From Vermamoeba vermiformis (lineage: Eukaryota), in NCBI GenBank assembly GCA_045837725.1, contig JBEWZL010000257.1:62001-126000 (forward strand): 64,000 nt of DNA, read 5' to 3'. Under the pieces are notes generated by a model. That model was not told the origin of the DNA. It did not search any database and saw nothing but the letters and a program-made list of their open reading frames with translations. Positions 1-64,000 of the stretch are shown one piece after another. The position numbers and the translations under genes are program-made. The stretch's first letter is position 1. The number at the start of each line of letters is the position of its first letter.

Positions 1-309
1 CGGCAGCGTTAGAAATCTATCTTCTTCGGCTAGAACGAACGGTTGTTGCATTGTGGTGAAATTCACTCGGGAAAAAGATTTTGCACTAATTTTTTGCAAT
101 TAACACACGCGTTTCAATTTTCTTACGCTTTCGGAGTAGCTCCGTAACATACCAAACTCTTACTATATTGCATATCTTCGTCGATAAAGCACTCTTAACG
201 TATTGAATTTAACAACCAAGATCTGTGGCTGGATATGCAATCGGATCCAAACCACAAATTTATCGTATTAACAATATTTTACTCTTATTTACAAATATTA
301 CAATGCATA

Positions 310-1681
310 TTACCCGTAATTTCGTAGTTTTTCGCCTTCAGCCTGCACAAACGCTTCATCAATATCATCTTGCGAGAATTCTTTTCCTTTGAATTCTTCC
401 AAGTCAATTTCTCCGTCTTCAAAGCTCTTAATAATTCTAGGAACTTCTTTGTCGATAAAATAGAACGGCAATGACTGGTACATGGACGGACAAATCACGG
501 TATAATCCAACACTATCTTGTTGATGTCCTTATATAATATTGCTGCCGTTTTTAATGCGTTTTCCCATAATGCCTCACGTTCTCTTCGTAAAATTTCTAA
601 TTGACGATTGTATTCTGCCTGTAATTGCGCCTGAAAAAAAATCAAAAAATTTAAAAAAATTCCTCTGTGGCTCACGAAACCACTAATAGGACATAAAATA
701 ATATATATAATAGTATTAGTATTATTATATTAATATTTGGACTAATTACCTCAAATTTCTTGCGCTGTTCAGGAAAGAATTTGTTGAAAATGTAGTTTGC
801 TATCTTGCTCTCAAAGCGATTTGCGTCGCTGAAATCTGGCTTAGGCAATGGCTCGTGAATATCCCTATTTAGTAAACCGGTTAATTATTGCTTTAAAATG
901 CGAGATCCAAATCCGATCGAAAAAACTTTCGGACATTTGTTAACTTGGGAATTAAAATATTCTATTAGTTGGCTTACTTTAAGAAGCAAAAATAATATGT
1001 TTGCTTGAGCATGCCACGAGTAATGCGTAATTCAGTTAAAATATGGTTTTTCATTCGGATCCACATTGGCACGTATCTACAATTGATAAAATTAATACTA
1101 CGACGGATTGCTATATAAATATGATAAGACATGCCCTCTACGAGCCATAAAATCCTCCTGAAAGTTTTTTGAGCCCATCCGTTTAGATTTGACGTAAGTT
1201 GAGCTTGATGCGCTTGGCTTTCCACTCGGCTTTGTGCCAAGCAATACATAATCATCTTCGTCATCCATATCTTGCAAATATGCTAATTTCTCGCCTAGTA
1301 ATTGCCATTAAAATTCAAGAACGTGACCAGATACAGTTGACAATTTATAAAAAAACAATAAAAAATTTAAAACAAAAGCCAATAATTATATTGCTCGTGC
1401 AAATTTTTCGCATATCAACGACAGTAATTTTAGTATAATTATTTCTACGAACCTTGCTTTGCTGGCGGATTTCTTTTCAGACCTTCTCGAATAATCAGAT
1501 CTATTTGCTTCTGGCGCGTTAAAATAGTCGCAACGCCCATAATATTAATATTATCTACATTATGTACAACTGTTCTTCTTCTGATTGTCGGAAATAACGA
1601 CGGAGATCGCGCCAATGATCCGTTCTTTTGGATTTTGCTTACAAATGAGTTCACGCCACGAAAGACAGCTGTTTTGTTCAT
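310..1681 (-). CDS. Spliced gene of unknown function, possibly mitochondrially targeted
   Basis: ORF pieces 1445-1693, 974-1264, ~750-864 and 310-631 are flanked by plausible splice sites. The N-terminus MNKTAVFRGVNSFVSKIQKNGSLARSPSLFPTIRRRT is R/S/K-rich and lacks acidic residues, like a presequence. Exact exon structure is uncertain. Confidence 0.55.
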
Positions 1682-2118
1682 TGCAAATACCACGACAATA
1701 CTGACATAAATATTGTTGCTGAAATCATTGTGGTCACGCAGTCATGACGCACAAAAAATGGATGTTATCGCGCGACCTTTTTCAACGAGGGTAAAGGAGA
1801 GTTAATTATCTCTTATAAGTCAAATCAAAAGTACAACAGGTAAAGGTACTGCAAGTTCTACCACTGCTAGAGGTTTAAATCAGTTTCCATCAGGGTGATC
1901 TCCAATCAGTTATGCTCGATCTGAGTAACCGATTTATCGAAACACAATTTTTTAATGTTGTCGTTAACTCCTTTAAAGACATACTCATGCCCATACTCAA
2001 CTGAATCTCCAATAATCTCGTATGACATCGACGGTCATACTTGCCAAAAATAGAAAATATAAAATGATTTCAACGGCTAAACTTTCAATTATACTCAAGA
2101 GTGGCAAGTAAACGCAAC

Positions 2119-3922
2119 ATGAAGTTAATTGTTATCTTGTTAGCTGCCGTACTCGCGGCAGTTTCGGCAGTGGATTACGATGGCTATGCTGTTATGCCTT
2201 ACTGCTTTAATGTGACCAACGGCCGATTTAATCTGGATGGTGAGGTGGTTCAATTCGCTGCCTTGCAAATTTGGGGACTCAACAACGCTGTTTTTGTCAA
2301 CGGCATGAACCTAGGTAAATATTCTGAACGCTGACTTAACGGATTTACAATTAAATAAATTTTGCAATATTTTAACGACAATAATTTAGGGTTGGATAGC
2401 AACGCTTACTGGGCTCATGACATGCAAAGAAACGCATCGTTTTTGCAAGCAGATGGCCAGACTACCAACGGCACTCTCAATCCCTTCCTCTACAAAGCTG
2501 CCTACTGGGACTTTGGCATAGCAGGAGATGTATTCTACACGTACGGACTTGGAGATGGAACTTGGGACACGGTCGATCTGGCCATGGCTTTCGCTTTCAA
2601 TCAAACGAATCTGAAAGTGGACAACACTAGCAACTTGAACATTTACTGCCACCCTAATGGTGTTGAAGTACATAACGACAATACTCTTAACGACCTTGAA
2701 GTCGTGCAGCACTTCTACGCGGCTAAGTGTAAGCATCCAAAAATAGATCGGTATATTAATTGAATTTAACTTACCGAAAATAATAGGGAAATATGACAGT
2801 TGGGGACGCGTCGTTGCAGTGGTCACTAATCCTACCAACGCTGATATCTCCGTCAAACTTGGTTTCAATAACAACGCTGGTGCGGATGGCGATACCCAGT
2901 ACCTCGTTAAGAACTCTCGTTATCTCGTACTGTAAGTATAATACCTAATTATATGACGCTATTATTACTGAAATTAAAGATAACGATCTCGGCTAGTCCC
3001 CGAAAATAGTGATTCGATTTAATTTCTTTTCTTGGCGGGAAAAAGAACTGTTACAAACGGAGTGATTACTTACGATCGAATTCTATATAGAGCTGATGCA
3101 GCGAACGATACTGCGCTTCAATCATATAACCAAGGCTTTGGCGACAACCCAATCTCGCTGCATTGGCTGAGCAAAGACACCACGTACCCCGCGCCAACAT
3201 TGGCAGACAAACCTTTGGGCAGTCCTGAAGATGTGAACGTGTACTGGGACGTGACGATCAAGGCCGGTGAAACACAGTCGTTCATGATGATTTTGGTCCA
3301 AAACAGATTAGTCCTGCAAGAAACTTTTGACAACGCGACTTACATTGACTCTAACCCTATGAAGATCTACGACAGTAAGTTCCAATACCGATATCGCTTC
3401 ATATGTAAAGTCTAGCCGTCACTCTCATCGTGATATGCCATATATCAATATATACGGCGATGATGTATCTCATTGGATCTGACGTAAAGTGCTCGTCTAG
3501 ACGACATTTTTTCACGGCTGAATGAATGAGTTCTAACGAGCAATTTTTTCGCAGGTTTGTCCTCAGATGTATTGTCAACTCTTAAGAACTTCAATGCATG
3601 TGCAGCCACAGCACCAACAGTGACAGTGACCGAGACTTCGTCGTGCACCGTTGCAGGAGGCTCAGCATCACTCACCATTACTGACTACGATCTGTCATTC
3701 GGTCTCGTGCTCGTTGATAGCACTGGCGCGCAGCACAGCGTAGTCAACAATGTCGTGTCTGCACCTGAAGGCGACTACAGCATTGTCGTGTCGCTCTTCT
3801 CGGGCTGTGAACCTGAGATTCACTCGGGTTCTGTCTCGTGTCCCGCTAAAACTAGCTCGTCATCTCGTTATGGAGTCGCCGCTATTTTGATGCTTGCTCT
3901 TTCGTTTGTCTGGTTATTTTAA
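2119..3922 (+). CDS. Secreted, probably GPI-anchored cell-surface protein (multi-exon, unknown family)
   Basis: Signal peptide MKLIVILLAAVLAAVSA; exons joined by GT-AG introns (e.g. 2315-2389); C-terminal SSSSR followed by the hydrophobic tail YGVAAILMLALSFVWLF. Confidence 0.75.
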
Positions 3923-4996
3923 TTAAAAATAAAAAATAAGGAAATTATTAGAAAAATGAGGATTGCCTGATTAGCCATTACACTTGCCTTGCGCATTATA
4001 TTTCATCGTTGATATAATTAATGGAATACAAATAATACTTTGTATCCTTCGTCTTGTGTTAGTGAAATGAAACTGAGGGTAAAACTAGTCCGTCATTCTT
4101 TTCTGCAATAATACGTCAAGTGCACAACACCTAAACTGCGTTAATTGTACGAAGACGAGCGTAAGCGAAATTTATTGCAGGTATGCGTGGATCGATCTCA
4201 CAAATGGCGCGCACTCTCGAAAAGCTTCCGTAAATTGGCTTTTTCCGCAATTCCTGCGTATAAAAATACGAGATGAATTATAACGGTAGATACCATTTTT
4301 TTTCTAATTTTGTATTTGAGATGCGCACATCTGAAAGCTGAAGCACACAAGTATTGATTTAGCTGCTTACTAGTTTGTAATTTTTTTAACAGTGCATCTA
4401 ATCGTTTTTTCAACAGAGCTCTTGAGACGCTTTTCGAGCAGATGCCGTCAAAACATGCTACAGATCATAGGAATTGCAGCCAATTAAGGTATTTTGGTAA
4501 ATCAACATGGTTTAACACGATAAATGAAAGATATTGTCATTTAAACGCCTCAGGAATCCTTATTCCTTATTTGGCAAAATGCCCGACGTCCGATGATAAC
4601 GGCTTACGATTTAAACAACATCAACTGCGTTGGTAGTCTACTTACGCTTATGTTATTATATTAAAAAATGCCTTCTAGCGTGTATATAGCGTACTCGAGC
4701 GAAGAACAGCACACAATATAATGAATTACGTGGATTTCGGAGTAATAACCATAAAAGGTACTGATCGCAAGCTATAAATCGTATCAACTGATAATTTATA
4801 TATAATTTACTAATTGACACCGATAACACCATTTGAAGGAGCTGAATCAAACGTAAGTTTTAAGTTTAAAAATTCAGGCGGATCCTGGCAGTTGCCTTAG
4901 ATTAGAATCAAACAGGAATATGCCTTCTCTTAGTATTTTATATCAAGAAATAGTTACCGCAGAATAATTTATTAATAATTGCTATCTGATAGTGAA

Positions 4997-6970
4997 ATGG
5001 GAGTCGCAGACAAATTAAAACAAGTCAAGCCCTGGATGTGGGGAGTTGGCGCAGCAGGAGTAGCCGTCATAATTATCGTCATCGTAGTTCCTGTCGTAGT
5101 CATAGGCCAGCAGCAGCAACAAGGCAGTTCTGGCTCTTGGACCGATCCACTGACCAACACCAACGGCGAGATCAATTGGGATTGGTATCGCTACGTAGCC
5201 GAGAACTACAACACTAAGAACATAACAGACTGGAGATTTGGTCCAAAATACTCGAACTTTCATTCCGAATCCGAATCCTTTCCGACAGTCTATCAACCTT
5301 ACCCCGATGGCCTCGTAGCGGTCAATACGAAACATAATTGGTGCCGCGTTGAGCCTGGCGAGGATGGAGACCCTGGCGCAGGTTGGATAACTTCAGGCCA
5401 GATGCTTTTTATTCCCGACGAATCTGCGGATGGAGACTTCAAGTACGGCTGTTCGAATATGCGAAACTCCGATGGTGCTATTTCATTCACTGACGACGGT
5501 CTTTGCATGAGAATACGCTCAGAGTGGCGAGCTGATTGGTGGAATAGAAATGCTATCAGCGTTCCCGGAACACCTGCAGTAGCACAATACGCCAACATCA
5601 GCAACGGTCAGTTGGCTATTCCACCCGTGGCAATTGCACGTGGTGCCGGAGGTGCCTCCGTAACTGGATTCATCGCATTTAAAAACGGTTTGATTGGCGC
5701 TGCTGGTACCGGCAATGACGGATATGCCGCTGAAGACTTCAATTCTTTGACGGCCCAACTCGATGCGAACAAGTATCCAACAGCCATGGTAGTCACAAAC
5801 AACAACGAATTTGTCTTTGTAACCACGTGGGACCCTCAAGAACGCAAGGGCCAGATCGCCGTCTTGGCCGTGAAGAACCGACAAAATGCCCAAGAAACTC
5901 GATTCTATTGGGGATTTCCAGGCTGGCCTATCATCCGTGGCGTTAAGCTTCTCGGCTACATCGATCTTCCATTCGCTGCGCCGCTCTCTATCGATGTCAC
6001 GGTCAGTACAGTCCTTGGCAACACCCGTGGATTCGGCACCAACGTAGATACTGGCGATTTTTCCGTGCAAGCCAACCGGGACTTGTGGTTCAATCGCACG
6101 TGGACAGATGTCAATAATGACAAGTGGAAGCAAACAGCGCAATCTGGCTACGTTATTGTGGCCTCACGTGCTGAAAACAAAGTCGCGTTTGTGGACCTCA
6201 GACCGCTGCTTCAATATTATCGCAAGATGTACTTAACTACTCAAGAAAACTACGATCAAACAACAAACGAAGGTTCAGCTGAAAATCAATGGCCGTTCAG
6301 TTTCAAATATGCACCGGAACAAGTCCCCGTCGTCGTGAAAGTTCTTGACATTGAAGAGCCAACAGCTGTTTCGACGGGCACTTGGTGGAACACACCGACC
6401 GTGCCCCGGTCTGAAAGTAAGCACGAACAACAGCTGCCGCTAATGACAGCTTATATTGCTTCAATGGACGGCACTGTGCGCATGTACAACGTCACCAGTT
6501 TGATCATTCCTGATGCCCCAGCGGATGTACCCGACGAGCCGTGGAACACATTCCAAGTCGGAAAAAATCCTACGCAGATCTTCCACGGATTTTTCAGCAC
6601 TGCCAATGATGACTTGCAGATTGTGTGTCGTGGCGATCGATCGATCTATTACGTCTTTTACAACGGAACAATTACGGAGGTGCTCCGAGACTCGAGAATT
6701 CAAGATCCAGTCAACGTGTACGTGTCAATCAATTACGCTGGATACGGCGGTAGAGGTCCAGGCAAAGCTATTTACTCCTTCGTTATGTCCGTGATGGATT
6801 TTGAAGGCAAACAAGTGCTCGCGTACATGGTGAATGATTTGCGAAACAACAATGGCGAGTCAGTTAACTACACTAATCCGAATACTGGCGAAGAATTGAA
6901 GTACATGTTCGGCTGGGCTAATCCGACTAAAGGTTATCCATTTATGGCCAACGCTGATGAAGTCATTTAA
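4997..6970 (+). CDS. Intronless type II membrane protein with a large beta-rich ectodomain, bacterial-like hypothetical
   Basis: Single 657-aa ORF; N-terminal TM segment GVGAAGVAVIIIVIVVPVVVIG; remainder G/W/N-rich with several NxS/T sequons; no introns. Confidence 0.8.
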   Translation: MGVADKLKQVKPWMWGVGAAGVAVIIIVIVVPVVVIGQQQQQGSSGSWTDPLTNTNGEINWDWYRYVAENYNTKNITDWRFGPKYSNFHSESESFPTVYQPYPDGLVAVNTKHNWCRVEPGEDGDPGAGWITSGQMLFIPDESADGDFKYGCSNMRNSDGAISFTDDGLCMRIRSEWRADWWNRNAISVPGTPAVAQYANISNGQLAIPPVAIARGAGGASVTGFIAFKNGLIGAAGTGNDGYAAEDFNSLTAQLDANKYPTAMVVTNNNEFVFVTTWDPQERKGQIAVLAVKNRQNAQETRFYWGFPGWPIIRGVKLLGYIDLPFAAPLSIDVTVSTVLGNTRGFGTNVDTGDFSVQANRDLWFNRTWTDVNNDKWKQTAQSGYVIVASRAENKVAFVDLRPLLQYYRKMYLTTQENYDQTTNEGSAENQWPFSFKYAPEQVPVVVKVLDIEEPTAVSTGTWWNTPTVPRSESKHEQQLPLMTAYIASMDGTVRMYNVTSLIIPDAPADVPDEPWNTFQVGKNPTQIFHGFFSTANDDLQIVCRGDRSIYYVFYNGTITEVLRDSRIQDPVNVYVSINYAGYGGRGPGKAIYSFVMSVMDFEGKQVLAYMVNDLRNNNGESVNYTNPNTGEELKYMFGWANPTKGYPFMANADEVI

Positions 6971-7019
6971 ATGTTTGTCAAATAAATTAGTAAATTAGCG
7001 CTATCCAAAAGGAGCACTT

Positions 7020-10000
7020 TTATTCTAACCTAAAAATCACTAATCTATCACGAACTATTAAAAATCTTAAAACAAAGCAAGACCAATAATCGCCAACGTG
7101 ACAACACTGAGCCAAGTCAACAGAAACAGCCAAACTACCCACTTCTTGAGAAGAATTATCTACAATAATATCACCAGTAGCAGATCCAGGCAAGGTGAAA
7201 GCAATTGGCGTGTTTGAATAACTGGCCGGTGGCAGAGTCAACACGTTAGTGCTCGATGGTTGAACGACATTTGACATTGGGGACATGTTTGACGCGTCAT
7301 CGAACGAGAACAACGCAATGTATGTTGGAGCTGTCGCGTTTGAGTCAAAGTAGAAGTATTGATAATTTCCTAATTAAGACGCTGGTTAGATTTAATCTCG
7401 AAAAAAACTCCACTTCATACCGTTGCGATAGAAAGGTCCTTGGCCGAATGGAACTCCGACAGCTGATGCTGCCCACCAGTTGCACACAGATTGATTGAAA
7501 CTAGCCTTTGGGACTATCGGACGAGCACAATGGACGGCATGATAACGCACTGAATTACGAAGTTAACACGATAATTCAATCGTTAATCAAGTCCTATCGT
7601 ACCTGCAGTAGCCACAGGAGTCCATCTAAACACCACTCGTGTGTCACCTGCTTTGCGATAAGCAACGAGATCCGTGACTTTGTTGGGCGGTTTTTTGTCG
7701 TCACGAGTGTGGTTTTTCACGCGAATGAAGAGTCTGGATAATAGATCGTTAGTGCCTCGTAATGCATGCATAATGACGAATATTACCTATTCTCGAACTG
7801 TCCGGTCCATTTTCTGAATTCTCCCCAAGGTCTATCACCGCCATTCAAACCAGCTCGGACGTACTAATGAAATGTTACCACTAAGCAGACATAAATATAC
7901 TATATATACTTACGTTGATGGTATGGTTAATGAACCAGTCATGGCCCGTGATCAAGTACACGAACATTTCTGGGTCAACCAAAGTCAACGCCGTGTTGGC
8001 AGAGGTTGAATTCGGATACTGTCCGCGATTTCTATAATCAGGGAATTGACCGTAGTTGTAGTTCCAATCAGCCAAGCCGTACAAATGGTTGAACGCTTCA
8101 GCCATGTATTGAGCGTACGTGTCATTTGTTGTTGCGCCGTACATAAGCTCTAATTCAAAACGATAAGTCAACATAACACACTTATAATCAAACGACTGCA
8201 GATTGGTACAGAAGGTGTAAATGTCAAAATGTCACTTGTCAAAAGTGTCAAAAGTGTCAATTCTACGGTCATACCGCTCCAGTAGTTAGCATTCCATCGC
8301 ATGAGGTATCCAGTTTGATAACCAGCAGTAGTCGAGTCACCGTAGTAAGGGTTCGTTGTAGGCACGACGTAATTGCGGAAATAAACCGCCATTTGATTGA
8401 TGATGCGCAAGTCACCTGTTGCTTTGAACGCTGACAACGCATGATTCAAGGCATGACCCATCCCTCGGTGGCTCACTGATGAGTAGCGTTAGACATTAGT
8501 CTATTTTTCATTGCACGTACTGTCAGGAACAGGGTCTTTTTGGTGCAATCTGACTTGTCTGAACTGCGCGACAAATTTCATCCAGTCTTTGTACCACAAG
8601 TTGCCAGTCAGATAGTAGGCCTCGTCAACATGGTAAAACCATGCTGTTATAAAGTTAGTCTTTTTAAAATTAAATAGGGCTAAATAGGCCCTACCATGCT
8701 CGTCATCTCTCGCGTCATAGATTCGAAGGGTGCCGTTGAAAATGGGTGCTGTCACCACCGGAACTACGTCCGCAGGCCGTAAAATATATTAAAGATTGTC
8801 ATTAAGCTAGGAGGTGTTCACACTTACACCTAGAAACTGTCTCCAATTGCCTTCACAGTAGCCGTTTTCAGTTAACTTCACTGCAGGAAAATCCTTGAAA
8901 TAGTCGTAGTGCGCAAGCCTTTAGAATTGTTAGAACAATATAAACGAATAATTTTTTACGACTTACCATTGAGGACGAAGATTCAGCTCACCAATAATGT
9001 AATTTCTTGCCATGAAGTAGTCCGCAGGATCTTCCGAAGCGATCACATTGGCAGCTGCGTCGGGCCAACTACCAGGAACGCAGCTGTTAGCACGGTATAT
9101 ACCCTTGGGGTCTCCAAACGTAGACATGGTATGAAATTGCAAGTCAGGGGCATCCTTTCTCACACGAATATCTGCCATTCGTTAGATGAAATTCCCTAAT
9201 TTTCCGCGTGTCAAAAGTGTCACTTACTCGTAGGATTAGAAGGAGCGTCAATCGGTACAGCACCGCCCAGATCCAATGTAGCTTTTGTCTGTGCATACCA
9301 GCTCGTGGGTACAATAGCAACAGGGGGGTTGTGGAATAATTTGATGACGTTCGTAACAGACTCAGACGACACATTTGCATTGTGGAAGTATAAGAACGAC
9401 TCCTTGTAGATGTGGGTCATGTCAGCTAAGTAATACAGACCAGAAGGGTTGAGACCCCATGGCTTGAAAATACTCGTCCACGTGGCTGAGCCCCTTGGGA
9501 ACAGTTGCAGTGAAACTTTGTTGCCGGCCGCTTGCAGAGCATTAGGCCATCGCTCCCAGAAATGACGAATAGTCGATGTTACGGCAACATTAGAGCTCGT
9601 GTCTTGAAGTGACAGCCAAACAAAGTTGCTTTGATTGTTCACGGACTTGACAACTGATTCGCCGTCGTACAAATCTCCTTTCAACAGTCCACTTTGGAAC
9701 AAACGAACATTGGGATAGCTTCCCACCTTCTCATATACGGATCTATAAATAATCGTTAATGTAACGCTGGTGAGCACCACGAAATTTCACTACATACTTG
9801 TCAGCCATGCCCACCCGAACACGGTTAGTGTTGAAATTAGTCAAAGTGAATTCGACGTTCATCTCTTTGAAGTAGAGGTACCACGAGAGAGGAACTTTTG
9901 CAGAGTTTTGCACTTGGTAGTCGAGGTACACGAATGGTTTGCCCGCGTAAGCGTACAAACGAACCGCTGCTCCACGCTTCAATAGGCCTCTGCATACATT

Positions 10001-11020
10001 GTTAAAAATAACGAAATTTCAGTAAGAGACTCTCGTAAACTTACACGTCAGTTCCGTTATAGAGTGTCGGATAGTCCACGCGAATGACCGCTCGAAGAGG
10101 ACCACTTTCTTCAACTTCCCACGTCAGATCTGACCTTTGTGCATCGTACTGAGTGCTAGTACCGTCTCTTTCAATAAGTACACCACCGTTCTGGAAAAAT
10201 GATTAGTATTGGATCTGGGTATCACATTCGACAGGCATACCTTTGCATTGTGAGAAATGACTTTTTCTTTGTCTTCAAAGACTTTGTTACCGTTAGCATC
10301 AAACCACAGCTCGTTGATGACGGTGAAAGCACTTTTGCGAAGAACAAACTTCAACGGACCCTAATTATTGACAGAATCAGAAACCACGTGTTAAAAATCA
10401 CGTGCCGACAAGAATCACTCACCGTAATAACAATAGTAGCGTTAGACGTATCTTGTACCGTAACTGGAACTGCAGGGCGCAATGCTTGTCCGGACAAGTC
10501 ATCGCGGACAAAGTACTGCTGGATACCGCTCGTCGGAGTCCTAAAGGAAAACGAATAAATTAAAAACTTTGACTTTCAGACCGCTAAATTTCGTTTCGCT
10601 TGCCCGCTAAACGCTGGCACAGATGGCTGGAAGTGCACCGTGACGTGACGAAGATACTGCGGGGTCGCCGTCCAATATCTGTTCAAGACCTCAAATTGAG
10701 CTGGAACTGCGGTGCCATTTTCATCCACCACGCGAAGTTTCTGAGTGTCAGTGAGTGCGCCAAAGGGAAGCGGGAGTACGAGTGTGACAGGGACTATAAA
10801 ACAAAAAGTAATTAACCTAGTTTGAAGATGAGGGTGTTTATGCCGTACATCCATCGGTGCCTGTCCAAGCAGTTTCTTTCACCGTGATTGGTACATTTAG
10901 TAGCATTGCCGAGCCTATCAAAAGAGCATTTAGCCAACAGAAAGTTAAGATGGTTGTAAGCGAGTTTGAATTACCGAACAAGGCTATGAGCAACAATATC
11001 GTACGCTGCATCGTAGTCAT
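7020..11020 (-). CDS. Large secreted/anchored protein with PcRGLX/YetA-like (RIFT-barrel) N-terminus, putative polysaccharide lyase-like
   Basis: Spliced N-terminus reads MTTMQRTILLLIALFGSAMLLNVPITVKETAWTGTDGFPVTLVLPLPFGALTDTQKLRVVDENGTAVPAQFEVLNRYW..LRHVTVHF, the pattern of PcRGLX-like N-terminal domains. It has at least a dozen short introns and an FN3-like end YIALFSFDDASNMSPMSN. The family call is from motif recall. Confidence 0.65.
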
Positions 11021-12328
11021 GCAGTTGTTGCAATAATTTCACGAACGAAAAGAATATAAAAAACTCTCGCAACAGAAAGACTTTTATAACCGGCCCAAAT
11101 GAGAATCTTACTGCGATCCAGGACCATGCCACGGAATTTCGTGAAAAATCGATGCTAATGGCACCGGACGTATATAATGTACCGCGCAATCGTATCCGTC
11201 CTCTTTGAAATTTACCTAATCTGACATACTGTCATGCGAAAACATCTTCGTACAGATACACCCTACCGAAAGGTAACTCCGTTAATGATTACGCTAGTCT
11301 TGAAAGGGACTTGTAGCATAAGCAATCAAGTTAGAGGAATACGGGTGGACCTACTATGGGAGAGAATCCAGAGCTGTCACGTCGCATCGTGCTGACAGTA
11401 ATATTGAAAATGTTCTTCTGTTGCTAGCGGACCTATTGTCATGTCAATGATGGTGTCTAATCGAAGACTTCTTCTCGTTTCGCTAGTCACATAAACAAGC
11501 TGGTTCGCCGCTACAAAAGACCAGATCCGGTTAGCGAAATCTTTCCTACCGCAAGACAATGGCGTTAGAACTGTGAATGTATAGGGAAATACACTTACAC
11601 TAACGATACACTTTAATATGGCAGATGCAAAAACACGGTAAATCTGCACGTCACAAATCAAAAGGTTGCACGCACCGAAAGAGTCCTAAATCCGAGTTCT
11701 AGTCACCGGAATAGCTGTATTGTGTTCCTTTTGTGCCATCAAACGAGATCATAATTCGAGAAAAAGCTTTTCTTTCTGTTGAAAAGAAAGTCGGACTCGA
11801 ACTTAACAAGTGTTGAAGGGGATCTCCACATCAAGACCTATTTAATCAAGACACTGTTAGCGCGTCCATTAATGGTAGCAACGCTGCTAATCAGTGTTCA
11901 AGCTGCTAAGATTACATCAATTCTAAGTTAACTTAATTTAATTTGAAATTCTTTTGCACTCGGCTTCGAACGAAATACTAATTACTTAATATTATTATTT
12001 TTCTAATAATTGTACTATTATTATTTTATACCCGAATTATTTTTTTGTTCGATTGTAATAAATAAAATTGGGCAGTGGTTTCGACCACAGGGTCGAGCTA
12101 TCCTTCTTGGCTATAATTACGTACTTAATTATCGTAGTGGTACTGAAAGTGAAGCTTTAATTGTGTTCTTATTGAATTGCGCGCTTTACAAACCAAAAAA
12201 CTTTTCGTTTCTTTTTTTAAAAAGTCAAGACGAGTCCTATACGCAACAAGTGAGCACTTACTTACTTACGTGAGCACTTCAACTATAATGTAATCATTAC
12301 ATTTTACTTCTTGGAGAACGATTTAACT

Positions 12329-13523
12329 ATGGCTTCGTAAGTAGAGTTAGGTAACGACTCTAAACATTATCTAGCCATGCCACAGTTCAATATCAATTTT
12401 CGAATAAATTAATAATGATTACTAAATATTTATTTAATGCATAGGTACGCTGCGCTTTCCATACCAGAAATAATTACTATAATTTTTGAAAATCTTCATT
12501 GGAAATCCATTCCAGTGGTGCCTCAAGTATGCTCTCAGTGGTACAATATTGTCAAGAATAATGAGAGTCTTAAATACAAGTTTAAATACCACTCTGAATT
12601 CGGAGGGCCACTTTACATCATTGACGAGGAAGATTATGACGAAGAAGAGCTCGAAAAACGAAAGAATTTTCTTGAAATGGATTGGAAAGGCAAATATAAT
12701 GCGCTGCTAGCTGAAATCGAGGAAATGAAAGGTCAGATCCGGTTCCATTTGAAACAACGCTAAAACTTATCTAGATTATGAGCATTATCAGTATCGACAG
12801 AGCTATTGGTTCACTGAATGGGCGCTTCAAGAAGGACACTACAAATTTCTGGAAAAGCTGATCCTCGAAGACAAATACAACATTGAATTTTACGAAGGAG
12901 ATCCGATACTTTCAGAATGCCTGCGTAAAAACGATATTAAGACCTTTAAAATACTAATGAAGCACGATAAGAAGAATAAGTCAGAATTATTTCCACCATT
13001 GCGACATTCATCTTTGCAACACGAAGCGGCCAGATTAGGCAACCTCAAGTTCTTGAAGCTATTATTAGACGCTGGTGTTGATATCGATCATTACGAGGAC
13101 GGTGAAGGCACGCCTATTTTAGTCGCGTTAAATGAAAACTCAGAAGAGATCGTATTACTATTTTTGGAAAGAGGAGCGGATCTCGAGAACGTCTTTGAAG
13201 CATATTCTTTCGAAGAATTGATAGAACATTGCGCAACGAAGTTATGGGCCAGATCGATTATTGCATTCATGGAGAAAGAGCGTAAGCAAAGAGAAGATGG
13301 TTGGATGTTTGCCGGATCTGAAGTTGAAAGCATTAAAGAAGATCAACAAGAGTTAGTACAATATATTACGGATGCTATTGAAACAATGAAGAACCAAGAA
13401 CAGCCGAATGAAGCAGCAGCGAGCGCGATCCAACTCTTAGAAAATTATTCAAAAGAGCTTGAGACAAAATTCAACGAGATGATAAATGAGTTAAATACGC
13501 AACAAATTAGTACTAATAAATAG
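12329..13523 (+). CDS. F-box and ankyrin-repeat protein
   Basis: ATG GCT TC|gtaagt spliced to 12445 gives MASYAALSIPEIITIIFENLHWKSIPVVPQVCSQW (F-box). Ankyrin repeats LQHEAARLGNLKFLKLLLDAGVD and GTPILVALNENSEEIVLLFLERGAD follow. Confidence 0.8.
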
Positions 13524-13715
13524 TGATTAATTTCTATTATTTGATTGGCTATTGAGGCTTGGTGATTTGAATCGGTTAGTTTTATTCGGCAAAAATACAA
13601 GAAGGGCCCTATGATTAGAGTCCTTAATAATTGATATTAATTAAGTACCGAGCACTCAATTAACGTAACAAAATAGTTTTTAGGAAATAAATAGTCGGTC
13701 GTAACGAAGATCCGC

Positions 13716-16700
13716 TTAATCCAACAGAGGATCGCTTCCAGGCTTGAACTCGGCCTCGCATTCTCGGATAAACTTGCCACTGATCTTGAATTTGTATAAA
13801 TCCTTGAAAAATCGTTCAATATCCTCCACTTTTTGTTTTTTCTGCAAGATCGCGATAATGCCATCGAAATCCTTCGTCAAAAGTTGAGCTGATAAAGCGT
13901 TAGCCAAGTATTATTATTGACAATAATAATCTCATACATACCTTCGTTATTCTTAAATATTAAATAAGTTACTGTGTACATGATGTCAAATCCTTCCAAA
14001 AAGAAGACGTCCCAAATTCGCATTACGACTTCGAACGAGAAAGTATCCAAGAACAGCTTGATGAACCACTTGGTCAAATAATACGATTTGTGGACTCCAT
14101 TCTTTTCCTGGAAAGTAAAAATTGGATCCGTTAGATCTGCTAACTTTCGCGCATTGGATCTCAGTTAGGACTTACCAGATGATTGTATAATTTTGGTAAG
14201 TACTTCTCAAGGACCTTGCCATGTACAAAGAATGATCGTTTCAGCAAGGGGAATCCATCTTCCCACTTGCCTTTCATCAAAAACTTCTGGTGCTCGCACA
14301 GCTGGATCAGCATCCAGAACGCTTCTTCTTCTTCGACAAACATTAATAGCACTGAACAAATATCGCTCATGCCCTGGCAGTATCCAACTTCTGAATCATA
14401 GACTGAATATGCCTTCAAAACGTTGAATAATGAAATTTGCCTAAAAAGGAAATGTCAATTCACCGCACAACACGACACCAATACTAATCATATGAATAGC
14501 TATAAATATAATAGTGCTTACATTTTTCCGTATCGCTCTTTAAAGTCAACGTGGTTACGGTTAGATCTGTTGATGTCCAAATCAATCTGATGCATGATCT
14601 TCTCTTTGGCCTTAGCCTCGCGATATCCTTTGTACGTGTTTTGTTTCGAATCTCTGACTTTAGCGCATTCAGTCAATAAGACCCACGCTTGACCACGCAC
14701 GCGCTCAGGGATGCCTTTGTACACTCGCCTCTTGACCTAAACATTGTTCGTTAATTTAATGAGTGCACCTAATAATGATACTATTTGTTATATTAACGAG
14801 CCATTATGGCATGATTGGTACCTTATTTAATTTTGAATCGATGAACGAGTCCCACCGCTTGATCATTTTGACCCATTTCTTCGTTCTCAACCACTCCATT
14901 GCCTCGCGCTTTTGTTTCTCTTCTTCAGTCTCCTCGCTGTTAATAATAAATTACCGTTAGCAATTTGTTCCCGATCAAACTAGTCGTAAAATGTCCGTGT
15001 TATCGAGCCCTCTTGCGACACTTACATATCACTGTCACTGTTGCCTTTAATAAATCCCCATCGATCCACTTTAGGCGGTGGCAGCTCCTCGCCATTGGTC
15101 ACACTCGCACTCTCTTCTTCGCTGGTCGAATACGACTCCATGCTGTTGCGTCGAGTTGATGAAGATAACGAGCTGCGTGTCCATTAGTAAAGATTATTCC
15201 GACCTATAAACACTACGTACCTCTTCGGCGACTGTTTGGCTGGTCGTTCACTGAATCGTCTCTCGCGCTTTTTCCGTTCCAATGTCGGGTCGTATCGCAC
15301 ACTCACATCAGCACCGTTGTTTATCAGCACGTCTGCAAAGCAATGTTAATCGTTTCATCCAATCATTTTGCTATTTTTGTATTCTAGCCGAGGGCTATTA
15401 CATACTTGCAATCTCTTCGTGCTCGTTTTTCACTGCTAACCTAACAGGAGCAATGCCATCCTTGTTCACCGGCGAGATCTCCGCATTGTGACGAATCAAC
15501 AGTGTAACAATAGACAAATAACCTCGTTCCGATGCCTATAAAAAATTAATTATTAGTTATGAAAGTATTGCATTAATTGCATTTTTGCTAGTACGCGAGA
15601 TCCAAATAAGGAAAATTAATTATCCGATAACTTTCGAATTATTCTGCAATAGAAAAATTACTATCATACTTACTATGTGTATAGGAGTATTATCGTCTTC
15701 ATCTCGCGCGTTTACATTCGCACCGCGAGCAATTAATTTTTCAACTGAAGCTTCTTTGTCTTTCAAAATTGCTAAATGCAGCGGTGTTCGTTTCATTCTG
15801 TCTTCTAAATTTACATTCAAATCTTTGCTTTGGAATAATATCTGTATTCATAAAAGATTAGAAACGCGTTTTCAAAGTTTGTAAAGCGGGATCTGCCCAA
15901 AATAATATTTGCAAAGCATCGCTTTCTTAATATCGGATAAATATACCTCTTCAAAGCCTTCTCTACTAAATCTATACACTAAGTGCAAAGGAGTAATGCC
16001 ATCAACGTCTTGGACTGGATGTGACATGAATTAAAATTAGTTGTTCTAAAAATATTAACGCGTTGTACTCGTGCAATTTGCATTATAATTACGATACTAA
16101 GTATATATTAATGTATAATATGCCATATAATTTTAGCCGTATAATGGCATTGACAGTTGACAAGTATTTTACGTAAGAAAATTTAAATTAAATTGATTCA
16201 ATAGCCGAACAAATCAATAGAAATTTCGATAATAAATCATATCGTTAATAATATGCTATTAATATGCATTATTGACGTACCATTAACGTTGATCTTCTCG
16301 TGCGCCACAAGTAATTTAACTGTTTCTTGAAGTCCTTTGCAAACAGCCATATGAAGCGCTGTTCGCTTTAAATAATCGCCCGCATTTACATCTATAGTAC
16401 TAGTTTTAATTAATGCTTTGAAGCATTCAAAATTCTCGTCCCTTGTCGATCTAAAAACAAAAAAAAGTTAATAATTAATCTAAGCCGATCAATGAGTATA
16501 TTGGTTTGAGTATCATAATAACATGCATATCGTGTAATATAAACACAAAATAGTCAAAAAATTCGAAAAATAGCCAGTAAAAAGTTGATGTGTTACGTTA
16601 GACGGTAATAGCGTATTTATCGTGGAAATTGATCATAAGTGCAGTATTATAGTTTAAATAATTAATCATAATTACCTGGCTGTTAAATGAAGAGGGTTTT

Positions 16701-17040
16701 TGCCGGTCTTGTCACCAAGATTCACATCTGCTCCTTTTTCGATTAAATAATTCACCACATCGACTTTTCCTCTTCTACAAGCATGATATAACGCAGTACA
16801 CTTGTTATCTCCATCTTGTGAATTTAATAAATTTGGATCTTTTGTTAGAAGATCTTTAACTGTTTCTAATTCGCCATTCTTCGCTGCTTTATGAAAAGGT
16901 GATAATCCATTTTTTTTCTTCGCGGCTGTACCATTACTGCCGTTTGATTTTTGACTTTTCTTCGTATTAGTATTATTTTTCTTTATATTCCGCCTTGGTG
17001 ACTCTTTGTAATCTCTAGGCGACTCTGAGTTACTGCTCAT
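13716..17040 (-). CDS. Ankyrin-repeat plus Rab-GAP TBC domain protein (USP6NL-like TBC)
   Basis: N-terminal ankyrins (SPFHKAAKNGELETVKDLL, TALYHACRRGKVDVV, TPLHLAILKD). TBC motifs YKGIPERVRGQAW, IDLDINRS (R finger), GYCQGMS (Q finger) and VMRIWDVFFLEG. Confidence 0.88.
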
Positions 17041-17344
17041 GGTGGATATTTATCGTTTCGATTAGTATCAAATAAATAAGTGTTTGATTTTCATCGCCGG
17101 ATGTGTCGTCTTCTGTTGTTCAAAGAAAATTAAAATGACAAAACTAATTGCAACCCTCAAATTAGGAACGAATCACATTCTAATAAGATTCCTTATTTTA
17201 AGCAATATAATCAACCGCAGAGCCTGCAGGATCACGCTTCCGAAATCTACTTCGGTAACAGCCGAAAGCTGTTGCATTTTGTACTAAAGGGTCATCTCGC
17301 ATTTATAATTTTGAAGATTGATTTATTAATAAATAAACATGTTG

Positions 17345-19309
17345 TTAATCGGATTTGGCGTGGCCGTTAACTGATCCATTGCTCTCTTCTTTCAGCAGCA
17401 GTTTTGAAGCTTTCAAAGCATCTCTTATTAACAACTCGATGTGTTTAAGAGACCTTAAATGCAAGCCATCCTTTCTCTTCTCCGCGTACCGCTCCACATC
17501 CCGTATGCCCATGTGTTCGTACTTGGATGTGACGCAAAACACGAAGAAATCGAGCAAACTGAATTGCATCTCGTGCAATAGTTGGTCTAGAGTGTAGTCC
17601 GTCGATACTCCGAATTCTATAAGCGAGTTGTAATAATAGCGGATGAGCTCGTTGCGAATCTCTTCGGACTGCAGATCCTCGATGCGCATGCTTGTATATA
17701 AGTAGTACATCACATCAGTTGAGTTGAGACCACCACCCATCCACTGCCAATCTATATTTAACCGTTAGTACTGGATCGCATCCGAAATCATTGTACGTAC
17801 CGATAGTATTTACAAAATGAGTGCGGTTGTGTATAAACAAGTTTGATATCTTATAATCGCCGTGTACTAGAGTCCTAGTCTTGTTACTCGTGGACTGTAC
17901 GATGAGCGGCAAGTTATTTTGAAGCAGATCCCCTAACTTATAGAGCTCAGCTTGGTCAACGTTGTTCAAGCTCAAATGCTCGCGGAAACTTCTTAGTGTC
18001 TTAGACCAAGACGTGGCTATGGACCGCTTCTCTCTCGCGCCTTCTTTGTCGCCGATCCAATAGCCACCACGATCCCATAGTTTCATCGTTGCCAGTTCTT
18101 TGCTTTCCCAAAAAGTTGCGTGCAGTTTAGCTAAATTACGCAGAAGTATCTTGCTATGCTAGAATAAAGAGCATTAGTACGCACGTAGCAATTAGAATAT
18201 TTTTCAAGTTCGAATCCGATCCGAATTTGACGTACCTCCGCTGAAAACCCATCAGGCTCGCCTCGTTCTTGATTAGGCGATACATCTTCTAATACAATTA
18301 CGAAGCGCAAGTTGTAGTAGTCCTCGAATACAAAGAACGGCTTGGGTGTATTGATCGGAATGGTATGAAATGCGTATTGCTTGTAAAAATTTGTTTCTGT
18401 TTCATATGACTTGGCATTGATAGTCTGTATATAATAACATTATTAGCACAAATCAAAACAAATACGCAACATTACTAAAAATTTTGCTAATTTTCGGATC
18501 CACGACAGCAATCACAAATATGAAATTATAATATTATCCTTATGATTATATTACTGAAAACCTACCATTTTGTCGTTGACAAAGCCCAATTCTTTCTTTA
18601 ATAAGCACATGAACTTGCCCCAAAGCGACATACTGACGGATGTGATCTTGATGACAAGAGACTTGGGACACTTCGGCAACACTAGTGAAGGTGGACTTTC
18701 GTCGTTAATATCAATAGCATTCGCGGAACTACGAAGCTCTGGATCGAGTTCTACGTCCGGATCGAAGGGCTCAGTCACTGGTTGCTTATGGCCGCCCATT
18801 CTCTGCACGATCTTTTTGTACTCGATATTGGCGCGGTATACTTTTGAATGTACACCACCCTGTATAATAATGTTAATAAGAATTAAAAGAAGATAAAGAT
18901 ATGTTTGTAGTACGGACGGTACCAAAAAAATAACTAAAATAATTCTAATAAATGCAATGAACATATCCACGCTATGAACGTATTATGTGCGCTACTTGGA
19001 GCCGGAGAAAATATTAAATAGTGAAAATAAAACTAAAAATATTTTTTGATAATTCAGTTTAAATTATCGAAGCGGCATGAAAGCCCAAAATTACATTTTA
19101 ATAATTCCGATAGTAATATTCATGCTTACCTCCAATTGATCAAGTGACAAGTGCTCGACAAATACGTCTTTTGGGATGAGATCTTTTGTTATTAAAATGT
19201 CGGTGAGCCACTTTGTAGTAACATCATCGGGACCAGTTGGCACATTTTGTTTATGTGGTTTAATTCGGGCTAATGCAAAATTAATGATCAGGGATATTAT
19301 TTTCAGCAT
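17345..19309 (-). CDS. Ecdysteroid-kinase-like / choline-kinase-APH superfamily phosphotransferase
   Basis: TLVHGDYKISNLF (Brenner-type motif); spliced IDWQWMGGG; LAKLHATFW; N-terminal PTGPDDVTTKWLT. The start may lie further upstream (see finding at 19309-19450). Confidence 0.85.
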
Positions 19310-20005
19310 CTTGAGTGCTCATCTCGAGTAAAGCTTGTATCCGCTGTAGATCTTCGACCATTAAATATAAGTCTTTCGCTGGATCGTTGCAACGATGCCG
19401 GTTATGCAAACAATAATGAACAACGAAGGAAATTACCCGTAGAATTTCATTTTCGATTTTTTTTGTCCGAGACTTTCATACCCAATCTGTTCAGGGCACC
19501 AACACAAACGCGCTCTGGAATTCTACTTGGCTATATTTATACGAAGACACGTGGGCCTTGATCATGAACGGATTGGTTAATTTTGAATTTGCAACGGTAA
19601 AAGCCATCTAAGCACATCGACTTTTCAGATGGCCTTTACTCGCTTAGCTCTCGTGCGTTTTGCGTCAGAACGACAGTACAGTATGTCCATACCTTCTACT
19701 ATACATTTAGTATTTTTTTAGAATTATTTGATCCCCCTTGCAAATTTTTTCGAGTTAGCCGTTACAAGCTTTGTAAATCTGGCTGGGCTCGCAAGATTTT
19801 GCGAGTAAACAATAGAAATCGGTTCCAATACGCATTTTGCCCCCGAAAATCTAGTTTTGGAGTATTGTTAGTGAATTCCGTCAATTTTTGCTAATGGTTT
19901 TTGTGCGCGCATCCAACACGGCCGAAAAACAAAAAACACTTAAAAATTCGCTTGTCACTTCACATTCAGTCCAAACACTAACAACAACAGAAATCAATTT
20001 AAATA

Positions 20006-21169
20006 ATGTTCCGCAGAAGAGTAGCCGTTCGCCCAGGTGTTCGAGGACCCGTCGTGCGTGTTCGTCGCCCTGTCAGGTACATCCACTTTGATCCGCTTTT
20101 AAAAACTATTGATCAAAACTAAATTCTGTATAATAGAGTCGTAGTATCACCCTTTAGAGTTCGCCCGTTCCTCATGACCCGTGCAATCGTCAGAAGTGTT
20201 GCTGTGGTGACGCTGACTGCGGTGACTGTAAATGAATTAAACAACATGGCTATATGCAAGGGCAAGAAAGGAGAGTTTAGAGAGATGCGAGATACTGTAA
20301 GTGTTCATCTTTAAGCCCTATTTGAAGGAGCTTATGGTCGAGTCGCTGCGCGATCCATTTTTATTTACTATTTTTGGAGCGTTTACTGATTTCTGATCTT
20401 ATCGATAACTAGGACCACCCACCTTGCAAGGTGCATACCATTAAGGATTTGGACTCGTTGATTGAGTTCCAGTTGAAGGACTCGAAGGGCGCATCTGCTA
20501 CTGTCTACAGCAATAGTGTAAGTAGCTTCAAACACGTGCAGTCATTAGTAGAGGAAAAATATATCTCCTCTACTAAGGGCAATAATGCTTATAAAGATCG
20601 CAGTCTTAGAAGACATACGGCGAATCTGCGACAAAATTCGTGGCTTTAAGACTTCATTCTTGCGATAACCACTCCGAATCCACTTGATAAATTTATCATT
20701 CTAACATGCTGTTTAATAGTATTGCACGACATGCGGTCAATATTTCTTCTTGACTAAGCAAGATATCAACAAGCCGATCGAGTACCAAATGACCACCACG
20801 ACAACCACTGTGCACCCTACTGCAGTGCCTGTTCAACCAGCGATGCAGCCACAACAACAGGCCCAGGGCTATATGCCGCAGCAACAACAATTCGGAGCAC
20901 TTCCGCCTCAACAATATACGCAACAAGTGGTGCCTCAACCGCAATACGGTTATCCTCCCAATATGGCCGCAATGCCGTATCAAAGCATGCCACAACAGCA
21001 ACCGCAAGGCACGCCTTATTCTCAACAGCAGCCGCAAGGCATGCCTTATTCTCAACAGCCCAATCAACAGTTTGTTCCGGGCACGCAAGGCCAGCCCAAT
21101 CCGTACATGCAATCTGGTCCTTACCAACAGCAACAACAGTACCAAGTGCATACCACTCACCAGTCTTAA
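20006..21169 (+). CDS. Four-exon protein: basic N-terminus, unrecognised CxxH/CxxC domain, Q/P/Y-rich tail; paralog of the next gene
   Basis: Spliced reading MFRRRVAVRPG...CKGKKGEFREMRDT|DHPPCKVH...YSNS|YCTTCGQYFF..PIEYQ, then a low-complexity QPY tail. Confidence 0.75.
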
Positions 21170-21444
21170 GTAGTCCATCTTGCATGCGCCTTTTCTCATG
21201 GACTTTTTAATGTTACGTTTTTTTTCGGCTGGATCGTGTTATCCACTTTTTTGGACTTTTCGATTGTAAATAATTGTAAATACATAAAAATAATCAAATA
21301 AGTTGCCTACACATATTGCGTAAGATGATCGAAGAAGTACGTAAAAAGCACGTGCGTGTCATCTTTTTTTGACAGTTAGAAAGCTCGATCCAATTTTTCG
21401 CAAATTCCTGCGATTGAAGAAGAACACAACAGACGTGATCAACA

Positions 21445-24348
21445 ATGAGACGAGGCGGTGGAGGAGGATTTAAAGTGACGAAGACAGTCACCACTTCGAA
21501 GCCAACAGGTCGTGTTACAACTACGACCACAAAAACGGTGACGACATCCTCGCCTGGAATCTTTTCAAGCCCAAGCGTAGTTGTTAAATCTCCAACTATA
21601 AGCCCTACAGTTAAATTGTCTTCATCGGGCGTCAAAGTAAAAGTTAAAACACCCGTTGGAAAAGTCAAAGTGAAGAAGACTTATGTTGTCAGAAGGTAAA
21701 TATTCATTTATGATTATTGTTGATATTTATGTATTTTAAAAATATTATTCTCGATACTAATTTTAAATAGAGTTACAGTTGCTCCGCCAAGACGCAGATT
21801 TTGCTTGGCGAGGGCTTTGGTATTTACCACCGCTGCTGTGGCTCTGACAACGGTTTCTTTGGCCGAAATGGATCGTGTTGTAATTATTAAAGGAAAAAAG
21901 GGCAATTTCCGATGTGCCAGAGATACGGTAATATTTTGTGGATCAACCGTCCTGATCGAGATCTGACACTTTAACCGAAGGATGCTCCCACCTGTGCCGT
22001 TCATAACATTAGAGAATTGGGGCATTTGGTCGAAATAAGAGTCACGGATTCTATGGGACAAACTGGTTCATTTTACAGCGACAGCGTAAGATCCTAAAAT
22101 GTTACTTTTATCAAAACTAACACGTTCATTTAGTACTGCGTTACGTGCGGCCAATATTTCATGCTCCGCAGAGAAGAAATCAATGTGCCGATCGAATATC
22201 AGATCCAACAACAAACGACGGTTGTGCAAGGCATGCCTCCTGACGCAATGATGGGTGGTTCTCCTATGGGCCCTCAAGCTGTTCAACAAGTCGTCACCGT
22301 TCAACAGCCACCATTGCCGACAATTAGGCCTGCTTGGATTAAGGACCGTGATGCTCCAAAGTACGCTACTCGCAACACCTTATCAACATCCTTTTGTAGT
22401 CACTAATAATTTTATAGTTGCATGAGATGCCGATCAGAGTTCACAGTCACATTGCGAAGACATCACTGCAGAAATTGCGGCAAAATCTTTTGCACGGACG
22501 TAAGTCGATTTTACGTGTCACAGGTAATGTTGCTAATCCTTCGCGCAGTGCTGTTTCAAGAAGATAAAGTTGAAACATTTGGGCTATGACAGCAAAGAGC
22601 TGACGTGTGTTGAGTGCCTTAGTTTCTTAGAGCAATACTGGCACAACCAACGAAACCCGCAAAAAGTCGTTGTTAACACGCCTGCCAACACGAATGTCAG
22701 CGTGCTGCCCAACCCCATGCAACAGCCTATGAGCCCACAGCCGCAGTATGGCGCGTATCCTCAACAATCCGGCGCTAATCAAGTGCCGTACTATCCGCCG
22801 AACAATGGAAGCGTGCTGCCGAACCCCTCAAATCAACAACCCATCAGTGCGCCACAACCTCAATACGATCAATACAATAACAACAATCAAATGATGCAAC
22901 AACAACAGCCATACCCACCGCAACAACAGCCCTATGATCCGTCCGGTCAACAGAAGGTCTATTACCCTTCACAATACAGTGCTCACGCGCCAATCAATCA
23001 ACAGCAAGCACCGCAACCCCAGCCTACTGCTCAATTCACTCAAATTTACAACAGCGACCAGTCCGCTTATGACCCGTCACGACCTCAGCAGTTCAGTGCG
23101 CACGCTCCTCCTCCAAACAACCAGACTTACACGCCCACTATTGTTCCGACACACAGCACTCCTTCTGGTCCCAAGAAGAACCTAGATGAGTTGTTTTCAT
23201 CAGTCAAAACGAACTTATCAAACGCGACGAATATGCACTCGCACTACAGACACACTGAAGCCGCTGAGGCACTTGAGAAGGCGCGCACTGATTTGAACAT
23301 GATGGACACTGCTCCGTTCAATCTCGTTGACAATGTCAGGTCCTTCATCAATGACATGCGTTACCAAATTGACGCCTTGGAGAAGAAGATTGCCGAGTCG
23401 ATGACGACACGTGTCGTGGAGGACAAGGTCCGTGAGGCCAAGACTCACGGCACCACCGCCAAAGACATGCACTATCACAACAGATACCAAGAGTCCCTCG
23501 AAGCTGTCGCCAAGGCCCGTGAAGCGATTGCACAACTCTCGAACCCGCCTTACAGTACTCATCCCTCCGTGTACAGCTTCCTTCCTGACTTCATCAATCA
23601 AATCAACGAGATTGAAGCCAAGTGTGGGGAGTCCTTGCAATCTCGCAAGATTGACGAGAAGATCCGTGAAGCCAGGAGTCTTGGTACGAAGGCCAAGGAC
23701 ATGCACTACCACAATAGATACGATGAGTCACTCGATGCTGTTGCCAAGGCCCGCGAGTGCATCGTCAACCTTCAATCAACTTACGGTGCCTTCAAGAGTG
23801 TCGTAGATTTCTTGCCTGACTTTGTGCGACAGATCAACGAAATTGAAGCTATGTGCGGTGAATCCTTGCAAGGCCGTAAGATTGACGAAAAGATCCGCGA
23901 GGCCAAGAGTCTTGGCACCAAGGCCAAGGACATGCACTTCCACTACAGATTCAACGAGTCACTTGAAGCTGTTGCCAAGGCCCGTGAATGCATTGTCAAC
24001 CTCCAATCAACCTATGGTACCTTCAGGAGCGTCATTGAGTTCTTGCCGGACTTTATCCGACAAATTGACGACATCGAAAGACAGTGCGGTGAATCCTTGA
24101 TGAACAGAACTGTGGACGAGAAGATCCGCGAGGCCAAGTCCCACGGTACTACTGCCAAGGACATGATCTATCACAACAGATACCAAGAAGCCCTCACCGC
24201 TGTTGCGAAGGCACGTGAAAGCATTCTGCAGCTCTCTGACATGCCGTTCATTAACTTCCCTGCCGTCACTTCTTTCTTGCCCGAGTTCATCACCCAGATC
24301 AACGGCTACGAACAAACTTGTGACGCTGCTTTGGGTCCCAAGTATTAA
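21445..24348 (+). CDS. FYVE-domain protein with N-terminal CxxH/CxxC domain, QP-rich linker and five ~77-aa helical repeats
   Basis: FYVE motif [26 protein letters not shown] across exons 22333-22620; repeats lie in the last exon. Confidence 0.85.
23176..24345 (+). repeat. Coding tandem repeat, 5 units of 231-234 nt
   Basis: Units start at ~23182 (diverged), 23416, 23650, 23881 and 24112, with consensus [35 protein letters not shown]...FLPDFIxQINEIE. Confidence 0.9.
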
Positions 24349-24483
24349 ATCATGTAGTTATAAATCAGTTTTTATTACTGCTCTAGCCGATTGAAATTTG
24401 TTCTCAAAAAGATCTTTTTCGTGTGCAGGCCAAGCAAACGAACATTAGCGCAGCTATGTGAGGCTAACGAAGTTCTAGGACCT

Positions 24484-24825
24484 AAAAAAATGAAATCCTC
24501 GGCGAACTAATTAACACCAAAATCAGTCCGCAGTGCACGGAGTGTTTGTCTTGGGGCAGGGAAAACGCCAGTGCAGTGCCACGCCGCGCAACCACAGTAC
24601 GTAGGACAACCCTGCTAGAAGCACGAGTCCTCACAACAGAGCTATCAGTATGGGAGCGAGCATACCGACGCACGAGCTGCGCGACGAGAGTTGTCAAATC
24701 CAGGATCCTGAACAGGACAACGAACTGCACCAAAGACAAATAGATTCGTTAAGGAGCGAAACCGCACACGGATTTCGAGTATGCTTATACATACCAGCCA
24801 GGCTAACTGGAAGCAGGGCTACTTC
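24484..24825 (-). ncRNA. Candidate structured non-coding RNA of unknown family, ending in a T7 tract
   Basis: GC-rich island in AT-rich intergenic DNA with about ten nested stems. Their non-Watson-Crick positions are G-U pairs on the minus strand. Terminal stem GAAAUCC/GGAUUUC is followed by AUUUUUUU. Confidence 0.6.
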
Positions 24826-25176
24826 TTCAATCTGCGTAATAATAAATTTAGAAATTAATTATATTAACATACGTTAAAATTACATATGTTTGCTAAGATA
24901 CAAACAAATACGTAAACAGAATATAATAATTATTAAATTACAAAAATGTTTAATTCGTGGAAATTATCTATCACGCTTTCACTTACTGGTACCAGTATTA
25001 TCGCTTAAAGGAAGCAAAAATATAATTAAATATTATCTACTTCCGTCATTTTGAGCGTTGTGGTGTTTGTTGGGCGAAAAACCGTGGATGAAAAAAAGTC
25101 GACTTTTCCTGGCCAGTGAATCTTTGTGTTGCAACGTAGCAACACATTTTATGGTTAATTAAACAAAGAGTCCAGA

Positions 25177-27525
25177 ATGGCGGAGCAAGCACGAGTCGTA
25201 GGAAAACTACTTTCTTTGCGTGAGTACTGCCCAGTTAACAAAGTATATTCATTTTAATTGCGTCCATTAGATGCAAAATATTTTATTTAATTTTTAAAAT
25301 TACTAAGGAAGTGTCTCTAATCGATGTTATTTCATTCAGCTGTTGATCAGAAAGAAATTAAAGTTCAAGACCTTACCGCAGTGCTGAACAAATCAGAGGA
25401 GAAATTTCAACCGTGGGACGTATTTGAGTTATTTAGAGCATTTTATCCGTCGAAAATAGACGAGATTTCCGATACATCCGGTAATCCGACGGTTGCTGAT
25501 GCTGCCAACTCCCTTAAAGATCAAATTACAAAATACCAATATCTTTGGAGCAGTGTTTCTCAAGCGGCGGATGTAAATAGAGAAATAAATCATCAGTAAG
25601 TAGATCATGGTCTTTTTATTTCTGATCTAAAATTCTTTCTCCAGAGAGGTATCTCGAATATACCTCGAGGCGTCTAAAGAAGAAAGGTTGAAATACAAGC
25701 TATTTTATACGCGATTGTGGGAGCAAGCTGAAGAGTTAAGCCGCTCATTCAAATCCGTTCTTACCGAAATGGATCAAATCGACAACAATAGTAAAGCATC
25801 TCCGGTGATATCTACGGTAGGATTATATGCATATAACTATTTCATATTAATTTATTATATATGATAGATTTGTGAGTTACCAAAGGAGATCTGGTTTCAA
25901 ATTCTGGATCGGTTCACCAACGAATCTTTGCAACTGTGCGAGCCATTCATCAAAGCCACGTGCCATCCATTGAACGTAATTATGCGAGAATACAGGACTT
26001 CAAGATCAGGCTATCATAGTCTCGCTGTCGGATCTATCCTTTCGAACTCAGCTGCAAATGGCCATTTAAGTTGCGTCCAATTTTTGCACAGTGTTGGCAG
26101 AAAACTCAAACAAGACACGATATCAAAGGCTGCATTGTCGGGAAATTTCGAGTTGGTGAAATTCATTCATGAAACTGGAGTTAATGTCGATTGGCCGACA
26201 GTTCTGAATGCAGCGAAGAGCGGAAATTTCCAAGTATTTTCTTACGCTTATGAACACGTGGCAAAAGGTGCGGGACGTATCACCGATGTGGAACTGTCAC
26301 TCGGATGTCTTGAAGGCGGAGATCTCGACACGATCAAGGCTATGATTGACAAGCGGATTATGAGATTTGATGCGGCCGATCGATTTACAATCCTATTCAA
26401 GCACAAGCACGCGAAAGATATCATGCAATTGCTCATCGAACATGCTCCGACCATCGAGCACTGGAAGAGTAACACTGCATGGACCTTGTCTGCTTGCACC
26501 AACGGAAATTTCGCCTGTCTGAAGTACCTCATGGAACAAGGCTTTCAAGTGCACGAAGATTGTGCGTGTCAGCCTCATTCGCTCGAGTGCGTCAAGTACT
26601 TGTACGAGCGTAGTTTCTGGAACATGAAACTCATCGAGAATGCTGCTGTGATGGGCGCGCTTGATGTATTAGAGTTTGGCTACGAGGCAAGTACTGCTTT
26701 ATACTATACCTAGAATATTCAGCGATCACTTGATCGAAGAAACAAACTCAAGATCCGGATCCACAAAATTGACGAGATCCGGTTTTTTTTTTGTTCAACG
26801 TTTCAAATGCAACTCTATTAACGCTTATCATGGTATATTATGTACTTATAGTTTAATTAGGTCTGCCAGTATCCATTGACCAAGGCTGCAGCAAATGTGG
26901 CAATTCTTCGCCAACGCGATTCGTGTTTGGAATACCTATTGAACAACGACTGTCCAATTGACGAACAGTACATTTGGAAAGCAGCAGCAGTCTATGGCAC
27001 GGAAAAAAGTGTCAAACTGTTGTTCGCGAAAAAAGTTCCGTTCAACGCCGCAGTTTATTTTGAAGAGGCTTTAGCGTACTATCACAAGGACAAAAACAAG
27101 TCAATAGTCCTATGGGTGGCTCAACAAGGTGTTCCATTGCCCAACAATATCTGTGACTTGGCTGCCAGTGCAGGAAATCTCGATTTATTAGCGTACGCGT
27201 ACTCCTGTCGCAAACCGTTTAGCGCAGAAACAGCTAGAAAGGCAGTTGAAAGTCGTTCAGTGAAATGCTTGGAATTCGTGTTAGACCGTGGAGGTATGTC
27301 ACACTTTCCTTTTTTGGGTTATAACATTTTTTTTTCTTTGTAGCTGTAATGACCGAAGAGGCCCTGAGTGGGGCTGCTGCTTTTAATTGCGTGCCGTGCC
27401 TTGCAGTGCTATTAGAACGAGGTTGTCCTATTCCAAATGACATCGACATGATACTCGGACTCTCGGGATCAATAGAGGCTGGCAATTACTACCAAGATTT
27501 TCTAGCCAATAGGGCTAAAAAATAG
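25177..27525 (+). CDS. F-box plus degenerate ankyrin-repeat protein
   Basis: F-box-like ELPKEIWFQILDRF at ~25874; repeats SAANGHLSCVQFLH, AALSGNFELVKFIH, AAKSGNFQVFSYAY and AASAGNLDLLAYAY; GC-AG intron 26687-26860. Confidence 0.75.
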
Positions 27526-27565
27526 ACTAATTTTGTAAAATATTTCCCCGCTTTTATTTGTACAT

Positions 27566-30500
27566 TTATTGCATTTGTGACATAACGCTTTCGAGTTGTG
27601 CAATGATGTGTTCGAAAGTAGGTCGTTGTGATGGTTCCATGTGCCAACAGCTCTTAATTACCAATGCGAGTTCACTTGGACACGTGTCAGGAAGGTGAGG
27701 TGTCAGTCCTGAGTCACGAATCTCTTGACCGACTTGAATGGGATCTTTGTCAACATGAGGCTCTTGTTGTGCGATGATCTCAAAGGCGACAATGCCAAAC
27801 GACCAAACATCGGATTTGGTGGAGTACTCTTTGCGCTTGAGTGACTCAGGAGACATCCATCGAATGGGTCCAAGTTCTGATTTGGTTGTGCCTCGTTGTT
27901 GTTCATCATCCACAATGCGTGACATGCCAAAGTCTGTCAGTTTCGCTTCGTTCTGATGCAACAACACATTTCTCGCAGCAACGTCACGATGAACAATGTT
28001 GTTTGAATGAAGATGTGACAGTCCTTTGCTGATGCCAATCAACCATTCGAGCTTTTGTTTCAGCGGAATTGATGTTTTGTCATTGAACAAGAGCTCGTCC
28101 AACGCACCTTGATTGCAGTACTCGAGCACCAACACGATGCTGTCTGTCTCTGGATGCACACTGAAGCCAAGAAGTTGCACCACATTGGGATGAGGTCGAA
28201 GTTGCATCATCAATGAGAGTTCACTGATCACACTGTTGTTCGCTTGAGTCATGCTCAGTTTGAGTGCCACTGATGTGTTCTTCCAGCTGCCTTTGAACAC
28301 TTGACCGCTGCCTCCTTGTCCGAGCTGCTCGTGGAATGTGAGGTCAGAGAACGGAATGAGCCATTGTCCGTATTGATTTTCGAGACCAATCACTGATGCT
28401 CTGTTGCCTCTGTTCTTTTTCTTCTTTTGCCTTCTGATCAAGAAGAACGCCACTAACGCACCTGCAATGAGAACAGCGCCAACTGGTACCACGATAGCGA
28501 CAATCAGTGTTGCATTGTCCTGACTCAACCCTTCTGGTGTAGCACTCTGATTGGTACCGGGCGTCAACTGACCAACTGTTTCTAATGAACTGAGATCAAT
28601 CAGTCTGACTGAGTTCGAGTAGAAGCCGTAGCTTTTGTCCTGGCCACCAGCAATCAGAATTAACTCTTTGTCGCCCACAGTGACAGGTGTCATGACTGAC
28701 GGGTGAATGTAGCCCGTGATTCCAGGCACAGAGTTCCATGTCTGTTGATCCACCAAGCCGTAATAATCGAAGCCATCACTATCGCCATAACTGATCAATA
28801 AGAGTGATCCGCTCGTTGCCATTGAAGCGCCGGAAGAAGTGGCTCGAGAGAATAACAACAGACCTTGTTGTTGATCGTCAATGTTCCACGTGTAAATTGA
28901 CTTTTTCGTCGTTGAGATTAAGATCCGATTGGCTTGTTTGTTGTGAATAATTTGCAGGGGAATTGTTTTGTCTGCAATCATGCTGAAATCTGTAACTCCG
29001 TGGTTGACAATGCGCAGTCGTAATACATCGGTGGTCGTGTACGCAATGCCTTCAACAGTCACAACCATGGGGCTAATGGACGCGCCTGGCAGAGTGTAGT
29101 TGTAAGGATCGAGCAGCTGTTCGTCCCATTGATCCGTGGCCACATCGAATGTTAGGCGATGTGTGCTCGTGAAGACTGTGAGTTTGTCGTCCATATTGAA
29201 TGCTTGGTTGTAAAACGCAGGTTCGCTGGGATAAGGAAACGTCGTTGAATTGAGCCACTGGCCAGTCTGGTAGTTGTAAATGTCCAGTTGATCCGATACG
29301 TTGGTTTGTAACACTCCGCCGCTGGTCACAAAGAAGTTATTGCCTTGAGCGAACCACACTGAATCGCTGTTAAACGTATTGCCCGTGTTGGTGAAGAGGT
29401 TGCTGTATGTCGGTGTGAGGGTTGAGAACGCTTTTCCATTGCTGAAGTCGAACAAAATGTTGTTGAAGCACAGTTGCGGGATGAAAGGCATTATAGTCGT
29501 TGCCATCAAGGCTAGTGTTGAGTTGTACTTGTATAGGTTATATGTGTCGGGCACTTTCACAGTTGCATAAAGCTGATCGGGTACCGGATGCGACAAAACG
29601 AGGCCTTGAATTAGAGTCCGTGGTGTGTATTTCACATTGCAATTGTTGAATAGGTAGATGCCATCGAATGTCGCAAAAACATAGCCATTGGATGGCCACT
29701 CGAGAGCTGCTACAGTGCGCCCAACTAGCGTAACATTGCCACTCGGAGTCCAAGCTCCATTGTCAAAACAATACATTGTAGCGTATAGAGGGTAGTTGAC
29801 AAAGTAGGCGAGGTGATCTTGATAGGCAACTGAAGCAACGATAGGTCGTTCGGTACTGGAGAATACTGGATCTGCTCGAGGATTGCTCCAGTCAACGGTG
29901 TAGTATCCAGATGAAGTGAAGATGAATGTGAAGCCAGGCACACTTAGGGCATTGGTAGCGTTCATAATCGTTATATTGAGCCACGTCGAGGTATTGATGT
30001 TGAATAAGACGTAGTCACCAACATTGTTAGTGGCCGTCATGATATTGTTCGTAACGGCAACTGAATACTGGCCTCTAGGAATGTAGCCTATTGGATTGAT
30101 CGCGTTCTCATAGTGAGTCAGGTTCGATGAGTCGATGTCGAAGAGCCAAGCATCAGTGAGTGGTTGACGAGATGACACGTTGACACCTCCAAACATGAAA
30201 ATCAAGTTCTCGTGGTTGAATACAACTGTGCCTGCAATATGCATCATAAGGTTATCGAGATCGGAGTTTGTAATCCATCCGTCTCCCGTCTTCGTTAGTT
30301 GCAAAAATTTGGCTTGGTTTGATCCGAGCAAGACCAATGTAGAGCCGTGTAGAGAGATTTGAATGGGTCGGTATATACCTAACTCAGGCATCTTTTGCAA
30401 GCTGTCCGAGCCAGCATCATACTGATAAGCCGCTGTTGTAAAAGTCATTTCCCAACCGCCCAAAAAGTAGATGTGCGGGGAAACTACGGCAGGAGTTACA

Positions 30501-30748
30501 TAAAATCGCGGTGAAGGCAGAGATAGTGTACTGTTCCACGTTTGTGTAGCGATATCGAAGACATCGATTGTGGATGACGGTTGATTTGTGGTCGTCAATC
30601 CACCTGCCAAGTAGATCTTGCCGTCTACTTCGACGGAAGTGAATGCTGTTCGCGGAGATGATAATAAGAACTCTTTTTGCAGCAGGTCCTGTGAAAGAAC
30701 GTTCCAGGACAAAGCGAGAATCAAGATGAAACTAATTAACTGCATCAT
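27566..30748 (-). CDS. Receptor-type tyrosine-kinase-like kinase with Kelch ectodomain (intronless, 1060 aa)
   Basis: Signal peptide; Kelch motifs KIYLAGG, IFMFGG and ILIAGG; TM LIVAIVVPVGAVLIAGALVAFFLI; kinase motifs GQGGSG, VALK, HRDVAARN, DFG and GPIRWMSPE. Confidence 0.92.
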   Translation of the reverse strand: MMQLISFILILALSWNVLSQDLLQKEFLLSSPRTAFTSVEVDGKIYLAGGLTTTNQPSSTIDVFDIATQTWNSTLSLPSPRFYVTPAVVSPHIYFLGGWEMTFTTAAYQYDAGSDSLQKMPELGIYRPIQISLHGSTLVLLGSNQAKFLQLTKTGDGWITNSDLDNLMMHIAGTVVFNHENLIFMFGGVNVSSRQPLTDAWLFDIDSSNLTHYENAINPIGYIPRGQYSVAVTNNIMTATNNVGDYVLFNINTSTWLNITIMNATNALSVPGFTFIFTSSGYYTVDWSNPRADPVFSSTERPIVASVAYQDHLAYFVNYPLYATMYCFDNGAWTPSGNVTLVGRTVAALEWPSNGYVFATFDGIYLFNNCNVKYTPRTLIQGLVLSHPVPDQLYATVKVPDTYNLYKYNSTLALMATTIMPFIPQLCFNNILFDFSNGKAFSTLTPTYSNLFTNTGNTFNSDSVWFAQGNNFFVTSGGVLQTNVSDQLDIYNYQTGQWLNSTTFPYPSEPAFYNQAFNMDDKLTVFTSTHRLTFDVATDQWDEQLLDPYNYTLPGASISPMVVTVEGIAYTTTDVLRLRIVNHGVTDFSMIADKTIPLQIIHNKQANRILISTTKKSIYTWNIDDQQQGLLLFSRATSSGASMATSGSLLLISYGDSDGFDYYGLVDQQTWNSVPGITGYIHPSVMTPVTVGDKELILIAGGQDKSYGFYSNSVRLIDLSSLETVGQLTPGTNQSATPEGLSQDNATLIVAIVVPVGAVLIAGALVAFFLIRRQKKKKNRGNRASVIGLENQYGQWLIPFSDLTFHEQLGQGGSGQVFKGSWKNTSVALKLSMTQANNSVISELSLMMQLRPHPNVVQLLGFSVHPETDSIVLVLEYCNQGALDELLFNDKTSIPLKQKLEWLIGISKGLSHLHSNNIVHRDVAARNVLLHQNEAKLTDFGMSRIVDDEQQRGTTKSELGPIRWMSPESLKRKEYSTKSDVWSFGIVAFEIIAQQEPHVDKDPIQVGQEIRDSGLTPHLPDTCPSELALVIKSCWHMEPSQRPTFEHIIAQLESVMSQMQ

Positions 30749-31187
30749 CGATTCACATGTAACTGATGTAAGTTCGATTAATAAAATGGATGAAAACGGG
30801 AGAAAATTATTAATTGCTTACTATGGCACTACGCTGAAGATAAGTAGACCTGATCTAGCACTTGAATATTTCGCAACGAGCACCTGATTCCTTCGCCTCC
30901 TGAAAAAGAGATGTGTATGAGCTTTGTTGAAGTAATAAATAGATTTCTTTACCGAACGCGTGTTGCTGCTTGTCGGCAATTAAAATAAAACAAAATTTTG
31001 TGCGCACAAAAATGAAACTTTCTTGTGACAAAAGTCTCATCCGCATGCGGATGAAAAATTATAGCTAGCTAGCCACCGAAGATGTTTATTATTATTAGTA
31101 CCTTTGCTTTCACGGTTTCTAGTCTTCGTGCACGATATCGTATTTTCAGGCGTTGCTAAAATTGTTGTGAAAGAAGATCCCATCGTC

Positions 31188-34100
31188 TCATATCCGCTTT
31201 GCTACGTCTTCAAGTTGTGAAGTGATTTGTTCAAAGCTGGGTCGTTGTGATGGTTCCATGTGCCAACAGCTCATGATCACCGATGCCAAGTCATTCGGAC
31301 ACGTGTCAGGAAGGTGAGGGGTCAGTCCTGAGTCACGAATCTCTTGACCGACTTGAATGGGATCTTTGTCAATGTGAGGCTCTTGTTGTGCAACGATCTC
31401 AAAGGCGACAATGCCAAACGACCAAATGTCTGTGAAATGATAGCAACGTTAGCATCAGCTGAGTAAATGAAAGCTGGAATTATCTACCTGACTTAGTAGA
31501 GTACTCTTTGCGCTTGAGTGACTCAGGAGACATCCATCGAATGGGTCCAAGTTCTGATTTGGTTGTGCCTCGTTGTTGTTCATCATCCACAATGCGTGAC
31601 ATGCCAAAGTCTGTCAGTTTCGCTTCATTCTGATGCAACAACACGTTTCTCGCAGCAACGTCACGATGAACAATGTTGTTTGAGTGAAGATGTGACAGTC
31701 CTTTGCTGATGCCAATCAACCATTCGAGCTTTTGGTTCAACGGAATGTCGCTCTTCTTGTCAAACAAGAGCTCATCCAACGCACCTTGATTGCAGTACTC
31801 GAGCACCAACACGATGCTGTCTGTCTCTGGATGCATACTGAAACCAAGAAGTTGCACCACATTGGGATGAGGTCGAAGTTGCATCATCAGCGAGAGTTCA
31901 CTGATCACACTGTTGTTCGCTTGAGTCATGCTCAGTTTGAGTGCCACTGATGTGTTCTTCCAACTGCCTTTGAATACTTGACCACTTCCTCCTCGTCCGA
32001 GTTGCTCGTGGAATGTGAGATCAGAGAACGGAATGAACCATTGTCCATATTGACTTGAGAGACCGATGGTTGACATGGAAGTGCTGCGGCTCTTCCTCTT
32101 CTTGTGTCTTCTGATCAAGAAGAACGCCACTAACGCACCTGCAATGACAGCGGCGCCAACTGGTACCACGATAGCGACGATCAGCGTTGTTTCGTAGGAG
32201 TTGTCTTGTCGGCCAGGCGTGACAGAACTTGCGCTCGGAATAGTTTCGTTGGCTACAACAGGGGCTGCTGGTGGGCTTAAATCAAGGATTTTGACCGAGT
32301 CTGTGAAAAATTGAAACTCTTTGTCCATGCCACCGGCGATGACTACAAAGTCTCGACCTTTGGCATTAAGTCCTCTCATTACCGCTGGACGGACGTAGTT
32401 TGCAACACCAGGGACCGAGTACCATTGCGATGTCAAAAGATTGCAGTAGTCGATTGCATTGAGGTTGTTGTAGGCACTAGCCACAAAGAAAGCACCGCTA
32501 GAGCCTGTCAAAACCTCTGTGCCGTCAAATCGTGGGAGCAAAAATATCTCTTTCTGTCGAGTGTCGATATTCCAAGTGTAGATTAAATTTCTTGACGTTG
32601 TTATGAAGAGCTGATTGGACCATTCATTGTAGATCATTTGAAAAGGAATTTCTTGGTCAGTGATCAAGTCGAACGTTATGGCACCGTGGCTAACAATTCT
32701 GAGTCGTAGAGCATTCACCATTGTGTACACAGTGTCGTTGATTTCCAGCGCCATGGGACTGATGTTTGCGAAAGGCAAAGCGATGCTCTCGTTCAAAGCC
32801 TCTTCGAGCCACGAGTTGATAGTGACGTTGAACTTCAACAACTTATCGTTGGCAAAAATCGCAAGCACGCCATCCATATTAAACGCCTGAGCGTAACCGT
32901 TTGTTTGACTGAGCGCAGGATGCGATGTTGAATTGAGCCACATGTTAGTCTTGTAGTTGTAAATATCCACTTGCTCTGAGATACCGATAGTGGCTGAGCC
33001 CACGCTAAGGGCAACAAAGAACTGCCCGCTCCAGGCCCATTTAGTCCGAGCGTCAAATGGAGCAGTGTCGGTGAAGATTGAACTTGGAGTCGAAAGCGTT
33101 GTGAGAGAGAACGCCTTCCTGAAGAGAAATTGAAATACGATGTTGTCAAAGCAAGCTTCAGGGACAAGAGGCACGTCCATTGATCCGAGGTAAGCCAGCG
33201 TTGAGTCATATTTGTGCAAACTCGAATTGCTGCCTGTACTTGGCACTGCAACGTAGAGCTGATCCGGTACTGGATGCGATACAACAACACTTCGGATTTG
33301 CTGCCGAGCTGTGAATATCAGGCTGCAGTTGTTGAATAGATAGACGCCATCAGAGGTCGCAAATACTGTGCCATAGGAAGGCCATTCAAGCGTTGTGATT
33401 ATGGTTGAAATGCTGGGTGCACCGCTGCTACTCGTGGTCCAAACTCCAGCACTAAAACAATGCATCACAACTGTCGCCTGGTCGTTGACAAAATAAGCAG
33501 CTGTATCAGTGAATCCCAGCGAATAAACAACTGGTCCCGTAGAACTGAAGAATGTGGGATCTGCTCGAGGGTTGTTCCAGTCAACGGTGTAGTATCCAGA
33601 TGAAGTGAAGATGAATGTGAAGCCAGGCACACTGATGACGTTGGTAGCATTTGCAGTCACATTGATCCACGTAGAGGTGTTGATATTGAACATATTTGTA
33701 AGGACACCTCTATTTGTCCATGCAGCCAAAATATTGTTTGAGACAGAGCAACTGTATTCATCGCTTCGTACGTAACCTGTTGGAGTGATTGCATTCGCAA
33801 AGCGAGTTAGGTTCGATGAGTCAATGTCGAAGAGCCAAGCATCAGTGAGTGGTTGACGTGATGACACGTTGACACCTCCAAACATGAAAATCAAGTTCTC
33901 GTGGCTGAATACAATCGATCCTGCTGCTCGCTCCATGGTGCCATCAAGCTCATCGACAGACCACCATCCACTTCCGGCATCCGTTAGATTTACAAAAGCG
34001 GCATTTTGAGATCCGAGAACGACTAATGTTACTCCATAAATAGACATTTGAAGAGGTTGTTGAATGGGCACCACGGGCAGAGCTTGCAAAGAGACGGACT

Positions 34101-34431
34101 GGGAGTCGTAGAGATACGGCACGGTAGCAAAAGTGACGTTCCATCCGCTCACAAAATAAATGTGCGGAGAAACCACCGCAGGGGAAACGAAGGCGCGGGG
34201 TGAGGGCATAGTTAACGTGTCGTTCCATGTTTGGGTGGCTATATCAAAGACATCGATCGTGGATGACACTCGATTCCCATTTCTAAATCCACCTGCCAAG
34301 TAGATCTTGCTATCCACTTCGATAGAGGTGAACGCTGAACGAGGAGATGACAATAATAACTCTTCTTTTAAGCCTTGCGGAACAACGTCCCAGGGTAGGA
34401 GCAGGATCAAAATGCAACACGCGATCCACAT
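31188..34431 (-). CDS. Tandem paralog: Kelch-ectodomain receptor TKL kinase with one intron (31430-31487)
   Basis: Same architecture as 27566-30748. TCAG|gtagat...cacag|AC restores STKSDIWSFG; stop TGA at 31188-31190. Confidence 0.9.
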
Positions 34432-34771
34432 CCTGCACAAAAAATCTTTTGTTATTTTAGCATATAAAAAAATGCATAAAAATAAGATTAATTACCACAA
34501 ATTGTGCTTTTATTAATCACCGAATGGATCAATTGAGATATCGGGACTCGTTGAATCACTGCCTACAATATCCGTTAGCGCAAGTAATACATCGGCACAT
34601 CTGGCTTACTAAACATCAGTTTGGGTTCTTTTGACATTTGAATGAAGCGTAAATGTTGTTCAGTTCACATCGCACCAGAGAAGAAATTTCGTTACCCCGA
34701 TCTGGCTCAAGCCTATGCGTAACTAGATATCAATTAGTTATTATATTAGGACAGTATAATGCACGTCTTAC

Positions 34772-36377
34772 TTAGATCTTGGCTGATTTACATTCCCCGC
34801 TACAACTGCCCGGATAAGTACTGTTGGCATTGTCGCTCATGCACGTGTTCGTCAACTGTTGCAAATTGTTTGAAAGCCTTGAAATTTCATTGTGCAGCAG
34901 TGGCATGTTCGTCGTGGTGTCTATTCGTCCAGATAATGCCACTAACAACGCCAATGTCATTTGAAGCACGTGATGCTCGTCCGTTGGGCTCAATGCCTGG
35001 CCATGTGCGCGAGCATTTTTCCATTTCTCCGCCACTGTTTTGTAAATATGTGTTCGTTTAAGTTCATCTTGCATATCGGCAATGACTGTCACGTGCTCTT
35101 TGGGAAGCTTGTCCATCAACGTCAAATAATCTTGAAATTTGTTGAGAATGGAGGTGTCCATATTTTGAATGCCCAAGTCAATGATTGCATCAATATCATT
35201 GCCAAGCTTTTTCTCAATGATCTTTTGCTCGAGCAATTGTTCTTTGAACTTTCGGATGTGAACTCCCGATCCAAGCATTCTGCACATGACGCTCAGAGGT
35301 TGACTACCGAGTATTAGTATTGCCTACACTATAACGTGTATACTTACATTGAGCGCGACATGACTAAATAACCACGCGATTTGTTCGTATCGGGGTCGAC
35401 CGGAATCATGGCCTGAAATAGCTGCTTCAGCGGGATCCAATGCGGAGGGTACTGACAACCATGAGTATTTATTCGACGAGAGCTTCTGACTTACTTTAAA
35501 CCTTGCAACGTCCATGATTAGAACCAAGTCTTGTTCCTCGTTGTATCCACCAATCGGTGAGAAATGTCCCGCACCGGTCTGCCCGAGAGCGGATCGAAGG
35601 TAGCTAAATTCAACATTCAACTTCTGTTACGTGATCATCAATATGTTTAACATACCTCACAACGATATGCTGGTCAGACCTCCTACTAGTCTCTTTAACC
35701 ATTGCTCGGAACTCTTCTTCAGAGCTGTGCACAACACTCGTAAATTCGATGAATGTCACGATTTTTTAAAGCCAATGGTTCATTTTTGTTGGCTTTAATT
35801 CACCTTACCTTTCACTCGCGCGAATCATATTGCATGCAGCACCGTTGCATCGAGCCAAACAAGCGAATTCAGGCAGTGTCAAGCCAGTCTTTTTGATTTC
35901 TTCAAGATCTTTACAGCAGTCGAGCATCTCTTCGCTGGTATGCCGTAAGATAATTATAAAAATACTCTAATACGTACCCAAACCAACGCCACGGTCCTTT
36001 CCAAAGTCTGTTCGGATCTATTGATAAGCTAACGAGCAAGAGTTAAATTGACACTTTTAGAAGGCTCGCAAAAAATATATACCTATTTAATACCATGACT
36101 AGTGTTCCAAGCCCGCAATATGCTGGCTCTGATTGAGTATGGAAATGCGCAGCAAGGCTAAAGAATATTATAATTATTTTGATTTAAATTAAATAATCGA
36201 AGCTCACCTAAAATAGCCCTCCATATATCCTGTAATTGATCTAAATTAGCAAAAATAATTATTAGATATTTTCTTACCTTCCGCTAAGGCTTCACGAAAG
36301 ATCTGCTTTCCACGATCGGATCCAAATTCAACAGCGGACTCTGGCAGTGGTCGTCGATAAAATGAACTATTATGCAT
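34772..36377 (-). CDS. PCS: Phytochelatin synthase (glutathione gamma-glutamylcysteinyltransferase)
   Basis: [17 protein letters not shown] (catalytic Cys), [21 protein letters not shown] (His), MDVARFKYPPHW (Asp). The start may extend upstream. Confidence 0.95.
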
Positions 36378-36559
36378 AATAGTTGATGCTTTGTGCTGTA
36401 ATTAACTGCAGGACGGAATTCAATTTTCTATTTTTCGTAACTTTAGGCGATGTTCGAAAAAAATGTTAATATGACCCGGTCCTGGGGTCGAAATCTTCCG
36501 CTATCTTGCTTTAAGAAGTGCATTATTTACTACAAATATTCAAGCGTAAACGAGTTTCA

Positions 36560-38740
36560 CTATTTATCGTACAATCCAATTAACACGTCGTTAATGGCAG
36601 GCAATTCGCCGTTATTTTTGTCGCGGTATTGTTCGATTAATACTTGTTTGTCTACTTGCGGATGTCGTTTCATAACTTCCGTTACGTACTGTTTGTTAAT
36701 CAATGATCCATTAAAGACCGCTCCAGCAATCGTTTGTAATGAACTCATGACGATGAATCCATACAATAAAATAAAGAAATCCAATGAGTAAAATGTACCA
36801 TTGAACGGATCTAGCCGCAAATACTGAGGTAAATAAGTGGGTCAAGCCAAACCATATCATAGACTGGTTAATAACGATTATGGGTGATATAGATGATTTC
36901 GAGCGTCTGTTGTGATGGTCGTTCGCGGATACGATCGGCTGCAACTCTTGATCATGCTGAATTTGCTGGTTATCTGACTGCTACGAAAAATATTATTTAG
37001 TACCTAATAAAAATAGCCTTATATAATGCCTAATTACCTTCTCGCGAAGCGTGTGGAAAACTCCATCCCGTAAGCCATTGTTGGCAGTGTTGGCTACCAC
37101 CAGAGAGAATATAAAAAGAATAACTAGTAACCAATTATCCATATACACGGCAAAGAAGTTCCAAGCAAAGAAAATCCAAGCTAGCCAAGTACCGCCGGAA
37201 ATTTGGCCGATCAGATCGTTGACGCAGATCATGAGGTACTCGTCGAATCTGAAGAACATTAAGTCTTCTTCACGATACTCGTTCTTCAATGACTTCATGA
37301 AGTATATTCTGTAAGCGTTGTATTCTCGATAAGACGTTGCCGAGCTACAAATAAAATTAATATCATATTTCCTTATTAGGTGCCAAATCCGGGTCTGCAA
37401 CTTACAAAAATCCGTTCAACTTCTTCTGTATCACTAGATCCTGCTTTACTTCTTCGTAAATTTCTCCTCTGAATGCAGCCTGACGAGCCACTACGAAAAT
37501 AATAATTAATTTTGAGATCTGTAGTCTTCGTATGTGCTGTAGCTTACTTTGGAAAACTTCTTCGTGCTTGCGAAGTTTTCGGCTTAAATATAACTTGCTG
37601 CAGATGAGGCAGATTGCCAACGTAAAGAAATAACCTATCACCAGGAAGAAGATCAAGAAATGAATCGCTTCAATAATCTCTTCTTTGCCCCCAACAGCTT
37701 GAATACCATGTTCGAACGCTATTAATAAATTATTAGTCATATTTGAAGTAATCAATAATCCGGTTAAAGTGCTGGATCCGGCGACTTACTGTCCGAACTG
37801 CTGACGAGGTACAAAGTCAAGCCGATGAGACCAATCAACGTCAATTCGGATTTGAAGGTTTGAATAATGCCCAAGATAGCCTTTTGATTCTTATACTCCA
37901 AATGCTAAAATAATTTCGAAATTTCGTGAGCGAAAAGAAGCAGAATCGTAGTCAGTGGACTTACGTGCTCAAGTTTATGAATGCCTATCTCAAAGACGGT
38001 GCTGAATACGGTCAGTGCGGCCATAATGAGCATGAAGAAACCGATGCTGTGAATCAGATCTTCTTTGAAGCAAGACGAGCCGAGGAACGCTATGCCAGAT
38101 GGACACTCGCATTCATAGACTTCAAAGCATATTGACGATACATTACGGCAATTACTATGAACCGTTACAGGAACAGTTTTATGCCGCTCCGAGTCGTACT
38201 CCGTAGATGCTGCATCGCAAGTCCAAATATTTGAAATGAAATAGCCTTGTCCGTATTTAGGACAAGTATAATCTTGGCAATTATAGCAATCGTAACTACT
38301 CTAAAAATGAAATTAAATAAACGCACGCGACTCGATCCGATCCGAATTTGACTTACCATACAGCTGTCTTGGACCGCTTTATATTGGCAAATACGCCCGG
38401 AATATGGCCAATTACATCTGCACAGACCATAAGCATTGTCGTACGCCCCGTTACCAGAACAGTTGGATTCGGCAGCGCTCACTACAAAAAAATTAATTAA
38501 TTAGTAAATCAGGCGTAATAAATAATTTTTTTCTACATACCGACAGGCAACAGATCTGCATTCGTTTGCGCCACCAAAGTAGCCAATATTGCCGATATTA
38601 AAACTGTACCAAAAATATTATTATCAATTTTTGAAAAAATACTACGGTTTGATTAAATATAAATTTAAAATTAAATTTGATAGAGTCTACGATTTATGAA
38701 TTAGCGAAAATTTGTACTTACCAAAAACTAAGGAGCGCAT
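36560..38740 (-). CDS. MLO-like multi-pass membrane protein with signal peptide and EGF/Cys-rich ectodomain
   Basis: Spliced MRSLVFVLISAILATLVAQTNA signal peptide; CSGNG..CRCNWPYSGRIC EGF; MLO-like segments FEIGIHKLEH, KSELTLIGLIGLTL, IHFLIFFLVIGY and FRFDEYLMICVNDLIGQISGGTWLAW. Confidence 0.7.
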
Positions 38741-39191
38741 TACTTTTGTTGTGCCTTCTTGTGTACTAACCAGAATAAGAAAATCTGCGTAAATACTCGT
38801 TGGTCGGTACGTAATGGAATTTGTCTCCTAACTTTTCTGAGCGTTAGTTAGGAATTACGAAAATCGTAAAATGGTAATTAGTTTCTAAAGTAGCGATAAA
38901 ATTTCGTGTGGTGGTGCACTTAGCGACACCTTCATGCTTTAGAGCATTAATATCTATTAATTGAACAAAAATAATGACTTTTGGCTGAAAAGCGCTCCGA
39001 TGCAAGTGCGAGATCGGTAGATAACTGCAGTTAGCTAAATTATTGCATATATACATTAAATATTCGAATTTAGGCTCTTCTCTGCAATACCCGAAAAAAA
39101 CATAACAATTAAACAACAAGGCGGCGCTTATTACCAAGTTTGACCACTCGTTATTTATCAAACTATCAACATACACGTACCGATCTACATT

Positions 39192-40525
39192 TTACATCAT
39201 TGAGCATCCCCAACGCCCTTCGTCCTTTGGTTGTTGTGGTGCCACTGCTTCACGAACTTTCAATGGCCTCAAACTGTGCGGTGTTAGTTTGTGATTTGAA
39301 ATTAACTCGATATAAACATCGCATTATACTTACCAATGAGCCTTCAACATGTCCAGATTGAGCTGTTGCATCATCTCTTCAACGCCTTCGTACTTTAATG
39401 CCGACACTTCATAGTATCGCATATTAAATTGCTTCGCCAGATACTTAACCAATAATCGAATTAATTTATGTCTAATAACGTATTTTAATTTCATTTTACG
39501 TACCTCTGCCTCCGCACTAAAATTGTCCTTCGGATCCTTTAAGTCTGCTTTCAGTCCTACCATATAAAACACGCAATCTTCAGTCAGGACATCCTTATGA
39601 TCAACAAATGTGCGCATCCATAATTCGATCAATTTAACAAACGTCGATCTGTCCGTCAGATCGAAGCACAGCAGGGCCGAGTGTGGATTGCGATATACTT
39701 GACGAGTCAAGGTAACACGATATCTCTCTTGCTATTATACATGAATATTGGTTAGCCTCATCAATAGTAATGTACCAGAGAAGCTTACACCGCTTGGATC
39801 CCACTATTAAAGTACGATTAGCTTTCAGTTATAATGGTAACTTTCAGCTCCTTACGAATTGGATTTGCGAGGGTATATTATACGCATTACATTGCTTCGT
39901 GACCTGTTCATACGCAAAAAGGTCAAAATAGCTTCGTGAAGAGAGCACTTACAAAGTCACAAATCATCGTAAATGGTTGTGCGGGATTGAACTGTCCAAC
40001 CTGAGTATCGTTAGTAAAGTGAAGGTCTTTTTTGCTTTAATATAAATGAAGGACGTACTTTAGCTGAGAGTGATAAAGTTGTTTTGCCCACATCCACGTT
40101 TCCAAATAATAAAGTTTTGAAAACGTATTTATATTGAGCATAAAATCTATTATACTCTTTATCTTTGATCCACCTGCGCAAAAGAAGGTTAAATAAGCCG
40201 GATGTCATAAGTAAAATTCCTTACCGTTCTTTGACCTGCTCAATGCTTACTTCGGCCCCAATCGATTTGCGATTTAAAAAATACTTGAGCGTATCTGTTA
40301 GATAGATGGTTAGTGCAAAATTAATTAATTATTGAGTTTTTAATTTGATTTACCTTGGTCCCATTTTATCCCAGTTATCTTTTCCATAAAGTTGACTTCA
40401 TTTGCTATTTTGTTGTATTTTTTGCAAATTCGTTTGACAACAATCAAGTCTTGCACTCGATCCACGAAGGAAATTATAAGCGAGTGCAATTCCAACGGCA
40501 AATCGTTTAATGAAGTGCCTTCCAT
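39192..40525 (-). CDS. F-box fused to a Rab-like small GTPase with C-terminal CaaX (CSMM)
   Basis: F-box LNDLPLELHSLIISFV; G1 GNVDVGKT; G3 WDPSGQE; G4 GLKAD; G5 EVSA; last exon ends RWGCSMM-stop. Confidence 0.85.
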
Positions 40526-40711
40526 TTCAATATTAAATAAGAATCGTTGTGACTGCTCTCAATAAAAATAAAAATGGCATAAACTGAAATTTTCAAATAA
40601 AAAATAAAGTGACGACGGGACCAATAATTCAATGAGCTGAGTTTCTTTTGCTAAAGAACATTTATTTCCGGTCCAAAAACTCACAAATTGCACTCATTTC
40701 CGAAACCTAAG

Positions 40712-41560
40712 TTAATGATTGACAATAGACTCAACAATAGTACTTACCGGTCGCTGCTCTGGATCCAGTTTCCAACACATGTGCATGATCTGAGATCTTT
40801 GGCTCGCCATGGTGCAATAGAATGTTGTGCACAGCCAAGTCACGATGAACAATGTTGTTTTGATGCAAGTGATCCAGCCCCGTGCAATCGCTTCTGCAAG
40901 TGCGATTTGTTCAGTTGGTGTGTTGAGTTTGTCTGATTCAAATAACAACTTGTCGAGACTTCCTTCGTTGCAGTACTCGAGGACTACAAGTGGTTGTGGT
41001 CCATCGATTGAGATACCGAGCAGCTGTGCAATGTTGGGATGAGGAGGGATGGCGAGTTGAAAGTCGTTCGCAATTTGCCAATATACACTGAAAAATAGGC
41101 CAAAGTCAGTGCCAAGTAATTAAGGCTGCCAACTGCTTACCTTTGCCGTACGACCCGACTCCAATCTCTCGGCCAAGAGTGATGGCCGAATAAGGAATTA
41201 GGCGACTTGACTCAACTCCGGCTGTATTGTCTGTCACCGCTGTTGTGCTCTCAGGTCCATTGCCGGTAATCGAAGTGTACGTGCCGCTGTTCGGACCGGG
41301 AATAGGCGTAGGATTAGTCGTTGATAATTCTATGCCTTCATAGTCTGTCTTTTCGGCCTTCGTACTGCCGTTGGCTTTTGGCTCGTTTCTCTTTTGCTTC
41401 TTGCGTTGTCTCAACAACACGAAGAGCACGACAAGCCCTGCACCAATGATGCCAACTGGAATCAGTACTCCAAGCAGTATTTGATCTGTCTGACTGGGAA
41501 ATACGGGTGCGTTGTCTGTAATTGCCTCCGTTGGCGTACTTTGAGGTGGTGCGGTTGGAA
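40712..41560 (-). pseudogene. Degraded receptor TKL kinase fragment (TM and partial kinase)
   Basis: TM-juxtamembrane, GVGSYGK and IPPHPNIAQLLG are present. There is a frameshift before LDHLHQNNIVHRDLAV, and the DFG/activation segment is missing before CWKLDPEQRP. Confidence 0.75.
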
Positions 41561-42179
41561 TTCCAGTATTTTTAAAATCAAAAATTCAAAAAAACAAAAA
41601 GCGCTGTTTGCTTACTAATTATCTGTAGATATTATGATTACGTACGTTCAGTAGAATTTTCAGCAAATCCTACGCCCCCAAAAAGCCTCCAACGAACCAT
41701 CCGACAGCGCCTTCCCTGGCACCCGGGTTCGCGCAATGAATGGACACCGCATTTACGATAAATATAATAAATAATGTGCTTCGGCAGCGGCTCATGTGGT
41801 TTTGAATTAAACGGCCAAAAATACAACTAATTTTTTGTTTGCTCGGAAGCGCGTCAGAATTTCAAACCGAAACTAAAATGACTTGACTGAGCAGTAAATA
41901 CTTGTTACTTGGTTATGCGCCTTTTCATGACTTAGAATACCTGAACCGATTTTGATTCAAAACGTGTCACCCATTTTTGACAGGCGGTTGCGCAACCGAA
42001 CTAGCGAATTGAATAAATTGAATAAAGTGAGCATCTATCCTATTAATAAACTTAGTATTTTACAAGTAATTCATTTACAGGCAGCCTTCAGTGTTACACG
42101 TTCTTCGGCGCAGTAATTACTCAATTTTTTCTTCCTGGATGGCTCTTTAAACATTAAATACATGCCCATTGAATCTGAA

Positions 42180-43001
42180 CTATGAAATTTCTTGCTCTTT
42201 TAATATTTCATCCATCGTTCGCCGCATTTCCGCAATATCTATGTCGATTTGACTTTCTGTGCGCGAAAGCAATTCTCCAGGTGCACGTGCCTTTCGTTTA
42301 GACTTCTTATATACAACTAATCGACCTCCTATTTCATGAGGGAGTTCTTGTGACCCCTCAAAAATTTCTTCAACAGATACAGGATCGTAAGTCAAATCCA
42401 CTTCGTAAAAGTAATCTCTCGGATATTTGTTGCTTTTTAGATCAGCTCTTGTCCAATATTGAGAGAAAAAAGTCCATCTATAAGGGTGGACTTTTATGAT
42501 GACGTTGGGACTTTCGTACAAGAAAAATCCATCGAGCTTTCTTCTCAGGCGTTGATTATTGACTAATAGCACGTAATATGTAAAGACTTCGTGCTTAAAG
42601 TCAATAGAGGCCAATACACGCTTGTCTGCCAGATCGAGGTCTTTCAATTCCAGATTAGGTCCTTCACGAACTTGTTTAAGCTCTTTTAATATCTTTTCAG
42701 CTCCTCCTAATGACCGGCAAACTCTAGCCCAAAGTGCATTATTCTAATAGGTCGTTAAAATTATTTTAAATCGAAATTACAGATTTGACTTACCCCGCCT
42801 AAAAAATCGTGGTAATAGTATTTACATGTCATGATTAGTCGCACAAAATCTTTCGTAGATAAAATATCCGTCAATAAGATCAGAATATCTTCCGGTAAGG
42901 CGCTGAAAAATCCTTCTCTTTGCAAATCAAAATTTCGAGCTGGTCTAAATAATAGAATTAGGCAATTATCCTTAATTATATCAAACTTACGAATTACCCA
43001 T
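42180..43001 (-). CDS. F-box protein with possible N-myristoylation start (MGNS)
   Basis: Spliced MGNSPARNFDLQREGFFSALPEDILILLTDILSTKDFVRLIMTCK (F-box-like), continuing into ORF 42180-42647. Confidence 0.7.
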
Positions 43002-43062
43002 GCTGTGTTGCTCCTTTCGTTAAATTATTGAACACTGGGAAATTGGAAATTTTAATTGAAAC

Positions 43063-44070
43063 CACTCGGAAAAAAAACCCACCCGAACTGATGATCACCT
43101 GATGTCTGACGTCATATGATGCCCATCAAGTGACATCAATCTACCGTCAGGTAAGTGTCGCGGACGGCTATTGAAGAGATTTCAACGGATGATGAAAGGC
43201 CAAGCAAGAAAGTGCGGGTCGAAGCATTGCAGCAGGATCTTGCCAAAATGAATGACAAGTTGGATCGCGCTCTCGAGCTACTAGCAACGAAGAAAATAAA
43301 TGAAAGTCTGAATGATACAGTCGGAAAATTAACTGTAAGTTAAATAATATTTTACCTTAACTAACCCAACCTGATCGCAGAAAGATCCGAAAAACTTGCG
43401 CCAGATGTACCTGCTTTTCTTGTCGAGTCACACACCTTCATCGGAACAGAAATTAAAATTAGTAGAGAAGTTTATAAATGAGGCTAATTACGAAGACGAA
43501 AACGGTGCATTGACACACCAAATGAAAATTACGGTAAAATAATTAATAATCAATTACGACCAAAAAATTAATAAAAAATACTAGGTGAACAGTTACTTTA
43601 CCAAGAAGCGAGAACAGTGGAAGGAACTGATTTTGACAAAGTGGATGCAGGAAGAATATGAAGAGGTTAGCGACGACCGTGTTCGCTCCGTATGTAGGAA
43701 GGCTCGAGAGAAAAAACACTTCAAGGAAGAGGAGGCACCTGCTGTATACGACAAGGAGCTGAGTATGGCACGAGACTTCATCCAACGCTATGTTGCAGGA
43801 GAGATCGCGCCACGGCACGCGCGTGCTCCAACCAATAATAATAGGAATTACTGATAAAATAATAAACGAATATTAATGTCACATGATTGTTGCATTCTCT
43901 TGCTCGTCAAATAAAAATGATTACCTGACACGTCATTTTTGTGCAAGATCATCAATTTGATACCCCATCAAAAACGACGAGCGACCAGCAGACCATCATT
44001 TTGGGTTGTCAGGTGATGATCAAAATTGGTGATTTTAGCCATCACTTATGACGTGTTTTTTTTCGTAGTG
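43063..44070. mobile_element. CACTA(CMC)-like non-autonomous DNA transposon
   Basis: Right end reverse-complements to CACTACGAAAAAAAA; left end is CACTCGGAAAAAAAAA. Both subtermini carry TGATGATCA/CACCTGA/CATCAA motifs in inverted orientation. The TSD is imperfect (aac vs aaa) and no transposase is present. Confidence 0.65.
43155..43854 (+). CDS. Three-exon passenger ORF inside the element (coiled coil plus homeodomain-like helix), no ATG start
   Basis: Introns ~43335-43380 and ~43533-43584 join in frame; NLS-like RPSKKVR, coiled coil, then PSSEQKLKLVEKF...VNSYFTKKREQWK. Confidence 0.55.
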
Positions 44071-44108
44071 AAAGTTTATCAACTTTATTCGAGTGCGCTC
44101 GTTAATAA

Positions 44109-47007
44109 TTATTGTAAGTAGTGAATCCTCCGTCTTTGAGGTACAGTAGTAGTAGGAGGCACGAAAAGGATACGTTCTCCCGTTGAGCGGATCTTTGACA
44201 CCCGAACTCCACTATCAACTTTACTTACCAATTAAGTAATATTGCAACGATCTACCATCTTTCAAATGAAAGTAATCTGGTTGGCATCGCAACATTAGAA
44301 CAATACCAACAATTTATGGACCAACCAATATAAAAATACATAAACTGCGCTGTCTGAAGTTACCAACGGTCAATGTTTGGAGGCGTGACGCTTTCAGTGA
44401 CGTTGTTCGTGTCGTCACCGTGCTCTAGCTTGATCAAACCCTCCAAAATCGGGATAGCTTGGAAATAAGGAGACAACACGTATTTTTCTGCAAGAGTTAA
44501 TAATTAACATTTAAAAGGACATCAGTTCACTTACTATGACCAGCAGTCAGTTGAACTTTTTGAGTCTCGGAGAAAATGTCGTGTTTGCCGTAGCGCTGTT
44601 TGATGTAGGTACACATCGTCATACCATGGACCGCATGTTTATTCTATATGAGGGCATTAGTTACGCGACGGATGTCAAATTAGTATGTTAGTCTTACTTT
44701 GCCAATTTTGATTTCATTTAGTCCCAGTATTTGGAGTTGGACTTCATCCGTCTCGCCTTCTTTTTGTAAGCGTAGCTTGGTCGAGAACGGAACTTTCAGC
44801 GAACCAAAAAGTAATTTGAGTGGTCGCTTGTTGAGCCTTTTGAACGCGTGCACGACGAACTGTTCTTCAAGCAAAGTCGCCAAGCGCTCAACTTTTTGCT
44901 GCGACAACCAGCCTTCAACGATCTTCCACACGGCCTTGTCGTAAGATTCTTTAAATTCAAGCGCGAATGACAATAACAACTTCAAGTTAGCATCGCTTGT
45001 GAGGTCCATCTAAACATTGCGTGAGTCATTTAAGTCCTAGAAAGATTCCGTTATGTTGTACGCACCGTTGCATTAGCGAGCAATAAGTGGCCAATGACCG
45101 TAGTTTCCGTTGGCTTTTCTTTCTTCTTTTTGTCCTTCTTAAGAGTATCTTCGTCGATTATCCAATCAAGTCTGCTTTTCTTTTGGTTTTCTTGCTCTCC
45201 ATGCAGAGTTTCTGGTACGTAATTGGCCAAAGCAATCTACAACGGAATTAATTCAGCTCTTCTTCTATCGGAAAAGGCCACAGGCACGTCAAGTCTTTTT
45301 TGTATGACTTACCGATAAGGGAGTCTCGCCATTGATATTTTTAGCATTGACGTCCATGCCACGCTCAATCATCCACATGATTAAGTTCCCATTGGCTCGT
45401 GCGGCACGACAAGCAATGTGCAAGCAAGTATTGCCGTCCTTATTCGTAGTATTAATGCTGATCGTTGCCTTTGAACCAAGCTACCAAAAACGATATGTTC
45501 AGACCAATGATAAGAATCCTCTTTTTAAACTGTTTTTAAACTTACTGTCTTTTCTAAATCTTTAATGCGCTCAACACAATCATTGCAGCGCTCAACGAGT
45601 GCGTGGAAGATATTGTTGTCGTTATCGACGCGCAAAGATTCGAGGTAATCCGCTGGGAATTCACTGAACTGAGGTGCCAAGGGTTAGTATCTAGTACGGG
45701 ATGCAGCGAACAATACTCACTTTAACCGAGCCAATGCAATCGAGAAGTGATTGAGTAGCACCGAGGAGCAATTCTTGATTTTGATATTTGAGCGCAGGAC
45801 CAATGAAATCGACACCCATGATTGAACTGACGCGCAAGTTGCACAAAGCTTTCAAATTGTTGAACAAGTACTTTGAAGTGAGTGCTGATAGTACTACCAA
45901 TTGTTCGGTGTTCAGGCCGTGAAAACTTTTCTCGGTCAACTTTTCCTCTATTAACAAGGTTAGCTTATTCTTTAAGAATAAATGCGCCGACACTACGTAC
46001 TGGAATAGAGAAGGTTGAACAGTTTTCCGACCACAACGTGCAAAATAGACTGATCCACAGCGATGCCAAGGTCCAACACTGCCTCGTTCGAAGTACTATC
46101 TTTCATGCCCGAGGTGAACAAGCCTTTGAAATACAACGAACCTAAAAGAGTACTTAATGCGAGAGGTACTCATCTATATTATCTACATACCATAGGCGAG
46201 CATTATACGATGAGTCTTGAAGTAAGCCTTTTTCTCCTTGTCGAGGTACAGCGTGAAGTCACTCAACGGTGTCTCGGCATTGAATTTGGGCAAGTACTGC
46301 TCAATATTGAACGAATATATGTTCCTAAATGACTTCGCGCCATCGCAACAAGCGTTTCTTAGTCCAGGCATGTCGTAGGTCTAAACGAATGCGTCAGTCT
46401 CGTGCACTTGCACAGACTTGCTACGTACCATACAAACATCCCCCACGTAGTCCAATTGTGCCTTTCGTGTCGTATCATAGGCCACAGACTCGTCGTAAAT
46501 TGCTTCGAGGAATGTTTTGATCATTGACTCGTCTTTGCCTTGTAATTCAGGCACGATAACCACGTGGTCTATTTTTGGATCCGAAGCCACTTCAATTTTG
46601 TTTTTCATTAAAGCTTCGTATAATTTATCGCCGGCGCATCTTAGAATGAATTTATGGCAGTAGTATTTAGCTGCGTTTTCGTCTTTCGATGAATGAACGA
46701 TCAGATCGCTAAGCGCTGGTTCGTTAAACCAGCCTGGAAAAGAATATCGCGCATAATCGGCATCAGATAAAGGTGCACTAGTTTCAGTTGACAAAGGAAG
46801 CCACTTGCCTAGAAAATGAAAAATTAATCGTTACGAAATTTAAAGACCTCATAAATTTAAAATTAAATTAAAATTCCTCCGAATTATGCGCTAGTACGTG
46901 CGTATGACAGAGTTGCTACTCGTATAAAATTATGAATTAATTTTGCTCGAGTTTCTAACACCGATCGTTCCCGAGGCTGACTTACGCTTTTTCGCAGGAT
47001 CGGTCAT
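44109..47007 (-). CDS. Tandem BTB/POZ plus ankyrin-repeat protein
   Basis: BTB-like FNEPALSDLIV..YYCHKFIL and FNAETPLSDFTL..FKTHRIMLA; ankyrin DGNTCLHIAC..GMDVNAKNINGETPL. Confidence 0.75.
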
Positions 47008-47644
47008 AATATTTGGTAATGGTGCGTTGTTCGAGTAAAAGAAAATATTGTAAACAAGGAAATAATGCCTCTTTTGAGGGCAAATTATCTTGTTACGGGA
47101 GGCGCACGTTTTTCAATGAATCAAATTTGAAAAACCGAGGCACGAGGACTCAATTTCTTCAGACGCGTCTGAAGAAAAGGAATGGCAAAAATAATATGAC
47201 ATTAAAATAATTCCACAGATTTAAGCAGTACAATGGCATTACTAGTCGATATTAATTAGCTTTATTTATTCTAATTATTTAAACCATGTAATTGCATTGC
47301 CCATAAAAAAGCGGTGTAAGTAATTTCCACAAGCTGAGATTTTTTAAATTTAGTTACCATAATAAATTTGGCCAAAAATATAAATTCATCCAAATCCGTG
47401 CCCCAGAGCCACGTACTTGGCGGAAAGCCGCCCTCTACCAGATACTAATAATACCACTTTGTAGTTACTCTTCTCCTGGGCTGAAAGTTGCATGATATGT
47501 CAGCGGTTTGGAGTATCTCACAAAATTATGACGAGTTTGACAGCCAATGGACTGGGGACTGCGAGCCGAGTCCCATATGTGATTTATAACGCGAAATTGC
47601 GTTGACACTTGCATTATCTATTTTTATCGTTCAAACAACAACAG

Positions 47645-49859
47645 ATGCGTTCATTGGTCAACGGACTCGCCTTGTTGCTCTGCCTGCTCTGCGCAGTAAT
47701 TTCAACCAACGCGCAAGTCATTGTCGCGCCAACTCCGCCTCAACCGAGCGCAGCCACTGATATCGTTGGATTTATCCTCCAAAATCCTACCAATCAATCG
47801 CTGCCTGGCCAGTACATCGTCTTCGGACATCCGTTCGGCAAGGGTCAGTTAAAAACTTCAGACTCTTCCTTTGTCGTTCAGGCTGCTGGCTCTGCCACCG
47901 TTCCTGTCCAAATTAGCGTTAAAGCAACGCATTCGGACGGATCTGTCAAGCACGCAGTTCTGATCGCGCAACAACCCTCCCTCGGTGCCGACGAGTCATT
48001 GACTTTAATGCTTACTTCTACTGGCGCTTCTAATGTCGGTTCTACTGTCGACTTGAAGAACTTCCCCTCCACATCCGTCAGCGTATCACTATCAATTACT
48101 CAACCCGCAACGCAATCTTTTAACGTCGACGTTTCTCAAGCCCTGAAGGACGCTCTGTCCGCGAACAGTGTCTCGTACTTCTTCCAAGGGCCATTGGCTA
48201 CGCAAGGACGAGTCATTTTGCCCGTCGTCAGCTCGTTCCGCATGGCCCTCGACATTACGCTGTTCTCCGACAACTCGTACTCGGTCGACATTCAATACTT
48301 GAACGACATTGCCATGTCCCCTGTTGGAGGCACCATTGTCTACAGTACGACCATCACAGCCAACGGCGGAACAGTGTACAATGCTGCTGGGTTGACGCAC
48401 TACCAGTACCAGACTTGGCACTACGTCTACTACTCCAATCAAGAGCCCCTCGTCAACGTCCAATACGACGTCTTGAGCTTGATTCAATCGAGTGCTATTC
48501 AGCCCTACAACTACACTCGCGGTATCAATCAAGGTCTTGTCAACAACGCCATCAACAACATCAATTCACCCACCTGGGGCCAGCCCTTCGATAACTACGG
48601 CGTCACCAAGTACATGCCAACGACTGGCGGTCGCCCTGACATTGGACCTCTGCCTCTCTACACCGCTGCTTGGGTCATCTCTCAAAACAACGACATTCGA
48701 CGCTACGTGCTTGGCTGGGGAGAAGCTGCTGGCTCAACTCCACTGAACTTGTTCGCCAAGAATGAGTCGCGCTGGTTGAATGTATTCGACTATCCAAAAT
48801 TGTGGCTTGACAGCCGATGCAATCCCTACTCAGTGTGCCCGACACAGTTCTCTGCAGAGAGTACTTGGAGCCTTGACACAGCGCACTTGCCTAATTTGGC
48901 TTTTGTTCCCTATATGATCACGGGCAGAAGATACTACCTCGATAGAATGGAAGCCGTTGCCGCGTGGGTAGCCAGTACTACTTGGGACGTACTGAGAAGA
49001 CAAAACACTGATGTAGAAATGGGTCTGCTCTATGGCGAACAACTCCGAGGTGCTGCTTGGGGTCTTCGTGAAGTCGTCTATGCATCGTACATTAGTCCTG
49101 ACGACACTGCCTTGCGAAACTACTATGACAAAATGATCTTCTATCATTTGTCTTGGCTCAACAACCAGACTGACTCGTGGACTGCCCAGACTGGTGAATG
49201 CTACGGCGTCATGTTGGCATTCAGCTACGGCAACGACTTCACTATCCCACCATGGCAAACAGACTTCTTTGCGAGCACGATCTCCTTGCTTGCACGACAC
49301 GGTTATTCATTGGCCTCGCAGTTCCTCAAGTGGTCCAAGAACTGGGACGTTGGTCGCTTCTTGCACGATCCTCCATTCAACAAGCAAAACGGTGTTGCGT
49401 ACAACTTGTGGTACGGCAACTCAACGGGCTTTGTGAAGACATGGGCTCAGTTCCAACACGAGCAAGAAGTCCGAGGCCTGAACAACGTCAACTGGTCAGG
49501 CAGTGTTGGTTATTTCGGCGCGCTTGGCATGATGACCTTGGTCTTGCATCAAGTCGAAGATCGTAATGACCCCGATGCTACTACCGCTTTCAACTGGTTG
49601 TCTACAGCTGGTGCTCCTTACACATCTGAGAACGACTTCAGAAACGATCCGACCTTTGGGTACGACCCCATAACAACTACTCCTCGCTATTAATCAACTA
49701 ACTTCATATTAAAGTATGGCCCCTTATCCTTTGCCCTCCTATTCTGGAGTGACGGCTGGTGGATCGAATCCAAGCACCTCTTTCGCTGTGCGCTTAATGG
49801 GCATGCCTGTTGCACTTTTGTTGCTCGCTCAAATTGTTGCTTTGTTGTACTTGTATTAA
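47645..49859 (+). CDS. Secreted bacterial-like (RIFT-barrel/PcRGLX-like) protein with a C-terminal anchor exon
   Basis: Signal peptide MRSLVNGLALLLCLLCAVISTNA; VFGHPFGKG..VPVQ..HSDGSVKHAVL; YMPTTGGRPDIGPLP. The single intron 49660-49714 adds ...STSFAVRLMGMPVALLLLAQIVALLYLY. Confidence 0.75.
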
Positions 49860-50003
49860 GTTTGATCTAAAATTAGGAAGATCAAGTACTTTTTTTCAAA
49901 GAACGGATCTGGATTTTTCTTGCGACTTTTCCCGTGGCCAATTTTAGTTCCGATGCTTCTTCTTCATTCTATTCGCGCACACAAACGAGACACAACACTT
50001 ACA

Positions 50004-52197
50004 ATGCAACGTGTCTTAGTTTCTCTTTGCTTCGCGTTGGCGATCTTGAGCGTAATCGACGCCCGCATGTATCGTCCCAAGCTCACCAAGGGTTTTGCGG
50101 ATTCGGATGTGACTCGTATTGCTCCAGGTCCTGCCTCTGCTATTTCATATGACAACTCTACTTACCGTGTTACTTCTCTTCCTGGCCTCAAGCCAAACAC
50201 CGGCCTGTCTCACTTTGCTGGTACCCTCCCCGTCAGCTCTGGCGCTCTCTTCTTCTGGCTTTTTGAAGCCGAAACTGCCCCTGAGACTGCTCCCCTCGCG
50301 ATCTGGATGAACGGAGGTCCAGGATGCAGTTCTTTGGAAGGCAAGTATTACAAAATTATTTAATTATTTTGTCGGTACGATCATGGTTTAATTAAGGAAA
50401 GATGAAAATCTCGTTGAGATTGCAAAATATAACATTAAATTTATCAAGATATTTATTTTACCGTTAATATTCGAGATCTATCGAGAAATTGGTTCCTGGC
50501 TTTTGTTTTGCCGATCGAGTATTAAATAATTCATAAATAGGTCTTTTCTACGAGCTTGGTCCTTTGGTTTTGGCTAAAACTATGACTAATCAATGGGACG
50601 TCTCGATCAACCCTTACTCTTGGCACAAGTAAGTCTTGAGCTCCGCAGTTGTTACTATTATTATTTGCCAATTGAAATCCATGCGGAACTAACGATTTCT
50701 AATAAGGCGCGCCAACATGTTGTTCGTCGATCAGCCCGTCGGTACTGGTCTTTCGTACACCAACGGCTCTTATGCCAATAGCACTCAACAAGTAAGTATA
50801 GTCCATATTGTATTTTTTTGAAGCCAATCTACAAATACTAACCGGGATCCTTTGTTTAGGTCGCTGCCGAGTTCTACCAATTCTTGCAAACGTTTTACGA
50901 GATCTTCCCTAGCTACAAGACTCGTGATTTGTACATTTTTGGTGAATCTTACGCCGGAATCTACATTCCTACCATCTCGACTTACATTTTGGATCAAAAC
51001 GAAAACTTGAACAAGAACAACCCTGACAAGCAAACTATCATCAAGTTGACTGGTATTGGTATTGGTAAGTACCGTAGTTCTCTAAATACTCCATAACGAT
51101 AATATTCTTGAAAAACGATGTCGATCTAACTCTTTTCTCGTTCGTAGGTAACGGCTGGATTGACGTTATTACTCAAAGCGTTATCTACCCCGAATTGGGT
51201 CGCTTCACTGGTATTTTGAACTCCAACCAACAATACGCCTTGGACCAAACTGCTGCTAAGTGCTACCAAGACATGCTCAAGGGCAACTTCGCATCTGCTG
51301 CTTGCCAAGATAATCTTTTGGGCGACCTCTCAGATGCGTAAGTGCCGCATAATATTTAACCGAAATACGACGTGCGGAATTGTTTTGCTGACCATCCCAT
51401 TTGGTTTAGATCTGGCAACAACGTTACCGGTCAAGTTAACGTCTACGACATGCGCTTCTTCGATCCTACTGGTGGAGCAATCTGGCCCTACGCCGTGGTC
51501 TATATGGCTGAGTACTTGGCTGATCCTCAAGTCTTGCTTGCAGTCCACGTTGACAACAGATCCGTCTGGAGCGTAAGTCTTAAGCAAACTTTCTGGGTGA
51601 TAAACATGCTTACAATTGATATTGTAGGACTGCAACGGTCCTGTCTACAACGCTTTGGCTGGCCAAGAAGGCGCTGGTACCTTGAAGTTGTTGCCTCGTT
51701 TGATCGAGACCATGCCCGTCTTGCTCTACAGCGGTCAATTCGACATTATCTGCAATCACTTGGGCACAGAACAGTTCTTGACTACCATCGACTGGCCTCA
51801 CAGAGACGAGTTCTTGAACGCCAACAGATCCATCTGGGTCGTTAACTCAACCAGCCCTGCTCCTTTCATTGGTGGTTACGTTCAAAAGTTCAACAACTTG
51901 ACCTACTTGTTGGTGCTCAATGCCTCTCACATGGTGCCATTCAGCGTGCCTGAGGCCTCTTTGGACATGTTCACTCGCTTCATCCGCAGCAAGGACTACT
52001 CAGATCTTCCTCAATTCTACGCTCCCTTCCAATCTGGTGTTGGTCCCTTCGGTCCTAACAGCAACAACAACTCGCCTTTGCCAGTCTACGGCTGGGTTTT
52101 GATCATCATTGGCGCTTTTGTTGTCGGATGTGGTTTGTCCGCTATTGTCATCGTGTCTGCCTTCAAGAAACGAGACAACTACGATAGATTGAACTAA
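50004..52197 (+). CDS. Serine carboxypeptidase S10, Kex1-like type I membrane protein
   Basis: WMNGGPGCSS, DQPVGTG, GESYAG (nucleophile Ser), DIIC, NASHMVP; C-terminal TM and YDRL tail; GC-AG intron 50341-50540. Confidence 0.92.
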
Positions 52198-52249
52198 TAA
52201 CTATCAATATTGTAATAAAAAGTGCTTTTTCAACTTAAACCGTCGCCTA

Positions 52250-53763
52250 TTATTTATTATAGTGAACAGCTTCGTATTTGTTCAAACTGTACATGACGGA
52301 TTCAAAAACACCGAATCTACAAGAACTGACAATCATCGCTCTGACTATTGTAGGCCCTACCCCCTTATAAAATCCGAAAAATCCTTTTTGTTTAAATATC
52401 GTCTTTGCTGTTGGCCACAAATGTCGTTTTTCTAATTTTTTGGATGCGGTCAATGGCACGCCTTGAATATTCGCCTTAATAGCGTCTAATGGATAACTAA
52501 CAAACCAAGCTGTCATTCCACTCAACGCTCCTGCTATCGTTACTTCTAATACGACTGTATTTGATGTGTTGATGTGCATCGTCTTATGGAACAGATCTTT
52601 CAAAATTATTTTTGCGTGCTCGTATACACCTGTTATTATGTATATTAATCCTCCGATCTTAAAATAAGATTATGTAATGATGTATAAGTGATATTTGCAA
52701 GTCAGAGATATTCAATGGAAAACTATAGTCGCGTACCAAAATAAACAGCGCCAAAAGTCATTTCTCGCAGTACATTGACCGTCATGCCAGTAAATAGACT
52801 CGACGTGCCATAGTTCTTCGCCAAATATTTGCCGCACTGCCAACTGCCTTTGAATCGACCGCAATTTGTAACATTGTCCAATTGCGATTGAATTTTAACC
52901 ATTTCAAACGGCGTACTTCAACAAAGTATGAATTACCGTTACTACTTGCCAAATAAGGAAATTTCATTACCTTAGAAGTGAACAGCCGAATCCCGAGGCA
53001 GCACCAGCCATAATATAATTCCGAGATAATCCATGCTCACGTGTTTCTCGTCCGGGTGAAATACTCTCCAAATAATCTAATGCACTGACATATGTAGTGA
53101 AATTGACCATATTTAGTAATGTCAAACTGAACAGCGGTGAGCCCATTCCTTTGAAGAAACTTTTGAACTACGACAAACATTAATAAAGGCTCTCAATAAT
53201 ACTATATAGATATGCATATCTTCTATAAATTGAAAATAATTCAATTATTATTCTTCTAATTGGTTAATTGGTGGGATCTAATGAACTGTCGCGAGATCTT
53301 ACGCCTTCATTTTTCGCAATCTCTTTGGCACAATGGAATGCACCATGGTAAATATGTTGAGTCTGTAGTCTAGTTTTAATGGTGTCGAGTGGATGACCCA
53401 ATGTCGTGCCTGCCAAGCCTGCAGCAATACCGGCTGATATTCAACAAAAATTAATCAGTTATTTTGCTATTTAAAGAATAATTTTTAGATTATTGGCAGT
53501 TAATAATCAACACTATTGGAAGGTATAACGATGCGCGCAGAATTATTTGTATTTTTCAAAATTAATTTGGCTTGATCTCCTGATCACGCTTTCCGATTTA
53601 CTTACCGATCGAGGCTTTGAATTTAAAAATATATGGGAGTACTTTCTCACGGATTTCAGACCTGACAAGAGTCAACAAGTGATCGGGAACTCACAGATCG
53701 GCAGTGGCAGACTTACATTGACCCGTTGAGGGGTTGAGTATCCGTGGTTGTATTGTTTGACAT
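52250..53763 (-). CDS. Mitochondrial carrier (SLC25; carnitine/ornithine-carrier-like)
   Basis: Carrier signatures [11 protein letters not shown] and [24 protein letters not shown]. Confidence 0.9.
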
Positions 53764-53900
53764 ATTGACTGGTGCTACCTGTTCATAATATTGTGCTCGT
53801 GCTGTTTTCTCGCCGCATGAAAAAAAAAACGGATCATTAGCCCAAGAAATTTGCCCTACCGGGAAATTACCAACCAACCTAGAGCAAAAAGCAAAAAAAT

Positions 53901-54019
53901 AGAGCACAACACCTCCGATTCCCAGGTAGTCTCCTACCCCAGTACTAAGAAGGCCTGAACAAGCTTAACTTCGCTGATCGGACGGGAAGCGGTGCATTCT
54001 TGTTAGTGTGGTCGTGCCC
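53901..54019 (-). rRNA. 5S: 5S rRNA
   Basis: GGGCACGACCAC...CCCGTCCGATCAGCGAAGTTAAGC...TTAGTACTGGG...CCTGGGAA...GTTGTGCTCT, 119 nt, with terminal stem and a following T7 terminator. Confidence 0.95.
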
Positions 54020-54125
54020 GAGACGCTCTGTAACATCGTGTTCGGGTCACTACTTGCTATAAATATATAGAGACCTGCTAACTTGTAGATCCAGGGGCAG
54101 ATCTGAGTTTAACGTTTTTACTTTA

Positions 54126-55457
54126 TTATTTCGCCGTGTTTTGATTCAAATCAACATTTGTGTTATTTTCGACTTCGCTCTTTGTATTAATGGCTTCATT
54201 AATAATATCTTGCTTAGTCTTAATTTGTTTTGGGAATCTGTAGCCCCAGAACCACGTCTTTTTCTTTTTGTCCATTTCGTATTTGTAGTCATCCGGTTCA
54301 GTGAAAATATAAAGTGTCTTGGGATCCCACACTGCCACAAAGTTGGTTGGATTGGGTAATTGACCATCAGGCAACAATTTGTCGTCGTTCACGATTGGTC
54401 GACCAAGGTAGATCTCGATCAGATCCGGATTCAGCGGGTTGTAATATTTGTTGTCAATAGCAAATTGATGGGGCTGCAATGAATCTTCAATGCTCTCCAC
54501 GGGCGTGGCTCTCTTGCGTGCTTCATTTTCTTCTTCAACACTGATGGATCTTTCACGCGGGACCAAATGACGTTCAACTTCATTAGGATAAATTTCACGA
54601 ACCAGATCTGAAATTAATGTTAATATCACTATATATATTAAATATAATCACATACCTCTAACGTCGGTAGTGTCCTCGCTGTATTTCCAAATGTTCGCCA
54701 GTCGGACCTGATCTTTGAATTTTGCCTCCATATTTCGGATCTGGTAACATTACTCGTTAGTTCCTGATATATAATATTGATTAACAATGTTGCCTACATT
54801 AAGACCGTGAACGATTTTTCCACCGTTCTTGTGCGTGGTCGGACTTGACGCGGCCCAAACTAGCGGTGCAGCACCCTGTTTAAATCATGATGGGATTAAT
54901 ACACATCATATTATAAGCACACTATAGTCATATACATTACCTGCTCGACAGTGAGCAATCGTTCAAACAACTTGGCCATCTTTTTGACCCACTGGGCCGG
55001 AGCATATTCCGCGTGAAAGTCGTTGTCCACGAGTCCCGGATTGATCGCGTTGACGGTCACGCCTTGGGGCTCGGTCGTCAAGTTCATGTAGTGCGTGAAA
55101 CACATCAGCGCGTACTTGCTCGAGGCATATTGTTCAAAGTACGGCATTGTCTTCACATCGGGCGACATGTACACGAATGGATTGGGATAGCCTTTTTAGG
55201 AAATTAATTAATTTCGCGAGACGTACAAGTGCATGTAGCTCTTGAGCTCGATAAATTGTTGCAATATTTAAATAAATTAAATTGATGCAAAGACACGTAC
55301 CCCATTTGTAAGATCCACCAGCGACGTTGAGAATTCTCGAGTCAGGCTTCATGTGTCCAATGAGCCCCACGGTGAGATAAAAAGGCGCGAAATAATTTAC
55401 TTGCATCATGCGCTCTGTGGTCGATAGCGAATATTCTCGTGCGGCTTTAAAAACACC
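54126..55457 (-). CDS. Short-chain dehydrogenase (RDH-like) C-terminal part plus extension; N-terminal Rossmann motif not found
   Basis: MMQVNYFAPFYLT, RILNVAG, YASSK (YxxxK) and VNAINPGLV are present; no GxxxGxG exon before the divergent neighbour. Confidence 0.6.
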
Positions 55458-55764
55458 TGAAACAACATATTAATTACATTCCCTTAATATTTCACTATAT
55501 AATCTTGATATATTATATTCACACTTGCCACCTCAGTATGCGTGGCTCTCGTTTGCTAAACGCCAGTTTTAACGGGGAAAAAAAAATTGCGGCTGGGAGT
55601 ACGGGAAGCGGGGGTTAGATTTTATGTTTATCTTTACGGCAAAAAACGAAGTCGCGAAATTTACGAAGATTCCCAGAAGATATTTATATTATCCAATTAT
55701 TTTCTAACTATTCCGTTCATTATTAATTTTTTCAACCCAGATCGACCTTACAAAAGTTCGTTGC

Positions 55765-58529
55765 ATGATGATGTTCCGCAATGTAATTGCTTGGAATTCT
55801 GCGAAAGCATTTTCAATTACCGATCCCAATGCTATCAATGGCTTTCTATCAGTAGTTGAGGTACCATATCTTCTAGATGCGATTTTTAAGCGAGATCCAT
55901 TGATTTTAAGACCTCTGATTTAACAATCGCGTTACTTATTCACATTTAATATAACTCGCTATAAATATACTAATGTTATTTAATAGCATCAACCCAAGAA
56001 ATATTTGCTCACTTGGACCACGTACGATTTGACTCGCGAAGGTAAATTTTAGTTTCAAAACACCGCTAATATTAATATTGATTGTAATTACCGCAAATAT
56101 TTTAATATAATTGTAATATTAATTAAATTATTATTCAATAGACAGTCCCAAACCCGCTAAGAACAGCAATGCAGACATGTACGAATTTAGATTGCCGTTG
56201 AAAGAGGTAAATTATCAATTTTTATTTATATAATACTATATTAATCAATCAGCATTGATATAATTTCTTGCCGTAATTGTACTGAAAACTAATCGTGATC
56301 ACGTGCAGATCCGCTCGATTAAGAAGCACACGCCAGGTCTGGGCGGTACTCCATACATTATCATTCAAACGGCCAAAGAAGGCGCGCTGTCCCCGCTCTA
56401 TTTCTACGACGGCGGTGTGAAAGAGTTTTTGAACTCGTTGGGCGAGTTCGTTGACACCACCAAGTACGACCCCAAAATAATTTATTGCCTTATATGGTAA
56501 TGCTAACACGATCTAACTGCAGGTCACCAACGGACAGTAATTTAATATTAATTAATGACGAGACTGATTTGCGCAAGACATTGACAGGTAAGAGCGATTG
56601 AATGTCATGAGTGACACGTGTCATAATCTAACGTTCATGAACTGTTATTAGCTGTGGAGGTGTCAGAAATGGTTGCAAAGACTCTTCAATCACAAGCCGC
56701 TACAACGAACACACCCGCCGTGCAACAATTTTTCAGCAACTTCAAAATGAACGTGCTCGGAAAGTTCTCCGAAGTGCCTAAATTAGGAAGAAAAAGTACG
56801 TTATTATAGTAATGGAGAATAGTCATAACTTAATTTGATACAATACCCATCGGCCACTATTGAATATTAGTATTGCCTTATTTGGAAATTGCTCATTAAC
56901 CGAGATTACTAACACTCAACTGGCAGTCTTGCAAGAGATCCAAAAAGACAGTGACGATGAGAACAGCGACGAAGACAAAAAGAAAAAGAAGACTGAAGAC
57001 ACCAATCTCGGAGATTTTGAGATTGTCGGAGACCTTCCCGTAAGTCTAGACTTTAGCCTCACTTACCATAAAAGGAAAATTTTACACGGCTACATCCTAA
57101 CTTTCTTTTCCTAATATAGAAAGAAATCAGTCCGTTAGAGATGATCGAGCCTAAAAAAAGAACAGAACATTCGCTGACCATGGACGAATGGAAGAGTTAT
57201 TTGGACCCTGAAGGACGTGTCACTAACGTCGAAAAATTGAAACTCAAAATTTATCAAGCTGTAAGTGCTGTCGTGACTTTATGCCTAAAAAGGCAATACT
57301 AATTAACTATTTCTATTTTAGGGCGTGGTGCCTGAAGTGCGCGTTCACGTCTGGCCATTTTTGTTGGGCTACTTCCCATGGACCTCTACTCAAAAAGAGC
57401 GCGAAAAGATTCGTGAAGATAAACGGTATGAAACCCCTTTATTGCCTTAAAAGGAAGTATTTGTGACCAATCTAACGTGCGTTCATTTTACAGCAAAGAA
57501 TACGCCATTTACAAGTCACAGTGGATGACAATTAATGCCGAACAAGAATCACGATTTTCTAAATATAGATTCAGAAAACACACTATAGGTAACGTCAACA
57601 AGACTAAAATAACCATTTTTATCACTATAAAGCTAACTTTGCATCAATTTTTCAAACTGTTTGAGTTCGTGTTATTAACGTTTTTTACCAAATTTAGAAA
57701 AGGACGTGGTGCGCACAGACCGCGAACATCCGTTCTACAAGGGCGATGACAGTCCTTATCTGACCAAACTGAAGTCCATTCTGATCACGTACAGCTTTTA
57801 CAACTTTGACATTGGCTACGTGCAGGGCATGAACGACTATATGTCCCCGATATTGATCGTCATGCAAGACGAGAACGACGCGTTCTGGTGCTTCAAGGGC
57901 TGGATGGACATTGTTGTAAGTGTCAACAACTCGTTCACTGAACGGAAATTTTTGCAAAGTTTTGGACCTACATCCAACTTTTCTTTTTCGTACAAGTCGA
58001 GCTCGGGAATACTAATCGCGATATTTATAGCAAGGAAATTTCCACAAAGACCAAGCTGCTATTCAAAAACAACTGGATATGGTCAGAAGTCTATTATCGG
58101 AACTCGATCCGAAACTCCACAAATACTTCGGTACGTATGCCAGGTCTTTTACATCATTTCCTAGTTTGGTAATAACATATCTCATATGCAGAGGACTCCA
58201 AAGACTGCAACACATATTTCTTCTGCTACCGCTGGCTGTTAGTGCGATTCAAGCGCGAATTTTCACTCGAACACGCGTCACTGCTGTGGGAAATGATGTG
58301 GACCAATGTGCACAGCAAGTACTTGCACATCTTTATGTGCGTCACACTGCTCATGTTGCACCGCGAAGTGATCATGCAGCAACAAATGCAGTTCGATGAC
58401 GTGTTGAAGTACGTCAACGATTTGAGCGGTCATTTGGACATTGAACTGGCCCTCAGTACCATGGAAGCACTGATCTCAGCCTATAAAGAGAAGCACAAGG
58501 GCAAGAAGACTGACTTGATGGATTGTTAA
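55765..58529 (+). CDS. TBC1D15: TBC1D15/17 (Gyp7-like) Rab7 GAP
   Basis: N-terminal IRSIKKHTP..PLYFYDGG; VWPFLLGYFPW; KDVVRTDR; GYVQGMND; FCYRWLLVRFKREF. Confidence 0.88.
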
Positions 58530-59388
58530 ATAGCACGTGTCAAATAAGAAGTAAATAGCAGTATGGTTTGTGTGACACTTTGACACTTTTTTTTGACTCG
58601 TACATGACGATGTGCGAGTAATCATAAGATGTTTATTGTTATGTTAATAGCTCTTTAACGTCATTTAAATGAGCTGGACTAAACAAATTGAACCTCGCCA
58701 ATACATCATTATCTAGCTGTCCCAGTGCGCCTATGAAGTACGTCATCTTACAACACGTTCACTTATCACTCTCTTGCTAAATATTGTTTCGAAGGTCAAA
58801 AACCGCTGATCGGATGGATTTTTAAAATATTTATCTTGTCAAGAAGCGTGACCAAAGTACTACACATTAATTTAAAATGATTTTAAATGACCTTTGACAA
58901 GAAAATTAACGGCTTCGCTGTTATGGCTGTCAAGATGGATTTGGGTAGCGAGAAAAGTAGATCAGACCAAATTACATATTGTTACCAAATACGGGCCCTT
59001 TATGACTGCTTAAAAATATTGTCACTTGTTAATAAGCTTATTTTGTTGATAAGGCTTAGAATGATGCGAATCCAAGTTAGATTTGACAAGATCTACGTTT
59101 CTTCTCCTCTCTTCTCTTTAAAAATGATTTCAATATGTATAAATATGTATTTTAACCCCACCGACAAGGTTTGGTGTGGTCCTGTTCGGTCCTCTCTGAG
59201 AAAAATAAGAAATACTGCCGGCTCCGTTCATTTTGCCAAAAACGCAAAGTCTCCGCCCTACCTTGCTGCAACTTCTTTTTTTCAGTGCAAGCAATGGAGA
59301 AGGCAACCAAACGGAGAAAAGGTACCAAAATATTTGGCTTTCTCAAATAACATTGTATACAGTTGATTTTTGGCGAACTGAATACCGC

Positions 59389-60612
59389 ATGCATCTTCTG
59401 TCCCTGCCAAAAGAACTATATTTCGAAATTCTAGATTATATCGTAGATCCCCTAGATATACATAGGTAACATATTTGTTTTCGTTAAGCTTGAAATTATT
59501 TTTTGGTGTTAAAATCAGCCAACATAATGGCAAATATTTTTTTTTTTAGTCGGATTAAATATTTATTTGCTAGGAAGTGATGATTAGCATTTCTTGAATT
59601 TCTTTGCTGAGTATGTAACAAATAGTTACTGTCGTTTCTTTGCAACCAATTAATTACTAAAAGTTAAAATCCTAAGTTTATTTTTTGCAGGTTATGCTTG
59701 GTGTGCTCTAAACTGTGTACCACACTTCATCGAGCAAGCAGTCTTTGTCTTAATGGGCAGCTTTACAAATCGAGCAAAATCGATCTATCTAAATTCACTC
59801 AATTACGCCAGTTGAGTCTTGTGGATTTCACCTCCCAAACATTTCATGGATTAACTACTCTAACTCAATTGCATGAGTTAGCTTTGAGAGGTGGTTTTCC
59901 TGAAATTATAGATTATTGCCATTTTCCCATGCTTAACAGGCTGTACATTGAATATGGGAATGGCGTGGATAATGATGACCTATCAGTGCTATTCCATCAA
60001 CTATCAACTATCACATTCCTAACAATAGGGATTAACTACGAAAGAGCACTACTGTCGCTGCTTACAATATTACAACGATTGGAGACATTACAAATATTTA
60101 GAGGCTACATCGACCCAGAACAATTTCAATACTTGGGTCATTTACCCTTGTTGACAAGCTTGGAATTCCGTTATTTTGATTTCACATTCAAGCACTTTGA
60201 GAGTCTGCCAACTCTGACAGCGTTGCAAATTTTCCATCTTGGAAGTTTTGATTCAGGAAATATTAGTGGCAGCGAGGACGGCTTAAAGTGTATTGCAGAT
60301 TCATTTACAAATTTGAAAGCACTATCGTACTATCCTGCACCTGTTCTTCCAGACAATATTACACAATTAAAAAGACTTGAATATCTAGCTTTTTTGGAGT
60401 TTGGCCCAACAAATGGTTTCACCCTACTAAGTACTTTACCCAACTTGACATACCTAACAACTCCCTTAGAACATGAACACTGGGAACAATTGACTGCACT
60501 AACACAATTAAAAATCCTTCGATGTTTTAATGCAGATGAAAATACAATGATATTCCCACATTTAAAAATTATTGACTCATGTGATGGACAGTTCCCAGTT
60601 GGAATGCTTTAA
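59389..60612 (+). CDS. F-box plus leucine-rich-repeat protein
   Basis: MHLLSLPKELYFEILDYI (F-box); intron ~59466-59690; LxxLxxLxL repeats (LTTLTQLHELAL, LPLLTSLEF, LTALTQLKILRC). Confidence 0.8.
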
Positions 60613-60944
60613 GAATGTAAACTTAGTGCAATAAATTCAGGAATTTGCTCAATTGGAACAGTAAATCTGAACTATTTTTCAGGGACTTTTTACCTCACCT
60701 GGCAGCCTCAGCAAATCACTTTGTAATCATACATTGACAACATATGATAGGGAGAGTGTTGCATAGTTTAGGGATTACCATATGGCATAGGCACTAATGG
60801 CAAATGATTCTAATTATTTGTTTTCTTCATTGTCTTCGATGAGGCCAGCAGTTGTTCTAATTAGACCTCAGTCAACTTGGATTGTCTCCATTGTCTGATC
60901 TCACCTGTCACAGGTTACCCATGGTGTGCAGACACTAAAATACT

Positions 60945-61700
60945 TTTACTATGCACAGTGAAGGAGTACTGTGGCAATGGTACCGGGGTTTGCATGGAAC
61001 AATACCCTGAAAACTGCTTCGTCGACTGCCGCCCTCATATTACCAAAACTTGATCAACTACTGCTCCAATGCAAGGCCATATCGCTCCGGGTAATACTTA
61101 ATTATATACGGTGCGTACCAGCGGTGTTCAATTTCTTATTCAGGATTCCACGTCGGGACGGACACTATTGGAGATTACTTCCCTTGATGAAGAAATATGG
61201 CACTCACTTCTACTACACGGCTACGCTCGGAGGTCGATTGCGACAAGTGATTGTACTGGACAGTACTTACGAAAACACTCAAAGCGAATTCGAGATCAGC
61301 CGATCTGCTGATATTAGTTTTGCAGCTTCTATAGCAGGATCTCTTTTATCTGCAGATGGTTCCTTAAGTATGGATTTAGCTGGATCTTTGGATAGCTCTA
61401 CAACAGCAGAACAACAAAGCCAATTTGAAACATCTTCTTCTCGCAGCACAGTCATCACTTATGGAGGTCCTCCTGGTTCATTTGGTCCAACAACCTCGGA
61501 TGCACCTTCAAACTTTGGTGATTGGGCAAGTGCTGTTGACTTGCTTCCTGTTCCCATCGATTATCAGCTCGTTCCAATCTATGACACAATACACCCATTG
61601 TAGAAAACGAGAAATGGAGAATCTATTCGAGAAATGTGGAGGAATTCTCAAGAGAGTTACAGAAATAGCACTGGTGCATTTACGGGAGGTATTTCATTTG
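60945..61700 (+). pseudogene. MACPF (perforin-like) gene fragment
   Basis: KYGTHFYYTATLGG signature and ..GG...FGDWASAVDLLPVPIDYQLVPI. An upstream Cys motif CGNGTGVC..NCFVDC lies in another frame. No start, signal peptide or N-terminal MACPF half is visible. Confidence 0.7.
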
Positions 61701-62285
61701 ATAAGGACTCCAATAAGATATGTGTCCAGCAATCTGATAATGGGTCGTACGTCCAAGATACCGCTAGAATTTTGTTAGACATTGATTATTTAGGCTAGCT
61801 AACATACCACCAATTTTGATCATTTTTAATGTCGGATGAAGTGTCAAAGCGGTTTCCATTGCAATCAAGCATTCGGGGTCAATCATAAATTCTTGAAAGG
61901 CTGTTAACGAGTGCTGATCACTATTATTGAATTTACCATCATTAAGATATAGATGTAGCTTTTCTAGCCTAGATTCTCTTATAGCACTGAACGCGGTGCA
62001 TAAATCGTTTTTTGTTCCCGCATAATCTAATTAATTTATTGTAAATAATTTATTCCAAATCTTGTAGTGTTGATTACTCCTACCTAATAAATTCCATCGT
62101 AATCTTGTCGCTTTTAAATATTGCAAGTATTGAAGAAAAACTTCAGAATCCATGCGCCTTTAAAAGAACAATCTTCTTCTTGTTGTTATATGTGGTATGC
62201 TACGCTCGTTTAACAAACTTGCACACACGAGTTGTTGTCATTTGTTTTATTAAATAAAATTGCAATAATAGATCTAAGTTTGATA

Positions 62286-64000
62286 TTAAAATACAGCTTC
62301 CTGTTCTTCACCGAACTTCTTGCGCATCGAATACACTTCGCGCCACATTGACCGAATGAACGGGTATGGCAAGTATTGCTCGACTTCACTGCGCACCAAC
62401 AACGGGCATCCCTTGATGAACTGTAACAAGTAGATTAGTGAACTGAAAACAGAATTGTATTGACACGTGTCAACATACCATGTCCAAGAAGACAACGACA
62501 GACGGCAAGTCCTTAACAGTCTTGTCAGTCTTAGAGCGAGCCATACGCATCAAGATGACACTTGACATCTCGACAAAGGCGTTCAACAGCGCTACAATTT
62601 CTTCTTCGCTGTTGTTCTCGCTGGTCAAACTCTTAAAGTGAATGATGAGCTCGTTGATGGCCTTAGCCAACACGTGCACGTTGTTGTCGTGTGCCTCGAT
62701 TGAAGGCACGAACACAGCTTCACGCCAGTAAGTTGACACAAGGAACGACATGGCAAACATTGTCGGCAACAAGTCCCACACCTTCTTATCTGATTGTGCG
62801 TCTGTGATACCCGCTGTTAGTTAGTGCCCATAGAGTCAACGGCAATACTTACCTTGGATGAGTGCGTCCTTGACCTCAGGATCTGCAAGGCCAGGGTTAA
62901 TACCAGCCTCCACGGCAAGCAAATCAACAGGCTGAATAAGTCTAGTTAGATACCATTATTACTCTGAGCTTTCTCCTTACCGTGAACTCGGCATTCTTGA
63001 ACAAATTTTGAGGGTACGAAGAGAAGGCCGTTGTGATAGTCTTGTGAATTAAGGGCGTCGTGTTTTGAATGACGTCACCGCAAGCTTGCAGTAGTAAGTC
63101 ACGGAACAAGAGTAACTTGCCAATGGCAATAGAATGGGCGATGAATTCGTCAACGCCGTGAGGATCAGCAGGCTTGAGGGGCTTGACGAGTGCAACAACC
63201 TTGGGCTCTTGATGATACACCTTGTTGAACTCTTCCAGCACTTGTCTGTTGGTCTTGAGAGCCTCTTTAATGCCGACAATATGTTTGGTGATCAAGGCAA
63301 TGATTTCCCTATTAAATGCATTAGCTCCATGCAGGCTTTGTTGTTGACGTGCGTGACTTACTTGTCAATATTTTTCACACCATAAGGACCAATCAAGGCG
63401 CACAGTGTTTCTAACTCGACTATGTCGGCGTACTCTTCAGCACGGAACTAGAATTAAGTTAGTATAGTGTTATTTAAAATCTTTCGAGTGCTTACAGGCA
63501 AACCTCTTCGGCTCACAAATCCCTTTCTGTTGGGTGCGTAGCAGACACCAGGCAAATTGATCTTGTTTGTCAGGAACTCGAGGTACCACTGTGTCACAAG
63601 CTTGCTGCTATTGTTAGGAGCATCCTTGGCACCAGCACTGTCACGAATTAGTCTCGAAAAAGGTCTGATAAGTGCTGCAACTTACGGAGCATAAAGCTCT
63701 TCAAGCATGACCGTTGTGGTGATTTTTGTGATGTCAATATCAACTGTCCGAGAGTTAGTGCTGATCCGCGGTCGAAAAAAGAAAGCCGTACCGTAGTTCT
63801 CAATGCTGCGCAACAAAGAAGTGTAGACACTGATCTGTTTCAGCAAGACTGAAGGAGGTTGAATGATACTTTCAGGCTTGCTTGGGTTCTGTTGACGAGC
63901 GATTGGAATGGGCAAAAGTCGCTTCAAGAAGCCCTTCAACAAATTGGCAATCATCTCAGTCAAGTACTAAGAAAAAAGATCAGCAAGGGCGGATGACGTT
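62286..64000 (-). CDS. napA: Nck-associated protein 1 (NAP1/NCKAP1, SCAR/WAVE complex), 3' part; runs off the window
   Basis: RAEEYADIVELETLCALIGPYG, IGKLLLFRDLL, AHDNNVHVLAKAI and VEQYLPYPFIRS match NCKAP1 motifs. Confidence 0.85.

Follow-up and report, generated by a model that had tools for sequence, protein, structure and literature searches.

The minus strand of positions 24484 to 24831 of the window (the whole 64,000-nt stretch of DNA that was analysed) very probably carries a structured RNA gene that is maintained by selection. Taken together, the evidence makes it probable that the stretch is a structured non-coding RNA gene of ~348 nt that is transcribed by RNA polymerase III (Pol III), represents a new lineage-restricted family and provides the scaffold of a ribonucleoprotein (RNP). 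On balance, we also favor the view that the family is small and confined to its lineage, that no other member of it has been described before, and that the RNA is not SRP RNA, RNase P or MRP RNA, an snRNA, 7SK or telomerase RNA.

The predicted fold of this RNA is both unusually stable and specific to one strand. The minimum of RNAfold energy (MFE) was compared to that of 100 dinucleotide shuffles per strand for the 342 nt of 24484–24825. On the minus strand, the MFE is −130.8 kcal/mol and the shuffles average −103.5 kcal/mol (sd 5.1), which corresponds to a z-score of −5.35 that was reached by 0 of the 100 shuffles. On the plus strand of the same stretch, the z-score is −1.92, and 2 of 100 shuffles folded equally well. 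The folding energy is thus not at the level of shuffled sequence, a level that would have refuted a functional RNA gene according to the first-pass annotation of this DNA. As a background, both strands of 26 segments of 342 nt from elsewhere in the window were folded, and the resulting 52 strand-segments have a mean z-score of −0.12 (sd 1.22, minimum −2.41). In a sliding scan of 200-nt segments across 23600–25999, the signal of the candidate is located at 24500–24799 on the minus strand only (z-scores of −3.6 and −3.5). G-U pairs account for 21 of the 120 MFE pairs on the minus strand, and the partition function gives a mean pair probability of at least 0.9 in most helices. The stretch has a non-coding look, as its longest stop-to-stop frame is 90 aa and it contains no credible ORF. 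A further local fold signal is found in a 200-nt segment at 25000–25199 on the minus strand (z-score of −3.2), upstream of the promoter region of the candidate; within it, a perfect 8-bp palindromic hairpin (25125–25146) is followed by TTTTAT.

All nine helices listed in the first-pass annotation are fully complementary on the minus strand through Watson–Crick or G-U pairs (24770–76/24492–98, 24762–69/24533–40, 24733–40/24545–52, 24724–31/24570–77, 24676–85/24583–92, 24690–95/24716–21, 24645–52/24661–68, 24603–07/24627–31 and 24502–12/24521–31). Its claim that mismatches resolve as G-U on the minus strand was likewise confirmed: the nine helices contain 8 G-U pairs, which become A·C on the plus strand. 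For the hairpin 24603–07/24627–31, complementarity stands, but the MFE structure puts a longer hairpin (24646–24605) in its place, and a natural G>A substitution at 24607 abolishes the pair of the shorter hairpin and keeps the MFE pair. Where three small 5′ hairpins had been described, the fold has two (24820–24796 and 24795–24778). GCAGGG (24615–10), which had been offered as one side of a possible pseudoknot, is indeed complementary to CCCUGC (24561–56), but it is already paired in the MFE structure with a probability of at least 0.96.

We place the proposed gene at 24484–24831 (minus strand, ~348 nt), so that the RNA would begin at ~24831 and end somewhere in the T run (24484–24490). The likely 5′ end is ~24831 rather than 24825, because the match to a contig from a related organism (run X4, see below) stops at 24831. 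In the direction of the RNA, a purine-rich 5′ leader (24828–24821) can lie against the U tail. It precedes two 5′ hairpins that abut without a linker and are both predicted with P of 0.93–0.94: the bipartite hairpin 1 (24820–24796, loop UCCAGUU) and the 7-bp hairpin 2 (24795–24778, loop AUAA). In the closing stem, the 5′ strand GAAAUCC (24770–24776) forms 7 Watson–Crick pairs (P of 1.00) with the 3′ strand GGAUUUC (24492–24498), and AU7 comes directly after the latter. The central long arm (24582–24769, P of 0.79–1.00) contains the 5′ strands of three stacked helices (24769–62, 24740–33 and 24731–24), which in full are 24769–62/24540–33, 24740–33/24552–45 and 24731–24/24577–70, and both strands of the helices 24686–75/24593–82 and 24673–68/24602–24597. 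On this arm, the predicted fold also has a small hairpin (24760–45), a side hairpin (24721–24690, loop GAUC) and two apical hairpins (24666–24647 and 24646–24605), with CUCGCUCC and UCGU as their loops. An asymmetric loop of 17 nt, GGCGUUUUCCCUGCCCC (24569–24553), faces a single U, and together with the 3′ strands of two helices it makes up a 41-nt block (24538–24578). The 11-bp 3′ hairpin (24502–24531, loop UUGGUGUU, P of 0.99) has within it a T4 run and the Sm-like string GAUUUUGG (24524–24517).

Pol III transcription of 24484–24831 is plausible, given a T7 run like that of the 5S rRNA gene, a TATA-like box and the pairing of the 5′ and 3′ termini. The T7 run at 24484–24490 (minus strand), a candidate Pol III terminator that would give rise to the U tail, was found where it had been reported, immediately past the closing stem. 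The TATA-like box, ATATAATT, can be read at 24857–24864 (minus strand), 26–33 nt upstream of ~24831, and may serve as the promoter. Two internal T4 runs, at 24565–62 and 24522–19, could end Pol III transcription early. A tRNA-type internal promoter was considered and rejected: neither an A box nor a B box is present in 24484–24831, the motif near the 5′ end that had been called A-box-like does not conform to the generally known A-box consensus, and the one B-box-like GUUCG reads GUGCG in a related organism (run X12). For comparison, the window has one gene whose transcription by Pol III is beyond doubt, a dispersed 5S rRNA gene (53901–54019, minus strand, Rfam score of 104.7 bits). It also ends in T7, with a T9 run ~70 nt further downstream, and there is a TATA-like stretch ~40–50 nt upstream of it.

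The candidate lies in the spacer between two plus-strand ORFs, one for a repeat protein that ends at 24348 and one for an ankyrin protein that starts at 25928. It occurs once in the 64 kb of the window, where none of the repeat families overlaps it. The repeat-protein ORF (22570–24348), which ends 136 nt from the T run, includes a 231-nt (77-aa) repeat in 3.5 tandem copies at 23417–24225. The window is eukaryotic, with sparse and interrupted ORFs and no tRNA genes in its 64 kb, and nearby gene products include Kelch-transmembrane-kinase, ankyrin-repeat, LRR, MACPF and S10 carboxypeptidase proteins. Two Kelch-repeat/transmembrane/tyrosine-kinase-like genes are arranged in tandem (27566–30748 and 31480–34440, both on the minus strand) and share DNA blocks of 70–93 per cent identity; the ORF at 31480–34440 breaks off partway through its kinase domain, probably because an intron lies there, and its JGI relatives are cut at the same place. 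The best named relative of a neighboring kinase is a Vermamoeba vermiformis transcript (54 per cent identity). An amoebozoan host of broadly this sort is therefore probable, but identity at this level is insufficient for assigning a species. The exons of an S10 serine carboxypeptidase (51372–52197, plus strand) are 97 per cent identical over 180 aa to a JGI protein of 545 aa (P0089), which points to a very close relative of the host in public environmental data. An ORF with a MAC/perforin domain (60971–61603, plus strand, Pfam E-value of 1.7e-17) adjoins an LRR ORF (59698–60612).

In a word index of public runs, parts of the stretch were found in 19 rows from 11 studies; 4 of the 19 rows are recorded as RNA, and all four come from one study. 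Runs X4, X5, X12 and X20 were aligned, with X6–X11 and X13–X19 (biofilm, water, soil and aquifer metagenomes included) lying outside the alignments. Contigs of three related organisms are 96–99.6 per cent identical to the candidate, and as contigs they give neither the strand nor the true ends of a transcript. X5 is an RNA-seq library from organism C; one of its contigs, 240 nt long and with a depth of 6.5, corresponds to 24538–24777 with 1 difference. Depth in this library is zero at 24386–24509 and 24789–25100, and the RNA core and the 3′ end of the neighboring gene (24200–24355) are covered, which is a pattern of transcripts and not of contaminating DNA. Contigs from X4 (organism B, designated as RNA by guess only) match 24555–24705 with 0 differences and 24686–24831 with 1 difference. 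X12 (organism D) contributes one contig, which matches 24542–24796 with 9 differences and a 2-nt deletion. X4, X5, X12 and X20 all leave 24484–24537 uncovered, the part of the candidate with the 3′ hairpin, the T7 run and the 3′ half of the closing stem.

Run X20 consists of raw RNA-seq reads under the species label of the window organism. In ~13 million records, or 46 per cent of the run, there are 0 reads over 24355–24881 and 69 reads on the entire 901-nt stretch, of which 65 are less than 90 per cent alike. The reads at the 3′ end of the repeat-protein ORF are mostly below 90 per cent as well, suggesting many paralogous repeats. The lack of reads on the candidate is real but weak evidence that the RNA is not highly abundant in X20, given that there are 69 reads only and that the library is presumably poly(A)-selected, as RNA-seq libraries of this kind usually are. 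The lack of a transcript, which according to the first-pass annotation would refute a functional RNA gene, agrees with the X20 raw reads and is contradicted by the RNA-library contigs of X5.

Sequence variation in the close relatives appears to spare the fold, which argues for selection on it. Among the 9 distinct substitutions observed in the relatives, 5 are located at unpaired positions and 4 in predicted pairs, all of which still pair: G-U becomes A-U at 24584 and 24607, C-G becomes U-G at 24597, and A-U becomes G-U through the A>G substitution at 24792 in X4, within the 5′ hairpin 24795–24778. We redistributed these substitutions, type by type, over randomly chosen positions of the covered region that have the required base (290 positions, 211 of them paired) and found zero broken pairs in 0.29 per cent of 100,000 Monte Carlo trials (P = 0.003), with 4 breaks as the commonest outcome; the structure used in this test was predicted from the window's own sequence, and a single contig with a depth of 2.1 is the source of 8 of the 9 substitutions. 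There are no compensatory double changes, because all relatives are at least 96 per cent identical. The RNA core is also better conserved in X5 than the coding 3′ end beside it, with 1 difference in 240 positions versus 8 in 249 (Fisher p = 0.038), a comparison in which the coding pieces may include paralogous repeats.

The X5 library also contains a 351-nt contig (depth of 17.5) that is diverged from the window outside of one block. In the alignment, it matches 24538–24569 only, with 0 differences and 1 inserted base; visual inspection of the loose-end consensus extends the match to 24578, which results in the 41-nt block. The shared block is situated 272 nt from one end of the contig and 46 nt from the other, and the equivalent distances in the window are 262 nt from 24831 and 47–54 nt from the T run. 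These matching distances suggest that the contig represents a diverged paralogue or homologue of the same architecture and length, and its geometry provides independent support, from one contig, for the proposed ends of the gene. The 41-nt block, which includes the 17-nt asymmetric loop, is identical in this second, diverged contig and would be the likeliest site for binding or catalysis in the predicted RNA.

More distant homologues were sought with the conserved block, and none was found: a metagenome scan with a 22-base pattern derived from it returned 0, as did a scan of viral contigs. Prokaryote genome contigs yielded a single hit, an exact 21-base match to the block on a bacterial MAG contig (locus L004, 1933–1953, minus strand), which is due to chance and lies inside coding-looking DNA of 62–67 per cent GC. 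Synteny in metagenome contigs, followed through P0072, a relative of the neighboring kinase, led to 3 loci of 27–35 per cent identity that encode unrelated kinases.

To place the RNA among known families, we used Rfam 15 (4227 families), with gathering thresholds for the window and E ≤ 10 for sub-regions. Over the whole window, the only match at gathering thresholds is the 5S rRNA, located elsewhere than the candidate. The sub-regions 24200–25100, 24478–24840, 24596–24690 and 24478–24600 produced no real match at E ≤ 10, and the last of them none at all. The sub-threshold matches are to ceN104 (16.8 bits, threshold of 65), to greA (16.6 bits, threshold of 60), which falls outside the candidate, and to sR39 (9.7 bits versus a threshold of 50), which is on the plus strand. 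A strong Rfam match, which would have removed the novelty proposed in the first-pass annotation, was thus found neither in the window beyond the 5S rRNA nor in the sub-regions. The accompanying statement that the hallmarks of SRP, RNase P/MRP, U1–U6, U3 and a CCCUAA telomerase template are missing is borne out by the Rfam searches and by motif tests.

SRP (7SL) RNA is similar to the candidate in its length of ~300–350 nt, in its Pol III-type signals and in its topology, in which a pair of 5′ hairpins is followed by a long central helix and then by two apical hairpins, one short and one long. The candidate has two further hairpins, one at the side and one at the 3′ end. SRP RNA is described as having UGUNR between Alu-domain helices 3 and 4, A at the third and fourth positions of the helix 6 and helix 8 loops, and symmetric and asymmetric loops in helix 8 (PMC4605306). 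The candidate differs on each count. Within its 348 nt, UGUNR between the 5′ hairpins and UGUAAU are absent, the loop adenosines are absent from the apical loops CUCGCUCC and UCGU, GNAR occurs in no hairpin loop, and the predicted fold has no symmetric loop of the helix 8 type. SRP RNA, which the topology had suggested, was therefore rejected on the motif tests and the Rfam sub-region scans.

RNase MRP and RNase P RNAs are of similar size to the candidate, which is probably transcribed by Pol III as they are and, like them, has its 5′ and 3′ regions joined by a terminal helix; unlike them, the candidate is devoid of GARAR, AnAGUnA, CR-I/CR-V, partners for a P4-type pseudoknot and an Rfam match. 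CR-I and CR-V sequences form the P4 pseudoknot of RNase P RNA, and their consensus patterns, as generally known, have 0 matches in the 348 nt. RNase MRP RNA has a GARAR loop in P8 and AnAGUnA of CR-IV before the 3′ strand of P2 (PMC1796607), and both patterns have 0 matches in the 348 nt.

The motifs by which snRNAs and snoRNAs are commonly recognized (the U1 5′ end, the U2 branch-site box, the U5 loop, ACAGAGA of U6, box A of U3 and box C, RUGAUGA) have 0 matches each in the candidate, and the U4 motif is also absent. CUGA and Sm-like strings occur twice each, as expected by chance. 7SK is a metazoan Pol III RNA of ~330 nt with two GAUC motifs in a 5′ hairpin and a conserved 3′ hairpin; its partners are HEXIM, LARP7 and MePCE, and to our knowledge it has been described in animals only. 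A stable 3′ hairpin just before a U tail is a layout that is bound by La-related proteins. The candidate is comparable to 7SK in length, in the upstream TATA-type promoter and T-run terminator that we propose, and in its 5′ and 3′ hairpins, but neither of its 5′ hairpins contains the pair of GAUC motifs, and it has no Rfam 7SK match. Its single GAUC is situated in a variable loop (24707–24704), where 2 of the 4 letters are changed in X12, and the earlier description of the RNA as 7SK-like finds no support.

The description as telomerase-like fared no better, since no canonical template was found among the 15 telomere repeat units that we tested, a set from which the host's own repeat may differ. 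There is no template within 1 mismatch for TTAGGG, TTAGG, TTTAGGG or TTGGGG in the candidate. Matches within 1 mismatch to TTAGGC, TCAGG and TTTCGGG are wholly or largely in paired stretches. In unpaired RNA, only TCAGG and TTGCA are matched, and the three TTGCA sites are all within the CACUGCAC repeat, with two of them partly paired. These few matches to rarer units are noise. The periodic string CCCUGCCCC (24561–24553) was also considered as a template and dropped, because 22 comparable periodic strings occur in the RNA by chance. The telomere repeat of Acanthamoeba is of the TTAGG type (PMC9528979). In the parts of a 2025 review that bear on the question, no amoebozoan telomerase RNA is named, and the telomerase RNAs of plants and ciliates are reported to have a type 3 (Pol III-type) promoter (PMC12133305). 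The candidate is like these plant and ciliate RNAs in being a small structured RNA with a closing helix and with TATA-like and T-run signals, as expected for a gene with a type 3 promoter; it also has a conserved C-rich segment that is single-stranded and lies between helices. It is unlike them in having no canonical template, no identifiable pseudoknot or stem-terminus element, and a diverged second copy.

Could the RNA nevertheless be a very diverged SRP (7SL), RNase MRP/P or telomerase RNA that is beyond recognition by Rfam in this lineage? We consider this unlikely. A length of ~350 nt, Pol III-type signals and terminal pairing all fit these classes, the arrangement of hairpins and long helix is SRP-like, and telomerase RNA of Amoebozoa has, as noted above, yet to be named in the review sections that report type 3 promoters in plants and ciliates (PMC12133305). 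Moreover, non-canonical SRP RNAs were missed by computational searches in the past (PMC4605306). However, no SRP, RNase P, MRP or telomerase model matches at E ≤ 10, even when sub-regions are included, the SRP, MRP and P motifs and the canonical telomerase template are absent, and a diverged second copy would be unusual for a P, MRP or telomerase RNA. It is less likely still that the RNA is an snRNA-like or snoRNA-like transcript of Pol II, with an incidental T7 run and a 3′ end processed near the Sm-like GAUUUUGG. The TATA-like box is compatible with either polymerase, no aligned contig reaches 3′ of 24538, and an Sm-like motif (R-A-U4-G-R) adjoins a hairpin; yet that motif is located within the 11-bp hairpin (P of 0.99), and the perfect 7-bp closing stem takes up 24492–98, immediately before the T7 run. 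The U1, U2, U4, U5, U3 and box C motifs and any Rfam match are lacking, and the 46 nt by which the 351-nt contig runs past the block agree with the distance to the T run, not to the Sm-like site.

We regard it as similarly improbable that the locus is non-working, either as a SINE-like, mobile or repeated element or as a decaying paralogue of the commoner second copy, from which its structure would have been inherited. An identical 41-nt block with diverged flanks is reminiscent of the core domains of SINEs, the second copy is deeper in the RNA library (17.5 vs 6.5), parts of the sequence recur across the 19 run rows and 11 studies, and X20 has 0 reads on the candidate. On the other hand, the 64 kb hold one copy and no repeat family that touches it, and A and B boxes, an A-rich tail and a simple-repeat tail are all missing. 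Decay is also at odds with the 0 of 9 substitutions in relatives that break a pair (P = 0.003) and with the lower divergence of the core than of coding sequence in X5 (1/240 vs 8/249 differences, Fisher p = 0.038, with the same reservation about paralogous repeats in the coding pieces).

Under the explanation that we prefer, a structured Pol III RNA, the polymerase would start ~30 nt downstream of the TATA-like box and stop in the T7 run. The transcript would then fold into the two 5′ hairpins, the multi-helix arm closed by GAAAUCC/GGAUUUC, the two apical hairpins and the 11-bp 3′ hairpin, and its purine-rich 5′ leader would lie against the U tail. La or a La-related protein may bind the UUU-3′ end of the RNA, which we infer to serve as an RNP scaffold. 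Tentatively, and with somewhat less than even confidence, we suggest that the RNA founds a class of Pol III RNP RNAs of tubulinid-type amoebae that has yet to be described, a small family with members of ~350 nt that would be widely divergent apart from an identical 41-nt core, built around the 17-nt asymmetric loop, as the functional site. The boldest sub-case of this suggestion, to which we assign only a small part of the total probability, is that the candidate is the telomerase RNA of Amoebozoa or performs the function of 7SK.

We know of almost no experimentally described non-coding RNAs from Amoebozoa outside Dictyostelium. In the literature covered, we came across no account of an amoebal RNA of this kind. 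The locus is compact and its predicted ends are clear, and it is therefore amenable to direct experiment. The candidate may be either a new RNP scaffold or a universal RNA (SRP, MRP or telomerase) in a state of extreme divergence, and the latter, if true, would alter the strategy by which such RNAs are searched for in protists.
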